Part shown: piece after piece, positions 1-61,587 of the stretch
Layout of the letters: each line of letters opens with the position of its first letter
Numbering within the stretch: the first letter of the stretch is position 1
Source of the DNA: a virus
Taxonomy: Duplodnaviria > Caudoviricetes
Reading direction: 5' to 3' (one strand)
DNA length: 61,587 bases
Virus record (IMG/VR): IMGVR_UViG_3300043395_002060
Location: 1-61,587 of that record
Program-made: the position numbers and the translations under genes
Notes under the pieces: generated by a model
Told to the model about the DNA's origin: nothing
The model's database searches: none
The model's input: the letters and a program-made list of their open reading frames with translations, nothing else

Positions 1-78
1 CTCATCTCTACCTGCGTTTTGTTCAGGTTGTTGTAGGTAGATACTGGCATCGTATGATGATGTGAAAAATTTATGCAT
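1..78 (-). CDS. 5' end of next structural-module gene, truncated by window (MHKFFTSSYDASIYLQQPEQNAGRDE...)
   Basis: ATG at 78, just after the stop of the 80..2104 gene; frame open to the window edge. Confidence 0.6.
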   Translation of the reverse strand, partial: MHKFFTSSYDASIYLQQPEQNAGRDE

Positions 79-79
79 A

Positions 80-2104
80 TTATAAAGCTCTTCCTTTTAT
101 ATCTTTGTTAGGGTATTTTACTTCGAATATAGATGGGTCTAAAGATGGATATACTATCTTACCTTTAGTTGCTGCTTCTATATTATATTTGTTTGGTGAA
201 TAATTGCCATCTCCGGCACATAAATTATGTATTTTAACGGATGGAACACTCATTACACCTTCTACATTTGCCAATATTAATTCTATTTCGGAAATATTGA
301 TTGTTTTATTAAATGTCCAATTATCTATTTCAAAATACGATTGTAATTCTGCTAAACAAGCTGATAATACTTCTGATTTATTATAATTCTGATAGCAAAT
401 CACTTCAAAATCAACACCAATATTTACAATGAATCCATCGATAATATTAACACCATCGGTAATCATTCTATATTCACCTAAATAAGTTTTTAAGTTTTGT
501 TTTATAGCTTGATTCAATGTTGTTAATTTTTTATTACCATCATACCCCAATACATACATATTGATTGCAAATGGATTATTTATTTCAGATAGCGATGTTT
601 TCTTTTGTGTAAGATATTTTACCAATTCTTTTTGAATATCTTGCTTTGAACTTCCTTTTAATTCATCTACTATATTTACAAACTCTGCAATATTTTGTGG
701 AGATGCTAATATAGATGCAGGTGAATTATTATCTATTTCTCCATCAGGCGAAACATATACTTTTGCAACACTACCATATCTTTCTGGCATTGATAAAGCT
801 CTTACAACATAATCTTGTCTTGTAACTGCTCTATTTTGAGAACCAAACATTGCTATTGCGTTTTGTCTGATTTCTTCAATTGATTCAGCCCCTCTACCAC
901 CAACTGCTGCTTCTAAATTTTCAACAGCCACAGTTCCTTTGGTTGCTCCATATAGTGGTAATAAATTTTCTGGCATAGATAATAAATCTTCAGAAAACTC
1001 TATGTTTCTTATATTAGTTAAATCACCTTGATTAACATTTGATTCAATCCCACCGCCAATCAAATATTCTATGTTTAAAGTTTCACCGGTTGGTGCTACT
1101 CCAAATGTATTTGTTTTTAGGAAATTAGATGGGTCTATTCCTTCGTTCAATCTATTAATAGAATGTGCTAACCCTAAACCAATATTTTTAGTATTGGGTA
1201 AAATGGTTTCATCTGGCATAGCGTTATTACCACTACCAAATTGTAAATCCATTGTATTATCAGAGTTTACTTTTACTGAAAATCTATTAGGAACTTTTTG
1301 AACTTCTAAAATATATGGAACTGATTCAGAATAGTTTGATAATTCACTTTTAGATTCTATATTAGGTTGTTCTACAAAAATACTTTCTTGTGCTAAATAA
1401 GGAACTTCATACCATTTAACGGCGCCACCATCAGATGTTACAGATGTTATAGAAATTATGTTTGTATCATCTAATGTAGTTGTTACATATTCTTCGTAAT
1501 CAGAAGAAAATGAAACAGTCTTATTAACTTTTCTTGCTGATATTGCCTTTACTTTTTTAGTAACTAAATATCTCGTAGGTGCTCCTGTTGTAGCATCTCT
1601 TTCATATACATCGATTTCTCTATCAGTTGTATTTGCGAAATCAACATCATCGGTTGTAATAAATGATACATTTGAATTAGAAGTTGATTCTACAACAAGT
1701 CCACTTTTTATCTTTAATAAAAACCTAGTATCAATTGTATAATCAGGTGCAGAGCCGGCAGGAACTAATTGATAAATAGTTAATGTAACTACCGCAGGTG
1801 ATGTTACTTTTGGTTTATATCCCATCGATTGTGCTAATGCCATAACATTCTTACGTTCCGTGGCATGAGACAACATCGATTCTTTTAATTGAGTGTCTTG
1901 GTAAAATGAAAGAATATCACCAATGGCAGCCGCTTGTTCAACGAACACCATACCTGGCGATGCTTCATTGAAATCCGAATAACTATTTGGGAAATATGTT
2001 TTAGTAAAATCAATAAGATTTTGTTTGAAAGATTCGAAGTCCTTTCCAACGTAATTTATATTCTTACTACTACCAAATGTCTTTTTTACAGGTTTAATTG
2101 CCAT
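80..2104 (-). CDS. baseplate wedge subunit (T4 gp6 / baseplate J-like)
   Basis: N-terminal KDFESFKQNL..YSDFNEASPG, GYKPK, FGSG, GG..AESIEEIRQNA...QNRAVTRQDY motifs typical of gp6-like wedge proteins. Confidence 0.9.
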   Translation of the reverse strand: MAIKPVKKTFGSSKNINYVGKDFESFKQNLIDFTKTYFPNSYSDFNEASPGMVFVEQAAAIGDILSFYQDTQLKESMLSHATERKNVMALAQSMGYKPKVTSPAVVTLTIYQLVPAGSAPDYTIDTRFLLKIKSGLVVESTSNSNVSFITTDDVDFANTTDREIDVYERDATTGAPTRYLVTKKVKAISARKVNKTVSFSSDYEEYVTTTLDDTNIISITSVTSDGGAVKWYEVPYLAQESIFVEQPNIESKSELSNYSESVPYILEVQKVPNRFSVKVNSDNTMDLQFGSGNNAMPDETILPNTKNIGLGLAHSINRLNEGIDPSNFLKTNTFGVAPTGETLNIEYLIGGGIESNVNQGDLTNIRNIEFSEDLLSMPENLLPLYGATKGTVAVENLEAAVGGRGAESIEEIRQNAIAMFGSQNRAVTRQDYVVRALSMPERYGSVAKVYVSPDGEIDNNSPASILASPQNIAEFVNIVDELKGSSKQDIQKELVKYLTQKKTSLSEINNPFAINMYVLGYDGNKKLTTLNQAIKQNLKTYLGEYRMITDGVNIIDGFIVNIGVDFEVICYQNYNKSEVLSACLAELQSYFEIDNWTFNKTINISEIELILANVEGVMSVPSVKIHNLCAGDGNYSPNKYNIEAATKGKIVYPSLDPSIFEVKYPNKDIKGRAL

Positions 2105-2105
2105 T

Positions 2106-2540
2106 TTATTTTGTTATATTAATTTGTATCGATTCTGATAAATTTGGGTTTGATACCAATGAAAACTTTATGTCTAAAGCTATTTTATTTGTATCAATAT
2201 CATTTTCATCATAATCAAATATAATTGTATCGATATTCAAATATGGCAACCAAGTTGATACTGCATTAACTATTGCATTTTCAATAGATTGTTCTATCCC
2301 ATCGGTTATTTGTTCAAACAACACCTTCCAAACATCACAACCAAATTCAGGTTGCATCATTCTTTCACCTTTTTTAGTCAATATCAGATTTTTTAAATTA
2401 TCTGATGCTTGTTGTAAAGTTGTATAGTTTGTTGCAAAGATACCATTAGAATCAGAACGTTTATTTATTCCAATCCCTAATACTTTGTAATCATTTTCCG
2501 TTAAATCGGTTACTTTAACTTTACCAAGCTCTATTGCCAT
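2106..2540 (-). CDS. baseplate wedge protein gp25/GPW-like
   Basis: NLKNLILTKKGERMMQPEFGC..LFE motif; adjacent to gp6-like gene. Confidence 0.92.
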   Translation of the reverse strand: MAIELGKVKVTDLTENDYKVLGIGINKRSDSNGIFATNYTTLQQASDNLKNLILTKKGERMMQPEFGCDVWKVLFEQITDGIEQSIENAIVNAVSTWLPYLNIDTIIFDYDENDIDTNKIALDIKFSLVSNPNLSESIQINITK

Positions 2541-2541
2541 A

Positions 2542-3060
2542 TTATCTTAATCCTTTATCTTTTTCTTGCTGTGAAAAAACTTTCGTTAAATCACTATAAT
2601 CTCTACTCAATGCTTTTTGAATAGCATCCAACCCAGCGTTTCCTGTTGATGGTATATTTTGTGGAACACTATTCATTCTATAATCCATTGTATCCCACCC
2701 ATCTTCTTCATATTGTGTAGGTTGCATCATATCCAATATAGAATTTTCTTCCATCATTCCTACATCAGTTCTTTGCTCTGCACTAAATGGAGTTGTCATA
2801 TTCAACACTTCGTTCAACATAGGATTCGATGTATATTCCTTCATTTGTTGAGGTCTTTGCTGTTGTATGGGTTGTTGCTTTCTAACTGGCTGTGCCGCAA
2901 TTTCTGTCATCTCTCTCAATGTTGGAGATGTTGTTTTCTTTTGTGAGTTTAATGTAACTGCACCGGATTTTATCATTTTTGCCAATTCTTCTTTGACTTG
3001 CTGCTTAACTTCACGTTGAACAACCTCTTTGATTAATCCGACTAATAATTTTGAATCCAT
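2542..3060 (-). CDS. hypothetical protein (structural module)
   Basis: 172-aa ORF tightly packed; ATATTTAT motif upstream. Confidence 0.7.
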   Translation of the reverse strand: MDSKLLVGLIKEVVQREVKQQVKEELAKMIKSGAVTLNSQKKTTSPTLREMTEIAAQPVRKQQPIQQQRPQQMKEYTSNPMLNEVLNMTTPFSAEQRTDVGMMEENSILDMMQPTQYEEDGWDTMDYRMNSVPQNIPSTGNAGLDAIQKALSRDYSDLTKVFSQQEKDKGLR

Positions 3061-3099
3061 AATTATGTTATTTTATAATAAATATTGAAAGTTTGTATT

Positions 3100-4344
3100 T
3101 TATCCTACGATTGTATATCCACTCCAATTGATAATAGCCGGAGCGGGTGGCGCTGGTGGTGGATATTGAGCTATAACACTCATAGTTCCGCCTGTACCCA
3201 TTAAATGTTGTTGTGCTGCATTTATAAAAGGACCTAATAATATATTCGATGGAATTGTAAATAAAATAGTTGGTGGAATAAAATTGATATATGGTATATC
3301 GGGTATTTTATCTTTAATAGCATCGTATGCCATTGCTTTTATTTCTTCTTCTGTTGGTAATTGTTCTTCTATTTGTTTTTTTAATTCCTCTTTTGTTGGT
3401 ATCTTTGGAATAGAAATGTCAGGCAATTCTATATCAGGCTTAACACCATCTATTGTATCTTTAACAAATTTTTTAATCTGTTCTTTTGTAGGTTTTGGAT
3501 TTGGAATAGATTCGGAAGCGTTTATAGCAACTTGTATTATAGCCAATATTGGTTGCAATATAATTTCTTCTATTGGTTTTATGAGTTGTTCTTTGATAAC
3601 TTTTACAGCCTCCTCTAATAATTTATTTTTTGCTTCTTCTATTAATTTTTGTCTATCAGGTAATTTCGGAAAAGGAATTTTAATAGATTTTTTTATTTGT
3701 GAGCCAGTTGATGGTTTTTTCTTTTTAGCTTCTTTTAGTTTTCTGATAATTTCAACCGCCGCTTTAATAATTGGATTATCTTTCAAATTACTATCAACCG
3801 GTTCTTTGTTTATTATTTTTTGTGCAGTTTCATATACCGGAATAGTTAATTCTGACAAAGGTGGTATTGCAGGTAGTGTTATGGTTTGCTTTTTTAATTC
3901 ATCTTCCAAAACTTTCATAGCTTCTACTTCTGCTTTATGAATAGCTGCCGATGTGGTTAATTGTATCGGATTTGGTCCAATATTCATAACAGCTCCTGGA
4001 GCAGGTGGTGTGGTTTGCCATCCACCGGGTCTCAATATTGGATTGGGAATTGGTGCCATTTCGGCACCCATCCAATATGCTTCAAATGCAGCCGGGCATA
4101 TTTCTTCTAATAGATTAAAATTAGAACCTTTTAATGCTATACCTTTTTTCATTGCATTTGCAATAACTTCAGCCATACCATTTACATTCCCATTTATTAC
4201 GGGAACTCCGTTCATCATATCGCCACCTCTTTTTATACAAGCATCATATTCTTCGGCATAAAAACGAGCAAACCCTTCAACATCAAATGCATATTTGAAG
4301 GATATCATTGCGTTTAAAACATTTAATCCGAATATTGTCCACAT
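3100..4344 (-). CDS. hypothetical Pro/Lys-rich virion-associated protein
   Basis: 414-aa ORF between spike-like and wedge genes. Confidence 0.65.
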   Translation of the reverse strand: MWTIFGLNVLNAMISFKYAFDVEGFARFYAEEYDACIKRGGDMMNGVPVINGNVNGMAEVIANAMKKGIALKGSNFNLLEEICPAAFEAYWMGAEMAPIPNPILRPGGWQTTPPAPGAVMNIGPNPIQLTTSAAIHKAEVEAMKVLEDELKKQTITLPAIPPLSELTIPVYETAQKIINKEPVDSNLKDNPIIKAAVEIIRKLKEAKKKKPSTGSQIKKSIKIPFPKLPDRQKLIEEAKNKLLEEAVKVIKEQLIKPIEEIILQPILAIIQVAINASESIPNPKPTKEQIKKFVKDTIDGVKPDIELPDISIPKIPTKEELKKQIEEQLPTEEEIKAMAYDAIKDKIPDIPYINFIPPTILFTIPSNILLGPFINAAQQHLMGTGGTMSVIAQYPPPAPPAPAIINWSGYTIVG

Positions 4345-5568
4345 TTATGATTTACTTAAATAATTTTTAGCAGATAGTAAAGTATTTAATTTACCTTTTA
4401 TAGCTTTAAATGCTGGAATATTTACAGGACCAGTTGATGTTGGCCCACAAGGAGTAGCATATACTTGCTTTGTTATTTCATCTATTAACTCTCCCATTAA
4501 TTTTACTAATTCACCACCCAATACCATCTTTTGTACATCCGCACCAGCTCCTCCCTCACCTTTGTTTTTTCCTAAATAAACTTTACCATTTTCGGAATTA
4601 AGGAATATCTGATTAGCTCCTTTGGAATGAATGGTTACGTTATTATTGGTATGTAGGTAAATATCTTTTGCAGCATCTATTGAATATTGTCCATCAGTTA
4701 TAACACCGGTATTACCTTTACCAAATATGATAAATTCTTTTGCTTTAGCTGATAGTATTATTCTATCCGAATTTACCCAAAGTTGGTCACCACTCAAATC
4801 TTTTGAGTTTGGGTAATTTTTGAATGCTTTTTTTTCCTTTTTAATTGTTTCTTTGAATGGAACTTTTATTTTATTAGATGTAATATAGATTGATGTACCA
4901 TCTTTATTAATATCTTCTTCAACCAAAGTACCAATTGGTTTTAAATCCAATTCAGGGTTTTGCTTATTACGAATGAATATACCGGAAGATGCTGTTTTAC
5001 CATCTTCTGTTAAAAAGAATTCGGAAAATCTAATTGTATTACCAACTCTACCCTGAATAATAGTATCTCCTTCTTTTGGTTTTAAAAATTTAATTTTTTC
5101 ATTTACCTTATATTCATTCTTATCATCTTTCTTTTTATCAGAACTTTGTCCACCCGTTTTTGCAGTGTTTGCCATAGATGAACCACCACCACCGCCTTCT
5201 GCTTTAACACCATCTACTAATTCTGTATTTTTATAAGTAATATAATCTCTTCTATATGAAGTGTATGGACTGATTGTATATGGAAGCCAAAATATATTAT
5301 TTTCATCAATTTCCATTATAATTACAGTCTCTCCTTTAATTGGCATTGTAAAATTATTCTTATCGAATGGATAAGCATAATATTCGGTAGTCATACCTTC
5401 ATAATGAAATGTTATAGCACCATAGAATCTGGCATCCTTATCTCCAAAATCCTCATTCTTATTATAAATTGGAATATAATCGGATTCCTCACCTTTTTTA
5501 TAAGGTAGTAAATCATCCGTTATTGGATAAACAGTGTGTACAGTTGCTAAAAAAGATTTTATCTCCAT
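4345..5568 (-). CDS. baseplate hub/spike protein (gp5/gpV-like)
   Basis: PIKGETV OB-fold-like motif, EGDTIIQGRVGNTIRF, beta-helix-like repeats, C-terminal TPCGPTSTGP. Confidence 0.65.
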   Translation of the reverse strand: MEIKSFLATVHTVYPITDDLLPYKKGEESDYIPIYNKNEDFGDKDARFYGAITFHYEGMTTEYYAYPFDKNNFTMPIKGETVIIMEIDENNIFWLPYTISPYTSYRRDYITYKNTELVDGVKAEGGGGGSSMANTAKTGGQSSDKKKDDKNEYKVNEKIKFLKPKEGDTIIQGRVGNTIRFSEFFLTEDGKTASSGIFIRNKQNPELDLKPIGTLVEEDINKDGTSIYITSNKIKVPFKETIKKEKKAFKNYPNSKDLSGDQLWVNSDRIILSAKAKEFIIFGKGNTGVITDGQYSIDAAKDIYLHTNNNVTIHSKGANQIFLNSENGKVYLGKNKGEGGAGADVQKMVLGGELVKLMGELIDEITKQVYATPCGPTSTGPVNIPAFKAIKGKLNTLLSAKNYLSKS

Positions 5569-5975
5569 TACTTTACTTTTTCTTTTATCTCTTCGATTTC
5601 AATTTGAATATCGGTTAGTTTTTCATCTGCTTTTTTTTCAACCTCACTAATAGTATCTTCCAAATCAGTTAATAATTGAGCTTTTTCACTTTCACTTAAC
5701 CAACCATCTTCTCCAATACCCTTAGCTTCAGCTGCTGCTAATCTTTGTGCAATTGTTGCAAGTTTAATTAAGTGGTCATCATTTTTAATTGATGCATCAA
5801 TAAGGTCTTTGATAATTGGAGCAATAACAGTTGCTTCACCAACATTTTTAATTAATTTACGAAGAGATTCAATCATTTCTGAAATATTCTTCTTTTTGTT
5901 TTGTTGGTTTTCATATATATCTTTAAACAATGATGATAGATTTTTACCATCAAATAATTGAAATTCGTTTGCCAT
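5568..5975 (-). CDS. hypothetical helical protein
   Basis: 135-aa ORF, translationally coupled. Confidence 0.7.
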   Translation of the reverse strand: MANEFQLFDGKNLSSLFKDIYENQQNKKKNISEMIESLRKLIKNVGEATVIAPIIKDLIDASIKNDDHLIKLATIAQRLAAAEAKGIGEDGWLSESEKAQLLTDLEDTISEVEKKADEKLTDIQIEIEEIKEKVK

Positions 5976-6751
5976 TATATTAATTTGTTTCCTACTATAT
6001 AATTATAAAGTTCTTCACTTATTAGTTTATAACCATCTTTATTAGGGTGTTGTGTTGCTCTAGTATCATATGTAGCATCTTGATATTCCCAAATATCCAA
6101 TCTATTTGTTTTAATTAGAAATTCTCTAAAAGTTTGTTTATTAAATTTCCAATAATAAGTTTTATCTATATTATCGGTAACATCATCTTTTTTATGTAAA
6201 TCAATAAGCATGTTTTCAATACTATCACACATTACATATTTTATGTTATATGATTCAAACAATTTTTGTAAAAAAATTATATAATTTTGATTAACAATAT
6301 TATAATAATTTTGATTAAACAATTCTGCTATAAAAAGATTTTTAAAATCTATTAAGAAATCGTTGTATTTATCATTGTTACTTCTAAATGAGTTTACAAA
6401 TTTTTCCGGCGTTTGTATTAAATGTTTGACACTCCAACTAACCCATTCTCCTTTTGGTAAAAACGGGACATAATCTCTTAAAGATGAACTCCACATAACA
6501 ACAACTAAATCATCTTCTCTTATTCTACCATCTTGCACATCAGTTACAATTTGATTAAATATTTTATTATTAGCATTTCCACTAATACCATTATTGTGAT
6601 GCGATACACCCAATTTATCAGCTAAATACTTTGGCCAAGAATGATTGTTTCTGAATAATCTCTTATCATCTCTATCGGTTAGGGTTCTTTCTATTTCTAT
6701 TTCTGCTCCTTCACCTTCTGTCCAACTACATCCGTATGTGTGTAAAATCAT
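5975..6751 (-). CDS. SGNH/GDSL-like protein
   Basis: GCSWTEG, NNGISGNAN and C-terminal HPNKDGY blocks. Confidence 0.7.
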   Translation of the reverse strand: MILHTYGCSWTEGEGAEIEIERTLTDRDDKRLFRNNHSWPKYLADKLGVSHHNNGISGNANNKIFNQIVTDVQDGRIREDDLVVVMWSSSLRDYVPFLPKGEWVSWSVKHLIQTPEKFVNSFRSNNDKYNDFLIDFKNLFIAELFNQNYYNIVNQNYIIFLQKLFESYNIKYVMCDSIENMLIDLHKKDDVTDNIDKTYYWKFNKQTFREFLIKTNRLDIWEYQDATYDTRATQHPNKDGYKLISEELYNYIVGNKLI

Positions 6752-8445
6752 GCTTTTTTAATTAAATAATTACCTAATACCAAATAATCCATATCACAAT
6801 TTTTGAATGTCCAAATTGCTTTATGTGGGTCATTTGTCATCGTATGTCCTCTTAAATTAAATGATGTATTTAATAAAATGGGAGTGCCACTTATCTTTTC
6901 AAATTCTTTTAATAATGTATGATATAATGGATTTTGTTCTTTTCTAACAGTTTGAATTCTTGCTGAATTATCAACGTGAGTTACTGATGGAATACTTTTA
7001 TATTTGGTAACTTGCACCACTTGATTCATATATGGAACTTCTCCTTCTGAACTAAAATATTTTGTATAATCTTCAATTGTTACCGATGGAGCAAATGGTC
7101 TAAACATTTCTCGTTTCTTAACAACTCTATTAATTCTATCCCTTACATCAGGTAAATGTGGGTTGGCTAATATAGAACGATTGCCTAAAGCTCTTGCACC
7201 AAATTCGGTTCTACCTTGAAACCATCCAACAACTGCTCCATCATTTATTAATTGCGCAACTTCTTTACATAATTTAGAATCATTTTTAATTAATTCTATT
7301 TTTAGTTTTTTATGTTTAGAAATAATATCAAACAATTTAGAATCATTCCATTCCGGTCCTAAATATGGAGATTGGTTATCTCCATTTGGTTTTTTATTAT
7401 GACCTAATACATTATGATATTGATATAGACAAGCGCCAATAGCAGAACCGGCATCGGATGGTGCAGGTGGAATCCATACATTTTTAACCGCCGAATGTTT
7501 CATAATTTTACCATTAGCAGTTCCATTATATGCACAACCACCACTCAATACTAAATTGTGATTATTAGATTGATGAATACAATGATTCACTAAAAAATAA
7601 AATTGAGATTCATACCATCTTTGTAAAGCCGCTGCTAAATCCATATGATGTTGTTCTATATCGGATTCAGGCGTACGTGGTTCGAATCCAATTAGATTGG
7701 CAAGTTTGATATTAAACATAGTTTTATCCGAATATTCCCATTCAAATAAACTCATATTGATATTAATCAATTTTTCAAAATCCAATGATGATATTTTTTC
7801 AAATACATCTCTATATTTCATATAATCACCATATGGTGCTAATCCCATTACTTTATATTCACCACCATTTGGTTTGAAACCCAAATATGCAGTTATAGCT
7901 GAATATACTAATCCCAATGAGTGTGGAAACTTTAATGATTTTATAAATCTGAATTCATTGTTATCACAGCTAACCGCATACATCGTATCCCATTCTCCAA
8001 CACCATCAATTGATATCGCTACCGATTCATCGTATGGTGATGTATAGTGTGCATAAGCTATATGAGAAAGATGATGCTTTGTATAGGTTATAACTCCATT
8101 ATATCCAATCATTTTTAATTTGTTTTGAATATCACCTTCGGTTTCAGCCCATCTTTTTTTAAATTCTTTCCATTGCTTTGGATATCTAAATCCAAACCAT
8201 TTACCAACGGTCTTTTTAACTCTATCGTATTTTACATCGGGTTCTTCATACCAACATACCATATCAACTTCATCTATTGTGATATGCGCATACTCTAATA
8301 CCCACTCTATTGCCTTAAACGGAAAAGAACTATCGTGCTTAATGCCCGATAGTTTCTCTTCTTCTATTGCTGCTACAACCTTACCATCTATAACTAAAGC
8401 TGCTGCTGAATCGTGGTAAAATCCCGATAATCCTAATTGAATCAT
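6748..8445 (-). CDS. carbamoyltransferase (NodU/CmcH/TobZ family)
   Basis: HDSAAAL, HHLSH, DGVGE, EYKVMGLAPYG, EFGARALGNRSILA, KKREMFRPFAP, LNTSFN motifs. Confidence 0.95.
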   Translation of the reverse strand: MIQLGLSGFYHDSAAALVIDGKVVAAIEEEKLSGIKHDSSFPFKAIEWVLEYAHITIDEVDMVCWYEEPDVKYDRVKKTVGKWFGFRYPKQWKEFKKRWAETEGDIQNKLKMIGYNGVITYTKHHLSHIAYAHYTSPYDESVAISIDGVGEWDTMYAVSCDNNEFRFIKSLKFPHSLGLVYSAITAYLGFKPNGGEYKVMGLAPYGDYMKYRDVFEKISSLDFEKLININMSLFEWEYSDKTMFNIKLANLIGFEPRTPESDIEQHHMDLAAALQRWYESQFYFLVNHCIHQSNNHNLVLSGGCAYNGTANGKIMKHSAVKNVWIPPAPSDAGSAIGACLYQYHNVLGHNKKPNGDNQSPYLGPEWNDSKLFDIISKHKKLKIELIKNDSKLCKEVAQLINDGAVVGWFQGRTEFGARALGNRSILANPHLPDVRDRINRVVKKREMFRPFAPSVTIEDYTKYFSSEGEVPYMNQVVQVTKYKSIPSVTHVDNSARIQTVRKEQNPLYHTLLKEFEKISGTPILLNTSFNLRGHTMTNDPHKAIWTFKNCDMDYLVLGNYLIKKA

Positions 8446-8448
8446 AAA

Positions 8449-9138
8449 TTAAATTTTTATATCACCATATACATCAAATTCATTATATAAATCCATTTGC
8501 TTTTCTTTCATTTTGTTTACAACTTTGGTTATATAATGAGTTGGAAATCCTGTCATCTCTCTAATAAGTAGGTATAAAGATTTTTTATTGAAACTTTCGA
8601 TGTAATTTGCTCTTCTAAATAATTCCAAAACCGCATCTGCTATTTGCATATCTCGTTTCTTTGGAAAATGGTTTTCTAAATGAACATCCCAATATGCCAA
8701 CATTCTTTCATTAAAAGTTCTATGTTCTTCGTTTCTAGTCTCTTCTGCCCAATTATTTTCAGTATCCCAATTTTCTGGCATAGATGACATTACATCCGTA
8801 TCTTTATATCTTTTATAATTTGCATTATTATTTAAAATAAGATAATTTCTTGCAACAATTGTAAAATAAGAGAATGCTTTACCTTTACCCTCTTGGTACA
8901 TATGAATCTTCTCAATCATAAATGCAACAACCTCTGCCATAACATCTTGTGGGTCATCATCGAAATAAGAGAATTTCCATTTGTTATAAACGATTTCAGC
9001 TAATTTTTCAAATGAATGCTGAATTCTATCTTTGTATATCTTATTTCTTACTAATTGTTCGGTTGCTTTGTTGTATTCTATGATGGCATCTTCGGTATCC
9101 TTCGTAAAATACATTCTTGGGACTCTTTTTCTAGGCAT
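8449..9138 (-). CDS. putative phage sigma factor (late, gp55-like)
   Basis: region 2-like KIHMYQEGKGKAFSYFTIVARN. Confidence 0.6.
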   Translation of the reverse strand: MPRKRVPRMYFTKDTEDAIIEYNKATEQLVRNKIYKDRIQHSFEKLAEIVYNKWKFSYFDDDPQDVMAEVVAFMIEKIHMYQEGKGKAFSYFTIVARNYLILNNNANYKRYKDTDVMSSMPENWDTENNWAEETRNEEHRTFNERMLAYWDVHLENHFPKKRDMQIADAVLELFRRANYIESFNKKSLYLLIREMTGFPTHYITKVVNKMKEKQMDLYNEFDVYGDIKI

Positions 9139-9382
9139 TTTCGTTAAAATCTTTGAATTGAATGATTGTGTTACTTATTTGATTAAATAAAGAACCTACT
9201 TCATCATCCTTCTCAAACATTTGTGCATTATCAATTTTGCGCAAAGTCTCCAGTAATGTTTGGTTATTAATTTCTTGCTCTTCTATAAACTCTTCGTATT
9301 TTTCTAATTTATTAAATAAATTAACTATTGTATAACCAGCTGCTATCAATAATACGATTAAAAAAATAATTATAATTTCCAT
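9131..9382 (-). CDS. small single-TM protein
   Basis: hydrophobic N-terminus followed by coiled coil. Confidence 0.65.
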   Translation of the reverse strand: MEIIIIFLIVLLIAAGYTIVNLFNKLEKYEEFIEEQEINNQTLLETLRKIDNAQMFEKDDEVGSLFNQISNTIIQFKDFNENA

Positions 9383-9383
9383 A

Positions 9384-10022
9384 TTAAGCTATTTCATATC
9401 CTTGTAAATAATATTTATTGGCGTTCTTATATTTAATCTCCACCAACTCTCCTTCAGGCGATTTCATTACAATTTTATCATTTCTACCATAAGATTGCTT
9501 TTTAACAATTTGAGTAGAATAAACTCTATCCTTAATAGTAATTCCATCTAAATGGTCAATCTCATGCTGAGCGATTACAGTCAACATTGTTTCATCCGAA
9601 ATCTGACCATCCAACTCTCTATCCTTTTCTGGGTTTACACTAAATGTAATTTCTCCCAAATTATCAGTTTGGACAGTAATTGATGTTGAACGAATTGTTC
9701 TCAATGGTTTTTCAACAGTTTTTGGAATTGATAAACATCCTTCATAAAATAAAAACCCTTCATTAGAACGATTTACAATTGTAGGGTTTAAAAGGTATAA
9801 TTCAGTATCATTATATTTGATAACACATGCTCTTTTATTTAAACCTAATTGATTTGCTGATAGCCCCAATCCACCCATTCCTTCCAATGCGGCAAATAAT
9901 GTTTTTTGTAAAATATCCGATTCCATTTGATTTAGTTCGGATTTTGGAACGGGATTTTTAAGATGTTTGTTAAAATCGGGATTTGGCATTCCTGTTGATG
10001 TTCTGTCTGTAATTAATTTCAT
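9384..10022 (-). CDS. def: peptide deformylase with C-terminal SecA-tail-like extension
   Basis: GLGLSANQLG, EGCLS and QHEIDHLDG catalytic motifs. Confidence 0.95.
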   Translation of the reverse strand: MKLITDRTSTGMPNPDFNKHLKNPVPKSELNQMESDILQKTLFAALEGMGGLGLSANQLGLNKRACVIKYNDTELYLLNPTIVNRSNEGFLFYEGCLSIPKTVEKPLRTIRSTSITVQTDNLGEITFSVNPEKDRELDGQISDETMLTVIAQHEIDHLDGITIKDRVYSTQIVKKQSYGRNDKIVMKSPEGELVEIKYKNANKYYLQGYEIA

Positions 10023-10157
10023 AACTTTATTTGTAATTAAAATAATAATTCATATACTACTACTCCCAATAATGAGATTAAAGCTCCAATAATTCCTATT
10101 GATGCTAAATCATATGAATCTTTCATTTGTTGTTTTGTTTTTCCTTGATTTTCCATT

Positions 10158-11033
10158 TTATTTAATAAAAGGTAATATTGCTAATTCTTTTGCTTTTGCT
10201 TCTACCATAATATCAACTTTGTGTCGATATGTGTTTGGTAATTGTTTGATATAATCCGAATGTGCTTGTGGTTTAGCTCCTTCTTTGGATTCCGAATAGT
10301 GAACAACCGGCGTAACACCGCTTTTTCTCCAAGTACTTGCTGCTAATAACAATGCTTGTTGTTCTGATAATCCACCATCGCAGAATTTGTGATGATGATA
10401 ATCGAAAACAATTGGAATGCCAATTTTATTGTGAATATACATTAAATCCGATACAGAATACATAGATGCTTTATCATCATTCTCAATTGTTAATCGTTTT
10501 TGAACCGATGGAGATAATCTTTTAAAGTTTTCACAAAATCTATCCATTGCTGCTATTTTATCTCCATAAACTCCATTACAATGAATATTAATCTTATTGT
10601 ATGGAGTTTTAGATAAACCCATCATATCAAAAACCTTACCATGTAATTCCAAGTCAGCAATAGTTTTAGTTACAACTGCTTCGTTTGGTGAAACTAATAC
10701 GTTAAATGGACCTGGATGTGATGTAATACGAATATTATGAAATTTAGCGAAATCACCTGCTTTTTTGAGTTCTGATTTGATTTCCTTATAATCTTTAAGA
10801 GTAGTAATATCGATACTATCGCCCCACGGAATTATGCCAGATGATAAACGAAAGAAATAGATATCATTTTGTCTATTCCATTCTAATATTTTGATAATAT
10901 CCTTTGCATTCGCTAATGCAAGTTCGGAAACATAGTCTAAACCTTTAATGTTTAGAGTCTTTTTAACCATTGTACGATTAGTGGTAACTTTCTTACCAAT
11001 AGTCATATTAATACAAGCGTATCCTAAATTCAT
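10158..11033 (-). CDS. uvsE: UV DNA damage endonuclease
   Basis: LGYACIN, FFRLSS, SHPGPF, IENDD, FDYHHH, HYSES, AHSDYI, MVEAKAKE; start moved to MNLGYAC, downstream of the promoter. Confidence 0.95.
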   Translation of the reverse strand: MNLGYACINMTIGKKVTTNRTMVKKTLNIKGLDYVSELALANAKDIIKILEWNRQNDIYFFRLSSGIIPWGDSIDITTLKDYKEIKSELKKAGDFAKFHNIRITSHPGPFNVLVSPNEAVVTKTIADLELHGKVFDMMGLSKTPYNKINIHCNGVYGDKIAAMDRFCENFKRLSPSVQKRLTIENDDKASMYSVSDLMYIHNKIGIPIVFDYHHHKFCDGGLSEQQALLLAASTWRKSGVTPVVHYSESKEGAKPQAHSDYIKQLPNTYRHKVDIMVEAKAKELAILPFIK

Positions 11034-11058
11034 ATTGTATATTTTAGATTTTAATAAA

Positions 11059-11090
11059 CAAATATACAAAAAATAATTTAAAAAACCAAA
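11059..11090 (-). promoter_or_regulatory. Bacteroidota housekeeping-sigma promoter (-33 TTTG / -7 TAnnTTTG)
   Basis: minus strand TTTGG-N19-TATATTTG upstream of uvsE. Confidence 0.8.
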
Positions 11091-11093
11091 TTA

Positions 11094-12176
11094 TTAATAG
11101 GTTTTTATAGAATCTGTTTTAGATTCCTCTTCAAGTCTGATTTTGTTGAATTCTCTGATTGTTCCGTTTTTGTTATTTATCCAATATTGAACGGCTTTTG
11201 GGTTATTTATCCAAATTGCTTTGTTATCCCACGGAAAATCGGGATGCATGTAATCTTCCCATTTTAGATTTAAATTATTTTCCACCAATTCTTCATTTTT
11301 TTCTTCAATTGGTAAATTTTTTCCACTATATTCGATATTTTGTGAAATATTTTCCACTAAATCCTCTTTTTTATCACCATAAACTTCATATAGCCCCAAT
11401 TTTTGGTCATCTTCCATCATTTTGGTTAAAATCTCTCTTTGTTTCTTTTTTTTATCATCAATCAAACCATTGAAAGCGATAATTAAAGCAACCGCTAATG
11501 GGTCAAACACAATTACAATCAAAAATATGAAAAATTTCACTACATTTTTCAATTCCATACCAAATGCTTCGGCAACAAATCGGAATCCACCAACTTCTTT
11601 CTCTAAATCTAAATTTTTTAATTTAATTTCGTTGATTTTTTCGGTATTTTGAGCGTTTTCGGCTTGTAATTTTTCAATTTGTGAGTTAATTTTTGTAGTT
11701 TGGCGGTCTTTACTGTCAATACTACGCAGTAAACGGCTATTTACTCTACCCTTATCGATTATTTGTGATTGAGTTTGTTGTAAATTTGATAATTGTGTAG
11801 TAAATTGATTAATTTGTTGCTCGTTTGTAGTAATTTTAGTTTGATAAACCGCGATTTCTCTATCTACAACTTGCAATTTAAGCGATTGTGCCTGAAAAGC
11901 ATTTGAAAGATATCCAAAAATACCTGCTGAAGTGATTAACATTAATAATGCTACGGCTGATGTTAGATACCATTTATTAAATCCGGCAATTTCATCCCAT
12001 TTTTGTTTAAGATATGTAGCTGCTACTAATTTAGCTAATTCCAATGAGGATGCCATTACCATTACGGATACCGATGCTCCTGCAAATAAAACACCCAAAC
12101 CTGTTACGGAAAAGTATGCGGCACATCCAGCAATAACTATTGCCGAAAATCCGACTAATAATTTAAGCCAATTCAT
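11094..12176 (-). CDS. multi-TM coiled-coil membrane protein
   Basis: three N-terminal TM segments, long coiled coil, VFDPLAV TM segment. Confidence 0.75.
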   Translation of the reverse strand: MNWLKLLVGFSAIVIAGCAAYFSVTGLGVLFAGASVSVMVMASSLELAKLVAATYLKQKWDEIAGFNKWYLTSAVALLMLITSAGIFGYLSNAFQAQSLKLQVVDREIAVYQTKITTNEQQINQFTTQLSNLQQTQSQIIDKGRVNSRLLRSIDSKDRQTTKINSQIEKLQAENAQNTEKINEIKLKNLDLEKEVGGFRFVAEAFGMELKNVVKFFIFLIVIVFDPLAVALIIAFNGLIDDKKKKQREILTKMMEDDQKLGLYEVYGDKKEDLVENISQNIEYSGKNLPIEEKNEELVENNLNLKWEDYMHPDFPWDNKAIWINNPKAVQYWINNKNGTIREFNKIRLEEESKTDSIKTY

Positions 12177-12177
12177 A

Positions 12178-12354
12178 TTATCTATTTATTGATACTAATT
12201 CAGATACTCTTTCTACTAATTTTCGAGCATCATCAATAACAATATTAACATCAGATGGTGATAATTGTTGTGCGCCGTTAGAAACGTTCTTTAAAATACG
12301 CAATTTGCCATCTATTGACTCTAATAAAATTTGTATTTGTTCGTTATATTTCAT
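12178..12354 (-). CDS. 58-aa hypothetical protein (not in ORF track)
   Basis: MKYNEQIQILLESIDGKLRILKNVSNG...; ATACTTAT motif just upstream. Confidence 0.6.
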   Translation of the reverse strand: MKYNEQIQILLESIDGKLRILKNVSNGAQQLSPSDVNIVIDDARKLVERVSELVSINR

Positions 12355-12374
12355 AATAATAAGTATTTTTAAAT

Positions 12375-12408
12375 AAAAAAAAGGTGGTAAATATACTTCA
12401 CCACCTTT
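12375..12408 (-). terminator. intrinsic terminator after Hsp20
   Basis: AAAGGTGGT/ACCACCTTT hairpin followed by T-run on minus strand. Confidence 0.75.
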
Positions 12409-12431
12409 ATAAGATACGAAAAAAAATTGAA

Positions 12432-12812
12432 TTATCCAACTTTAATTGAGATAGATTTTGCTTTTCTCTCTTCTTTCTTATCGATTGTTAAAATAAGTAA
12501 CCCATTAGAAAATTTAGCTTCTGTTTTAGTTCCATCGTAATCAGCGCCTACACTAAATGTAATATCAATATCTTCTACTAATTTGGAAGTATTTTCTTCT
12601 TTTTTTGCTTTTATTGATACTTCCTCATCGGTAACATATAATTTAATGTTTTTTATATCGTGTCCTAAAACACTAAATGTTGCCTGTAATTTACCATCTT
12701 CCAATACTTTTGCTTCATAGTGAGAAGGTAATTTTTTGTAAGTAGAAAAATCGTTTGTGAAAAACGTTTCAAATAAATTGTCTAAATTAGATAAATTTGC
12801 TGTTGTGTACAT
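12432..12812 (-). CDS. small heat shock protein (Hsp20 family)
   Basis: alpha-crystallin AKFSNGLLILTIDK and C-terminal I-S-I motif. Confidence 0.85.
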   Translation of the reverse strand: MYTTANLSNLDNLFETFFTNDFSTYKKLPSHYEAKVLEDGKLQATFSVLGHDIKNIKLYVTDEEVSIKAKKEENTSKLVEDIDITFSVGADYDGTKTEAKFSNGLLILTIDKKEERKAKSISIKVG

Positions 12813-12856
12813 AATTGTAAATATTTTTGTTTAAAATAAAAATTCGGTCAATATAG

Positions 12857-12928
12857 TTCAAATATTATACCAACAAAAAAAGTATGACGATTAGTCATAC
12901 TTTCTTAAATATTATTGACAAATTGTCA
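12857..12928 (-). promoter_or_regulatory. sigma54-like promoter with two TGAC-N5-GTCA palindromes
   Basis: TGGTATAATATTTGAA (12872-12857); palindromes at 12885-12897 and 12916-12928. Confidence 0.55.
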
Positions 12929-12931
12929 GTA

Positions 12932-13579
12932 TTACATTTCATTATCTTGCGATTCGATAACAGTACTCATATGGTCTGCCCAATGCATTATGTAAGGAAT
13001 TTTATATTTCATTCTCTTACTAATATCAAAAACTTTTAAGTATTTCATATTATCTTCATCATATAAACCATCGGTAAGTTTCATACCAAAATATTCTGCT
13101 TCTGAAAATGTTATACCATAATGCTGAAGAACAAATATAGTTCTATCGGTATGTGTCATATGATGTAATTCCGGATTAGATGCAAAAACTTTACCTTGAT
13201 TCTTAATGTGCCATTCTGAAGGATTTGGAATATAGAATGGTTTACCTTTAGTTCCTAATTTACCTAAATCGTGATGTAATGCAACAAATATTAATTCTTC
13301 ATCAGTAAAGTCTGGCTTACCGCCAAGCTGAATAAATAACTCTTTAACTTTAAGAGCATTTTTACAAACATTAAAAATATGGTCAATGTATCCACCTACA
13401 TAGCAATTATGATAACCCGCATTTCCACTAGCTGGAGCAATTGCAAGATTCATACCTAATTCTTCTTCTGAATACATAAAAAGAAGTTTCTCTAACCTAT
13501 CATCTTTAAAATATTTTTTGATGATGGCAATAAATCTCTCGTAGTTGTCTTTCAGTTCTTTTTCTGTCTTTTGTTTCAT
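12932..13579 (-). CDS. HD-domain phosphohydrolase
   Basis: APAS..YHNCYVGGYIDH, LHHDLGK, HWADH. Confidence 0.88.
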   Translation of the reverse strand: MKQKTEKELKDNYERFIAIIKKYFKDDRLEKLLFMYSEEELGMNLAIAPASGNAGYHNCYVGGYIDHIFNVCKNALKVKELFIQLGGKPDFTDEELIFVALHHDLGKLGTKGKPFYIPNPSEWHIKNQGKVFASNPELHHMTHTDRTIFVLQHYGITFSEAEYFGMKLTDGLYDEDNMKYLKVFDISKRMKYKIPYIMHWADHMSTVIESQDNEM

Positions 13580-13665
13580 AACCTTTATTTTTAAGTTTTA
13601 TTTTAATTCTTTTAGTTTTCAGTGCTGTCTGCTGTCTGCTTTAGAGTAATAATAAAAAGATACCA

Positions 13666-13697
13666 CAAATATACAAAAATTTTTTCAAATTTCCAAA
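13666..13697 (-). promoter_or_regulatory. Bacteroidota-type promoter
   Basis: TTTGG-N19-TATATTTG. Confidence 0.8.
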
Positions 13698-13701
13698 TAT
13701 T

Positions 13702-14025
13702 TTAGAATAAATCTTTTTTTGTTAAGATTTTATATAGAATTTCAACCTCTTCTTCCGATACTAATTCAGGCATATCTTCATCAAAAAGTCGCATTGTATA
13801 TAGGGATACTCCATCTTCGGATTCAAATTCACCCGATTCGGATGACCATAACGCCGGTATTGTATCTAAATTATTTTCTAATTCTTCTTCTGTAACTGAA
13901 AGTAATGGTATTACATAATAGTAAAAATCTTCTCCCAAAGATTCATCTTTCATTTCAATTCGAATGCATGGATTCCATTTATGGAAACTAGCTTCAGTTA
14001 TTGGAGTTTGAGGCACTGTTATCAT
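13702..14025 (-). CDS. hypothetical acidic protein
   Basis: 107-aa ORF. Confidence 0.65.
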   Translation of the reverse strand: MITVPQTPITEASFHKWNPCIRIEMKDESLGEDFYYYVIPLLSVTEEELENNLDTIPALWSSESGEFESEDGVSLYTMRLFDEDMPELVSEEEVEILYKILTKKDLF

Positions 14026-14061
14026 AACCCTAAATATACCAAAAATTATTTAAAATAACAA

Positions 14062-15300
14062 CTATAATAATGATTTATTTGATATTTTAATTCCGTTTCC
14101 AATGATTTCTAAAAAAGAATTTTCATTTTCTATTTTTGATATTAAAGATGTATGGCATTCAATTATCCATTTTTTACATAAATCATAATTGTAATCAAAA
14201 TTTTCTAAAAAATCTTTTACAAATATTGAAAACTTTTTTGCATCTCCTTTGTGATTTACAAATTCATTATAGAACGGATGCGGTGATACGTTTAATATTT
14301 TTTGAATAATATCCAATGGATACGAATGCGTAGATATAAATGGAATTTTCGCCAGTATTAATCCATATGATTTTTCTGAAAGATATTGAGATGTAAAATC
14401 ACCTTTAAACCAAGACCAACTTTCATCTAATATTTGCATTTTTGATAAATTTAAAAATCTAAAAAATACTTCATATTCGACACCCATTTGATAATCCAAT
14501 AATTTTAGATTTTGAAAATCAGATTTACCTTCCAATGTATTTAAATTAATATTTTTAATTTCAGATAATTCTGAATCATATTTATCATAAACTCTATTTT
14601 TAAAAAAACTAGCTCTTTGCAAAAATATATCATCATTATTCAAATATGCCAAATTTTTTAAAATCTCAACCCTATATGGTTTATGCCTTCTAATTGAATA
14701 CATTAATTTATAATCAAAATTTAATTTTTGATAAACCCTACCAAATTCATACCAATATCTAATATTAATTAATTCATTCCACTGCCATAGTGTGTTGGTT
14801 AAAGCAAAGTGGATATTTGGATATGATTTATGTATTTTTTCATTTATAAATAAATTATCCGTTATTATAATATGATTATTTAATTTTGCAATTTGATTTT
14901 CCAAATCAACTATATACGAATCGTTAGTATCTGCTTTATCTAAAATTTTTTCTGTTCTAAACAATGTAATTATCCAACCCGATTTACCTTCTAATAATTT
15001 TATAAATCTTTTTATAAATGGAGTATCTTCGATACCATTACTAACATCTATATCTGAATAGTGTTCGTAAAAATGTCTTTTCCTTAAAGCAGTGAAAAAA
15101 TCCAATAAGTGATAACCATCATCATTATTGTTAAATTCTGGATTAAAAACGAATTCCAAATCAATACTATTATATTTACATTTTACAATACCAATTTTCT
15201 GAAAATTAAAATCGGTTAAATCATATATTCTATCCGTTGTATTATGAGCTAATTTAATAAATAATTCATCCGTAAACCAATGATGTACATAAATTTTCAT
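14062..15300 (-). CDS. GT10-like putative glycosyltransferase
   Basis: ILDES...YLSEKSYGLILAKIPFI motif shared with six other ORFs; ends NKSLL. Confidence 0.55.
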   Translation of the reverse strand: MKIYVHHWFTDELFIKLAHNTTDRIYDLTDFNFQKIGIVKCKYNSIDLEFVFNPEFNNNDDGYHLLDFFTALRKRHFYEHYSDIDVSNGIEDTPFIKRFIKLLEGKSGWIITLFRTEKILDKADTNDSYIVDLENQIAKLNNHIIITDNLFINEKIHKSYPNIHFALTNTLWQWNELINIRYWYEFGRVYQKLNFDYKLMYSIRRHKPYRVEILKNLAYLNNDDIFLQRASFFKNRVYDKYDSELSEIKNINLNTLEGKSDFQNLKLLDYQMGVEYEVFFRFLNLSKMQILDESWSWFKGDFTSQYLSEKSYGLILAKIPFISTHSYPLDIIQKILNVSPHPFYNEFVNHKGDAKKFSIFVKDFLENFDYNYDLCKKWIIECHTSLISKIENENSFLEIIGNGIKISNKSLL

Positions 15301-16001
15301 ATTAATGAGTTTTCAATTGATAATGGATTTGAATTATATTTTTGCTGTCCTACAAAATGAGTATAATGATAATTTGGCTTACCCAATCTGTTTGATAAAT
15401 TTTGTATTTTATAATTTTTAGAAAGTAATGTTAATAAATATTGAGATGTAATAGTACAACACATATAAAAATATTCCATATTATGTTTATTATCATTACA
15501 AAATTGATACATTTTATACCATCTATCCAAATACAAATCTTTTAATTCGGAATTGTTTATTTTAAGTAATCCAATATTGATTACTCTTTGTGATTTATTT
15601 TCCCATTCTGGTATTATATCGCCTATTCCTAAATATGTCAATTCATTTACGCACTTTGAATATAAATCTATCCAACTTTCCCAACCATCAAAATATAAAT
15701 CTACATCAGAATTAAATTCAGGCAATTTTGAGTGAAATATTATATCACCATCTATCAATACGCCATTATTTTTATCCAATAATGGTAATGTTTTAAACCC
15801 ATCCCAAAAAGTAAAAGTAGTATTTATATAATTTGATACATCAACATATTCATCAAATATATTTGTATTTGTATAAATTTCGGTTGCATGTCCATATTTT
15901 TTAGCAGATTTTATACTATTGATGTAATACGATTTTATTACTTCAAATCTATGGGAATCATCTTTGTGTACATTTTTATCAAAAGTATAAATCAAATTCA
16001 T
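15297..16001 (-). CDS. GT-A-like putative glycosyltransferase (DUF6734-like)
   Basis: IDGDI DxD motif, NIGLLK, YTHF; ends ENSLI. Confidence 0.6.
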   Translation of the reverse strand: MNLIYTFDKNVHKDDSHRFEVIKSYYINSIKSAKKYGHATEIYTNTNIFDEYVDVSNYINTTFTFWDGFKTLPLLDKNNGVLIDGDIIFHSKLPEFNSDVDLYFDGWESWIDLYSKCVNELTYLGIGDIIPEWENKSQRVINIGLLKINNSELKDLYLDRWYKMYQFCNDNKHNMEYFYMCCTITSQYLLTLLSKNYKIQNLSNRLGKPNYHYTHFVGQQKYNSNPLSIENSLI

Positions 16002-16732
16002 TATATAATACTTTTATTGAAAATTGAATTAACGTGATTAAAAAACTTTTGTTTAAATTTTGTTTCCGATGCATAATGTGTGTAATCATTAAAATCTTTA
16101 CAAAACTTATAAGTTATTCCCTTTGCTTCCATTACTTTTGGAAAATAATATTCACATACAACAATTGATGGGTCGTTCCAATTCGTTAAATTCTCAAATG
16201 GTTCTATATTTTCTAAATAATATTTACGAAATTTATAATATGAATTTATTAAGATATCTTTTGCTGATTGAGAATTAAATTTTAAAATACCAACATTGGA
16301 TGCATGTAACCCATCATAATCGAAATATTCTATGTTAGATGGAACATCGTATTTTTTAAATATATCCATATATCTTTTGAATTTTTTATTTTTAGTATTC
16401 AAAAGTTTTGTCTCAAATAGAACATCGCAATCGTTTGGTAAATTTAATTTTGACTCCAAAATAACATCACCATCAATCGTAACACAATTTAAATCTTCTT
16501 TTGAGTGTATGAATATTTTCAAATCATCGGTAAGTATGAATTCTTCATTTTCAATACTTACAAATTCATCTATATCATCTTTTAGATTTTCATATATGAA
16601 ATCGCAACCATATAATTTTATAGTATAGCCCAATTGTTTTGCTCTACGCATTGCTGCTTTATAGTATATTACCACCCAATCGTTATCGGTATAATTACCC
16701 ATCTTTGTAGTAAAACTATAAATTAATTTCAT
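16001..16732 (-). CDS. GT-A-like putative glycosyltransferase (DUF6734-like), paralog of 15297..16001
   Basis: IDGDV, NVGILK, YTHY; ends NKSII. Confidence 0.6.
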   Translation of the reverse strand: MKLIYSFTTKMGNYTDNDWVVIYYKAAMRRAKQLGYTIKLYGCDFIYENLKDDIDEFVSIENEEFILTDDLKIFIHSKEDLNCVTIDGDVILESKLNLPNDCDVLFETKLLNTKNKKFKRYMDIFKKYDVPSNIEYFDYDGLHASNVGILKFNSQSAKDILINSYYKFRKYYLENIEPFENLTNWNDPSIVVCEYYFPKVMEAKGITYKFCKDFNDYTHYASETKFKQKFFNHVNSIFNKSII

Positions 16733-17142
16733 TATATTAGATTAACCTTTTCTTTAGCAAATTTATTTACAGTTTCCCAATATGTACTATCTCCATAATA
16801 TGTACAAACTTCTTCGCCAACTTCTATATCTCTTTGTGCTACAAATTCAAACGTTCTATTTTCTTTATTTGTTCTCCAAAAAGCATTATTATTATCTGAA
16901 TGATTATAGATTGCGCCATATCCCAATGGTATTACATATTCTTCAACTTTACCATGCGATGGAAAATTAAATTTATGATTAACTAAAAAAGAATCAAATG
17001 TTCCCAATTTAAATGGAATAGTTAAAAGATGGCATTCTTCTATTATTTCATCTTTTTTTATTGATTCTATTGTAAATACGCCATATCCATGTATTGGAGA
17101 TGTTCTTACTTCTACTTTAGTTGGGGATTTTAATGTAACCAT
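16732..17142 (-). CDS. SET-domain lysine methyltransferase
   Basis: SPIHGYGVF, YNHS..NNA, AQRDIEVGEEVCTYYG. Confidence 0.93.
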   Translation of the reverse strand: MVTLKSPTKVEVRTSPIHGYGVFTIESIKKDEIIEECHLLTIPFKLGTFDSFLVNHKFNFPSHGKVEEYVIPLGYGAIYNHSDNNNAFWRTNKENRTFEFVAQRDIEVGEEVCTYYGDSTYWETVNKFAKEKVNLI

Positions 17143-17528
17143 TATATTATACTTTTATTAACAACTATTTCTTCATCAATATAATCAAAGTTAAATATTT
17201 CATATGACAAAATCAAACTTTCTGGCAAATTAATCAATTTAACTACACTCAAATAATCAACAGTCAATTCAGTATGCTTTGGAATTATTTGATTAGAATA
17301 TAGTTCAATAATATTTTCGTTTTTGATTAATGTTAAATTTGGATTTTCATTATGATTTAAATATCTACCCAATGGATTCGTTTCAATCCACCCATCATAT
17401 ATAGGTCTACTTTCGGATGTAACCAATTCATTTTTTGTAAAATAAAAACCTATTAATTTGTTAGATGGGATGAATTCGGTTGATATAACACCCGTACCTC
17501 TACTTTTAAAGTTATATAAGGAATACAT
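17142..17528 (-). CDS. SET-domain protein (second, divergent)
   Basis: RGTGV, GRYLNHNENPN, ELTVDY. Confidence 0.85.
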   Translation of the reverse strand: MYSLYNFKSRGTGVISTEFIPSNKLIGFYFTKNELVTSESRPIYDGWIETNPLGRYLNHNENPNLTLIKNENIIELYSNQIIPKHTELTVDYLSVVKLINLPESLILSYEIFNFDYIDEEIVVNKSII

Positions 17529-18031
17529 TAAATGATTGATTTAGTCATATTTAAATTTTCTTCTCTTAAAAATAACACCATCGATAATCTTTCGCCTGAT
17601 ATTAATTTTGTAACTTCATGCGGTGTTGTTGGATTTATAATTGATAATGAACCTTGTTCTCTCGACGCAATTTCTTTACCAACTATTAAATCACCGCCTT
17701 CATATTCATTTGAATCACTTAATTGAATTAAATATGTTTTATAGATTATATCAACTCCATACTTTGAAAAATCAGTATGTCGTGCTAAATTATCACCCTT
17801 TTGATAACGCATAAATTTAACCAATGGGATTGATTTAACACCCCATTGGTTTAACTTATTTTCTAAAAATTTGATTAATTCTTCGTTTTTAGTCGAAGTA
17901 TATTTGGCAGATGAATTACTAAATTTTAATTTTACACCACCATAATTCTGAACATCATCCGATGATTCTTCCAAATCGATATTATAAAATCCCTTAATAT
18001 ACTCACACTCATCTTTAGTGAATACAACCAT
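17528..18031 (-). CDS. 2OG-Fe(II) oxygenase (prolyl 4-hydroxylase-like)
   Basis: Y..GD...HTD, QLS...YEGGDL, HEV....GER. Confidence 0.92.
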   Translation of the reverse strand: MVVFTKDECEYIKGFYNIDLEESSDDVQNYGGVKLKFSNSSAKYTSTKNEELIKFLENKLNQWGVKSIPLVKFMRYQKGDNLARHTDFSKYGVDIIYKTYLIQLSDSNEYEGGDLIVGKEIASREQGSLSIINPTTPHEVTKLISGERLSMVLFLREENLNMTKSII

Positions 18032-18046
18032 AACCTATTTGTTTAA

Positions 18047-18184
18047 TTACATATGCTTTGCCTTAAAGTAAGCAATGAAATTAGAAACAATTTCTGAAAT
18101 CTTTTGCTTTTGTGTTGCGGTTGTTGCCGTTACACCCTTATTAGCCAAATCAGCTTTTGTAAAAGTTTTATATACGTTTGCCAT
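18047..18184 (-). CDS. 45-aa Lys/Thr-rich peptide (not in ORF track)
   Basis: MANVYKTFTKADLANKGVTATTATQKQKISEIVSNFIAYFKAKHM; fills the gap between the Hint gene and the oxygenase. Confidence 0.7.
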   Translation of the reverse strand: MANVYKTFTKADLANKGVTATTATQKQKISEIVSNFIAYFKAKHM

Positions 18185-18191
18185 TTTAAAA

Positions 18192-20456
18192 TTATTTATT
18201 ATGAACTAATATTCCGTTTGCGTAAAAATTATGGTTATCTTCAACAGTAAAGATATATGTTTGAGTATCCCCTAAATCCATTTCAACAATATCTTTAATA
18301 GCCGTTTGTGATTTTGATTCATTTACAAATACTAAATCACCTACTTTTATTTGTCTAACATCTTTTCCAATATTATATCTACTATTTGTTAAGAATGGAG
18401 CGTAAGATGCTAATTCACCATTTCCACCTGCTACAAAGAATGGGTGGTCATATGTACATATAATTTCAGTTTGATTAGCAAATACATATTTAACCATATC
18501 ATCATGTATTGGAGTTTTTACACCAACAACTTTTTTAGATTCGTTTTCTATTCCGTTAAATGATAATACTTCATCACCAATAACAACATCTTCAATATTC
18601 TTTTCAGAACCATCTGCCATTGTTACTTTAGTTCCGGCTACAAAACAAGAACCTCCACCATATTTAAAATTATGAACCAATATACCTTCTGCAAAATATG
18701 TGTGATTATCTTTAACATCTAAAATGTGATACACTTCCACTTCACCACTCAAATCTTGTCTATCTACAATTACTGATTCTGATTTATCTTTCTTAATTAC
18801 AATATCGCCTTTTAAGATATCTTGCGCTGCTACCCAACCTTTTCCTTTGATATAGAATTTATGTAAAGGAGTTGATTTAACAACTGAACCATCACCTGTT
18901 TCTAATTGAATTAATAAGAATTCTTTTTTCTTTAAAATATTTCCAATAGAACCTTCTGCTAAAACACCTGTTTTTTCGTTGTAAGTTAATAACTTATCAT
19001 CGGTTGTTAAATCTTCAATGTTCTTTTCAGTACCATCTGCTAAAGTAATTTTAGTTCCAGCTGGGAAACAGTTGTGTGTTACAATTTTAACACTTAATTC
19101 ACCATTATATAAGAAGTAAGTATCACTTGATTCAACGTCAATAATGTGAGTATGATAATCTCCATCTAAAATTTCACCAATTACCGATTGGATTTCGACT
19201 ACACCACCATTCAAATTGATAAGTTTGTGTTTGGTTTCATCTATTTCAGAAATAGTTTCGTATCTTAATACATCTTTTTCAATATCATAAATCAATAAGT
19301 GTGCTCCACCCGATGCTCTAAAATCAGAGCCATCTACCATTGTTATGTGAAATATAGTATTATTTGATAATTCTTGCTGAATATTATTTACAACAACTGA
19401 AGATGTTTCATATGAACCTGATGGTAAATCAGAACCACCAAAAGACCATTGCATGAATTCCGAAACAACATCAGTATCAGGCGCACCTTCTATAAAATAA
19501 GATTTCAAAGATGTACCAACCGATGCACTACATATTAATACAGGCGTACCATCTTCTTTAACGATTGATTCCTCTTCAAAAATACCACCCCAGTTATTAA
19601 CAGTTGCAAATTTAGGATAATTAGTTGTTAATTCATAATAATGTTTAATATTTGATTGATTAACAAATTGCTCATCATTAAATTCGATAGATGTTGGTTT
19701 TTCAAATAATCCTTCATTTATAAAGCTACCAAATGTAATTACATCCAAATTAGAACCATAAATAGCATTTACAGAACGAATACTTTTAACTTTAGTATCG
19801 GCAGGATTTTCATAAAACTTTATCAACAAATTATTTTCGGGAAAAGATGCCTTTAAACCATCATATCTCGATACTTCGGATAAATTTGAATATCCTATTT
19901 TGACAAATTTAATAGAACTATTAACGTTTGCGTTTAAATCTTTAACAGCCACATCCGGCATTGTAGATGAATTAAATTCTAATGGTAATATATCAGTAAC
20001 ACCCGTTACAGATGATGAAACATAGTATTCAACAATTGAACCGCTATCTCCATTTGAATTAAATAAATCTAAAGGAGCTAATTTATTTTTTGCATATTCC
20101 GAATCAAAAATAGCTGATTCATCATAAGCCAATCTTAAAATAAATTTATTATCCGAATCAGCAATAGTATTTGGATATATAGTTGTATCTTCTTCTAAAT
20201 GATTTTGAAAAAGAGTTATAAACGATGCATTATCTGCTATACTTTGAGATAAAGCATTTATAAATCCACTTTGAAATGATTTAGATATAGTATGTACTTC
20301 GGTTATAGAATTTTGATTCAATACATCAATAAACGATGTAAAATCTAAATTAGTTAAACCACCCGGCGCTATAGCTGTATCGGTATTTATTTCCATTAAA
20401 CGAAGATTTCCATTAACATCTTCGATGAAATCCATTGAAAAAAGAGTTCCTTTCAT
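18192..20456 (-). CDS. protein with N-terminal ATP-grasp-like motif and three tandem Hint (intein-like) domains
   Basis: CFPAGTKITLADG...VHN and CFVAGTKVTMADG...VHN, plus an in-register degenerate GIFEEESIVKEDG...THN; N-terminal MDF...LRLMEINT. Confidence 0.85.
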   Translation of the reverse strand: MKGTLFSMDFIEDVNGNLRLMEINTDTAIAPGGLTNLDFTSFIDVLNQNSITEVHTISKSFQSGFINALSQSIADNASFITLFQNHLEEDTTIYPNTIADSDNKFILRLAYDESAIFDSEYAKNKLAPLDLFNSNGDSGSIVEYYVSSSVTGVTDILPLEFNSSTMPDVAVKDLNANVNSSIKFVKIGYSNLSEVSRYDGLKASFPENNLLIKFYENPADTKVKSIRSVNAIYGSNLDVITFGSFINEGLFEKPTSIEFNDEQFVNQSNIKHYYELTTNYPKFATVNNWGGIFEEESIVKEDGTPVLICSASVGTSLKSYFIEGAPDTDVVSEFMQWSFGGSDLPSGSYETSSVVVNNIQQELSNNTIFHITMVDGSDFRASGGAHLLIYDIEKDVLRYETISEIDETKHKLINLNGGVVEIQSVIGEILDGDYHTHIIDVESSDTYFLYNGELSVKIVTHNCFPAGTKITLADGTEKNIEDLTTDDKLLTYNEKTGVLAEGSIGNILKKKEFLLIQLETGDGSVVKSTPLHKFYIKGKGWVAAQDILKGDIVIKKDKSESVIVDRQDLSGEVEVYHILDVKDNHTYFAEGILVHNFKYGGGSCFVAGTKVTMADGSEKNIEDVVIGDEVLSFNGIENESKKVVGVKTPIHDDMVKYVFANQTEIICTYDHPFFVAGGNGELASYAPFLTNSRYNIGKDVRQIKVGDLVFVNESKSQTAIKDIVEMDLGDTQTYIFTVEDNHNFYANGILVHNK

Positions 20457-20482
20457 ATTTTATTGTTTGAATTATTTCTTAT

Positions 20483-20490
20483 ATAAATAT
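20483..20490 (-). promoter_or_regulatory. putative phage late-promoter motif ATATTTAT
   Basis: ATAYTTAT recurs closely upstream of starts at 3078, 12359, 20483, 23662, 49738, 52692. Confidence 0.45.
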
Positions 20491-20516
20491 GTGTTTTTGA
20501 TTTTAAACTACCATAT

Positions 20517-20747
20517 TTATTCTACTTTATCCCACTTCTTTAAATCACACGTTCCTTTTTTTGGTGTAAATATTTTCTTACCTATCGGACACCCACATTC
20601 ATTACATTTATAAGTAAATACAACGGATTCTACCATAGAATCGCAAGTTGTACATATGGATAATCTTTTTTGAGCAAGTTTATTCTGCTCAAGCGTTGGA
20701 TTGCTCGCTATTTTCCAAGCGGCGTATATTTCTTTTATATCTATCAT
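20517..20747 (-). CDS. small Cys-rich metal-binding protein
   Basis: RLSICTTC...CNECGC...K......CDLKKW. Confidence 0.7.
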   Translation of the reverse strand: MIDIKEIYAAWKIASNPTLEQNKLAQKRLSICTTCDSMVESVVFTYKCNECGCPIGKKIFTPKKGTCDLKKWDKVE

Positions 20748-21060
20748 TTTTCTTCTTTTCAATATATTTCATTATACGAATTATATCTTTACACATTTCA
20801 TACTGCTCCCTATCTATTAGGGTATTCTTTATCCATTCTAAAACTTCGACATATTCTTCTTTAGTAAACATAACATATGCCGGAATTCCTTCGAATCTAA
20901 ACATAATTAGTTCGTTGGCGTTTTTATTTCCCTTAAAATTATCGATTAATGTAATAATTGTTGAAAGGTTATCATTTGATAAATGTACACGATTTACATA
21001 ATCAAACCAATTGAGTCTGATATAGCCCTTTTCTAAAGTTTGTAGGAATTTACTGTTCAT
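20689..21060 (-). CDS. hypothetical protein with UVR-like helical motif
   Basis: EQYEMCKDI, similar to EEYEKCSKI in 37865..38164. Confidence 0.6.
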   Translation of the reverse strand: MNSKFLQTLEKGYIRLNWFDYVNRVHLSNDNLSTIITLIDNFKGNKNANELIMFRFEGIPAYVMFTKEEYVEVLEWIKNTLIDREQYEMCKDIIRIMKYIEKKKNDRYKRNIRRLENSEQSNA

Positions 21061-21109
21061 AACGGAGAGGATAGTATATTAGTATATACATATATATACT
21101 AAATTAAAA

Positions 21110-21742
21110 TTATCCGATACCCACATATTTTTCCGTTTTTATTTTAGAAATACACCATTGAGCAAAATCACATTGCCCTCTTTCCGACCAATGATAATCC
21201 ATTATTTTATCATTCGTTTCATCGCTTATTCGTTCATATGTTATTTTTGGAATGCCCCAATCATAATCAGACCAAGTTGAATTTATAAAGATATTTGATT
21301 TAAAAGTATGCTTTAATAGATTTATCCAATTTTGAACTTCTTTTTTATAAAGAATATGATTTCTATTAACAAATATCTCATTAATAGTTCTTTCGCTTAT
21401 TTCATTTGGTATCAGATTATCCTTTTGTTTTAATTCGAAACTACCCGGTTGTATCGAAACCCATTTATCCAATCGGTGATTTACTAATCTAAATCTACTT
21501 AATCCACTCCATAAAATAATAACAATATCATTTTCTCCAATGGAATTCACATTTTGACAAACCGATTCAAATATATCAGCATTGGAAAATCCTGCTTTAG
21601 CAAAGTTAAAAGACTTGATTCCTAACTCTTCTGAAATTATTTCTGAATAGGTTTTTGGTATATATCCTTTCCATATGGAATAGGGTGAATTGGTTTTCCA
21701 ATTTTCGCTAAAAGAATCCCCAAATACAAATAATCTTTTCAT
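21110..21742 (-). CDS. SGNH/GDSL-like protein
   Basis: FGDSF, NFAKAGFSN, WS...R, DYHWSERG; related to 5975..6751. Confidence 0.7.
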   Translation of the reverse strand: MKRLFVFGDSFSENWKTNSPYSIWKGYIPKTYSEIISEELGIKSFNFAKAGFSNADIFESVCQNVNSIGENDIVIILWSGLSRFRLVNHRLDKWVSIQPGSFELKQKDNLIPNEISERTINEIFVNRNHILYKKEVQNWINLLKHTFKSNIFINSTWSDYDWGIPKITYERISDETNDKIMDYHWSERGQCDFAQWCISKIKTEKYVGIG

Positions 21743-21906
21743 AGGATTAAATATCATCGAACAACCAAAACATTAATCTAACCCCTAAAATCAGAGCTAT
21801 AATAAATAATCCACATAAGATGATTACCTCTAACATTTGGTGGGGGGTTGGGGGGCCAGTCGTTTTTTAAAGAAATTTTTTTCTTATCTCTATTGATAGA
21901 ACCTAT

Positions 21907-22170
21907 TTATTTTCGTTTTAAGCGATTCCACTTCCAATTGGGATAATATACCATAAATCCCAAAATGAGCAAAATTAACCCCAAAAGAATGAACGGAATC
22001 ATCATTACGCCCATTATTATGTTAAATAGGAATTTTAAAGTGAGTTGTATATACCCACTACCCCTACTATTAACCAAAATACGTTTAATAAAATGTAAGG
22101 TCGGTTGTCTCTTTCCCATGCGCAATAAGTTAAAATGCCGGCATCGATGGTATTCCATATCCACATCCAT
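21907..22170 (-). CDS. small membrane protein (true start probably internal)
   Basis: hydrophobic C-terminal half with basic tail. Confidence 0.35.
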   Translation of the reverse strand: MDVDMEYHRCRHFNLLRMGKRQPTLHFIKRILVNSRGSGYIQLTLKFLFNIIMGVMMIPFILLGLILLILGFMVYYPNWKWNRLKRK

Positions 22171-22301
22171 AAAAATGGAGTATCTTTATTTAAAATAGAT
22201 AGCGTACCAAAAGCAAGAACTCTCATTACCACTCCTATTCCTTCCAATAATTCCAATGTCTTATCGGACTTGATTAATTTTCCTTTAGATTGTTGTTTCA
22301 T
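22035..22301 (-). CDS. small multi-TM protein
   Basis: three hydrophobic segments. Confidence 0.6.
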   Translation of the reverse strand: MKQQSKGKLIKSDKTLELLEGIGVVMRVLAFGTLSILNKDTPFLWMWIWNTIDAGILTYCAWERDNRPYILLNVFWLIVGVVGIYNSL

Positions 22302-22307
22302 AAACTA

Positions 22308-23366
22308 TTATTTTTGTTGTACAGCTCCTTTTTGAATTTCTCTAACAAAGTTATCCCATCCTCCCTTTTGTTGAACATAGGATGTAATACCACCCGCTTC
22401 GGAGATTTTCTCATTCAAACTCTTTTGAGTGGTTTTTAGGGCATCGGTTTCTATTTTAAGTGCTTCAGCGGATTTCTTTGCCAATTGTTGTGTTGCTTCC
22501 GTTTGAGCATCTACCGCAATATCTTTAGGGGTTTGTTCTACCACTTTAACTGCGGTTGCGGAATCCGTTATGAATGAATCTACGGATTGTTCCTCATCGA
22601 TAGTTTGAGCAACGACCCTTTCGAATTTCTTAACACCAACGGATGGTGGGGTATCTCCTTTATAGAAAGTATTTTTAATTGCAGTGAAATCGGCATTTAA
22701 TAGATTTAGACGGGAATTGATTTCCTTTAAAAAGGTATCCAATTTCTTTTGGTCAAACTTACCATCTTCTTGCGCAGTAGCAACGTTTATAGGTTCAATC
22801 GAATAAGCCGATGGATTGGCAAGTTTCCAATCCCATATAGCAAATGAATCGCCCCTTTTATCTATCCCATCGGTTAGTGTCCAATCGATTTGGTTAATAA
22901 GGTTAATAGGAACTCCTCCTTCCTTCTCACCTTCGAATAACCACTCAACGGATTCGACACCCGCAAAAGAATTAGTATTCTTCATCTTTTTAGAAGAAGT
23001 AACAAGCCCATTAGTATCTAATGTCAGTATAGGGATAGTCTTACCTATGGTTACTGATTTATCCTTTATAGTGATAGAACCATTAGATAGTATAGAGAAG
23101 TGTGGGTTCTGAAACTCCTTTATAGAATCCAAAGTCTTTTGAGAACATAAGTATTCACCTGAAGATAGGGATACGATAACCGAATCCGTCTTTAATAGGG
23201 GTTTAAGGATATCCTCCGATTGAAACTTACCTAATGGAAACTCCAATGGTTTTATTTCACCTCCCTTATTAGAGTTGGGTGAATCCGCAATAGAACTCAC
23301 CTTAAAGGTCTCTTCTCCTATACTATACCTTTGTGGGTTGTTCGTTATATTTTTCGATGATATCAT
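22308..23366 (-). CDS. hypothetical protein
   Basis: 352-aa ORF. Confidence 0.7.
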   Translation of the reverse strand: MISSKNITNNPQRYSIGEETFKVSSIADSPNSNKGGEIKPLEFPLGKFQSEDILKPLLKTDSVIVSLSSGEYLCSQKTLDSIKEFQNPHFSILSNGSITIKDKSVTIGKTIPILTLDTNGLVTSSKKMKNTNSFAGVESVEWLFEGEKEGGVPINLINQIDWTLTDGIDKRGDSFAIWDWKLANPSAYSIEPINVATAQEDGKFDQKKLDTFLKEINSRLNLLNADFTAIKNTFYKGDTPPSVGVKKFERVVAQTIDEEQSVDSFITDSATAVKVVEQTPKDIAVDAQTEATQQLAKKSAEALKIETDALKTTQKSLNEKISEAGGITSYVQQKGGWDNFVREIQKGAVQQK

Positions 23367-23634
23367 TAAATGCTTTCTTATATATAGTTACTTCCTTTAT
23401 ATTCTTTCTACTCTTTTGAGATATTCGATAAACCTCTCTTTGGAACTCCTTATACTTACCCTCATCAATCATATACATAATCATTCCATTCATAGCAGAT
23501 TCATCTTTATCCCGTTTATCCCACTTTTCGGTTATTGATACCCCATCTTCTACCCAAGGGCCGAATATATGTGCCACTCCTATTGATGTTCCAAACTCTT
23601 CCGATATCCATTCAAATACTGAATCTCTTAACAT
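23323..23634 (-). CDS. hypothetical protein
   Basis: 103-aa ORF downstream of promoter at 23680. Confidence 0.55.
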   Translation of the reverse strand: MLRDSVFEWISEEFGTSIGVAHIFGPWVEDGVSITEKWDKRDKDESAMNGMIMYMIDEGKYKEFQREVYRISQKSRKNIKEVTIYKKAFNDIIEKYNEQPTKV

Positions 23635-23679
23635 ATCTCTCTTTCGTTTAAAAGTTCTCTTATAAATATATACGTTCTA

Positions 23680-23711
23680 CAAAGATACGAAAATTAATTC
23701 ACAATTCCTAA
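23680..23711 (-). promoter_or_regulatory. Bacteroidota-type promoter
   Basis: TTAGG-N19-TATCTTTG. Confidence 0.65.
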
Positions 23712-24090
23712 TAGATTTTAAATCGGCTAAGTCCCACTTATAGGGGGTTTAAAGGGGGTTATAGGACGCCTAGTGTATCACACTACTATATAAAAAAGGG
23801 TTTCCACAGCGAAAAAACCGGGCTCGGTATTTAAGCGTACCCGACCCGGCGTGAGCACACGTCCGCTTTCTCGCTTTACGTGAAATTCAGTTGGGGGGGG
23901 GGTCTACCGTTAAGGCATAAGAAAGCCCGTAACTCGCTAAAGCTACGGGCGGATTGTGTTGTAGTTAGATGTTTATCTAATTACTTATTTAACTAACCTT
24001 CTAAATACTATACTATGTTGTTCTTCTTATATACTATATGTTGTTATGTATATACTATACTAGCTGATTTTATTTTTATTAGTGTCCGCA

Positions 24091-24321
24091 CTATGCTTGT
24101 GCAATAGGTGGGTTTAGGATTAGTGATTCCTTTAGATACTCATCTTGCTCAGCTTCAAACGCCTCCGCTTCCTGCTCTATCAGTTTGATTACCTTTAGTG
24201 CGGAACGTAGTTCATTCAAGCGTTTACTGGCTTCCCACTTTGGTTTACCATCTCTCATTGCTCTAATGCGTTTCATAAGGACCGCCTCCGCTTTCTCTAA
24301 TACTACAATTGCTTCATTCAT
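24091..24321 (-). CDS. hypothetical protein
   Basis: 76-aa ORF coupled to upstream gene. Confidence 0.6.
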   Translation of the reverse strand: MNEAIVVLEKAEAVLMKRIRAMRDGKPKWEASKRLNELRSALKVIKLIEQEAEAFEAEQDEYLKESLILNPPIAQA

Positions 24322-24324
24322 ATA

Positions 24325-24729
24325 CTATCTATTTAATTTGTGTTTAATACTTGCCCATAGGGTAGGGTAGTGTTCGTTCTCTGCTCTTATCGCTTCCTTC
24401 TCATAGGGGTTATTCCTATACCCAGTCCTAGCTAATGATTCATCATACTTACTCATCGTTTGTAGCTGATGTTGCCATTCGTGTATGATTGTCTTAATGA
24501 ATTCTTTTATGCTAGGGGTATTGTTATAATATACTATAATCTCGTTGTCCCAATACCTATACTCACCCATATCCTCATCCCCTTCCATGCTCTTATAGAA
24601 CGTAACTACTACATCGTACTTCTTTCTACTATTCACTCCCATATTCCTTCTACACCATGTCTCAGCCATTCTGCCGATGCGTAACGCCTCCGCTCTGCTT
24701 GATATAGGTGATTTCAATGTATATTTCAT
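24325..24729 (-). CDS. zincin-like metallopeptidase
   Basis: TIIHEWQH and NPYEKEA. Confidence 0.8.
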   Translation of the reverse strand: MKYTLKSPISSRAEALRIGRMAETWCRRNMGVNSRKKYDVVVTFYKSMEGDEDMGEYRYWDNEIIVYYNNTPSIKEFIKTIIHEWQHQLQTMSKYDESLARTGYRNNPYEKEAIRAENEHYPTLWASIKHKLNR

Positions 24730-24746
24730 TCAAATAGTTTTAAAAT

Positions 24747-24777
24747 AAAAAGAGTGGCTGTTCGGTACAGCCACCCT
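24747..24777 (-). terminator. intrinsic terminator
   Basis: GGGTGGCTG/CAGCCACTC hairpin followed by TTTTT. Confidence 0.75.
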
Positions 24778-24852
24778 TCAAGTGGTAAACGCTTGTTGTA
24801 AATGTAAATCAATCAATCAATCAGAGAATAACCAAATATACCGAATGCGTTG

Positions 24853-24923
24853 AGCGGTGGGGCAGAATCGAACTACCTCCTTCGACCTGGACGGCCATTG
24901 TGCTACCGGAACACTTCCACCGC
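24853..24923 (-). tRNA. atypical tRNA-Gly(TCC)
   Basis: GCGGTGG/CCACCGC acceptor, U73, GGTAG-TTCGATT-CTGCC T arm; loop CG-TCC-AG. Confidence 0.65.
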
Positions 24924-24952
24924 TTATAGGGGGCGACCTCACCCCCGTTGGA

Positions 24953-25114
24953 TTACTTCACTGCTGAAGTGTCTGCTGCTGGAGCCGCTGTTGTATCAAC
25001 TGCTACTGCTGCTGTATCAACTGCTGTTGAATCAGCTTTAGCTTCAGTTGAAGCGTTACCACCACATGACATTAACCCTACGGTCACCAATACTGCTAAT
25101 AGTACCTTTTTCAT
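24953..25114 (-). CDS. 53-aa lipoprotein (not in ORF track)
   Basis: MKKVLLAVLVTVGLMS-C lipobox followed by Ala/Asp/Thr-rich tail. Confidence 0.8.
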   Translation of the reverse strand: MKKVLLAVLVTVGLMSCGGNASTEAKADSTAVDTAAVAVDTTAAPAADTSAVK

Positions 25115-25143
25115 TGTTTATTGTTTTAGTTTTAAATATAATA

Positions 25144-25175
25144 CAAATATACGAAATTATTTCGATATATACAAG
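25144..25175 (-). promoter_or_regulatory. Bacteroidota-type promoter
   Basis: CTTG-N20-TATATTTG. Confidence 0.7.
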
Positions 25176-25251
25176 CCTTTCGGCAATTATTTTTTAGTTA
25201 AATAGTGGGACCGGCTATATTGGTATCCACCACCGGTCCCTCTATATGATA

Positions 25252-25515
25252 TTATGCTAACATTGCCTTCTTCACCTCTCTCGCCTTCTTCAATGAAGTT
25301 GCGAACTCTGATTGACCAGCTACTCTCACTCTATAAGATACCTTACCACTTCCGTAAGTAATCTTTTGAATGTTAGATACTACAGTCTCATAAGATGTAC
25401 TGCGCTTAGCAGCCTTACGAGTTGTTTTACCTTTAGCAGGTGTGAAGTTAATGTTGTTACCTTTAGCACTCTTAAAAGTAACTGTCTTAGCGGTTTTGTT
25501 TGACTTTGTAGCCAT
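25252..25515 (-). CDS. small basic putative nucleic-acid-binding protein
   Basis: Lys/Thr/Ala-rich N-terminus, SYRVRV motif. Confidence 0.7.
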   Translation of the reverse strand: MATKSNKTAKTVTFKSAKGNNINFTPAKGKTTRKAAKRSTSYETVVSNIQKITYGSGKVSYRVRVAGQSEFATSLKKAREVKKAMLA

Positions 25516-25588
25516 TTTGTTTAAATTTTAATCCAGCGTAGTTGAATAGAGGTCTACGCCTTCACCTCATTATTAATGTTGATTTATA

Positions 25589-25620
25589 CAAATATACGAC
25601 AATTTTTCCGAATTGCCAAA
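25589..25620 (-). promoter_or_regulatory. Bacteroidota-type promoter
   Basis: TTTGG-N19-TATATTTG. Confidence 0.8.
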
Positions 25621-25672
25621 TATTTTCTAGTCTATTTAGAAAATAATTTATAACTCATTGATAACCAATGAA

Positions 25673-25963
25673 TTAACCATCGATACGTTCTGCTAGCTCT
25701 ACTGCAGCCAGTGCATCTTTGTGGGCTGATACAACCCCTTTAACATGCTGATATCCTTTGATATCCAATGCTTTAGCCTCTACTTTATTGGCTTCAAGCT
25801 TCTGAATGAACTTAATAGCGTATTCTTCGTTACCGAATAGCTTTTGAATACCTCTACGTTTGTGGGTAAGCTCGACTAGATTAGTACGTTTCTTACCATC
25901 TTTAGTACGCAGGAACTTCACTTTTGGGGTAATAGTGTAACCTCTTGGGATTTTGTAACTCAT
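25673..25963 (-). CDS. hypothetical basic protein
   Basis: 96-aa ORF beginning MSY. Confidence 0.65.
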   Translation of the reverse strand: MSYKIPRGYTITPKVKFLRTKDGKKRTNLVELTHKRRGIQKLFGNEEYAIKFIQKLEANKVEAKALDIKGYQHVKGVVSAHKDALAAVELAERIDG

Positions 25964-25975
25964 ATCGTTTATGTT

Positions 25976-26131
25976 TTATTTATTATCTAATTGGTCAACC
26001 GCATCAGCATATCCATCGGACCAGCTGTATTCTTTCTCCTGTTCGATTAGTTCTATTAACTTATCGTTGTACTCTGCCGGCAGATTCAATGTGCCGATAA
26101 ATTCTAATGTTTCGTTATCTAAATTAGTCAT
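25976..26131 (-). CDS. 51-aa acidic hypothetical protein (not in ORF track)
   Basis: MTNLDNETLEFIGTLNLPAEYNDKLIELIEQEKEYSWSDGYADAVDQLDNK fills the gap. Confidence 0.55.
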   Translation of the reverse strand: MTNLDNETLEFIGTLNLPAEYNDKLIELIEQEKEYSWSDGYADAVDQLDNK

Positions 26132-26143
26132 ATATAAATTGTT

Positions 26144-26512
26144 TTAATATTCTAAACTAGCCAAATACTCTTTACCTTCAGCAACACCCATATTAGGTGA
26201 ATACTCAATTGTTTCAACTTCTTCGTCAATTGCAACAGGCTCATTAACACGATATAGAACCGGATACTTAACCACTACAGACCACACTTTAGCAATTCGT
26301 CTGAACAAATCTTTTGGTAGGTACTGTGAATTAATAATCAATTCATCGTAAAGGTATCCATCGTATAAACCATACAATTGGTTAATCAATTCCCAACTGC
26401 CGGCACCATTATCGCCTTTAGTACCAAAACGAGCCAAATCAATGATAGAGCCAATCTCACTCAAAGTCTCTCTATCCATATTCTCATGTCGATTAAATAA
26501 ACTATAACTCAT
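26144..26512 (-). CDS. hypothetical protein
   Basis: ORF with likely ATG start at MSYSLF. Confidence 0.6.
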   Translation of the reverse strand: MSYSLFNRHENMDRETLSEIGSIIDLARFGTKGDNGAGSWELINQLYGLYDGYLYDELIINSQYLPKDLFRRIAKVWSVVVKYPVLYRVNEPVAIDEEVETIEYSPNMGVAEGKEYLASLEY

Positions 26513-26641
26513 ATTACTTATTTTTAGGTGATTCAAAAATGGTTTTAATTAATGCATAAACTACTAAAACAATGCCTGAAAGAATAATAGCTTCGAAAAT
26601 TGTAATGTGTGTACCCATATAGGTGAATTTAATTTTAATGA

Positions 26642-27007
26642 TTAATGAGCGGCAATTACTGAATCAATAGCCGATTTAGTGAAACCAAACGCTTCTTTCA
26701 ACTCCTTACGAAGTTTAACCTCATTCACATACTTACCAACTGAAACTGAATAGTCAGATAAAATCCTATTCAATGTAATGTTGTCCTGTTTCAACAACTT
26801 AATCAAAGAAACCGCCTCAGCGTATTGTTTCTTCGTTCTATAAGGGAACTGATAACGTTTACCAAAGATATCGGTAAAAGTGATAATCGGAGTACCCGCC
26901 TTAATAACTCTTTCCTTATTAGCCGGAACATTTTTGTACATTCCAAACTTTTCGTAATTCATTGATGTGTAACTCATAACTGATTGATTTAATTGTTCGT
27001 AACTCAT
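26642..27007 (-). CDS. hypothetical early protein
   Basis: 121-aa ORF directly under promoter 27016-27047. Confidence 0.65.
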   Translation of the reverse strand: MSYEQLNQSVMSYTSMNYEKFGMYKNVPANKERVIKAGTPIITFTDIFGKRYQFPYRTKKQYAEAVSLIKLLKQDNITLNRILSDYSVSVGKYVNEVKLRKELKEAFGFTKSAIDSVIAAH

Positions 27008-27015
27008 TTACATAG

Positions 27016-27047
27016 TAAATATAGACAATTCTGCGCACATGGCCAAA
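27016..27047 (-). promoter_or_regulatory. Bacteroidota-type promoter
   Basis: TTTGG-N19-TATATTTA. Confidence 0.7.
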
Positions 27048-27099
27048 CTTTTTATGAATTATTTTTCACTTTTTTTAAAATAATTTCTAAGCCATTCAG

Positions 27100-27149
27100 A
27101 ATCAATGAGTTACGCATTAAGAATTAAAGTAATTTATAACTCGTTGATA
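27100..27149. promoter_or_regulatory. two IHF-consensus sites
   Basis: AATCAATGAGTTA (27100-27112) and reverse TATCAACGAGTTA (27137-27149) match WATCAANNNNTTR. Confidence 0.55.
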
Positions 27150-27219
27150 ATCAATTTTACTCTCTTCCCGCCCTCACCGCCCTATAAAAATACGAAAAAA
27201 ACCTGAAAAAGTCAAGGGA

Positions 27220-27228
27220 TGTGGATAA
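27220..27228 (-). promoter_or_regulatory. DnaA box TTATCCACA
   Basis: perfect consensus match in a non-coding region 28 bp from the dif-like site. Confidence 0.4.
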
Positions 27229-27256
27229 CTTTTTATTGGATTTATATGGGAATTTT

Positions 27257-27284
27257 TTGTTATATAATTTACATTATGTTAAAT
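27257..27284 (+). other. dif-like XerC/XerD recombination site
   Basis: TTGTTATATAA-TTTACA-TTATGTTAAAT; XerD arm identical to E. coli dif, 11-6-11 geometry. Confidence 0.75.
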
Positions 27285-27640
27285 AGATTGTATTATTCCA
27301 ATACACTTTTGCTCTAATGCTTTTATCTCGCCCTGGAGCAAAGCGAACAGAACGTAGACGCCTCCACGCTTTCACAGCTATTTACATTTGTAAACGTTAG
27401 TGAATTTTTCCGATATAGCCAAATTTATTTCAGCGATAGCGTTTGTTTACATTTGTACACAGCTCTTTTGTGTTACGGATTTTAGGGCAAATGGCCAAAT
27501 ATTCCACAGAATTTTTTTTGCTCTCACGGCGTGAAAGGGTGGTGTCCATTCAAAACTTATGCCACACCCCTTATCACCCTCTTGATTGTTTGTTCTATAT
27601 TCATATATAAATATATATTATGATAGACATCGTTGGTTAT

Positions 27641-27670
27641 TACACACTTTTTACCACTTTCTCCCACTTT
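27641..27670 (+). repeat. three 10-bp-phased repeats ending CACTTT
   Basis: tacaCACTTT ttacCACTTT ctccCACTTT. Confidence 0.55.
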
Positions 27671-27731
27671 ATTCCCTCACCTCTATTTTGATATGCTTTA
27701 TGGAGCACTTTCATTTGATATATTAATTACC

Positions 27732-28073
27732 TTAAAAGTATATCTTGCGGATTGAATAGTACTTACCATCGTATAGCTCAAAAGAATTCGTCAATAGGTA
27801 CTCTTCGGCCTTTTGTAGTGTTTCGAATCGAAGGATAGAGTATGGATTCGTTTTATGATTCCTATCCACTATCGCTATATCCTTATAATCTTTTCCTCTT
27901 AAAATGATTTGTGGTTTATCGCCCATTCCATAGTTACTCACTAATATATCAGCATTCCATTTCGTTGGTAGGTTTTCAGTATAGAGTGCTTCATCCTTAC
28001 TCCACCATTGGGTATCCATTAACCATTTACCCTCACTACATTCGTATATACAATACCATCCTTTCATAGTCAT
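27732..28073 (-). CDS. hypothetical protein
   Basis: 113-aa ORF. Confidence 0.55.
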   Translation of the reverse strand: MTMKGWYCIYECSEGKWLMDTQWWSKDEALYTENLPTKWNADILVSNYGMGDKPQIILRGKDYKDIAIVDRNHKTNPYSILRFETLQKAEEYLLTNSFELYDGKYYSIRKIYF

Positions 28074-28086
28074 CTTTGATACGTTA

Positions 28087-28236
28087 CTATCCTTTGTTTA
28101 TCTTATACCTCTTATTCCTTTGTTCCTCTTCTCTTTGTATCCTTTCCTTATACTTCCTTTCTAATCTCTTTTGTATCAAAGCTAGTGTCAGTACTACTAT
28201 ACCTATTCCTATTATTGTTCCTATCTTATATAACAT
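28087..28236 (-). CDS. 49-aa single-TM protein (not in ORF track)
   Basis: MLYKIGTIIGIGIVVLTLALIQKRLERKYKER... Confidence 0.5.
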   Translation of the reverse strand: MLYKIGTIIGIGIVVLTLALIQKRLERKYKERIQREEEQRNKRYKINKG

Positions 28237-28271
28237 ATTTAGCTGAATTTATTTTATTAAGTGTGTCGAGC

Positions 28272-28595
28272 TTAATCCCTACTAAACACATCTATTAAGA
28301 ACGTTTCCAATTGGTTTTGAAATTCCTTTTTATCCTTTATCATTCCCCTCGTCAATAACCATATCTTATTGCCCGTTTTCATCTTATACATTCCATCACT
28401 TCTTTGCTCCCTTTCCAAATGAACATATGTCGACCACTTCTTTGTTTGTGGTACAAAGCTCATCGGATTGTATATTTTGATTTCCCTTTCCATTCCAATA
28501 ACGTATTCTCTTTCGGTTATATCCATATCGGTTATATACCATCCATCCGAAAACTGCGTATTGGCTAAGTTTAAAAATCCTACTATATCTAACAT
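28272..28595 (-). CDS. hypothetical protein (local paralog family)
   Basis: 107-aa ORF. Confidence 0.6.
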   Translation of the reverse strand: MLDIVGFLNLANTQFSDGWYITDMDITEREYVIGMEREIKIYNPMSFVPQTKKWSTYVHLEREQRSDGMYKMKTGNKIWLLTRGMIKDKKEFQNQLETFLIDVFSRD

Positions 28596-28618
28596 AAGTC
28601 AATTTTAATTGCGTTGTT

Positions 28619-28975
28619 TTATATTTTTATTTTATTGATTGAATTCCCTTCTCTTAATTGCTCCAATACATATCCCAACCATAAACGGCAATCTTCCATC
28701 GTTCTCAACTCATCTATATGACAATCCTTTTTAACGTATTCGCCCGATTCACTCCAACCTCCAATTGAATAGTGTTTAAAAAACTTTTCACCACTCGGCC
28801 TTCTCTTCAAATCCATATAATGAGTCGTATTCTTACATCCGTGTAGTATTTTGAATACATACATTATAGGGTGAACCTCAACCGATTCCACATAGAATCC
28901 CTTTGTATTGGGCATCCATTTTGATTCCAATGATTCACCTTCTATCTTATCTATATTCTTTATATCCAATAACAT
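28619..28975 (-). CDS. hypothetical protein (local paralog family)
   Basis: LDIKNIDKIEG N-terminus. Confidence 0.6.
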   Translation of the reverse strand: MLLDIKNIDKIEGESLESKWMPNTKGFYVESVEVHPIMYVFKILHGCKNTTHYMDLKRRPSGEKFFKHYSIGGWSESGEYVKKDCHIDELRTMEDCRLWLGYVLEQLREGNSINKIKI

Positions 28976-29100
28976 ATTACTTACTCACATTCACATTTTG
29001 CTGAAATAATTTCAACTCACTCTTTATTTCCAAAATATACCACATTTGAAATAAGATGCATAACGCCATAAATCCAAATGCTATCCAAATACTATTCCTT

Positions 29101-29391
29101 TCAAACCATTTCATTTTCTACTCTATCTTTATTCCTATCTTTACTCAAAGACGCACTATCAATAAAATTTTCCTTTAACGACTCACCCCCAACCCCCGCC
29201 CCTTCCTTCGGTTCGTTTTCTAATGGTGCGTAATATTCTTTACAATGCTCACATTGTGTTTCACATTTACCATTATCTTCTATATGACTTTGACAATATC
29301 TAAAACTCTTATCCATATTTTGAATATATGTAGTCCCATCTTCTAAAGGAAATGTTTTTTGTAAATACTCTTCCCTATTCATATTAATCAA
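29101..29391 (-). CDS. hypothetical Cys-motif protein
   Basis: YCQ..C...CEHCKEYY. Confidence 0.5.
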   Translation of the reverse strand: MINMNREEYLQKTFPLEDGTTYIQNMDKSFRYCQSHIEDNGKCETQCEHCKEYYAPLENEPKEGAGVGGESLKENFIDSASLSKDRNKDRVENEMV

Positions 29392-29638
29392 TTACCTCTT
29401 CTACATCAATCCAGCTATCGTGTCCATCTTCATCGTATGAATTTTCATCTTCATCCAATAACATATCCAACATAGGTATGCCATCTTTGTGTTCAAATTC
29501 ACCTTCTAAAATTAAATCTGAAATTTGCTCCTTTGTTAATCCTTCTAATTCGGGATAATCATTCGTGTCAATTTCAATTGCGTTTTTGTATGCCCATACT
29601 ACATACGTTTCACCATAGTTAATAAGATACTTTGCCAT
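29384..29638 (-). CDS. hypothetical acidic protein
   Basis: 84-aa ORF. Confidence 0.6.
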   Translation of the reverse strand: MAKYLINYGETYVVWAYKNAIEIDTNDYPELEGLTKEQISDLILEGEFEHKDGIPMLDMLLDEDENSYDEDGHDSWIDVEEVID

Positions 29639-29642
29639 AATT

Positions 29643-29882
29643 TTATAATGTTTTGAAATATTTACTTTTACCTTTTCTTGCTAATTGAATTTCATCGTGA
29701 AGTGTTTTACCTTCCTTTTCTAATTCCTTTTCTATCTCATTAAGTCTTTGCCACTTTCGAATTTCTCTTTGTTCTTCTTCTTTCCCACCAAAAACATAAT
29801 AATGAAGAAGTGCCCCGAATATACCCGGTGGTTCGGGTAAACAAAATCCCGCTAATATTATCAATAATACAAATGTCATCAT
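29643..29882 (-). CDS. small membrane protein
   Basis: hydrophobic N-terminus. Confidence 0.55.
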   Translation of the reverse strand: MMTFVLLIILAGFCLPEPPGIFGALLHYYVFGGKEEEQREIRKWQRLNEIEKELEKEGKTLHDEIQLARKGKSKYFKTL

Positions 29883-30151
29883 AACTTAAAATTTAAATAC
29901 CATTTACTGAATTTATATATTACCATTACTATCCCTGCTATCAGCCACATTGGCATTGTCATAAACCAAAAAGTAGACATTCCAATATAAAAATCATTAT
30001 TACTTTCCCAATCATCCGGCCATCTATCTTCGGGCTTTATTGAATCATAATCTATATCGTTTATTCTTTTACCAAAGAATTTAAAGAATGTAAGTGTCAA
30101 TAAAAATCCTATTGGATATATTATCATTAATATCATTACTGCTATACTCAT
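29879..30151 (-). CDS. two-TM membrane protein
   Basis: two hydrophobic segments. Confidence 0.6.
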   Translation of the reverse strand: MSIAVMILMIIYPIGFLLTLTFFKFFGKRINDIDYDSIKPEDRWPDDWESNNDFYIGMSTFWFMTMPMWLIAGIVMVIYKFSKWYLNFKL

Positions 30152-30152
30152 A

Positions 30153-30482
30153 CTATTTTCCTATTGTTTTTAAAAGTAATTTTGTTATTTTATTCCAACG
30201 CCATTCTCTCTTCTGCTCTTCTATTGTCATTGGCTCTTTGTCATCATCCGTATTGTTATACACATTCACACTACCATATGAAGCCCACATAGATTGTAAA
30301 TACAATTGATGTAAGTGTGGTGGAACATCTTTGAAATCACCCGTTATTTCAATTGGTAATTTTGTACCAGTCCCTACTATCGTTTGTGATGCTTTGATAG
30401 TAACTTTAGTGCTACCTTCCATCGTTAAATGTGATGAATCATTTGATATTGTTATACTCATATTTAAATTGTTTGCATACAA
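30153..30482 (-). CDS. hypothetical protein
   Basis: 109-aa ORF. Confidence 0.55.
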   Translation of the reverse strand: MYANNLNMSITISNDSSHLTMEGSTKVTIKASQTIVGTGTKLPIEITGDFKDVPPHLHQLYLQSMWASYGSVNVYNNTDDDKEPMTIEEQKREWRWNKITKLLLKTIGK

Positions 30483-30943
30483 ATTATAATCTTTTCAGGC
30501 GTATCAATTTCCTCTTTTGTTACCCAAAGCGTTTTACTATCGTACTGCATTATGTAATGCCCACTATCCGTTTGCCTTCTATGTAGTAATATAGTATAAG
30601 CTTCATTCATTCTATCATTATTCAAATGAAATTCATAATACTTGTCCTCTTCTACAACTCCGGTGATAGTTAATCTGTCATCGTACTTTTCACCTACTAT
30701 TCTATGGATGTTTTTTATTTTCAGCTTTGTTTCTTTTGCTTCGAACAAATCTTTATTCTGCTTCATCCATTCATCTATTACCATACGAGCCTGCTGCTCC
30801 GCAACATCTTTTATTTGTTGAGCAATATTTGAGTTCGGTTGTGCTATATTTACAACTCCATTCGCATTTGCTGCTATTGTACCCGTCAATTGTGTTAATC
30901 CTTTACTTTGAAATGATTTTGGCGGTATTGGTAAGTGTGCCAT
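30464..30943 (-). CDS. hypothetical protein (local paralog family)
   Basis: internal LKIKNIHRIVG...YYEFHL. Confidence 0.6.
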   Translation of the reverse strand: MAHLPIPPKSFQSKGLTQLTGTIAANANGVVNIAQPNSNIAQQIKDVAEQQARMVIDEWMKQNKDLFEAKETKLKIKNIHRIVGEKYDDRLTITGVVEEDKYYEFHLNNDRMNEAYTILLHRRQTDSGHYIMQYDSKTLWVTKEEIDTPEKIIICMQTI

Positions 30944-30946
30944 ATA

Positions 30947-31249
30947 TTAATCAATTGATATGTAACATTTAATTCCATCTTCACTTTCAAATAACCAATG
31001 TGTAAATTCATAATCACTCGCCATATATACCTCTTCTTTTATGAATCTAAATCTTCTGAATCCTCCCGTTTTTGGATTATCAATAAAGAATTGTTGCTTT
31101 TGATTTGGAAATGCTTCGGGATGAATATTACCATCCGGCATTACACATTCCAAATAAGGAGCTTCAGCAAAGAATTCATTGTTAGCTTTATCCCATCTAA
31201 ATTGGCTTATGTGATAACGATATTCCATATTAAAGTTTATTAAATACAT
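30947..31249 (-). CDS. hypothetical protein
   Basis: 100-aa ORF. Confidence 0.6.
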   Translation of the reverse strand: MYLINFNMEYRYHISQFRWDKANNEFFAEAPYLECVMPDGNIHPEAFPNQKQQFFIDNPKTGGFRRFRFIKEEVYMASDYEFTHWLFESEDGIKCYISID

Positions 31250-31457
31250 TTAAAATTGAATCAACACTTAATAATTCAGAAATTTTAACCATTATAGCGC
31301 CGGATTCAGACTCTACTACACATAAATCATCCATTGCTTTTTTATGAATCAATATTCTGTTGTTCGATTGAATGAATTCATAATAATATTCGTTATCATT
31401 TACAGATTGAATATCATTTTTACCAACGAATTCGTTCAAATTTTGAATTACTAGCAT
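31230..31457 (-). CDS. hypothetical protein (local paralog family)
   Basis: LVIQNLNEFVG...YYYEFI. Confidence 0.55.
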   Translation of the reverse strand: MLVIQNLNEFVGKNDIQSVNDNEYYYEFIQSNNRILIHKKAMDDLCVVESESGAIMVKISELLSVDSILNVFNKL

Positions 31458-31460
31458 ATA

Positions 31461-31841
31461 TTAAAGTTTATTAGTTTCTAATCGTGTTTTGTTTTCCCTT
31501 TCTAATTGGCGAGAATATCTTTCTTTCATTCCGATTATACGATGAAAATCTTTGTATGCTGCTGGATGATAATCTTTTAAATAAGATAAACCCAAATCAA
31601 ATTCACTTATAATATCTTCATATCTGCTTTCCCTACTATCAAACGCATCTTCGTTGAATTGTATTTCGGTTTGAAGAGAATCAACCACATTTTCCAAAGA
31701 ATCAACTCTCAATACCAATTCATCGTAGTGTGATTTTGTTGGTAATTTTTCAGTACCTTTATGTGATACGCCATACACTACTGCAATACCCATTATTAGT
31801 ATTGCACTCAATGCAACTTTTAATTTAAAATTTGTATCCAT
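31461..31841 (-). CDS. TM-anchored coiled-coil protein
   Basis: N-terminal TM; DSLQTE...RYE similar to 42287..42583. Confidence 0.65.
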   Translation of the reverse strand: MDTNFKLKVALSAILIMGIAVVYGVSHKGTEKLPTKSHYDELVLRVDSLENVVDSLQTEIQFNEDAFDSRESRYEDIISEFDLGLSYLKDYHPAAYKDFHRIIGMKERYSRQLERENKTRLETNKL

Positions 31842-31842
31842 T

Positions 31843-32088
31843 TTATTTGATATATGTTATTTTAACCTTATCGGGTCTTTTATCTTCTTTTATAATATTT
31901 CTAGCCCATTCTAATGTATAACTTCCATTGTAAGTTCTAACGCCTTCCCATTCGGAAACTAAAAATCGTTTCTCTGGAAAGTAATAAGTAGTCCCATTCG
32001 GATGTGATACTACTTTAATACGATACGATGTGCAACTTGCTAATGCTAACACTCCCATTAACATTAGTAATACTATTCTTTTTTTCAT
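31843..32088 (-). CDS. small lipoprotein
   Basis: MKKRIVLLMLMGVLALAS-C lipobox. Confidence 0.7.
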   Translation of the reverse strand: MKKRIVLLMLMGVLALASCTSYRIKVVSHPNGTTYYFPEKRFLVSEWEGVRTYNGSYTLEWARNIIKEDKRPDKVKITYIK

Positions 32089-32520
32089 CTATGTTATTTT
32101 CCAATTCTTTCTAAATTCATCAAACGTTGGCATATTTTGTGACCACGAATGTGTTGCTCCACTATTAGCTACTACATTTAATATTCCATTTGCTTTTGAT
32201 TCTGATTCAGTTAAATAATCTTCAATACAAAGTTCATAAATTTGTCTGAAACCACTCATACTTTGTAGCATATCGTAGTTTATCATTCGTTGAACTTTTA
32301 TTTTACTAAACTTATCTTCTAATATCAAAGCATAATATTTAATAGAACCAAAATCATTATAGGTTGAATCTAAATCTAATAACATATATAGCTTATTCTT
32401 TGTTGTCAAATCCATTACATCAGCTATGTATTGTGTATTAATAGCATTATGAATTGGATTCAATATTGAATAACCTTTATAAGTTATACCATGCAATTTT
32501 TCCCAACCGCTGATTTTCAT
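32089..32520 (-). CDS. hypothetical protein
   Basis: 143-aa ORF, MKISGWEKLHG start. Confidence 0.6.
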   Translation of the reverse strand: MKISGWEKLHGITYKGYSILNPIHNAINTQYIADVMDLTTKNKLYMLLDLDSTYNDFGSIKYYALILEDKFSKIKVQRMINYDMLQSMSGFRQIYELCIEDYLTESESKANGILNVVANSGATHSWSQNMPTFDEFRKNWKIT

Positions 32521-32676
32521 ATTAAGAGAATAGAGCTTTTAATACTGTCCAAATCATAGATACGCCAAATGCTATTATGGATAATCCAAATAGAATTCCA
32601 CCGATGAACAAAGTTCCTTCTAAAATTTCGGCTAATTTTACTTTTGTTTTTTCACTTATTTTCATATTATATAGTT

Positions 32677-33204
32677 TTAAAAAGGTAATGCTGGGTCTGC
32701 TAATTCTAATAATTTTGTTCTAATCCAAGTTGGTTGATTTAAAAATTCTCTTTTAATCGTAGCTTCCGGCTTTGTTTCAAATACGGATTTCATATGAAGT
32801 TTTATTTCACCATCTTTAGTAGGATTTTTGAATACCGTCAGTTGAGCTTCGTTTAATACATTTTTAGTAGCCCTACATACCCAACTGAAATTATCTTCAG
32901 CTAATGATAAATTTCTACCAACGTAAATGATTTCATAGGTAGCACCTTTGTGTTCAATTTTACCACTCAACTTTTCGGGGTTAGCAAAATGTATTTGTTT
33001 TCTACCATCAACTTTTAGTAATTCCTTTTCTATTTGCAATTTCAAATCGTTATTTGATTTGATTCTATCTATTTCCAACTGCAATTGTTTAGCAGCATCA
33101 ACAGCTGCTGACATTGCAACTGAAGAGCTGATATTAGAATTACTCAAATTAATACCCAACAAACGAGCAAATTCATCCAATGCTAATGAATCTTTAGTTT
33201 CCAT
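32677..33204 (-). CDS. hypothetical protein
   Basis: 175-aa ORF. Confidence 0.6.
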   Translation of the reverse strand: METKDSLALDEFARLLGINLSNSNISSSVAMSAAVDAAKQLQLEIDRIKSNNDLKLQIEKELLKVDGRKQIHFANPEKLSGKIEHKGATYEIIYVGRNLSLAEDNFSWVCRATKNVLNEAQLTVFKNPTKDGEIKLHMKSVFETKPEATIKREFLNQPTWIRTKLLELADPALPF

Positions 33205-33376
33205 CTTTACTCTTTTTTAATTCCGCAATTTTCTTTTCTACTTTTGCTATTTTATTTTTATAACTTTCAATTGCAACACTACGAGACCATTTACCCATAT
33301 TGTTTACGGGCACTTTATCTTCGTAGTATTTCAATTGTGCTTTTAGCTCTTTTAATTCTTTGAATAATGGCATCAA
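33194..33376 (-). CDS. small coiled-coil protein
   Basis: 60-aa coupled ORF. Confidence 0.55.
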   Translation of the reverse strand: MMPLFKELKELKAQLKYYEDKVPVNNMGKWSRSVAIESYKNKIAKVEKKIAELKKSKDGN

Positions 33377-33642
33377 CTTACATTTAAAATTTTTGTATAA
33401 TTAAAACTTCTCCACCCCTCTTTCTCTAAATCGTAAACTGTAATTAAATCAGTTTCAATTGGATTTCCATTCTCATCCAACTTTACAACCTTATCCGTTT
33501 TTGGCTGTTGTGCTTCGGGAATCTTACTCGTCTGCTTTGTGCATAACATTGTACGTTCCGAACCATCTGCTTTTGTAAAGGTTACACTAACCGATTCCAT
33601 TTGCAATTTCTCTAATAACTCGTCTTTTGTAATTTGTAACAT
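33373..33642 (-). CDS. WYL-like SH3 beta-barrel protein
   Basis: VTFTKADGSERTMLCT...VYDLEKEGWRSF. Confidence 0.8.
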   Translation of the reverse strand: MLQITKDELLEKLQMESVSVTFTKADGSERTMLCTKQTSKIPEAQQPKTDKVVKLDENGNPIETDLITVYDLEKEGWRSFNYTKILNVS

Positions 33643-33669
33643 ATCGTTTATTTTTGATTTATATTTAAA

Positions 33670-33701
33670 CAAATATACGAATTTTATTCCAATTTTCCAA
33701 A
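33670..33701 (-). promoter_or_regulatory. Bacteroidota-type promoter
   Basis: TTTGG-N19-TATATTTG, just downstream of a terminator at about 33703-33727. Confidence 0.8.
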
Positions 33702-33716
33702 TAAAAAAAGGGTTAT

Positions 33717-33926
33717 TTAAACCCCTTCTATTTTAGCTTCTTCTATAAGATTGACAAACAAATATTCATTGGTTTGCATACTCTTTAATATCTTTTCACA
33801 TCTATAATATTCTTTTAATATATTAGCATTATCACCGCCCAACTCTTTTGTTATTTTATGATATGGCACTCTTGCTACTATTTCATACAATTCATCACCG
33901 ACTTTTACTAAATCTAATTTTCTCAT
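33717..33926 (-). CDS. hypothetical protein
   Basis: likely start MRKLDL overlapping upstream stop. Confidence 0.55.
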   Translation of the reverse strand: MRKLDLVKVGDELYEIVARVPYHKITKELGGDNANILKEYYRCEKILKSMQTNEYLFVNLIEEAKIEGV

Positions 33927-34264
33927 TTCCAAAAAATTTGAACACTTAATATACCCATTGCTAATAATAAACAAATAAATGTTTTAGTAGTAATTGGTTC
34001 TTTAAATAAGATATAACTCATTAGAGCAAATACAATTATACCAATTGCAAATCCAATCAATCTGCTTGGCCATATTTCTCCATTGAAATGATATACGAAT
34101 GATTCTACTGATTTTATAAATAACCAGCTTATGGGTACTGCAATTCCCAACATTAGATATGGATATCTAGCGTACCAATTCCATTTAATGTTTCCCTGTA
34201 ATTGTAAAAATGTTAATACCTGGGCTATAAAGCCGTAGATAAATCCTAAAAGTAACCTATTCAT
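33923..34264 (-). CDS. four-TM DMT/EamA-like membrane protein
   Basis: four TM segments, ILFKEPIT motif. Confidence 0.65.
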   Translation of the reverse strand: MNRLLLGFIYGFIAQVLTFLQLQGNIKWNWYARYPYLMLGIAVPISWLFIKSVESFVYHFNGEIWPSRLIGFAIGIIVFALMSYILFKEPITTKTFICLLLAMGILSVQIFWK

Positions 34265-34276
34265 TTAATTTATTTT

Positions 34277-34456
34277 TTAATCCATATATTCCGAAATGTC
34301 TATACCATCGACATCTTCATCATCATATATTTCATCTTCGATTTCATACAAAGCTTCCCATATATTATCAATTAGTGGATGGTATGTTCCTTCGTTTTCA
34401 ATTTGCTTCAAGTCATCTTTGATTGAAGAAATCAATTTTAAAATTTGCTGTTTCAT
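34277..34456 (-). CDS. 59-aa acidic hypothetical protein (not in ORF track)
   Basis: MKQQILKLISSIKDDLKQIENEG... Confidence 0.5.
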   Translation of the reverse strand: MKQQILKLISSIKDDLKQIENEGTYHPLIDNIWEALYEIEDEIYDDEDVDGIDISEYMD

Positions 34457-34457
34457 A

Positions 34458-35621
34458 CTAAAATTTATTGTAAATTGTTTTTAATGTTTGTTTATAAAAA
34501 TTTTCAATAAATATAGTATTATTATTTTTTGTTTCAATATATTTGTAATATAAATCATGCAACGAATTACCACTTAATAAAGTTTCTATTCGTTTACTTA
34601 TATTATTCATTCTGATTACGTCATCTTCAATTGTATCATATTCATGCAGCCAATCATTCATTTCAAAATCAAATCCAAATTTATCTTTTAATAATTTTAA
34701 TGTATTTGGCTTTGATACCATAATAAATGGATTACCCATTCTAATTGCTTTAAACGTTTTTTCACTAATATTATTCCAATCTTTTCTATTACCATCTTTG
34801 TGATAAAATTGAGTTTCCAATATTATTTCAAAGTAAGTATTTAAATAATGAGATATGTTCACATTTGGAGAATAATTTTTTGTTTTTAGTAATTCATTGG
34901 AATCAAAATCGGGCCAATGTGGAACTCTTTCCAATATTTTGAATTTACGATATTCATCTTGCTTATCTTTAGGAACAAATATATCAAAGCAATCTGGCTC
35001 CCAATTCTCATCAGTAGAACTCCATATAAAATTATTTTCTAATAGATTTTTTTCATAAAAATAGTTTAATAGTTGTATTTTATGAAACCTAATGTGTCCT
35101 GATAAAAATAAACCTTTGAATGGTCTGATATGCCGTTTTTCCCATTTATTTATGGTATTAAAACTATTTAGTACATCATTTGATATCAAATTATGTATGG
35201 CATGCCACATATGTTGCTCGTAATATATTATATCGTTTGATACTGATATTAAATTTTTATCTAAAAAATATAATTCTCTATTACATTCTTTTCTACAAAA
35301 ATCATAAACATCGGTTGATATTTCTTGGTTATCATAAGATGATAAATCTACAAATATATTTTTACAATTTGTATCAAATACGTTCTTCAAAACTACTAAA
35401 GCTGCAGGATTTTCGTAAAAAATGTTAGTTGAAAAACTTACAATTATAGAAGTATGAATATCAGCATCAGTATATTCTACCAATTCTATTGGATAATTTT
35501 CCTGATAAAAACTCGTCAATAATTCACTGCAAATATCAAATGGTTTATTGTTTTGAATAATCCATTCGGATTTTAAATCATTAATTGTTTTAACTATACT
35601 AATAAAGCAAACTTTTTTCAT
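34458..35621 (-). CDS. GT10-like putative glycosyltransferase
   Basis: YFEIILET...ISEKTFKAIRMGNPFI. Confidence 0.6.
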   Translation of the reverse strand: MKKVCFISIVKTINDLKSEWIIQNNKPFDICSELLTSFYQENYPIELVEYTDADIHTSIIVSFSTNIFYENPAALVVLKNVFDTNCKNIFVDLSSYDNQEISTDVYDFCRKECNRELYFLDKNLISVSNDIIYYEQHMWHAIHNLISNDVLNSFNTINKWEKRHIRPFKGLFLSGHIRFHKIQLLNYFYEKNLLENNFIWSSTDENWEPDCFDIFVPKDKQDEYRKFKILERVPHWPDFDSNELLKTKNYSPNVNISHYLNTYFEIILETQFYHKDGNRKDWNNISEKTFKAIRMGNPFIMVSKPNTLKLLKDKFGFDFEMNDWLHEYDTIEDDVIRMNNISKRIETLLSGNSLHDLYYKYIETKNNNTIFIENFYKQTLKTIYNKF

Positions 35622-36805
35622 TAAAATTTATTAAATATTTTTGTTAATGAATTGTTATAAAAATTATTAACAAATATTGGATAATTATCTTTTGATTTAA
35701 AATATTCATAATGTAAATCGTGTAAATCAGAATTACTTAAACTCAATATATCTTTAATTTTTGATTGAATTGCTATCATTCTTTTTGAATCATCTTCAAT
35801 AGAATCATATTCGTGTAACCAACCATTCATTTCAAAATCAAATCCATAATCTTCTTTCAAAATATTCAAAATATTAGCTTTACCTAAAAAAACAAATGGA
35901 TGGTCCATTAACAAAGCTTTCAATGTTTTTTCACTTACACTTGCCCAATTGGTTTGAGTGGCGCGCGTACCTCGTAAAAATTTAGTTCTATGATAAAATT
36001 GAGTTTCCGGAATCACTTCAAAATATGTATTGAAATAATGCATATGATTTACCTGAAATGAATAATTGTAGTATTTAAATTTATCATTTAAATCATAATC
36101 ATGCATATTTGGAACTCTTTGTAATATTTTAAATTTACGATATTCCTCTTCATTATGCGCCGGTATAAATTCATTGAATAAACTTGGCTCCCAATTTTCA
36201 TCAGTAGAACTCCACAAAAAATTCTCATCCAATAAATTATTTTCATACAAATAATTTAATAATTGTATTTTGTGAAATCTAATGTGGCCCGATAAAAATA
36301 AACCTTTGTATTGTTTACCAAATTTACTACACCAATTATTTATCTTTTTATATTCCTTTATATAATGTGGAATATACATATCAACGTGAAACGAACTATT
36401 TTCAAAAAACAAAGTATCATCTTCTAATATGAGATTTTTGCTTATAAAATATAATTCTTTATCACATTCATTTCTACAAAAACTATAAAATTCCGGCTCT
36501 ACATCTTGATGGTCGTAAGTTGCCAATTCAATAAATAATTTTTTATAATTTAAATTAAATATTTTTTTAAGATTATCTAAAAATACAATATCATCCATAT
36601 CAATAACTTCTATTACGCATATTGCCGTTGTATCGATATCGATTGAATCGTAATTTTTAAAGTCCAATGGATAACCTTTGGAATACATAGAAGTAATAAC
36701 TTCAGATATGTGTGGTGGTTGATTTGGTCTTAAATCTTCCCAATACCATACGAATTTATCATTGTCTGTTTTACGTTTTAATTTAAAGAAGCAGACTTTT
36801 TTCAT
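35621..36805 (-). CDS. GT10-like putative glycosyltransferase, tandem paralog of 34458..35621
   Basis: shared KGLFLSGHIRFHKIQLLNY and WSSTDENWEP; VSEKTLKA. Confidence 0.6.
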   Translation of the reverse strand: MKKVCFFKLKRKTDNDKFVWYWEDLRPNQPPHISEVITSMYSKGYPLDFKNYDSIDIDTTAICVIEVIDMDDIVFLDNLKKIFNLNYKKLFIELATYDHQDVEPEFYSFCRNECDKELYFISKNLILEDDTLFFENSSFHVDMYIPHYIKEYKKINNWCSKFGKQYKGLFLSGHIRFHKIQLLNYLYENNLLDENFLWSSTDENWEPSLFNEFIPAHNEEEYRKFKILQRVPNMHDYDLNDKFKYYNYSFQVNHMHYFNTYFEVIPETQFYHRTKFLRGTRATQTNWASVSEKTLKALLMDHPFVFLGKANILNILKEDYGFDFEMNGWLHEYDSIEDDSKRMIAIQSKIKDILSLSNSDLHDLHYEYFKSKDNYPIFVNNFYNNSLTKIFNKF

Positions 36806-37868
36806 ATTTTTGTAACATTTCTTTTTTAAATTCTATAAATCTATTTTTATTAAATAGATGTTTTTCATAAATCATATCAAAATTATCAGCATACTTTTGC
36901 TGAATATCATTTGTATGTAATTGAGTGACTATGCTATCCAATCTTTCCAAATCATTTTTTATACAATCAAATCTATAATCAAATAATTCACCAAATAATT
37001 CAAATCCCCACTCTTTTATTTTATTAAATGAATTTGGTAAATTAAATGAAATGAATGGATAACCCAACGATAATGGTTTGAATGTTTTTTCTGAAAAGTT
37101 CAATAAATTTTCATCATTCTTAACCGGATTTATAGATAAATAATATATGGTTTCACTAATTATTTCGGCAATATGATTTTTATAGAAATCTAAATTAGGT
37201 GTAACACCAACACTATTTAATATATAATCGGATGATGCATTATTGTGATACTCTAAATCATTGTGATTATCTATATCTAAACGTTTAGGAAGTAATGCAT
37301 GAATATCCAAATCTTTATAAATATCTTTGAATTCATATGGTATTTCCAACATAATTAAAGCCTCATCCACTGCTCTTTGTGACCAACTAATATTTTTTAG
37401 TTGATTTAAACCATATAATTTATCTAAAAATAATAATCTATGATATCTAGCATGTCCTCCTAAATAAAAATAACTATTTTGAATAGTATCTTTATTTAAG
37501 ATAAATTCCATTTTAGTAATTCTATATATCAAAGGGTCTATATATAGCCAATTATCTTTTTCAACTGCATTTTTAGATATAACATATATTTCATTTGCTT
37601 TTATTAGTTTAATAAAGTGTTGTATATCTTCGTATCTAAAAATTAAATCATCTGCACTAAAATCTACAAATACTTTATCGTATTCGGATAAATTTAATTC
37701 AAAATCAAATTCATTCATTCCAAATGAACCGGAATAAAATAAATGTAGTACTTTTTTAGATGTATTAAATTTGGAATATAATTCATCTTTAGCATAATTT
37801 AATTCTAAAAAGGATTTATCTACATCAACTATTTTATTAAATTTATTGAATACTTTAAATTCTATCAT
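36783..37868 (-). CDS. GT10-like putative glycosyltransferase
   Basis: EIISET...FSEKTFKPLSLGYPFI; ends KSLLL. Confidence 0.6.
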   Translation of the reverse strand: MIEFKVFNKFNKIVDVDKSFLELNYAKDELYSKFNTSKKVLHLFYSGSFGMNEFDFELNLSEYDKVFVDFSADDLIFRYEDIQHFIKLIKANEIYVISKNAVEKDNWLYIDPLIYRITKMEFILNKDTIQNSYFYLGGHARYHRLLFLDKLYGLNQLKNISWSQRAVDEALIMLEIPYEFKDIYKDLDIHALLPKRLDIDNHNDLEYHNNASSDYILNSVGVTPNLDFYKNHIAEIISETIYYLSINPVKNDENLLNFSEKTFKPLSLGYPFISFNLPNSFNKIKEWGFELFGELFDYRFDCIKNDLERLDSIVTQLHTNDIQQKYADNFDMIYEKHLFNKNRFIEFKKEMLQKYEKSLLL

Positions 37869-38164
37869 AACAAATTTTGTAAATCACGTATTTTACTACA
37901 TTTTTCATACTCTTCTACTTCTAAAAAATACGCCATTGCTTTTTCTAAAGTAATGTGAATGTTTTTCTTTTCCAAAACAAATACAACATTATCAGATAGA
38001 TTTGAAACCAAAACAGCTTCAATTGCATCCAAATCTTCTTTCAGAAGTTTTTCTGAAAATCTAACTAACTCCGAATAAATGATATATCGATTAGCAATTA
38101 ACCACGATTGTAATGATTGATTACCTAAATCGATGTGTAATATGTTTGGGTTTGGTTTGTTCAT
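37865..38164 (-). CDS. hypothetical protein with UVR-like motif
   Basis: EEYEKCSKIRDL. Confidence 0.6.
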   Translation of the reverse strand: MNKPNPNILHIDLGNQSLQSWLIANRYIIYSELVRFSEKLLKEDLDAIEAVLVSNLSDNVVFVLEKKNIHITLEKAMAYFLEVEEYEKCSKIRDLQNLL

Positions 38165-38655
38165 ACAAATAAATATTCCAATCCTTTAGTATTTTTTCTT
38201 TTAAATAAAATATCCATTTCGGATTTTGTGGTTGCTTCTTTACATTGTTTTTTATACCAATAGTATAAATCTTCCAATGTTCCTTTACCCCTTTGTCTCT
38301 CCATTGCTTTATCCCATAAATCCTTACCGAATTCAGCTGCTAATTCTTTTTGTAGTTTCCAAAGGATTCTATTCTCATCGGTTAATGCTTCCATTTCCAA
38401 TTTCAATGCTTTGATTCGTTTCATTCTTCCCGCTTCCAAAGATGCCTGAATACGATTCTGCTCATCCGTTCCCCCATAATTCTTATAAGCATCCGCACTA
38501 GCTTTCTCGGCAGATTCCTTAACCAACCTAGCCTCACTAAACATATAAGAATAATCAAAGTCACCATTTCGTATCTTTAATAAAAGTGGAGCATCTGCTT
38601 TAAGTGGTTTGTTTGGTCTACCTTTTGTCCACCATCTATATTTGTTATATCCCAT
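38161..38655 (-). CDS. hypothetical protein
   Basis: 164-aa ORF. Confidence 0.65.
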   Translation of the reverse strand: MGYNKYRWWTKGRPNKPLKADAPLLLKIRNGDFDYSYMFSEARLVKESAEKASADAYKNYGGTDEQNRIQASLEAGRMKRIKALKLEMEALTDENRILWKLQKELAAEFGKDLWDKAMERQRGKGTLEDLYYWYKKQCKEATTKSEMDILFKRKNTKGLEYLFV

Positions 38656-38667
38656 TTGTTTTAAGTT

Positions 38668-39849
38668 TTATTGCCAACTTCTATTTGAAGTTTTAAATTT
38701 GTTAGTTGCTTTATCCCATTTGAAAAATGCACCCATACTAGCATTTACATTAAATAAATCCAAATACCCATCAAAATTACAATCAGCTACAACAAAGTTA
38801 GGTAATCCAAAAGTTTTATATGGTGTACCATCCACCGGCATTCTATCCTTATTTAAAGTAAATGTACCATCACCATTATTTTCGTAGTAAAAATAATAAT
38901 GTTTATTTTCCAAAACCATATGATTATCTACATTAACTCTTTGAGCAATAAATATAATATCTTTTCTACCTACTTTTCGAAAATCACCAGTCATCGCTCT
39001 AGCTGATAAATATCCGTTTGGCATTTCACTAAATGTAAATGAAGATTTTGGTGTATTGAATACATCAAATACTATTTTTGGCTTTTCAACACAAAAATAA
39101 ATCAAATCAGATTTACCATCATTATCCATATCTTCATATGAATGCTGATTCATAGTAAAGTTTTTCATATCATCCGAAACGTTTTTGAAAGGAGTTGATA
39201 CGAATGTAGTACCATTCCATTCCCAATATTCATTAACGTTAGGTTGTCCCAATATCAATACATCTTTATTTTGAGATATTTTGCCAGTTACCAAAACAAA
39301 GGAATTTTCTTTCACCGCAGTTACAATTGTTTTGTTACCATCAAATCCCCATCTAGTATTCCAATAAACAGTAACAGGAGTTTTTTCGGGATTAGAAATT
39401 ATATTCCAAAGATTATCCGGCCCATTATCAAAAACTGCAATATCTTTGTAACCATCACCATTAAAATCACCACTCGTCAATTCACTACCACCTTTCCATA
39501 AATTGGTAATATCTTTAATAGTACCATCATCCATAACAACGTATGGGTCTAATAAATCGTAAATGATTTTTGTACCCACAACAGATTGATTATGACGCAT
39601 AGTAATCATATCATATCTACCATTGTTATCAAAATCAATTAGAGCATTTTGGCTAATTTGCTTATATTTAGCCAGCGAATCATACAAAATTGTCAAATAA
39701 GGATATGTAGAAATCATTCTATTATCCTGCCATAAAACCTCCGTATCATTTGATACTGAAGGATTACTATTTACAATCGGAACTACATATTCTTTCTCAC
39801 AACTCGTTAGTAGTATTAAAGTTACTATTACTGATAATATATTTTTCAT
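38668..39849 (-). CDS. lipoprotein with FG-GAP/VCBS beta-propeller repeats
   Basis: LTS-C lipobox; DFDNNGRYD, DFNGDGYKD, DMDNDGKSD, DCNFDGYLD repeats. Confidence 0.85.
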   Translation of the reverse strand: MKNILSVIVTLILLTSCEKEYVVPIVNSNPSVSNDTEVLWQDNRMISTYPYLTILYDSLAKYKQISQNALIDFDNNGRYDMITMRHNQSVVGTKIIYDLLDPYVVMDDGTIKDITNLWKGGSELTSGDFNGDGYKDIAVFDNGPDNLWNIISNPEKTPVTVYWNTRWGFDGNKTIVTAVKENSFVLVTGKISQNKDVLILGQPNVNEYWEWNGTTFVSTPFKNVSDDMKNFTMNQHSYEDMDNDGKSDLIYFCVEKPKIVFDVFNTPKSSFTFSEMPNGYLSARAMTGDFRKVGRKDIIFIAQRVNVDNHMVLENKHYYFYYENNGDGTFTLNKDRMPVDGTPYKTFGLPNFVVADCNFDGYLDLFNVNASMGAFFKWDKATNKFKTSNRSWQ

Positions 39850-40012
39850 TATAATATTTTTTAACTATACCTTCTATAAAATCTATACATTCGGAATCAC
39901 CGCTGATAGAATCATATTTAGTATATCGTTTAACAAATGTTTCTATACCTACCTCATCCAATTCCTTTTGAATTTGTAGTATGCTACCCACATAACATTG
40001 ATTGAATCCCAT
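39797..40012 (-). CDS. hypothetical protein
   Basis: 71-aa ORF. Confidence 0.55.
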   Translation of the reverse strand: MGFNQCYVGSILQIQKELDEVGIETFVKRYTKYDSISGDSECIDFIEGIVKKYYNEKYIISNSNFNTTNEL

Positions 40013-40020
40013 TATTTTCT

Positions 40021-40401
40021 TTAATTTATTTTACTTCCGTAATCATCAAACCCATCTTCTTCAGCATTATGCTGAGCCAAAGCATCATCAATGTATTCTT
40101 CTGGCAAATTAGCTACATAATTTTTAAAAGCTTTCTTCAAAGCTTCATTTGGTTTAGCATGCTCTGCTTCCCATTCATCAGCTCTATCTTCTTCAATGAA
40201 ATTCATTCCTGCTTCTTTTACCCAATCTCTAAATCCATCTTTACTGAATCCCATAGCGATTGTAAGTGATTCGAATACTTCCATCAATTCATTTAAATCA
40301 ATATCACTATGGTCGATTTCGATTGTAATCGTTTTATCGTAGTGTTTAGCAGTTACAATAGTTGGTTTATTAAAACCTGTTTTAAAATTTGTATAATCCA
40401 T
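40021..40401 (-). CDS. hypothetical protein
   Basis: 126-aa ORF. Confidence 0.6.
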   Translation of the reverse strand: MDYTNFKTGFNKPTIVTAKHYDKTITIEIDHSDIDLNELMEVFESLTIAMGFSKDGFRDWVKEAGMNFIEEDRADEWEAEHAKPNEALKKAFKNYVANLPEEYIDDALAQHNAEEDGFDDYGSKIN

Positions 40402-40412
40402 ATTTTTCTATT

Positions 40413-40757
40413 TTAATCAAACCATTGAGTTCGGTTTGTTTTAATATTCTTAATTCCAGCATCTTTAAATTTTGGGTCACCACCCAACTTTTCAGCTGCC
40501 TTTGCTATATTTTCCATACGAGCTTCATCACCTTGCTTACCAATTTCTTTAGCTTTTCGTAACTCTTCAGTTGTAAGCGTATCGCCTTTAGTCCAAGCTG
40601 CGAAATGTTTTGTTTCGTATGAACCCAATGGACGAGTAAATTGTTTTAGATATGCCGCTTTTTGGTCTAAATAGCTAAAGAAATCAGCTTCATTTAATGC
40701 TGATAACTCTTCATCAGTTAGCTCCGAGTTTGGATTGTAAGTAACCATCGATATCAA
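40413..40757 (-). CDS. hypothetical protein
   Basis: 114-aa ORF. Confidence 0.6.
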   Translation of the reverse strand: MISMVTYNPNSELTDEELSALNEADFFSYLDQKAAYLKQFTRPLGSYETKHFAAWTKGDTLTTEELRKAKEIGKQGDEARMENIAKAAEKLGGDPKFKDAGIKNIKTNRTQWFD

Positions 40758-41067
40758 TATTAGGGTTTAATTTATAAACTAATTCACCATTGGCATCTAC
40801 TGAATCTATATTCAATATACCATCCACTACCAAATCACTAAATACATTTTGGATACCTTCTCTATAATTGTTTTGAATGATTTCTTCAAATTGCTCATCA
40901 TTCAAATACATATCATCGATTTGCTCCCAATTGTATTGCATTTGTTTTTCCAATTCTTGTCTTAACTTAAATCGGTCACAAAATATATACTCTTCGAAAA
41001 AATTGGAACGTTCCAATTGATTCATAATATTATCAGCCGTTTCAATTATTTCAGTTAGTATGTTCAT
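40714..41067 (-). CDS. hypothetical acidic protein
   Basis: likely start MNILTEII; upstream extension overlaps 41051..41329. Confidence 0.55.
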   Translation of the reverse strand: MNILTEIIETADNIMNQLERSNFFEEYIFCDRFKLRQELEKQMQYNWEQIDDMYLNDEQFEEIIQNNYREGIQNVFSDLVVDGILNIDSVDANGELVYKLNPNIDIDGYLQSKLGAN

Positions 41068-41329
41068 CGGATTTGTTTTCGTTAAATAATCTAAATGCTT
41101 CCTCTTCTTCTTCCTTTGTAGGATGATATGTTGATTTGTAATACTCATCATCGTAAAACAAATCATCGGGAAATATAGAACCACTTGCCACACTTTCCCA
41201 AAATTCAATTTCTTCTTTAGCTCTTTGCTCAGCCCATTGTTGGAAATGATATTCATCATCCAAAAAATCAACGTTACTACCAGTCATTTGTTGCTGATAT
41301 TCCATAAATAATTCTTTCATTCTACCCAT
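41051..41329 (-). CDS. hypothetical acidic protein
   Basis: 92-aa ORF. Confidence 0.6.
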   Translation of the reverse strand: MGRMKELFMEYQQQMTGSNVDFLDDEYHFQQWAEQRAKEEIEFWESVASGSIFPDDLFYDDEYYKSTYHPTKEEEEEAFRLFNENKSDEHTN

Positions 41330-41333
41330 AACT

Positions 41334-41726
41334 TTAGTATTTAAGTGTTAAAGATTGTTTTATATTATCCAACAATTCCAATTCATTTTGGAATACACTC
41401 TCATCAAATTCATCCCTCGCTTTTTCAATAGCTGAACGAACAATATCACTCAATATATCGTGGAACTTTGAAACACCACTATATTGTAATGTGAATTTGT
41501 GATTTGTAATTGTTACTTCGAATTCGGTTATTCGAATCCAATATTCTTTTTGCTTATTTACAATAAAGAATCGATGAGTCAAAGGCGCCATCTTAATATC
41601 AGATTGTGGATGTTTACACATTTCTTCTACGATATCAATGATACGCTGTTCTTTTTCGTTTGGTTTATACTTCCCTCTTATATTACTCATAATTGAGGAA
41701 AATAATGTTTCAGTTTGATTAACCAT
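41334..41726 (-). CDS. hypothetical protein
   Basis: 130-aa ORF below promoter at 41753-41784. Confidence 0.65.
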   Translation of the reverse strand: MVNQTETLFSSIMSNIRGKYKPNEKEQRIIDIVEEMCKHPQSDIKMAPLTHRFFIVNKQKEYWIRITEFEVTITNHKFTLQYSGVSKFHDILSDIVRSAIEKARDEFDESVFQNELELLDNIKQSLTLKY

Positions 41727-41775
41727 ATGTTTAAGTTTTAACTTTTTATATTACAATATACGAAATTTTTTCCAA

Positions 41776-42285
41776 TTAATCAAGTATTATTTTACTTATT
41801 TTCACCAACCCATTTGATTTAGCCACTATAGTCATAGTATCACCCTTCATATTATACATAGGTGCAATGACTGTATTAATACTACCATCTGCCGAGTTGT
41901 AACAAACGGGATTGATTGTAGGTACCTGAGCCGTTTTCATATTATATACTTTAATACTATCTACAATCTGCCAACCCAATCCTCTCCAAGTCCTACGATA
42001 TATTGTACCAATCGTTTCACCTTGCTTCAGTGTCCAATAATGTGAACTTTCCCACTCCACCTTTTCTCTCGGATTATCTGGCACTCTACCATTGACTCTA
42101 ATTGAGCCGGATATGGTTTGAATGTTTTGAGTTGATGTTGAATATAGCTTAAAATGAGAATACCCATTTCCATCAATTGGTAAACGGGTATCAATATTCA
42201 TTTCAACGTTATTCGGAAATATATCATCCTTTGTACATCCTAACATAAACAATGTTAGAATATAAACTAATGCTATGGGTTTCAT
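41776..42285 (-). CDS. lipoprotein
   Basis: MLG-C lipobox. Confidence 0.7.
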   Translation of the reverse strand: MKPIALVYILTLFMLGCTKDDIFPNNVEMNIDTRLPIDGNGYSHFKLYSTSTQNIQTISGSIRVNGRVPDNPREKVEWESSHYWTLKQGETIGTIYRRTWRGLGWQIVDSIKVYNMKTAQVPTINPVCYNSADGSINTVIAPMYNMKGDTMTIVAKSNGLVKISKIILD

Positions 42286-42286
42286 A

Positions 42287-42583
42287 CTATTCAGTTTGAG
42301 TAGTTAATATTAATTCGAATTTATCAGCTGCTTTTTTATCCTGCTCTTTTAGTATTTCTAAAGCAACTTCATAACGTCCTACGATTGTTTGTTGAACAAA
42401 TAATTCACTTTGTAATGAATCCAATGTTTCTGATTTGGCGATATCACCATTAGATGCCGCTGAATTGTTTACAACTTCGGATTTCATTTTGAGTTCTTTT
42501 ATCTCATTGTTCTGCATATAGATTACACTTAACAATGCAATAGCTGTTCCCAATCGTAATAATGGATTTATAAACTTTTTCAT
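42287..42583 (-). CDS. TM-anchored coiled-coil protein
   Basis: paralog-like to 31461..31841. Confidence 0.6.
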   Translation of the reverse strand: MKKFINPLLRLGTAIALLSVIYMQNNEIKELKMKSEVVNNSAASNGDIAKSETLDSLQSELFVQQTIVGRYEVALEILKEQDKKAADKFELILTTQTE

Positions 42584-42849
42584 AGTTGTTGTATTTTAAC
42601 TAAAACTTCGGTTACATCTTTCTTTGAAAGATATCCCAATACATCATTTGTAATTGGGGTATCATATGTTAAACTACCATCATCCTTCAATACTGCTAAT
42701 TCATATAATCCTTCTTTACCACCATAAGTAAATGGAGTACATACTACACTAGCGCCAAACCCATTTTCAAATTTAATGATAGCTTGAACACCATTATCGT
42801 GTCCAAAGTTTGGATGTGGTTTAAATTCTAAATCTTTAAATGTTTTCAT
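42580..42849 (-). CDS. conserved phage hypothetical protein
   Basis: FENGFGASVV..YGGKEGLYELAV..YDTPIT.DVLGYL. Confidence 0.75.
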   Translation of the reverse strand: MKTFKDLEFKPHPNFGHDNGVQAIIKFENGFGASVVCTPFTYGGKEGLYELAVLKDDGSLTYDTPITNDVLGYLSKKDVTEVLVKIQQL

Positions 42850-43021
42850 TTTATTTAATATTAAAGCTCTTCAGCTATTCCTAAAATTTCAGCTATAATG
42901 AATAGCACACCGGCAATCCATATTTCAGATTTACAAAGTGCGATTCCGGCAGCAATTCGTAATGTAGATTTAACTACACTAATTCGAAAGTGCCAATTTG
43001 TTTTTGATTCTTTTATTTGCA

Positions 43022-43264
43022 TTATGCTATGATTTTATTTGTGATTCGTAAAATTGTTGCTTCATCTTCTTTGGACAACCTCCAACTATTACCAATTAGT
43101 TTTCTAACATTGGTATCCCATTCATCAGAATTTTCATCATCGGGATGATTACCTATTTGCTTTGGGCAATATCCATCATCGTAAAGTTCATCAGCTAATT
43201 CCTGTTTTTCGTATGAAGATAAACTATATAGAATATCATCAATATCAATATCAATACTTGCCAT
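43022..43264 (-). CDS. hypothetical acidic protein
   Basis: 80-aa ORF. Confidence 0.6.
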   Translation of the reverse strand: MASIDIDIDDILYSLSSYEKQELADELYDDGYCPKQIGNHPDDENSDEWDTNVRKLIGNSWRLSKEDEATILRITNKIIA

Positions 43265-43298
43265 AATTTTATATTTAAAGTTATTTTATCATTAATTA

Positions 43299-43334
43299 AA
43301 AAAACATAGAGCCCCACCAAAGGTGGGGTCTATG
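43299..43334 (-). terminator. intrinsic terminator downstream of AAA ATPase
   Basis: CATAGACCCCACC/GGTGGGGCTCTATG hairpin followed by T-run. Confidence 0.8.
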
Positions 43335-43337
43335 CGG

Positions 43338-43382
43338 CGGGGTGGGTGAGTTATGAGTTATGAGTTATGAGTAACCACCCCG
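43338..43382. repeat. (TGAGTTA)x3+TGAGTAA tandem repeat inside an 8-bp GC stem
   Basis: CGGGGTGG...CCACCCCG enclosing heptamers at 43347-43374. Confidence 0.85.
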
Positions 43383-43389
43383 TATATCA

Positions 43390-44610
43390 TTACCAAACAA
43401 TTTCATCTTTTTGCTCCTCAACTACATTCTCATACAATGTAGAATCGTTTTCAGCTCTCATATACTTTTGAACTAATTGTTTGATGTAAGTTCGTTCTGA
43501 ATCCATACCACCATCTTGCGAATAAAGTGGGAAGATAGCAACCTCAGCGGCCTCAATGATATTGAAACCATCGTAAATCAATCCAGCCATCTCAACAGCG
43601 ATACGAGTCGAAACTGCGGTAGTGATTTTACCAACATCGGATTTGATTTGGTCACGAGTGTGAGCGGCGATTTCAGCGATTGCTTTTAAATCTTCAGAGT
43701 TAGCTTCTGGATATAACATCGAAAGTAATTCGAATTCCTGCTCAGCGTTTAACACATCCACTTCGATAGTTACGAAACGGTCAATCAACGCACGGTCAAG
43801 AACACGTGTCGATGTAAATTCGTTACCGATGTTAGCAGTGGCGATAAAGGTAACACCTTCAGCTACTTTAACAATTGGAGAATCAACAGCCTCATCCAAA
43901 CGTAAGTAACGTTGTCCGGCATCCAACACAGTCATTAAGATGTTCCATGCTTCAGGGTGTGAACGGGATAACTCATCCAATAACACAACCGAATAAGGAG
44001 TCTTAATTGCTTTAACGAAAGCGGATTCGTTGAAGTAAGTACCATCTGCTTTACTGAAGTGGGTATTACCAATTAACGATGCTCTCGGGTCCTGCGTTGC
44101 TCCTAGATTGAAATAGAAGAACGGACGATTAAGAGCTTCAACCAATGCTTTAGCCGCCATAGTTTTACCACTACCAGCGGGTCCGGTCATCATAATGTTT
44201 TTAGCTCTAACCGCTGAACGAAGTAAGTATTTCCACTTCAATTCAGTCATAATAAGATTTTTAGGTTTTAACTTAAATCCATCTTTGTGGATAAAGTCAA
44301 TAACGGCTGTATGGTCGGTTGGATTTTCCACAACAGTCTCAGCCAATTCAGTATTGATTGGTTTAACTAATGCTTCGTTGTATTCATTGATATCAACCAT
44401 ACGGAAAGATTTTTTACCGGCTTTGTTAATGTGCCCACGAATAGCCGAATTAGATTTGTGAGCTTTTTTACGAAGAAACGATGTAACTAATGTTGAATCG
44501 GTTTCAACTTCACCATTGGTATTAACCAAATTAAAACGGCTACCAATGTTTTCAACTTTGTAGATTTCAGATGTGTAACCTACTAACACTTCATTTTTTA
44601 ACTTACTCAT
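43390..44610 (-). CDS. MoxR-family (CbbQ/NorQ/CobS-like) AAA+ ATPase
   Basis: GPAGSGKT Walker A, LLDELSR Walker B, IATAN, LDRALIDRF. Confidence 0.9.
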   Translation of the reverse strand: MSKLKNEVLVGYTSEIYKVENIGSRFNLVNTNGEVETDSTLVTSFLRKKAHKSNSAIRGHINKAGKKSFRMVDINEYNEALVKPINTELAETVVENPTDHTAVIDFIHKDGFKLKPKNLIMTELKWKYLLRSAVRAKNIMMTGPAGSGKTMAAKALVEALNRPFFYFNLGATQDPRASLIGNTHFSKADGTYFNESAFVKAIKTPYSVVLLDELSRSHPEAWNILMTVLDAGQRYLRLDEAVDSPIVKVAEGVTFIATANIGNEFTSTRVLDRALIDRFVTIEVDVLNAEQEFELLSMLYPEANSEDLKAIAEIAAHTRDQIKSDVGKITTAVSTRIAVEMAGLIYDGFNIIEAAEVAIFPLYSQDGGMDSERTYIKQLVQKYMRAENDSTLYENVVEEQKDEIVW

Positions 44611-44657
44611 AACTGTATATTTAAAAGGTTTATAACTAACTAACTCTCAATTGTTCC

Positions 44658-44689
44658 ACAATATACGAAATTTTCCCGAATCCGCCAAA
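44658..44689 (-). promoter_or_regulatory. Bacteroidota-type promoter
   Basis: TTTGG-N19-TATATTGT. Confidence 0.7.
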
Positions 44690-44899
44690 TATTTTATTAA
44701 TTATTTTCAAAAAAAATCAAAATATTTTCAGATATTAACCACAATAATAGGGCTGTAAACTCACAGAAACCCGGTAAATTTCGATTCAATTGTTCAAATA
44801 GGGTAACTACCTTCCCAATCATATTAGTATAATTTAAATACATAACTCATTGATTTATAATACAATATAACTGGCTGATAATCAACCAGTTATAAGGGT

Positions 44900-47062
44900 T
44901 TATTTTTTAAGGAATAATTCGTTCAAAGTCTTTGTAATTGGAACGATATTTTCGATATCGATAAATCGGCTATCTTCACCATACATACGTTTGAATTTAC
45001 GTTTAGAGTTTTCACTATCGTAATCCGAAACGAAGTAAGCCATCATATTGATACCTTGCTCCTTCATTTTCTTAACCATTTTACGAGTGTGCTCAATAGC
45101 AACATCACCATAATAGTTAGTACCATCTTCACTAAAGTTAGGTTCACCATCACAAATGTTTAAGAAGTAAGAATCGATATCCTTTGTGGTTGGAACGAAG
45201 TGTTTCATAGTTGCTTCGTAACACAAACCTTCAGGCGTTGTACCATTAGCGTGAAGCGCTGGGAACAAACGTTTTACTTTATCGAACTTATCTACACGCG
45301 AATCATACGCCTGGCAGATGTAAGGTTTTCTACCCCAAATACCACGAATAGTTACCTGAACATTTAAGTTGGAAACCATCGAAGCTGCTTTACAAATAGC
45401 GATTGTAGTAGTTAATGCTCTATCCCAAGTTCTACCACTCATTGAACCACTACCATCTAAACTGATGTGTAAGTTAGCTTTCTTAAACTTATCAACATCT
45501 TTGGTGCTGAATACGTTTACATAATCATAACCAAGTCCGGCAATCAATCTACGGTCAATCTTACCACTTTTTTGACGAGGGTTATCGGTAACACGTTCTT
45601 CAGAACGAACAGCCAATCGTTTACCTAACAACGTACCTAATTGAATTCCCTTTCTTAAAGTTGCTTCATTGTAGTTAGAAAAACGAGCTTCTTCTTTACC
45701 CCAACCTCTCCACCAATCAGCGAATGGGAACGAAGGGTCTTTCATTAACTCTTCAGTCATTTTTTTAGAAACGATACATTGTGTACCACGTAAGAAACCC
45801 GAATCACCAATTTGCTCACCACCAACACTAACCATTTCAGTACCACTTTGCTCAACCGATTCAAGCATCTGGTCATCTTTCTTTGAGATAGCTTTCTTTT
45901 TGATTTTGTTATCAATGAAATCTTTTTGATTCTGAATCTTTTTGTTAAGTTGGCGTTTAACGTTATCAGATAATGATTGTTTAGCTTTACCTTCCGCATC
46001 ATCTTTATCACCATCAGCCGTAGCGTTATCATCATCAGATTCAGTACCACCCATAGTAGGTTGTTCTTTCATAGAACCACCACCCATCGATGGCGATTGT
46101 TCATCGTTGAAAGCATCACTATCAGCATCGTTTTGTTCTTGCTCACTACCACCCTGTCCTTCAGTTTGTTGTGGTTCACCGTCCTTATCTTCACCACCAC
46201 CTTGTCCGGCATCGGAAGGTGCTTGTGGAAGCGGGTCGATTGCTTTGGCGATAATCTCAGCGATTTGTTCAGCTACTAATAAACTATCAGAAGTTGATTT
46301 CAATCGGTTGATGTTTTTAAGGTCAATCAATGAATAAATCTTAACTAATCCTTTCAACTTTTTTAAATCAGTATTTGGGTTGGTAAGGTTGATAATACGG
46401 AACATATATGAAGCAATCGTTTCATCGGTATATTCATCCGAAACCAAACCTTTATCGATTACTTTATCATTGAAGTATTCATCGTATAAAGCACGATAGT
46501 AATCTCTATAACCTGGACACGTAGTGAAAATGAAATTATCAATACGTCTATCTTCTACATAGTTAGTAAGTGATTTAACTAAACCCCAAATCTCACCGCC
46601 AGCTGGATGATATCCTTTCGATTCAAATAAATCTCTCAAATATTGAGGAACTGAATACAAACTGAAAGTATCAAAGTTTGTTAGGTTAATGTGGGATGCT
46701 TCGTGCAATGCCAAACCAACAGCCACGTCGAATTTTTCTGGCTTAACTTCAGCCGATAATACAACGTGCTTACCATCGGTATAAGAATCACCTTTTTTGT
46801 AGAACTTAACCGGAATAGATTTGTTAGTAAGAATGTTTACGAAGTTAGCGATAGCTCTTCGATGAGCCGATAATCTTAACAACTCAACAGTTGAAGATTC
46901 TGAAGTAGATAACTTTTTTGTAACGAATTCACCTTTCGTATCATCGTAATACGATTCAGCGAACATGTCATCATCGTAATTACTCCATTCATCAGCCCAA
47001 AACGATGAAGCGTAACTAACTTTTGATTTTTTGTTGGAACTAAATTTAGATAGATAACTCAT
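44900..47062 (-). CDS. VWA-domain protein with N-terminal HExxH domain (CobT-like MoxR partner)
   Basis: LHEASH, VEDRRID, acidic linker, MIDAS DGSGS, TP and CDGEP. Confidence 0.88.
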   Translation of the reverse strand: MSYLSKFSSNKKSKVSYASSFWADEWSNYDDDMFAESYYDDTKGEFVTKKLSTSESSTVELLRLSAHRRAIANFVNILTNKSIPVKFYKKGDSYTDGKHVVLSAEVKPEKFDVAVGLALHEASHINLTNFDTFSLYSVPQYLRDLFESKGYHPAGGEIWGLVKSLTNYVEDRRIDNFIFTTCPGYRDYYRALYDEYFNDKVIDKGLVSDEYTDETIASYMFRIINLTNPNTDLKKLKGLVKIYSLIDLKNINRLKSTSDSLLVAEQIAEIIAKAIDPLPQAPSDAGQGGGEDKDGEPQQTEGQGGSEQEQNDADSDAFNDEQSPSMGGGSMKEQPTMGGTESDDDNATADGDKDDAEGKAKQSLSDNVKRQLNKKIQNQKDFIDNKIKKKAISKKDDQMLESVEQSGTEMVSVGGEQIGDSGFLRGTQCIVSKKMTEELMKDPSFPFADWWRGWGKEEARFSNYNEATLRKGIQLGTLLGKRLAVRSEERVTDNPRQKSGKIDRRLIAGLGYDYVNVFSTKDVDKFKKANLHISLDGSGSMSGRTWDRALTTTIAICKAASMVSNLNVQVTIRGIWGRKPYICQAYDSRVDKFDKVKRLFPALHANGTTPEGLCYEATMKHFVPTTKDIDSYFLNICDGEPNFSEDGTNYYGDVAIEHTRKMVKKMKEQGINMMAYFVSDYDSENSKRKFKRMYGEDSRFIDIENIVPITKTLNELFLKK

Positions 47063-47100
47063 ATATTACTCAATTTTGTTGTTTAACTCTCAATTACTCT

Positions 47101-47132
47101 GCAATATACGAAGAAATTTCGAGTTCGCCAAA
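47101..47132 (-). promoter_or_regulatory. Bacteroidota-type promoter
   Basis: TTTGG-N19-TATATTGC. Confidence 0.7.
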
Positions 47133-47180
47133 CAATTTGGTAATTATTTTTAAAATATTTTGTAAATAATTGAAAATCAA

Positions 47181-48371
47181 TCAATTATACATAATATTTT
47201 TTTTATATGTGTAATTCATTGATTTTGAATCAAATACATCTGTCATCCATTTTGATGTATAATTTTCTTTATCGTGTAATAATGATAATAACAATTGCTT
47301 ATTATGCTTTATTTTGGATTGAACTGAATCGGAATAGTAATAAGATTCATTTAGATTTGTAAAAAAATCATCATCCGATTCAAAATACATTTGAAATCCC
47401 AATTCTTTCAAAGCATTTTCATATAAATAATTTTTAGGTATTATATGAAATACGTTTTCGAATAAAATGGGAAATATGGTTTTGCCAGTTATAGATGAAA
47501 AATAATTAAAAACATCAAATTCATCATCAGATATTATTGGAGAACATGCTTCCGATATAATGTTAAACATAGATACTGAATGGGCTTTTATCAAATTTTC
47601 ACGCTGCTTTGCTTGGTCTTGAATATTGAAATTTTCAGAATCTAATATTTTTTGATATGTTTCAAAGAATTTTATATCGATATTGTTTTGTTCAATAAAT
47701 TTTATTTGTTGACTATGTTTATAAAATGGATTTAATTTTGATAATTTTTCCAAAGTCATTGGAATTTTACTATTAGCATCAAAATTGTGATAAGTTATTA
47801 AATTGGAATCAGAATTCAATAAATTAAATTCCCTTAATAACTGAATAACATAATCTTTATGAGGCGCTCTATTGTAAGTAAAGTATAATAATAATTTTTC
47901 TTTCTTATTTTTTTGCTTTATTTGTTCATTATTAATGAAGCAATTACTATAAGCATTTACAATAGTATTTTTTATAGGTACATATAATAATCTATCACTA
48001 TTAATGAATTTTTTCAGATATTGTTCGTATCCAAATGTGAAATTAGAAAATAAAACATATTTACCTTCATTTATCAATTTAACAACTAAATCTTTTATTT
48101 TAACACTAAACCAATGTTCACTATAAGCAAATATGATAAATTTATATGGCTTAAAATATTCAAATAGAAGGTCGCATAATTCATCTGTTGGTTCATTATA
48201 AAATGAATCATGCAATACAATACATTCATTATTCAAAAATGTTATACCATTAAATGTATTTGATAATCGATAATGAGCTTCTAAATACTCTGTATTATAA
48301 TGTGAAATCATCTGTTGCCGTAAATCCTTTAGCTTTTGGAACTGAATTTGTTTGTGGCTTATTACCAACAA
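47181..48371 (-). CDS. GT10-like putative glycosyltransferase (start uncertain)
   Basis: FNIISEA...ITGKTIFPI. Confidence 0.5.
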   Translation of the reverse strand: MLVISHKQIQFQKLKDLRQQMISHYNTEYLEAHYRLSNTFNGITFLNNECIVLHDSFYNEPTDELCDLLFEYFKPYKFIIFAYSEHWFSVKIKDLVVKLINEGKYVLFSNFTFGYEQYLKKFINSDRLLYVPIKNTIVNAYSNCFINNEQIKQKNKKEKLLLYFTYNRAPHKDYVIQLLREFNLLNSDSNLITYHNFDANSKIPMTLEKLSKLNPFYKHSQQIKFIEQNNIDIKFFETYQKILDSENFNIQDQAKQRENLIKAHSVSMFNIISEACSPIISDDEFDVFNYFSSITGKTIFPILFENVFHIIPKNYLYENALKELGFQMYFESDDDFFTNLNESYYYSDSVQSKIKHNKQLLLSLLHDKENYTSKWMTDVFDSKSMNYTYKKNIMYN

Positions 48372-48461
48372 CTGTAATCTTCGTTTGTGGTTGCTGATTA
48401 TTTTCTAATAGATTTTTAATATCTGTAAGCAAATTTATTAATTGTTGAAATTGTTCGTTTG

Positions 48462-49505
48462 TCATAATATATTGTATTCTTTGAATAGATTTTTATTCAA
48501 TATTTTTTTAATTACTTCAAAGTTATTTGTAGGAATTATTTCATTTGAATTATAGCATTCAAATATAGATTCCATAACACATTCCGGTGTATATTCTGTT
48601 ATATATTTTGAATTTGAAAACCAAAATCCAGCTTCATGCAATTCTTTTATATGCATTGGTGATGTTATCAATATCGTATTTGTATTGAATATTTCCATAA
48701 ATGCACCCTTCATTATTTTTTCAGAAGTAAAATATGGTAAATCAAAAAACAAAGGAGCCATAGGGTTTTCATTTCTTCTATTGAAATGCGTTTCAGCTGT
48801 TATGAAATAATTGCAATTTGCAAAATCAAATGGTAAAGCTAAATGCTGATTTCTATATAATTGGGATAATTGAAACATACCTTGCGTTTTATAAGATAAA
48901 ATTAAGGCATCTTGCTTTGTTGAAAAAAAATCAATATATCCGTTTCTCCAATGCCTATCTTCATTTTTTAATTTAGATGATGTTACACCATACATCCCAA
49001 CTTTATAATCTTTTCTAAATGTATCTTTTATCAGATTATCGTAATGTATGTAGCACAATCCATTAAAATAATTAAAATAATGAATTGAAAAATCCATACT
49101 ATAATTGTAATTTGAAAATTCCAAAAATTCTTTTATCCATGTGGAACTATACACACTTACGCCGGATTGCATTAATCTTTCCCAAATTTTATTGGTACTA
49201 TGCATGGCTTCACCAAAATACCAAAAAACAAAATATTTTTTAGATGGGTTTAGATTTTCAAAAAAATTATCTAAATAGGAAAATGAATTATTACTATCTT
49301 GTAAAAGTAATTCAAATATATTTAATTCGATGATATCGTATTTATCATCATCATTCCGATTGGAATTTCTATCGTATATAAAAATATGGTCTTTGGTTTT
49401 AAACCACCAAAGACCATTATTTAAACTATCGGTTTCAATTATTTCATCCTTAAAGCAACCTTCAGCTATGAAATATGTGAATTCCAATGCTAATTTTATA
49501 ACCAT
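48462..49505 (-). CDS. GT10-like putative glycosyltransferase
   Basis: FITAET...YFTSEKIMKG. Confidence 0.5.
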   Translation of the reverse strand: MVIKLALEFTYFIAEGCFKDEIIETDSLNNGLWWFKTKDHIFIYDRNSNRNDDDKYDIIELNIFELLLQDSNNSFSYLDNFFENLNPSKKYFVFWYFGEAMHSTNKIWERLMQSGVSVYSSTWIKEFLEFSNYNYSMDFSIHYFNYFNGLCYIHYDNLIKDTFRKDYKVGMYGVTSSKLKNEDRHWRNGYIDFFSTKQDALILSYKTQGMFQLSQLYRNQHLALPFDFANCNYFITAETHFNRRNENPMAPLFFDLPYFTSEKIMKGAFMEIFNTNTILITSPMHIKELHEAGFWFSNSKYITEYTPECVMESIFECYNSNEIIPTNNFEVIKKILNKNLFKEYNIL

Positions 49506-49518
49506 AATTTAGCTAATT

Positions 49519-49707
49519 TTATTCAGCTGGAGATGTTTCTGATGTAGCATCATCAACTATCCAATTGTCAGGTCTTGCTTCATATTTGTTTTCGGTGTTA
49601 TTTTCTAACAACCAAGCAATAGCTTCATCGTGTGATAAACCCGTCATTCCTTCAATTGCCAAATCAGCATCAACTGTTAAGTCTACGATACAATATTTTT
49701 TTTCCAT
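49519..49707 (-). CDS. hypothetical protein
   Basis: 62-aa ORF with ATATTTAT motif upstream. Confidence 0.55.
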   Translation of the reverse strand: MEKKYCIVDLTVDADLAIEGMTGLSHDEAIAWLLENNTENKYEARPDNWIVDDATSETSPAE

Positions 49708-49757
49708 AATAATGTTTTTTTAGTTTATTAATCAATGATAAATATCAAATTTAAAAT

Positions 49758-49964
49758 TTAAAACTCATTTTCAGTATGAACATTATTATCATCCCATGCA
49801 TCTCTACCGGCTGATTTTGTTACTTCATTGTTTTCCCAATTTAAAAAATCCTCACCTTTGTAATCGGGATGATTTTTTTGCATATAATCAATACCTTCAA
49901 CCCATCTCCAAGCTATTAAGCCAGAAAATAGTATAATGATTCCAATAACCAATAGTTGCTCCAT
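49758..49964 (-). CDS. small single-TM protein
   Basis: hydrophobic N-terminus. Confidence 0.6.
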   Translation of the reverse strand: MEQLLVIGIIILFSGLIAWRWVEGIDYMQKNHPDYKGEDFLNWENNEVTKSAGRDAWDDNNVHTENEF

Positions 49965-49981
49965 ATGTTTGTTTTTTTAGT

Positions 49982-50605
49982 TTAGTCCCACCAACCTCTC
50001 ATATCAGAACCATTGAACCACTCATCCCACGCACTATTTTGTTCTTCTTTAGGTAAAGTTTTTAAATGCTTTTTGAAATCCAAATGTGATTGACCTTTGA
50101 AGATATTCCACAACTCTCTCCATTCTTTATCATCTATAACAGATGCTAATTTGAATACCTTTGTGTTATGTGCTCTCTCTTCTTTGGTTTCATTCTCAAC
50201 CATTCTATATAAACCATCTTCGGTTGGTTCAAAATCAAATGGTTTTAAATATAATTGCCCCAACTCAAGTTCAGCTTGTGCTATATAATTATCATCCAAA
50301 CGATTATCAATAAGTTTAATTGCTCTACGAATCTTATTCAACTTTTTAGTTCTACCGATTGGTTCTTCGATTCCTTTCTTTTGTAAATTCTTCTCCATAA
50401 TAATAAGAGAACGTCTTAACATTTCTAATGTATAACGATAATCCCACCATTGATGCGAATACAACTCTTTGCGGAAACGCCAAATGTTACCAATGAAGTT
50501 TGGAATACCTCGTCTAATGAAATTCCACACTTTCCATAATTTAGTATCATACCAAACTAATCTTTCTACACTTTCAAAAAATGTATCTTTAAATTTTACA
50601 TCCAT
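49982..50605 (-). CDS. conserved phage hypothetical protein
   Basis: 207-aa ORF ending GWWD. Confidence 0.7.
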   Translation of the reverse strand: MDVKFKDTFFESVERLVWYDTKLWKVWNFIRRGIPNFIGNIWRFRKELYSHQWWDYRYTLEMLRRSLIIMEKNLQKKGIEEPIGRTKKLNKIRRAIKLIDNRLDDNYIAQAELELGQLYLKPFDFEPTEDGLYRMVENETKEERAHNTKVFKLASVIDDKEWRELWNIFKGQSHLDFKKHLKTLPKEEQNSAWDEWFNGSDMRGWWD

Positions 50606-50778
50606 AATTTTAATGTTTTGAACGGCCTCTACCTAATTTTTCTAAATCGGAATAAGAGCCACTGCTTTTTGTTTTTTTAATAAATTTACCCGTTGTTTCA
50701 TTATAAGTTGGCGCTGTGATGAATTCATATATAATCCATATCCACAATATTGCCAATGTGATAATTACTATTTTCATA

Positions 50779-51258
50779 TTAATCCTTTTTCATTATTCGA
50801 TATCTACGATGTCTTTCTTCTTCACTCATATGATTATCATATGTGTGCCCAATATTAACTTTTATACACAATTCTGGCAATTTTTGGTTTCTAAAATAAT
50901 TGTTTATATAACCTATAATATTTGCCGAACCAATTGGATTAGCTGAATGAACGTAGATTTGTGGTAATGGAATGCTTTTAGCTATTGATTCAGACACCAA
51001 CCATTTAGCACAATCGTATCCCGTCTTTTCCTCTATTCTTTTATAATCCAATTCAAAGTTTGGTTTTGTATTGGTATAATATTCAATCATAGCACTTTCA
51101 CCTAAATCGTGGTCTAATGAAATTACTTCATAATTTTCTAAACCATTTAATCTAATATGTGCTACAAATTCATCATAATTTTTAACAACTTCCCATTCTC
51201 CTTCTGTTGGTATTCGTACATCATCTAAATACAAATACATTTTTTTATTTCTATTCAT
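50779..51258 (-). CDS. cyclic-phosphate-processing Receiver-like domain protein
   Basis: LYLDDVR, ISLDHDLG, TGYDCAKWL, VHSANPIG. Confidence 0.8.
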   Translation of the reverse strand: MNRNKKMYLYLDDVRIPTEGEWEVVKNYDEFVAHIRLNGLENYEVISLDHDLGESAMIEYYTNTKPNFELDYKRIEEKTGYDCAKWLVSESIAKSIPLPQIYVHSANPIGSANIIGYINNYFRNQKLPELCIKVNIGHTYDNHMSEEERHRRYRIMKKD

Positions 51259-52033
51259 CTATAAAATCTATTAATTCTCTATGTAAAAAATCATAATCAA
51301 ATGTGATTGGTTTGTTTATTGGGTCATAACTTAAATCACACGTACATCCATTAAAAGCGTATCCCCATTTTGTTGGTTTATATCCATAACCTTCGTGAAT
51401 GTGACCCGAAAAGTGTAATTGAGGATTAATATCATTTAACCTGTGATATAAATCAGCACATCCTACATTTTCATGTGTTCTCATAGTTTTATCACAATAC
51501 CCATAAATTGGTCCGTGAGTAACTACAATATCGGTATCTTCGGGTATCTGATTCCACATTTGAACCGAATCATTTCCCCTATCTACATTGAATGCCCAAT
51601 TATATCCAAAGGTTGCAGAATAAGGTGAACCCCAAATCTTAATATCCTCTAACATCACATAAGAGTTTTCCAAATAGAATACGTTTGGGTTTAAACTATC
51701 TAATAATTCATTTAACCATTCCGGCTTACCTTCCGATGGTATATGTTCTAATCCCTCGGTTTCCCATACTGAACGTCTACCATCAAAATAATCAATTTTA
51801 TTTTGCATCAAAAATTCGGATTCAAAACTCATATCGTGATTTCCGGCAATGAAAATCTTATACATATAGTTATCAATTCCATTAAACCATTTAATGAAAT
51901 CGGTTACTTCAGATTTTCTACCCAATGAAGATATATCACCGGAGTGAATAAGGATATCTCCGCCTGGCAATCTACCATTCAATTTTTTGTGTTTGTTGTG
52001 GGTATCACTAATATGTGTGATTCTCATTTTCAT
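51251..52033 (-). CDS. calcineurin-like metallophosphoesterase
   Basis: SDTH, HSGD, AGNHD, THGP, SGHIHE. Confidence 0.92.
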   Translation of the reverse strand: MKMRITHISDTHNKHKKLNGRLPGGDILIHSGDISSLGRKSEVTDFIKWFNGIDNYMYKIFIAGNHDMSFESEFLMQNKIDYFDGRRSVWETEGLEHIPSEGKPEWLNELLDSLNPNVFYLENSYVMLEDIKIWGSPYSATFGYNWAFNVDRGNDSVQMWNQIPEDTDIVVTHGPIYGYCDKTMRTHENVGCADLYHRLNDINPQLHFSGHIHEGYGYKPTKWGYAFNGCTCDLSYDPINKPITFDYDFLHRELIDFIDE

Positions 52034-52319
52034 AACCTTCTTCTTTTTGTCCTACCAATTGATATGCATCATAAGTTGCTTCGATAGCAGTTTCTATTGC
52101 TTTATATATTTCTTCATCATATTCTGATAATGGATGTTCCAAACAATGCTCATGCAATGTAGATGCTAAAACATATAACCTATCCATCAATTCCAAATAA
52201 TGGCCCGGATTAATTTCGGATTTAGATACCACTTGATTTTTCTTTATGAGTTTGAATATATTTTTTATAATCGATTTGCCTAACAGCCCCATCGTTTTCA
52301 GGAGTGCCATCGGAATCAT
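52008..52319 (-). CDS. hypothetical protein (true start probably internal)
   Basis: C-terminal HYLELMDR...AYQ region is coding-like. Confidence 0.5.
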   Translation of the reverse strand: MIPMALLKTMGLLGKSIIKNIFKLIKKNQVVSKSEINPGHYLELMDRLYVLASTLHEHCLEHPLSEYDEEIYKAIETAIEATYDAYQLVGQKEEGYENENHTY

Positions 52320-52497
52320 CTATTAATATGGATATATTACCATCCATCTTAACACCGATTCCATAAAATCCAAAACCTTCACAAATCATTGGTTTAAAAT
52401 GTCCTTTTGGAATCGTTGAAGCAATTTCTTCAATATCGAAATCCCAAGGGAACTCCGGGTCATATATTTCTGCCCATTGTTTACTGAACTCTGCCAT
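52222..52497 (-). CDS. hypothetical protein
   Basis: MAEFSKQ...ICEGFG; below promoter 52516-52547. Confidence 0.6.
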   Translation of the reverse strand: MAEFSKQWAEIYDPEFPWDFDIEEIASTIPKGHFKPMICEGFGFYGIGVKMDGNISILIDDSDGTPENDGAVRQIDYKKYIQTHKEKSSGI

Positions 52498-52515
52498 AAT
52501 ATTCGTATTTATCCG

Positions 52516-52547
52516 TAAATATACGAAAAATTATCCGTATTTCCAAA
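52516..52547 (-). promoter_or_regulatory. Bacteroidota-type promoter
   Basis: TTTGG-N19-TATATTTA. Confidence 0.7.
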
Positions 52548-52572
52548 TAAAAAAACCCATAAATTATGGGTT

Positions 52573-52671
52573 TTAGGTTTTTTTCTTAAAAATCCCACGC
52601 TTTTGTTGTTCTTTGCGTGTTTTCTTCGCAATTCTCTTACGATTTTTGTTTATTCTTTCTCTGTTTGTCAT
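52573..52671 (-). CDS. 32-aa highly basic peptide (not in ORF track)
   Basis: MTNRERINKNRKRIAKKTRKEQQKRGIFKKKT between ATACTTAT motif and a terminator hairpin. Confidence 0.5.
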   Translation of the reverse strand: MTNRERINKNRKRIAKKTRKEQQKRGIFKKKT

Positions 52672-52699
52672 AGTAAATTAGTTTATTATCTATAAGTAT

Positions 52700-53377
52700 T
52701 TACTTATAAAAATAACTAATGCCAGACCATTTATTTTCTACAATATCTTTTATTTCAATTCTTTTACCATTGGTATATTTACCTGCTCTAATTTCAGCTA
52801 TCAATTGTGGAACTCCCATATTATCTTCTGAAAGTGCTGTATCGTGAAATCCAACAATTCCACCCGGCTTTACTAATGGATAATATAATAAAAAATCACA
52901 TAATACTGATTCATACGAATGATTACCATCTATGAATAAGAAGTCAATTTCTGAAACTTTTGAATATACATCTGCTATGTTTTTTTCATCATTTGAATAT
53001 CCAACAAAGAATTGAGAACGACCATCATCCAATGTCCAATCACCATAAAACTTTTTCATATTACGGCCAAACTCCCTAATCCTTTCAAAGTTTTTTTCTA
53101 TGGTAATAACTTTATCATATATTTGTCTCCAAAGAAAATGCGTACTACCGAAAAATCCTAATCCGATTTCTAAACATATTTTAGTATCGGATTTAAGTAA
53201 TACATCTATAAATTTAGATAACTCTTCTTTGTTTTGTTGAATACCAACTTCTTCATTTAAGAAATTATTGTGTACTGCATAATATGGATTAAAATCTATT
53301 GGAACATATCCACCATTTCCTTTATCGGAAACCCAATCATCCAATTGAAACAATATTTTTTCGGCTGTCTTATTCAT
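52700..53377 (-). CDS. class I SAM-dependent methyltransferase (Methyltransf_24-like)
   Basis: LEIGLGFFGS, FIDGNHSYE, KPGGIVGFHD. Confidence 0.9.
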   Translation of the reverse strand: MNKTAEKILFQLDDWVSDKGNGGYVPIDFNPYYAVHNNFLNEEVGIQQNKEELSKFIDVLLKSDTKICLEIGLGFFGSTHFLWRQIYDKVITIEKNFERIREFGRNMKKFYGDWTLDDGRSQFFVGYSNDEKNIADVYSKVSEIDFLFIDGNHSYESVLCDFLLYYPLVKPGGIVGFHDTALSEDNMGVPQLIAEIRAGKYTNGKRIEIKDIVENKWSGISYFYK

Positions 53378-53395
53378 TAACTGATTAAATTAAAA

Positions 53396-53548
53396 TGGCT
53401 GTAGCGGAGGGATTCGAACCACTCAAATGGAGATTCAGTTAGTAACACATTCCGGCCGGAAAGGTGGTCTACCCCTATATCACTAACCTATTTCTTTATC
53501 CACACCCCCGAGACAGGAGGGCACGTCTGCCAATTTCGTCACACTACA
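53396..53548 (-). ncRNA. 153-nt tRNA-like RNA with greatly expanded variable region and encoded CCA
   Basis: TGTAGTG/CGCTACA-G-CCA acceptor, D arm, CCCTC-CTGTCTC-GGGGG arm, TTCGAAT T loop. Confidence 0.75.
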
Positions 53549-53553
53549 ATGTG

Positions 53554-53638
53554 CAGAGAGTGAGGGATTCGAACCCCCGTTACCTTTCAGTAAAACAGTT
53601 TTCAAGACTGCCGCCATCAACCTCTCGGCCAACTCTCT
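53554..53638 (-). tRNA. tRNA-Ser(TGA)
   Basis: cloverleaf with long variable arm; GCAGT-CTTGAAA-ACTGT. Confidence 0.92.
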
Positions 53639-54716
53639 ATTTATTAATTAAAAGATTAATTTCATTAACCTTATCAGAGTATATATAATCAAATAATTTA
53701 TTTTTATTATTTTTTGCTTTTTTAACTGCTAAATTATATAAATTATCAAATTCATCATCTGAACAATTTTTCATAAATCTACAAAAATTTTTGTAATTTT
53801 CATAATTTATACCTTCAAATTCTTCATTCAATGTATAATAACCTTTATTTTTCAGTTCTTTTACTAAAAAATCATTTGCATTTACATAGAATGGAGTACT
53901 ATACATCAATCCTTTTGTTGTTTTTTCACTTAAAAAGTACACCATATCATATGTGTAATCTAAAGTCTCTAAAACTAAATTAAATTTACATTTGTTATAA
54001 TCTAATGGATTCGAAAAATGTATAGATGCCGGATTTGCTTCAAAGTGAAAATAATCATTTTCATTGAAAGCTTTTTTGTGAAATCTATCTATATTTTCAA
54101 ATTCTTTTACAGAATTAATTCTACCGATTCTATCTTGAGCTTTAGTATATACAAACACTTTATTCAATCTTTCGGTATTAATATTTAAATAGTAATCATT
54201 TGTAAAATTAAATCCAACTTTAATTGCTCCAAATAATAAACCATAATTGATATCAAAAAAGAATTTATCTAAATTTTTATATTCCCATTGAAACCATTTA
54301 GAGTCATCAATTGTTTTTGATGATGAAAAAAAGTATTTTAAATTTTTATATTCGTAAATACTATATGGATTATTATCCGATATAAATTCGCCTGGGTTAT
54401 ACATTATGGAGTAATCAAAATTTGAAAAATCCATTTTACGTTCTAAATGATTTATTATAAATTCATCAGTTCCACTATCGGTAAATACATAATGCACATA
54501 ATTTTCTTTTGAAAGAGAATTAAGAGTTAAAAATAATTTCTGATTATTGAATATATTTTTTATAAACAATAAATAAAAATCATAATCATTTGCATAATAT
54601 ATTACATATTCATCATTATCATTAATTTTTGTTTTATTTTTACATATATTGTATATAAAAAAAGATGCCGAATCTTTTAATCCACAACAAATAATTTTTT
54701 TATTAATGATATCCAT
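53637..54716 (-). CDS. GT10-like putative glycosyltransferase
   Basis: KFNLVLET...YFLSEKTTKGLMYSTPF. Confidence 0.55.
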   Translation of the reverse strand: MDIINKKIICCGLKDSASFFIYNICKNKTKINDNDEYVIYYANDYDFYLLFIKNIFNNQKLFLTLNSLSKENYVHYVFTDSGTDEFIINHLERKMDFSNFDYSIMYNPGEFISDNNPYSIYEYKNLKYFFSSSKTIDDSKWFQWEYKNLDKFFFDINYGLLFGAIKVGFNFTNDYYLNINTERLNKVFVYTKAQDRIGRINSVKEFENIDRFHKKAFNENDYFHFEANPASIHFSNPLDYNKCKFNLVLETLDYTYDMVYFLSEKTTKGLMYSTPFYVNANDFLVKELKNKGYYTLNEEFEGINYENYKNFCRFMKNCSDDEFDNLYNLAVKKAKNNKNKLFDYIYSDKVNEINLLINK

Positions 54717-54720
54717 TGAT

Positions 54721-54951
54721 TTATAATATTCTTCTACTATTTCTTCTTCTAGCTTCTTCAGCTTCCTTATACCAACGAATCCAAGTTAATGAAATATCGA
54801 TAGGAGCTAATACCCAAGCCATCATCATAACCATAATTGTATCCAATTCAGGTGAGTTGCCAGTTGGTCCTTCATCGTAACGATGTTTATACTTTCGAAA
54901 AAGCTGGAACATACAATAAATGATACAAATTACATAATACGTTATAAACAT
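54721..54951 (-). CDS. small membrane protein
   Basis: two hydrophobic segments. Confidence 0.55.
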   Translation of the reverse strand: MFITYYVICIIYCMFQLFRKYKHRYDEGPTGNSPELDTIMVMMMAWVLAPIDISLTWIRWYKEAEEARRRNSRRIL

Positions 54952-54978
54952 AACTTTTGTTTTTAGTGGTTAATAGAT

Positions 54979-55180
54979 TTGAGTTTGTGAGGTTGAATCC
55001 AATTAAAAAGGTTATTCAGGTTTCAATGAGTTTTGATTATATTGACTTGCCGACAAGAGACCCTAATATTGTTGAAATTTGTTAATTATTCATTATCTTA
55101 TTCGTTCATCCGCTATTTTGGCATCATAGTAGAATTGTAAGAATAAACTAATCAATCAGTTTCAAACCCCACTCACTCAA
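54979..55180 (-). ncRNA. candidate ~200-nt structured RNA
   Basis: ends pair: TTGAGT-GA-GTGGGGTTTGAA with TTCAACCTCAC-AA-ACTCAA; no ORF in track. Confidence 0.4.
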
Positions 55181-55185
55181 TATTT

Positions 55186-55614
55186 TTAAATTTGAGTATT
55201 GGAGTTATGAATATCTAATTCATTCTGCAATGCCTCAACTCTATCTTGTAGTTTTGAAACAATTGCTTCAATTTCTACAATATTTAATTCTACTTCTTTT
55301 ACTGAAACGACACTTCCGTATCTTTCATTAATTTTACCTTCTTCCGTTGGAACTTTTTTCAATTCCTTAATCATCCCTTTCAATTCTGCCAATGCGAAGA
55401 TTTTATCATACACCGGTTGGTTTGCTTTATGGATTTGTGCTTTCAATTCTACCAACTCATTTGATAGAGTATGGATTCTGTCTAAAGTAGCACTCATAGA
55501 ATATCTACGAGGATTACCTTCTTCAATTGAGTTATACTTTTTCAAAATCTCAAATTGAGCTTTCAAATCAGTAACCAATTTGTTCTTTTGTTTTAATGCT
55601 TGTTTTACATTCAT
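55186..55614 (-). CDS. DIP1984-like coiled-coil protein
   Basis: QAL..K, NS..EGN, LKAQIHKAN, LDIHN..T pattern. Confidence 0.6.
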   Translation of the reverse strand: MNVKQALKQKNKLVTDLKAQFEILKKYNSIEEGNPRRYSMSATLDRIHTLSNELVELKAQIHKANQPVYDKIFALAELKGMIKELKKVPTEEGKINERYGSVVSVKEVELNIVEIEAIVSKLQDRVEALQNELDIHNSNTQI

Positions 55615-55640
55615 TGTTTTAAATTTTATTGTTTGTTATA

Positions 55641-55672
55641 CAAATATAGTACAATTATTTCAAATTACCAAA
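55641..55672 (-). promoter_or_regulatory. Bacteroidota-type promoter
   Basis: TTTGG-N19-TATATTTG. Confidence 0.8.
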
Positions 55673-55673
55673 T

Positions 55674-55967
55674 TTATTTTATTTTGTTATCATACAAATT
55701 TTGTAATCGATTTATATGTTGATATATTTCATATCTAACTGCATCTTTTAATTCTTCATTTTGAATCAAAACGCCACCCTTATCTTTCCAACCCCAATAC
55801 CAACCACCTTCAGTATTTTGTGATTTAGCTGATATAGAATAATCAATAGTTATGGTAGGTTCATCGGTATGTAGATACTTTTCATCATTCCAACGAATTG
55901 TAGCCCATATACCAACTGTCCCACCATCTCTATATGTATCTATATTGTGAATTAAAATTACACTCAT
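55674..55967 (-). CDS. hypothetical protein
   Basis: DTYRDGGT motif, 97 aa. Confidence 0.6.
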   Translation of the reverse strand: MSVILIHNIDTYRDGGTVGIWATIRWNDEKYLHTDEPTITIDYSISAKSQNTEGGWYWGWKDKGGVLIQNEELKDAVRYEIYQHINRLQNLYDNKIK

Positions 55968-55976
55968 ATATTTATT

Positions 55977-57134
55977 TTAATGTGAATCACCTACATTGTG
56001 TTTTTCAGCGAAGATTAAATAATCAGGGTTGATTACCTTTGCTATTTTCTCTCTACCTTTAGATTGATGTTTGATTACAATACCTTCTTCTGGCACTTTA
56101 GTACCTTTGATGTAGTTATTGAATACATACTTATCTTGCACTTCTTGTGACCATCTACCATAATATAATTGCTCCACATATGGTAATTCCAAAATGTGTT
56201 CGATTAACAACTTTGAATTGATTGGGTCTAAATACTCACCTTCCTCTTTTACATCGAATCCTACGAACTCAATCTCTTTTAACCCATAATCATATCCCTT
56301 TTGAATTCCAGCTCCGTAAATCTCACCATATAAGGTAATGCCATCACCAATTTCAGGCTCCATCGCATCACTCTTAACATAATCCCACAACTTTTGTTTG
56401 ATGTTATATTTCTTTTCGATTTCATACCAAACATTAGTATCATAGAATCCATTAGAGTCTGAACCTTTCTCTACATTATGTGAACCAACTACGAATTCAT
56501 ATTCAATCCATTTGTCTGCTAATCCAATGAACTTTCTAATTTTATCCCATAATGATAATTTGTTTTTCTTAACAATACCATAACGGGCATTAGTTCCGTG
56601 AATCTTACGAGTGATTTCAACTGTGTCCTCTTCGGTAAACATTCCCGGCACATTCTTTAAGTTAGGGAATTTGTAATAGACATGGAAGTTTGGATTGTCT
56701 TGATAACGAATCTTTCTACCTCCTGCTAATTGAACCATTTTAACAGGTGGTTCATATTTGAAGATTCCTAAATGAGCCATCATATCATCACCTTCATTAC
56801 AAAAATATCCAATTCCTTTTGCAAAGAATTTTTTCATTTGTGGTAAACTATCTAATGAAATGATTAAACATTCCGAATATACTCCTCTCAACTTTACAGT
56901 TCGAACTCTACCCCCATTTCTCAAATAATTAGTAACACCCAATTCATCCGATAATGTTTGTGGAATAACTGCATCTGTCGTTGTACATACTACCAATTCA
57001 CCTACTTTATGTGCTCCTTTTTTAACAATACAATTCCAACCACCAATAGTTGCTAATTGAATATTATCAGCACCTTCAATTGGTTTGATTTCTTTAATTC
57101 TTGCTACATAGCAAACTGAATTATTATTTTCCAT
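55977..57134 (-). CDS. RNA ligase (Rnl2/DRB0094-like)
   Basis: N-terminal PIEGADNI OB-like domain; KIHGTN, GEIYG, FD, EGIVIK, KVIN motifs. Confidence 0.92.
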   Translation of the reverse strand: MENNNSVCYVARIKEIKPIEGADNIQLATIGGWNCIVKKGAHKVGELVVCTTTDAVIPQTLSDELGVTNYLRNGGRVRTVKLRGVYSECLIISLDSLPQMKKFFAKGIGYFCNEGDDMMAHLGIFKYEPPVKMVQLAGGRKIRYQDNPNFHVYYKFPNLKNVPGMFTEEDTVEITRKIHGTNARYGIVKKNKLSLWDKIRKFIGLADKWIEYEFVVGSHNVEKGSDSNGFYDTNVWYEIEKKYNIKQKLWDYVKSDAMEPEIGDGITLYGEIYGAGIQKGYDYGLKEIEFVGFDVKEEGEYLDPINSKLLIEHILELPYVEQLYYGRWSQEVQDKYVFNNYIKGTKVPEEGIVIKHQSKGREKIAKVINPDYLIFAEKHNVGDSH

Positions 57135-57139
57135 TTCTT

Positions 57140-57559
57140 TTAAAGTTTAATACTGAATCTATCTTTCATTTGTTCTAACTTTTCTTTTGGAACTCCATGT
57201 TGATTTACACCACCATGTCTATTCTCTACAATCAAAGAGAATACTTTGTATCCATATTTTTCAGCTAATTTGAAATAATCTTCCATTTCCCATTCTTGTG
57301 TGAATGTATTAGATACTACGATGTTTGTATAGAATTGTGCATTTGCTTGATTATCTTGCATAAAGGTTTCAACTCTAAACTTACACCAATTGTGTGCTTT
57401 TGGTAAATCTCTTGCATTGAATTTGTATTCGCCAGTTTCTTCATCAACAAAATACATATCTGCTTCACAAATAACATATTCACTCCACATTGCTTCAGCA
57501 AATGTAGATTTACCAGCTCCTGGCAATCCTCTTAATAATATTAAATTTTTTGGTAACAT
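57140..57559 (-). CDS. P-loop polynucleotide kinase-like protein (AAA_33)
   Basis: RGLPGAGKST, VSNTF, HGVP. Confidence 0.85.
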   Translation of the reverse strand: MLPKNLILLRGLPGAGKSTFAEAMWSEYVICEADMYFVDEETGEYKFNARDLPKAHNWCKFRVETFMQDNQANAQFYTNIVVSNTFTQEWEMEDYFKLAEKYGYKVFSLIVENRHGGVNQHGVPKEKLEQMKDRFSIKL

Positions 57560-57560
57560 A

Positions 57561-58214
57561 TTATCTATAATTTTCTACAATTTCGTGATGGTCAAACTCA
57601 AACATACTTTTGATTGGTTGCTTGTCCATCAAACTTAATACAGTTCTCATTTCAATTGGATACAATGCGTTACCATCACATCCCACATCCATCATCTTAC
57701 CCACACCAATTCTTTTATTGGGTGTAAAGTGAACGTGTCCATGTAAGTGAATTGCACCTCTTGCCATATTATCCCAACTTGCAATTGGAAAGTGCATTAA
57801 TGCAAATCGTTGTTCACCGGCAAAGTGTGTTCCCACATTCCATTTAACATTTAAGTTTAGGTATTTATTTACTGAACTGAATAAAGATTGACAATTTTCT
57901 CTATTATTTTCAATGTGATGGTCGTGGTTACCTGTAATGATGTGAATGTTTTTACAAAAGATTTGATTTCTGAATATTTCAATTTGTTCAAATCCACCAA
58001 AACTCCAATCACCTAAATGAAATAGAATATCATCTTGTCCTACAAACTCGTTGATATTAGCAACTAAATGAGCATTCATTTGTTCTAATGACTTGAATTC
58101 TCTACAAGTTACGGGGTCTGTCCACTTTGTTGTGGCAGAACAAATATTAGCATGGTTGTAGTGGGTATCACTGGTGAACCATAATTTCTGTCCTTTATTT
58201 AATGTTAGTTTCAT
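57561..58214 (-). CDS. calcineurin-like metallophosphoesterase
   Basis: TSDTH, HLGD, GNHD, HFP, HGHVH, DVGCD. Confidence 0.92.
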   Translation of the reverse strand: MKLTLNKGQKLWFTSDTHYNHANICSATTKWTDPVTCREFKSLEQMNAHLVANINEFVGQDDILFHLGDWSFGGFEQIEIFRNQIFCKNIHIITGNHDHHIENNRENCQSLFSSVNKYLNLNVKWNVGTHFAGEQRFALMHFPIASWDNMARGAIHLHGHVHFTPNKRIGVGKMMDVGCDGNALYPIEMRTVLSLMDKQPIKSMFEFDHHEIVENYR

Positions 58215-58813
58215 TTTAAAAAACTTATTATTTTTTCTTTAATTCCACTTTGTTTGATTCCTTCTCTACTCGATGGAGTCAATACAAAGTTATCCAAACC
58301 CCAATCGTAATTGTATTCCATACTATAATGCATCTGAACTTTTCCCATATTCAAATCATCAATAGATACCCAATGTGTAATTTCTGGGTGGTCTACCAAA
58401 TATTGTTTGATTTCTATTGAACGGGTTTGTTCTAAATCCATTTCTCTATTCCACGGAAACCCAGCAGGATATTCTTTAGCATAATGAGTACATTCACCCA
58501 AATTCTTTGTGAATGCTATGGGTTTCTTTTTGATGCCCTGTGATTCATAATATTCACCCATCTCATCAACAGTGGCCCATCTTTTCCAATCAGAAGAGAT
58601 AATAATTTCAGCATCAGTTTCTTCCAATATTTCATTTAATATCTTAATTGCTTTCTTATTAAAATTATCAAATCGAGATAGAACTGGCAAAGATGCTACC
58701 GATTGTGATAACTTTCTACCTGCTTCTCTTTGTTTCTTAAATCTACCACCCCATTCGGTTGCTAAACATATAACACCATCGTGGTCTAAAAATATTACTT
58801 TCATAACTTTCAT
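58211..58813 (-). CDS. HAD-family phosphatase (RNA-repair type)
   Basis: IFLDHDGV, ISSDWK, R..EI..YL, VSIDD. Confidence 0.85.
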   Translation of the reverse strand: MKVMKVIFLDHDGVICLATEWGGRFKKQREAGRKLSQSVASLPVLSRFDNFNKKAIKILNEILEETDAEIIISSDWKRWATVDEMGEYYESQGIKKKPIAFTKNLGECTHYAKEYPAGFPWNREMDLEQTRSIEIKQYLVDHPEITHWVSIDDLNMGKVQMHYSMEYNYDWGLDNFVLTPSSREGIKQSGIKEKIISFLK

Positions 58814-58825
58814 TTTATTAAATTG

Positions 58826-58896
58826 TTACCCGAGCTGGATTCGAACCAACCCTAAATGCACCAAAAACATTTGTGCTACCGCTACACCATCGGGCA
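58826..58896 (-). tRNA. tRNA-Gln(TTG)
   Basis: cloverleaf, loop TT-TTG-GT. Confidence 0.9.
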
Positions 58897-58902
58897 ATTT
58901 TG

Positions 58903-58974
58903 AGCAGATAGTCAGAATCGAACTGACATCTCAGGCTTGGAAGGCTAGAGTAATAACCATTATACGATATCTGC
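58903..58974 (-). tRNA. tRNA-Gly(TCC)
   Basis: cloverleaf, loop CT-TCC-AA, U73; two mismatches in anticodon stem. Confidence 0.85.
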
Positions 58975-59034
58975 ATTTGTAGGTGGGACTAACCTACTTC
59001 AAATGTGTACACCATTCATTATACCGTCCTTTTG

Positions 59035-59108
59035 TGGGCCAGTCTGGGCTCGAACCAGAGACCTACTGATTATGAGTCAGTTGCTCTAACCAACTGAGCT
59101 ACAAGCCC
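59035..59108 (-). tRNA. tRNA with CAT anticodon (Ile2 or Met)
   Basis: cloverleaf, ACTGA-CTCATAA-TCAGT. Confidence 0.9.
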
Positions 59109-59111
59109 GAA

Positions 59112-59159
59112 TATCGTTTATACTAACGATAATTCAATGTATCGTTTATATCAACGATA
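59112..59159. repeat. two copies of TATCGTT-N6-AACGATA palindrome
   Basis: 59112-59131 and 59140-59159 in a tRNA spacer. Confidence 0.75.
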
Positions 59160-59160
59160 G

Positions 59161-59234
59161 TGGAGATAGAGGGATTCGAACCCACGACCCTCTGCGTGCA
59201 AGGCAGATGCTCTAGCCAACTGAGCTATATCCCC
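59161..59234 (-). tRNA. tRNA-Ala(TGC)
   Basis: cloverleaf with G3:U70. Confidence 0.95.
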
Positions 59235-59239
59235 CATTG

Positions 59240-59326
59240 TACCTCGGGCCGGAGTCGAACCGGCACGGACGTTTTCTGTCCAAAGGATTTTAAGTCCTTC
59301 GTGGCTACCAATTACACCACCGAGGC
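59240..59326 (-). tRNA. tRNA-Leu(TAA)
   Basis: cloverleaf with long variable arm. Confidence 0.95.
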
Positions 59327-59331
59327 AACTA

Positions 59332-59799
59332 TTAGATTTTTCTTACTACAACTCCAACTAGCTTTGTATGTTTATCGGTTTCATTAATAAGAATATCTAT
59401 TTTATTTCTGAATCTACTATTCATTAAATCTCTCACATACCAAACTCCACTATACTTTCCGGCATTTTCTAATACAACCTTTTCACCCCATTTAAAATGC
59501 CTTTTCAAATCTCTACTAACTGCTATAATTCTATGTTTCTTTGGATTCCTCATATTGATTTCAAATCCACTAGCGGTTACATTTGGTGTTGAATCACATT
59601 GTTGTTCAACTGCGTTATAAGTTGTTAAGGTTACTTTTCTTTTGAAATCTTTTTTAATTTTCTTTTCAGATTTACTTTCAAAATTACTATTAACTTCTTC
59701 TACTTCAGTTTGCTCCACTTCTTCCACTTTTGGTAAATGTGTATCTATAATGTATAGAATAAAAAAAAGTGTAACATAAGTAATAAATACATTTTTCAT
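59332..59799 (-). CDS. 3D-domain (lytic transglycosylase-like) protein with TM anchor
   Basis: TTYN..CD.TP.VTASG, IAVSRD, VRDLM...KIDIL. Confidence 0.8.
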   Translation of the reverse strand: MKNVFITYVTLFFILYIIDTHLPKVEEVEQTEVEEVNSNFESKSEKKIKKDFKRKVTLTTYNAVEQQCDSTPNVTASGFEINMRNPKKHRIIAVSRDLKRHFKWGEKVVLENAGKYSGVWYVRDLMNSRFRNKIDILINETDKHTKLVGVVVRKI

Positions 59800-59828
59800 A
59801 ACTTTTAAGTTTTAGTGACAATTAATAG

Positions 59829-59902
<74 letters not shown>

Positions 59903-59907
59903 ATATG

Positions 59908-59981
59908 CGGGATGTACGGGATTCGAACCCGTGACCTCCACCGTGACAGGGTGGCATTGTAACCAACTCTACTAACATCCC
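59908..59981 (-). tRNA. tRNA-Asp(GTC)
   Basis: cloverleaf. Confidence 0.93.
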
Positions 59982-59986
59982 AATTG

Positions 59987-60060
59987 AGCCTCCGGTCGGA
60001 TTCGAACCAACGACCACCTGATTACAAATCAGGAGCTCTGGCCAGCTGAGCTACGGAGGC
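59987..60060 (-). tRNA. tRNA-Thr(TGT)
   Basis: cloverleaf. Confidence 0.95.
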
Positions 60061-60065
60061 AATTG

Positions 60066-60137
60066 TACTCGGTACGGGATTCGAACCCGTGCTACATCCG
60101 TGAAAGGGATGCGACCTAACCTCTAGTCGAACCGAGC
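60066..60137 (-). tRNA. tRNA-Glu(TTC)
   Basis: cloverleaf. Confidence 0.93.
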
Positions 60138-60171
60138 GTTTACATATTATCCATTATTTCAAAGAACATTA

Positions 60172-60203
60172 CAAATATACGAAAACTTTTCCATATATCC
60201 TAA
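60172..60203 (-). promoter_or_regulatory. Bacteroidota-type promoter driving the tRNA array
   Basis: TTAGG-N19-TATATTTG. Confidence 0.75.
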
Positions 60204-60210
60204 TTCTATT

Positions 60211-60798
60211 TTACATTTTTTTAAAGTGTATGTTCACTTCATTTTTCGGGCATCCACCAATTGAGTTATATTTCCAATCAATATCATATCCGTTTTTATC
60301 AAAGAAAGCAACAAATTCAGAAAATGATGGCTGATTATCATATAATTTCCATTCAGTATCTTCCGAAAGACTTTCACATATTCCTTCTTTAACTATTCCA
60401 ATCTTATTTCCAAACCCATTCAATACATCTAAATCACTTCCTTGCGTATCTATTGAAACAAACTCTATTTCATCAATACCAATTTCTTCAATAAAGGTAT
60501 CCATTCTAACACATTCTACTTCAATTTTGTTCATTTCACCCATAGTTGGTCCATTACCCCAATCCATTAAACTAGAACAACTATCCAAAGAACATATATT
60601 AAATGGAACTAATCCATTAATGTTTGAAACAGCTTTTTCAAAGATAATATAATTTTTTGGTATTTCAAACTTATTGTAATTGGATTTTACGATTTCTGAA
60701 TTTGGTTCAAAAGCGTAAACAACTAATGATTCATCAGCTTTTGCTTCTTCCAAAAATTCCATCGATACGTGTAATCCAATTACAATTTTTATTCTCAT
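60211..60798 (-). CDS. FkbM-family methyltransferase
   Basis: VYAFEPN, AVS, SSL, VECVRMD, IDTQGSDLDVL.G. Confidence 0.88.
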   Translation of the reverse strand: MRIKIVIGLHVSMEFLEEAKADESLVVYAFEPNSEIVKSNYNKFEIPKNYIIFEKAVSNINGLVPFNICSLDSCSSLMDWGNGPTMGEMNKIEVECVRMDTFIEEIGIDEIEFVSIDTQGSDLDVLNGFGNKIGIVKEGICESLSEDTEWKLYDNQPSFSEFVAFFDKNGYDIDWKYNSIGGCPKNEVNIHFKKM

Positions 60799-61250
60799 AC
60801 CTTTACTAAATGGTCGGCACAATATGTTGCAATTGGGCCTAATGATTTGTATCTAACTTTATAACCCATACCTTCAACCATACCAACAGCTTGTCTGAAC
60901 ACTTCGTTTGATTTGAATTTAGGGTCTGGATTAATATCAATATCAATCCATCTCACTTTTGGTAATCCAGCTTCTTTCATTGCTTCAGCAACTTCAACTG
61001 AATACCAAACTTCATTTAATAAACGAGTAGAACGAGTCCATTCCCTTTTAGTTGTCCACTTATTAAATAAAACATGTGCTCCTTTTCCAACATCATATAA
61101 AGCAACTACAATAGCATATATGGTTTTATCTGAAAAGTTTTGTGAATCGCAACCAATTAGTATTTCTGCGTTTGGTTTTGTTTCCAACCATTCACCAACA
61201 TAATTCATCAAATCAACTTTCTGTCCATCGTGTAGCCGTTTGTATTCCAT
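60795..61250 (-). CDS. RNase H-like YkuK (DUF458) family protein
   Basis: IGCDSQ, GKGAH, RLLNEVWYS, IDIN, ADH. Confidence 0.85.
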   Translation of the reverse strand: MEYKRLHDGQKVDLMNYVGEWLETKPNAEILIGCDSQNFSDKTIYAIVVALYDVGKGAHVLFNKWTTKREWTRSTRLLNEVWYSVEVAEAMKEAGLPKVRWIDIDINPDPKFKSNEVFRQAVGMVEGMGYKVRYKSLGPIATYCADHLVKV

Positions 61251-61287
61251 AGCTGTTTTATTTTATATATAAACAATTTCGTTTTTG

Positions 61288-61361
61288 TGTCCATAGAAAG
61301 ATTCGAACTTTCACAAACTGGGTTCTAAAGCCAGTGCGGTTACCAATTACGCCATACGGAC
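61288..61361 (-). tRNA. tRNA-Leu(TAG) with short variable region
   Basis: cloverleaf, loop TT-TAG-AA, A73, 5-nt variable region. Confidence 0.75.
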
Positions 61362-61369
61362 ATTTTCAG

Positions 61370-61455
61370 TAGAGAGTGAGGGGCTCGAACCCTCGCGACT
61401 TTAACATCCTAACGATTTAGCAAACCGTCCCCTTCACCAACTTGGGTAACTCTCT
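61370..61455 (-). tRNA. tRNA-Ser(GCT)
   Basis: cloverleaf with long variable arm. Confidence 0.9.
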
Positions 61456-61461
61456 ATTTGG

Positions 61462-61533
61462 GGTGAATAATGGGATTCGAACCCATACTAACAGAACCAC
61501 AATCTGTCGTGCTACCCTTACACAATAAACACC
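61462..61533 (-). tRNA. tRNA-His(GTG)
   Basis: cloverleaf with G-1 and C73. Confidence 0.9.
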
Positions 61534-61538
61534 ATATG

Positions 61539-61587
61539 TTGCGTGTATGAGGTTCGAACTCATTTGGCCATCCTTATGAGAGATAGC
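61539..61587 (-). tRNA. 3' part of tRNA-Met(CAT), truncated by window
   Basis: CT-CAT-AA loop, T arm, ACACGCAA 3' end. Confidence 0.7.

What the first reader, a model, noticed from the sequence alone, without database searches (positions are those of the whole stretch)
53396..53548. Giant tRNA-like RNA with an ~80-nt structured variable region
Seen: a proper acceptor stem with encoded CCA (the canonical tRNAs here mostly lack it), a class II-like D arm, an anticodon-like loop CU-GUC-UC with pyrimidine 37, a bulged T stem, and an insert with an 11-bp GUUAGUGAUAU/GUGUUACUAAC helix. A normal Asp(GTC) exists at 59908. It is too short for tmRNA or a group I intron. Inference: a tRNA mimic (decoy for anticodon nucleases or synthetases) or a non-ribosomal aminoacyl donor.
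Basis: partly seen in the sequence, partly recalled or inferred. Interest (0 to 1): 0.7.

Follow-up and report, generated by a model that had tools for sequence, protein, structure and literature searches.

The report
Phage tRNA-shaped RNA with giant arm
This is one member of a large, apparently undescribed family of phage RNAs that fold like a tRNA, always carry the aspartate triplet GUC in a loop unfit for decoding, and bear a huge extra arm whose tip looks built to pair two copies together.

Summary
On the minus strand, 53548-53396, lies a 153-nt RNA with acceptor, D, anticodon-like and T arms, encoded CCA, and a 77-nt variable arm. ARAGORN and Rfam 15 do not call it. It is not a one-off. 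Two independent motif scans of IMG/VR plus a covariance model gave 161 hits, 135 of them distinct sequences. Members score 62-171 bits, all but two at least 99.8; ordinary tRNAs score 52 or less. On the 74 distinct sequences of the first scan, 99.3% of cells pair and 32 of 41 pairs show compensatory changes. Among 133 full-length members, U1-A72, G73 and C74 are invariant. The loop triplet GUC is present in 132 of 133 and C38 in 128 of 132. Position 37 is a pyrimidine in 130 of 132, and U33 occurs in only 80 of 132. The arm tip is a perfect palindrome of at least 6 nt in 127 of 133, in 34 versions. My best reading is a non-decoding tRNA-Asp mimic, processed like a tRNA and probably self-pairing. 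Function and expression are untested. It is absent from cultured phages by blastn, and T4 rnaC/rnaD do not match.

The parts
53396..53548 (-). Whole RNA gene as encoded: 153 nt from U1 at 53548 to A76 at 53396
   Evidence: Read directly. The covariance model R1 scores it 144.7 bits, E 5e-35, over 53398-53548. Element map.
53549..53552 (-). 5' leader ACAU (positions -4 to -1), joining it to tRNA-Ser
   Evidence: Family-wide: A at -4 in 65 of 72, A at -2 in 68 of 72, U or C at -1 in 71 of 72. The 344 ordinary tRNAs of the same loci show the same trend more weakly (64%, 61%, 66% U at -1).
53553..53638 (-). tRNA-Ser(TGA) immediately upstream, with a 4-nt spacer
   Evidence: ARAGORN and RF00005 at 55.6 bits. 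A tRNA lies within 30 nt upstream in 28 of 74 members, and 23 of these are tRNA-Ser.
53542..53548 (-). Acceptor stem, 5' strand UGUAGUG
   Evidence: 7 of 7 pairs form in all 47 first-pass hits. Six of the 7 pairs have compensatory changes; U1-A72 never varies.
53400..53406 (-). Acceptor stem, 3' strand CGCUACA
53396..53399 (-). G73 followed by the encoded C74-C75-A76
   Evidence: A72-G73-C74 is present in 133 of 133 full-length members. A full CCA is encoded in only 8 of 74.
53523..53539 (-). D arm: 3-bp stem ACG/CGU and the loop AAAUUGGCAGA
   Evidence: Two of the 3 pairs have compensatory changes. A14, A15, G18 and G19 are invariant. The window member lacks the extra D-loop hairpin that 84 of 133 members carry.
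53505..53521 (-). Anticodon-like arm: stem CCCUC/GGGGG and loop CUGUCUC
   Evidence: All 5 stem pairs have compensatory changes.
53512..53514 (-). The invariant loop triplet GUC (positions 34-36 in tRNA numbering)
   Evidence: Present in 132 of 133 full-length members. It was part of neither search pattern.
53427..53503 (-). Giant variable arm, 77 nt: three stacked helices separated by internal loops, then a junction
   Evidence: Helices 4-6 have 3 of 4, 1 of 3 and 8 of 9 pairs with compensatory changes.
53489..53492 (-). Internal loop, 5' side AAUA, facing GAA at 53434-53436
   Evidence: Invariant in scan 1 only because the pattern required it. In the independent scan 2 it varies as R-A-Y-A opposite N-A-A.
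53464..53474 (-). Conserved junction block GGGUAGACCAC
   Evidence: GACCAC was required by scan 1 and the whole block by scan 2, so its constancy is partly forced by the search.
53450..53461 (-). Self-complementary tip UUCCGGCCGGAA, a 12-nt perfect palindrome
   Evidence: palindrome of at least 6 nt in 127 of 133, in 34 versions; hairpin -2.8 against self-duplex -24.5 kcal/mol for this member.
53407..53424 (-). T arm: GAG(U)GG / CCCUC and loop UUCGAAU
   Evidence: Four of the 5 pairs have compensatory changes. Loop letters: U, U, C and the fifth-position A are invariant (74 of 74), G in 70 of 74, the last U in 69 of 74; the sixth position varies (A 49, G 14, C 10, U 1).

Best explanation
The locus encodes one member of a widespread family of phage RNAs, 118-185 nt long, that no family I could find describes.

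What the data show:
- Each member is a complete tRNA cloverleaf.
- It sits in the genome like a tRNA gene, often 4 nt behind tRNA-Ser.
- It has the leader and the N73-C74 trailer of these phages' own tRNA genes.

Inferred from this: host RNase P, a 3'-end nuclease and the CCA-adding enzyme mature it as they mature a tRNA.

Its anticodon-type loop always reads GUC. Together with C38 and G73 this gives all five strong aspartate identity determinants. The same loop nevertheless breaks two near-universal rules of decoding tRNAs: position 37 is a pyrimidine and U33 is not conserved. Many members also carry an extra hairpin in the D loop, and all carry a variable arm of about 60-85 nt.

I therefore read it as a non-decoding mimic of tRNA-Asp. 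It would present the aspartate anticodon loop and a tRNA acceptor end to a host protein that recognises tRNA-Asp. Aspartyl-tRNA synthetase is the prime candidate, with the RNA acting either as a substrate (an aspartyl carrier outside translation) or as a competitor.

The tip of the giant arm is a self-complementary 6-12-nt element whose sequence changes between members while its palindromy is kept. The most economical reading is that two copies pair tip to tip and form a symmetric dimer.

Shown: the family, the fold, the invariants and the palindrome. Inferred: processing, dimerisation, the protein partner and the biological role.
For: Family and fold:
- Homologues turned up by synteny in L002 and L003.
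- Scan 1 found 83 members in 120 loci. The independent scan 2 found 76 in 78 new loci.
- Together these give 135 distinct sequences.
- Members score 61.8-171.5 bits, all but two (L202 87.3, L229 61.8) at least 99.8. The best ordinary tRNA scores 52.4.
- Covariation.

tRNA core:
- U8, G9, A14, A15, G18, G19, the T-loop letters U, U, C and the fifth-position A, and the U at position 48 are invariant.

Processing:
- The leader pattern A-N-A-Y and the G73-C74 trailer match those of 344 ordinary tRNAs in the same loci.

Aspartate signals:
- GUC in 132 of 133, C38 in 128 of 132, G73 in 133 of 133, G2-C71 in 71 of 72.
- These match the aspartate set in Giege and Eriani 2023, PMC9976931: 'five strong determinants (G73, G34, U35, C36 and C38)' (passages read).

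Not a decoder:
- Position 37 is U in 118, C in 12 and A in 2. Position 33 is U in 80, C in 39, A in 12 and G in 1.
- The window's own tRNA-Asp has U33 and A37.
- Normal tRNA-Asp genes coexist with the RNA in the window, L094 and L137.

Self-pairing tip:
- A palindrome of at least 8 nt occurs in 113 of 133, against 6.7% of shuffles.
- The innermost letters covary as Watson-Crick partners in 62 of 62 sequences, which a hairpin loop does not require.
- Two of 7 tips tested, both 8-nt types, are predicted to form no hairpin at all. Self-duplexes are 15-20 kcal/mol more stable than hairpins.
- The same argument, palindrome switching in a loop, was used and confirmed by cryo-EM for the OLE and GOLLD RNAs (PMC12286853, passages read).

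Independence from translation:
- 46 of 74 members have no tRNA within 30 nt upstream.
- 29 of 74 have no tRNA gene called within 1.5 kb on either side.

Copy number:
- One copy in each of 3 complete phage genomes of 245-321 kb with terminal repeats.
- None of the three encodes a class IIb synthetase core, so any charging would depend on the host enzyme.
Against: - There is no evidence of expression, of the RNA's ends, of charging or of dimerisation.
- The first base pair is U1-A72 in all members. The phages' own tRNA-Asp has G1-C72 in 18 of 20. The review calls G1-C72 strictly conserved in bacterial tRNA-Asp and important for placing the 3' end in AspRS.
- G10, a bacterial aspartate determinant, is present in only 39 of 72.
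- From memory, class II synthetases approach tRNA from the variable-loop side, so a giant arm there might block AspRS rather than help it.
- G73, G2-C71 and a large variable arm are also part of the serine identity set. Serylation is therefore not excluded.
- The palindrome could still be a short hairpin whose tetraloop happens to be symmetric. It is missing or at most 4 nt in 6 of 133.
- No protein gene is a constant neighbour. The largest neighbour cluster covers 19 of 74 loci.
- All members come from metagenomic contigs found by motif scans. Relatives lacking those motifs were not sampled.
Confidence: 0.5

Rival explanations
1. tRNA-framed RNA. The tRNA part is only a handle for processing, stability and CCA addition. 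The working part is the giant arm and its self-pairing tip, for example as an assembly or scaffold RNA. The GUC loop would then be conserved because it contacts the invariant GAC of the arm junction or a phage protein, not because of aspartate identity.
For: - The same phages carry arrays of other RNAs with one constant tRNA-like frame and hypervariable insides: 47 units in 20 loci. These phages therefore do use tRNA frames around non-tRNA cargo.
- GUC and the GAC of the junction block are complementary, and both are invariant.
- Palindromic tips point to RNA-RNA assembly, as in the phage-associated GOLLD and ROOL RNAs, which sit near tRNA islands.
- Among the 62 distinct D-loop inserts, 17 are also perfect palindromes of at least 8 nt, against 7.6% of shuffles. 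This hints at a second self-contact.
Against: - The five aspartate determinants sit exactly at tRNA positions 34-36, 38 and 73. That would be a coincidence under this reading.
- A GUC/GAC contact cannot be tested by covariation because neither side varies.
- No tertiary covariation outside the helices was found.
Confidence: 0.2
2. Decoy or sponge for a host defence nuclease or tRNA-modifying toxin that attacks the tRNA-Asp anticodon loop or the acceptor end. This is a special case of the mimic reading in which the partner is a defence protein rather than AspRS.
For: - The window carries an RNA-repair gene set around the tRNA genes:
  - an Rnl1-type ligase at 55977-57134;
  - a P-loop kinase at 57140-57559;
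  - two metallophosphoesterases at 57561-58214 and 51251-52033;
  - HAD_SAK_2 at 58211-58813;
  - a cyclic-phosphate-processing receiver domain at 50779-51258.
  Such sets answer anticodon nucleases in T4 (recalled).
- A metallophosphoesterase recurs near the RNA in 12 of 74 loci.
- A loop that cannot decode would be harmless if cut.
Against: - I know of no defence nuclease aimed specifically at tRNA-Asp (from memory; none was met in the listings or in the passages read).
- The repair genes are not constant neighbours.
- A decoy would not obviously need a 77-nt conserved arm or a self-pairing tip.
Confidence: 0.12
3. A working but unusual elongator tRNA-Asp, or a tRNA whose variable-arm insert is removed as an intron to give a normal-sized tRNA.
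For: - The cloverleaf and core are complete, the triplet is GUC, and it is placed among tRNA genes.
- With introns allowed, ARAGORN reports tRNA parses for some of the 85 members (28 output lines, one of them the summary line).
- Ligase and end-healing enzymes are encoded nearby in the window.
Against: - A pyrimidine at 37 in 130 of 132 and a non-U at 33 in 52 of 132 argue against decoding.
- A normal tRNA-Asp is present as well.
- ARAGORN's intron parses disagree on the anticodon (Asn, Asp, Cys and Leu among the 12 rows printed). They also use the 3' strand of a helix that 8 of 9 covarying pairs support.
- The insert lies in the variable region, not in the anticodon loop. It shows no match to any Rfam intron or ribozyme family.
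- Even without the insert, the loop defects would remain.
Confidence: 0.08
4. A serine-accepting class II tRNA relative, charged by SerRS as tRNA-Sec is. SerRS ignores the anticodon and reads G73, the acceptor stem and a long variable arm.
For: - G73 is invariant, G2-C71 occurs in 71 of 72, R4-Y69 in 58 of 72, and the variable arm is large.
- 23 of 74 members sit within 30 nt (3-13 nt) behind a tRNA-Ser gene.
- The D arm is of class II type.
Against: - C72 is replaced by A72 in all members, and C11-G24 occurs in only 27 of 72.
- SerRS recognition would not explain why GUC and C38 are invariant.
- The body is closest to tRNA-Leu (about 40 bits) rather than to tRNA-Ser (25-31 bits) under model R1.
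Confidence: 0.08

Closest known systems
Phage T4 species 1 and species 2 RNAs (rnaC, rnaD)
   Same: They are stable RNAs of about 120-140 nt encoded inside a phage tRNA gene cluster. rnaC ends with a T-arm-like GGUUCGAAUCC hairpin (read; annotation). From memory, their function has stayed unknown for decades.
   Different: There is no detectable homology. Model R1 hits only T4 tRNA-Leu and tRNA-Gln in that locus at E up to 1, not rnaC or rnaD. I could not find a full cloverleaf with a GUC loop or the giant-arm motifs in them by eye.
Class II tRNAs and tRNA-Sec / allo-tRNAs (long variable arm)
   Same: The D stem has 3 bp and an extra arm emerges between the anticodon and T arms. The acceptor/T geometry is 7/5. 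The best non-member hits of R1 are tRNA-Leu (about 40 bits).
   Different: - The arm is about 60-85 nt with internal loops and a junction, against roughly 10-25 nt in those tRNAs (recalled; class II is 'more than 10' in PMC7609411).
- The loop lacks a purine at 37.
- The triplet is GUC, not a Ser, Leu, Tyr or Sec anticodon.
[quoted passage not shown]
Bacterial tRNA-Asp
   Same: It has the same loop letters C32, G34, U35, C36 and C38, and the same G73 and G2-C71. The window's tRNA-Asp loop is CUGUCAC against CUGUCUC here.
   Different: It has U1-A72 instead of G1-C72, U37 instead of A37, a class II D arm and a giant variable arm. RF00005 and ARAGORN do not recognise it.
tRNA mimics: tmRNA, bacterial Y RNA (YrlA), viral tRNA-like structures
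   Same: All are tRNA-like modules joined to a non-tRNA domain, and some are processed or charged by tRNA enzymes (recalled).
   Different: - ARAGORN finds no tmRNA, and position 3-70 is U-A rather than G-U.
- No Rfam family of these kinds matches; the Tymo_tRNA-like hit has E = 4.3 and lies mostly on tRNA-Ser.
- Here the cloverleaf is complete and the extra domain sits in the variable region.
GOLLD, ROOL and OLE RNAs (homo-oligomeric natural RNAs)
   Same: They are phage- or prophage-encoded and often lie near tRNA islands. Symmetric intermolecular contacts are supported by loop palindromes that switch sequence (PMC12286853, passages read).
   Different: Those RNAs are several-fold larger (GOLLD often over 800 nt; about 580 nt for ROOL from memory), are not tRNA-shaped, and have their own Rfam families (recalled). 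None of these matches here.

Membership tests
Canonical elongator tRNA (Rfam RF00005) | Cloverleaf with a 7-bp acceptor stem, D, anticodon and T arms, and the conserved core U8, A14, G18G19 and T loop | tested here: met
   all four arms covary and the core letters are invariant.
Canonical elongator tRNA (Rfam RF00005) | U33 and a purine at position 37 in the anticodon loop | tested here: not met
   U33 in 80 of 132; a purine at 37 in 2 of 132.
Canonical elongator tRNA (Rfam RF00005) | Recognised by the tRNA model or by ARAGORN at default settings | tested here: not met
   No RF00005 hit on 53396-53548 even at E up to 10. ARAGORN at default settings finds 0 of 85 members.
tRNA-Asp identity set (substrate of AspRS) | The strong determinants G73, G34, U35, C36 and C38 | tested here: met
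   133 of 133, 132 of 133 for the triplet, and 128 of 132. The set is defined in PMC9976931.
tRNA-Asp identity set (substrate of AspRS) | The bacterial extras G10, G1-C72 and G2-C71 | tested here: inconclusive
   G10 in 39 of 72; G1-C72 in 0 of 72 (always U1-A72); G2-C71 in 71 of 72.
tRNA-Asp identity set (substrate of AspRS) | Actual aspartylation | not testable with these tools
   This needs an aminoacylation assay.
tmRNA | tRNA-Ala-like acceptor with G3-U70 plus a tag reading frame | tested here: not met
   Position 3-70 is U-A in 69 of 72. ARAGORN reports no tmRNA.
tRNA-Sec / allo-tRNA | An acceptor/T geometry of 8/5, 9/4, 8/4 or 9/3 | tested here: not met
   7 + 5 pairs. The base at -1 is a pyrimidine in 71 of 72, but ordinary tRNAs of the same loci show the same bias.
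T4 rnaC / rnaD | Sequence or structure homology | tested here: not met
   No R1 hit on L194 1909-2172 at E up to 1.
Symmetric self-pairing RNAs (as OLE, GOLLD) | A loop or tip palindrome that changes sequence but stays palindromic | tested here: met
   34 distinct palindromes of at least 6 nt in 127 of 133. The centre letters covary as Watson-Crick partners in 62 of 62.
Symmetric self-pairing RNAs (as OLE, GOLLD) | Physical oligomer | not testable with these tools
   Only nearest-neighbour energies of the isolated tips were computed.

The most novel reading that the evidence does not exclude
A self-pairing, two-headed tRNA mimic that engages the dimeric host aspartyl-tRNA synthetase and is aspartylated without ever entering the ribosome. 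Every member has U1-A72, the pair that marks Asp-tRNA(Asn) for the GatCAB amidotransferase, instead of the G1-C72 that blocks it on tRNA-Asp (PMC9976931). All 4 Bacteroidota bins that hold members encode GatB. The RNA could therefore be a phage-run carrier on which Asp is made into Asn outside translation, or a trap for both enzymes.
Probability: 0.1. Interest if true: 0.95.

Novelty: new variant of a known kind. Interest (0 to 1): 0.8.

Why it matters
Phage tRNA genes are usually explained by codon supply or by escape from anticodon nucleases. This is a conserved, single-copy, tRNA-shaped RNA that keeps a full amino-acid identity signal yet looks deliberately unfit for decoding. It also carries a large structured arm with a probable dimerisation site.

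If it is expressed, it would be a new way for phages to touch the host's tRNA-handling machinery (synthetase, amidotransferase, nuclease or processing enzymes). It would also be the first natural tRNA-shaped RNA I am aware of that pairs with itself.

It offers a compact, about 150-nt test case for the recently recognised self-assembly of phage-linked RNAs. It also shows that tRNA finders and Rfam miss a family present in well over a hundred viral contigs.

Tried and rejected
- **Rfam.** Gathering thresholds over the whole window and E up to 10 over 53300-53700 gave only sub-threshold chance hits overlapping the RNA: SNORD2, sX4 and Tymo_tRNA-like.
- **Exact 29-mer.** A scan of IMG/VR with the T arm and acceptor end found 0 hits.
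- **Cultured phages.** blastn of the window region and of two other members against 50,697 phage records matched only the tRNA-Ser or T-arm parts (in one search the second match group ran from the T arm to the 3' end of the query). At that sensitivity the RNA is not in cultured phages.
- **T4 rnaC/rnaD.** Fetched, read and searched with R1; no match.
- **Conserved protein partner.** I clustered 660 ORFs within 4 kb of 74 members. The largest cluster covers 19 loci. The annotated ones are a terminase, an exonuclease and a metallophosphoesterase, and none is universal.
- **Tertiary covariation.** Mutual information over all column pairs found none beyond the helices and the tip.
- **Eighth acceptor pair (-1 with G73).** Rejected as special, because ordinary tRNAs share the U at -1 bias.
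- **Hammerhead or other ribozyme in the arm.** No Rfam match, and by eye no conserved hammerhead core.
- **Promoter and terminator scan of 52600-54900.** Nothing above the shuffled expectation.
- **Phage-encoded enzymes.** In three complete genomes (245-321 kb) plus the window: class IIb synthetase core in 0 of the 3 complete genomes (the window was not among the handles), GatB in 0 of 4, asparagine synthase in 1 of 4.
- **Expression.** No RNA holder is listed for this stretch. Two runs labelled RNA-Seq but judged 'probably DNA' have contigs that cover mainly 53387-53641. I do not count this as expression.
- **Host.** Six true members lie on 529-2848-nt contigs of Bacteroidota bins. This is a weak hint only, since such short contigs may be mis-binned phage fragments. 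The seventh pattern hit (Sedimentisphaerales) is not a member.
- **Literature.** Five full-text searches and passages of four papers turned up no description of this RNA.
  - Fremin et al. 2023 (PMC10690425) list 10,006 candidate viral RNAs. One of them, DNAVirus_1850, has 27 copies, and one copy overlaps an ARAGORN tRNA-Asp call.
Full report
**What is at the coordinates.**
- The window is a 61,587-base IMG/VR virus record, estimated 32% complete. All its genes in this part lie on the minus strand.
- Read on that strand, bases 53548 to 53396 form a 153-nt tRNA-like RNA (element map):
  - a 7-bp acceptor stem, UGUAGUG/CGCUACA;
  - U8 and G9;
  - a 3-bp D stem with an 11-nt loop containing GG;
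  - a 5-bp stem with the 7-nt loop CUGUCUC;
  - a 77-nt arm;
  - a T arm with one bulged U and the loop UUCGAAU;
  - then G73 and CCA.
- It starts 4 nt after a tRNA-Ser(TGA) gene (53638-53553). It ends 18 nt before a 225-aa methyltransferase-like ORF (53377-52700).
- ARAGORN lists 13 tRNAs in the window but not this one. Rfam 15 gives 13 tRNA matches and nothing here. Even at E up to 10, only sub-threshold chance matches overlap it.
- Its folding energy alone is unremarkable: z = -0.35.

**It is a family.**
- The gene downstream led to two relatives in other viral contigs that have the same RNA in the same place. L002 is 81% identical. L003 is 73% identical and has an extra hairpin in the D loop. 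Two more distant relatives, L004 and L005, lack the RNA at that place.
- Scan 1 used three short motifs shared by the first three copies.
- All 47 hits that also had a T loop showed 7 of 7 acceptor pairs. The 44 distinct ones were aligned (A1). RNAalifold gave 41 pairs, 32 of them with changes on both sides.
- A covariance model built from this alignment (R1) separates members from everything else. In the scan-1 loci, members score 114.8-171.5 bits, while the best other hit is 52.4 bits and ordinary tRNAs score 13-44.
- 83 of the 120 scanned loci hold a member.
- Scan 1 forced three motifs to be constant. I therefore ran scan 2 with a different anchor, the junction block plus the T loop.
78 of its loci were new, and 76 of these hold a member scoring 61.8-166 bits.
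  - 61 of the sequences were new. In these, the scan-1 motifs are present in only 19 and 17 of 61.
- In all there are 161 hits and 135 distinct sequences; 133 are full length, at 118-185 nt.
- A scan of 185,579 prokaryote genomes added six true members. All six are on 529-2848-nt contigs of Bacteroidota bins.
- Three complete phage genomes of 245, 289 and 321 kb with terminal repeats each hold exactly one copy.

**The fold.**
- On the 74 distinct sequences of the first set, 99.3% of 3007 cells form standard pairs, against 80.9% in shuffles.
- 32 of 41 pairs have changes on both sides, and 575 cells carry such a change against 164 expected.
- No shuffle out of 500 reaches any of the five measures. 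Sliding the 3' partners by 1-3 columns drops pairing to 42-53%.
- Every helix is supported: acceptor 6 of 7 pairs, D stem 2 of 3, anticodon-like stem 5 of 5, the three arm helices 3 of 4, 1 of 3 and 8 of 9, and T stem 4 of 5.
- The letters that build the tRNA core are invariant: U8, A14, A15, G18, G19, the U at position 48, and U, U, C and the fifth-position A of the T loop. This is a genuine L-shaped tRNA body.
- Under R1 the body is closest to tRNA-Leu (about 40 bits) and next to tRNA-Asp (33 bits).
- 84 of 133 members carry an added hairpin in the D loop.

**Signs that it is matured like a tRNA.**
- Upstream of U1 the leader reads A at -4 (65 of 72), A at -2 (68 of 72) and U or C at -1 (71 of 72).
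- The 344 distinct ordinary tRNAs in the same loci show the same preferences more weakly: 64%, 61% and 66% U.
- After G73 comes C in all members. The next base varies, so a full CCA is encoded in only 8 of 74.
- The ordinary tRNA genes do the same. 299 of 344 ARAGORN calls end in a C, which is followed by A in 264 of 344, and 44 have CCA.
- I infer, but have not shown, that RNase P, a 3'-end nuclease and the CCA-adding enzyme handle this RNA as they handle the phage's tRNAs.

**The loop.**
- Neither scan pattern included the anticodon-like arm. Even so, the triplet GUC is present in 132 of 133 full-length members, C38 in 128 of 132, G73 in 133 of 133 and G2-C71 in 71 of 72.
- According to Giege and Eriani (PMC9976931; passages read), aspartate identity rests on 'five strong determinants (G73, G34, U35, C36 and C38)'. 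All five are here.
- Position 37 is U in 118, C in 12 and A in 2 of 132. Position 33 is U in only 80 of 132.
- The window's real tRNA-Asp has U33 and A37.
- From general knowledge, U33 and a purine at 37 are near-universal in decoding tRNAs. A family that has lost both while keeping GUC is unlikely to work in the ribosomal A site.
- Two further differences from tRNA-Asp count against easy charging:
  - The first pair is U1-A72 in every member, whereas the phages' own tRNA-Asp has G1-C72 in 18 of 20.
  - G10 is present in only 39 of 72.

**The arm and its tip.**
- The arm is a rod of three helices separated by two internal loops.
- The second internal loop (AAUA opposite GAA in the window) varies in the unbiased set as R-A-Y-A opposite N-A-A. 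It resembles, from memory, the UAA/GAN internal-loop motif. I did not test this.
- The rod ends in a junction with the conserved block GGGU(A/U)GACCAC, followed by a short element that is a perfect palindrome.
  - It is at least 6 nt in 127 of 133 members and at least 8 nt in 113 of 133. There are 34 different sequences, for example GCUUGCAAGC, GCCGGCCGGC, AGCCGGCU, GCGCGC and GCUAGCUAGC. The window's own is UUCCGGCCGGAA.
  - Shuffled tips reach 8 nt in 6.7% of trials.
- A hairpin needs complementary arms but not a self-complementary centre. Here the centre is always self-complementary, and its outer letters covary as Watson-Crick partners in 62 of 62 sequences.
- For the 8-nt versions no hairpin is predicted at all. 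For the seven tips tested, the self-duplex is 15-20 kcal/mol more stable than the hairpin.
- Kretsch et al. used the same reasoning for OLE and GOLLD RNAs, where loop palindromes that switch sequence mark symmetric contacts between chains seen by cryo-EM. Those RNAs are also phage-linked and sit near tRNA islands (PMC12286853; passages read).
- I therefore think two copies pair tip to tip. This is inference.
- Among the 62 distinct D-loop inserts, 17 are also perfect palindromes of at least 8 nt (7.6% in shuffles). Some members might thus have a second self-contact. That is tentative.

**Context.**
- 28 of 74 members have a tRNA within 30 nt upstream, and 23 of these are tRNA-Ser. 46 have none, and 29 have no tRNA gene called within 1.5 kb on either side. 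The RNA is thus kept even where there is no tRNA array.
- No protein family is a constant neighbour.
- In the window itself the RNA lies among RNA-repair genes: a ligase, a kinase, two phosphoesterases, a HAD 'Swiss army knife' domain and a cyclic-phosphate receiver domain. This suits a conflict over tRNAs, but the link is not general.
- The three complete genomes encode no class IIb synthetase core. Neither they nor the window encode GatB.
- The phage's DNA is found in freshwater, reservoir, aquatic and estuary metagenomes of 10 studies.
- The closest cultured phages are very distant. The RNA ligase is at most 28% identical among the 15 records listed, and under 60% in all 402 matching records.

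**What it most likely does.**
- I commit to a non-decoding tRNA-Asp mimic, matured by the tRNA pathway and probably dimeric. It would offer the aspartate loop and a tRNA 3' end to a host protein. AspRS, itself a dimer (recalled), is the first candidate.
- I cannot tell whether the RNA is charged or merely binds.
- Rivals:
  - The tRNA part is only a processing handle, and the arm is the working part.
  - It is a decoy for a defence nuclease or transferase.
  - It is an odd decoding tRNA or an intron-bearing tRNA.
  - It is a SerRS substrate.
- The boldest reading left open uses the invariant U1-A72. That pair marks Asp-tRNA(Asn) for amidation and is replaced by the blocking G1-C72 in tRNA-Asp. 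The four Bacteroidota bins that hold members all encode GatB. An aspartylated copy could therefore be turned into an asparaginyl one off the ribosome.

**Comparison with what is known, and novelty.**
- It fails membership in canonical tRNA (loop rules, size, detection), tmRNA, tRNA-Sec and allo-tRNA (7/5 geometry), and T4 rnaC/rnaD (no R1 hit).
- It works most like a tRNA mimic. In its tip it resembles the self-assembling phage-linked RNAs.
- I found no description in five literature searches or in the passages read.
- I rate it a new variant of a known kind (phage tRNA-like RNAs) with high interest, limited mainly by the lack of any expression or biochemical evidence.

Noticed in passing
L124 5100-8300 (minus strand); also L094, L137, L140, L227, L246, L263 and others: A second, different set of tRNA-framed RNAs lies in the same phages. 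There are 47 units (43 distinct) in 20 of the fetched loci, up to 7 per locus, each 70-180 nt. All share nearly the same acceptor stem (AGUCAGG/CCUGACU), a tRNA-Leu-like D arm, one T arm, then A73 and mostly C (a few end AU, UC or GC). The inside, 20-130 nt, is hypervariable and has no recognisable anticodon arm. Seventy further copies of the 5' frame alone were seen, some directly before ORFs. The window itself has none.
   Followed up: partly
all member loci; in the window e.g. 59905-59907, 59237-59239, 53551-53553: The ordinary tRNA genes of these phages encode N73-C74-A rather than CCA. 299 of 344 distinct ARAGORN calls end in a C, which is followed by A in 264 of 344, and only 44 have CCA. 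In the window, 12 of 13 tRNAs show the single C and only tRNA-His has CCA.
   Followed up: partly
window 50779-52033 and 55977-58813, minus strand: An RNA-repair gene set flanks the RNA and the tRNA cluster. It consists of a cREC_REC cyclic-phosphate receiver domain, two metallophosphoesterases, an Rnl1-type RNA ligase, an AAA_33 kinase and a HAD_SAK_2 domain protein.
   Followed up: partly
D-loop insert of 84 of 133 family members (absent in the window copy): The optional hairpin inserted in the D loop is itself a perfect palindrome of at least 8 nt in 17 of 62 distinct inserts, against 7.6% of shuffles. This is so mostly in the short inserts. It is a possible second self-pairing site.
   Followed up: partly
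window 53448-53583: In two DNA metagenome runs the summed contig depth peaks over the RNA and the start of tRNA-Ser (401-740 and 140-516, against about 37-119 and 0-34 in the flanking bins). This suggests several co-occurring phages share this stretch while their flanks differ.
   Followed up: no
window 18192-20456, minus strand: A 754-aa ORF has intein/Hint splicing domains in its C-terminal half. The host protein of the intein was not identified.
   Followed up: no
window 6748-8445, minus strand: A 565-aa carbamoyltransferase (Carbam_trans_N and Carbam_trans_C, E 1e-61 and 4e-65) is an unusual auxiliary gene for a phage.
   Followed up: no
family members: With introns allowed, ARAGORN reports tRNA parses with a 73-89-nt 'intron' for some of the 85 members (28 output lines, one the summary line). 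The anticodons are inconsistent (Asn, Asp, Cys and Leu among the rows printed). Automatic annotation could mislabel this family as intron-containing tRNAs.
   Followed up: yes
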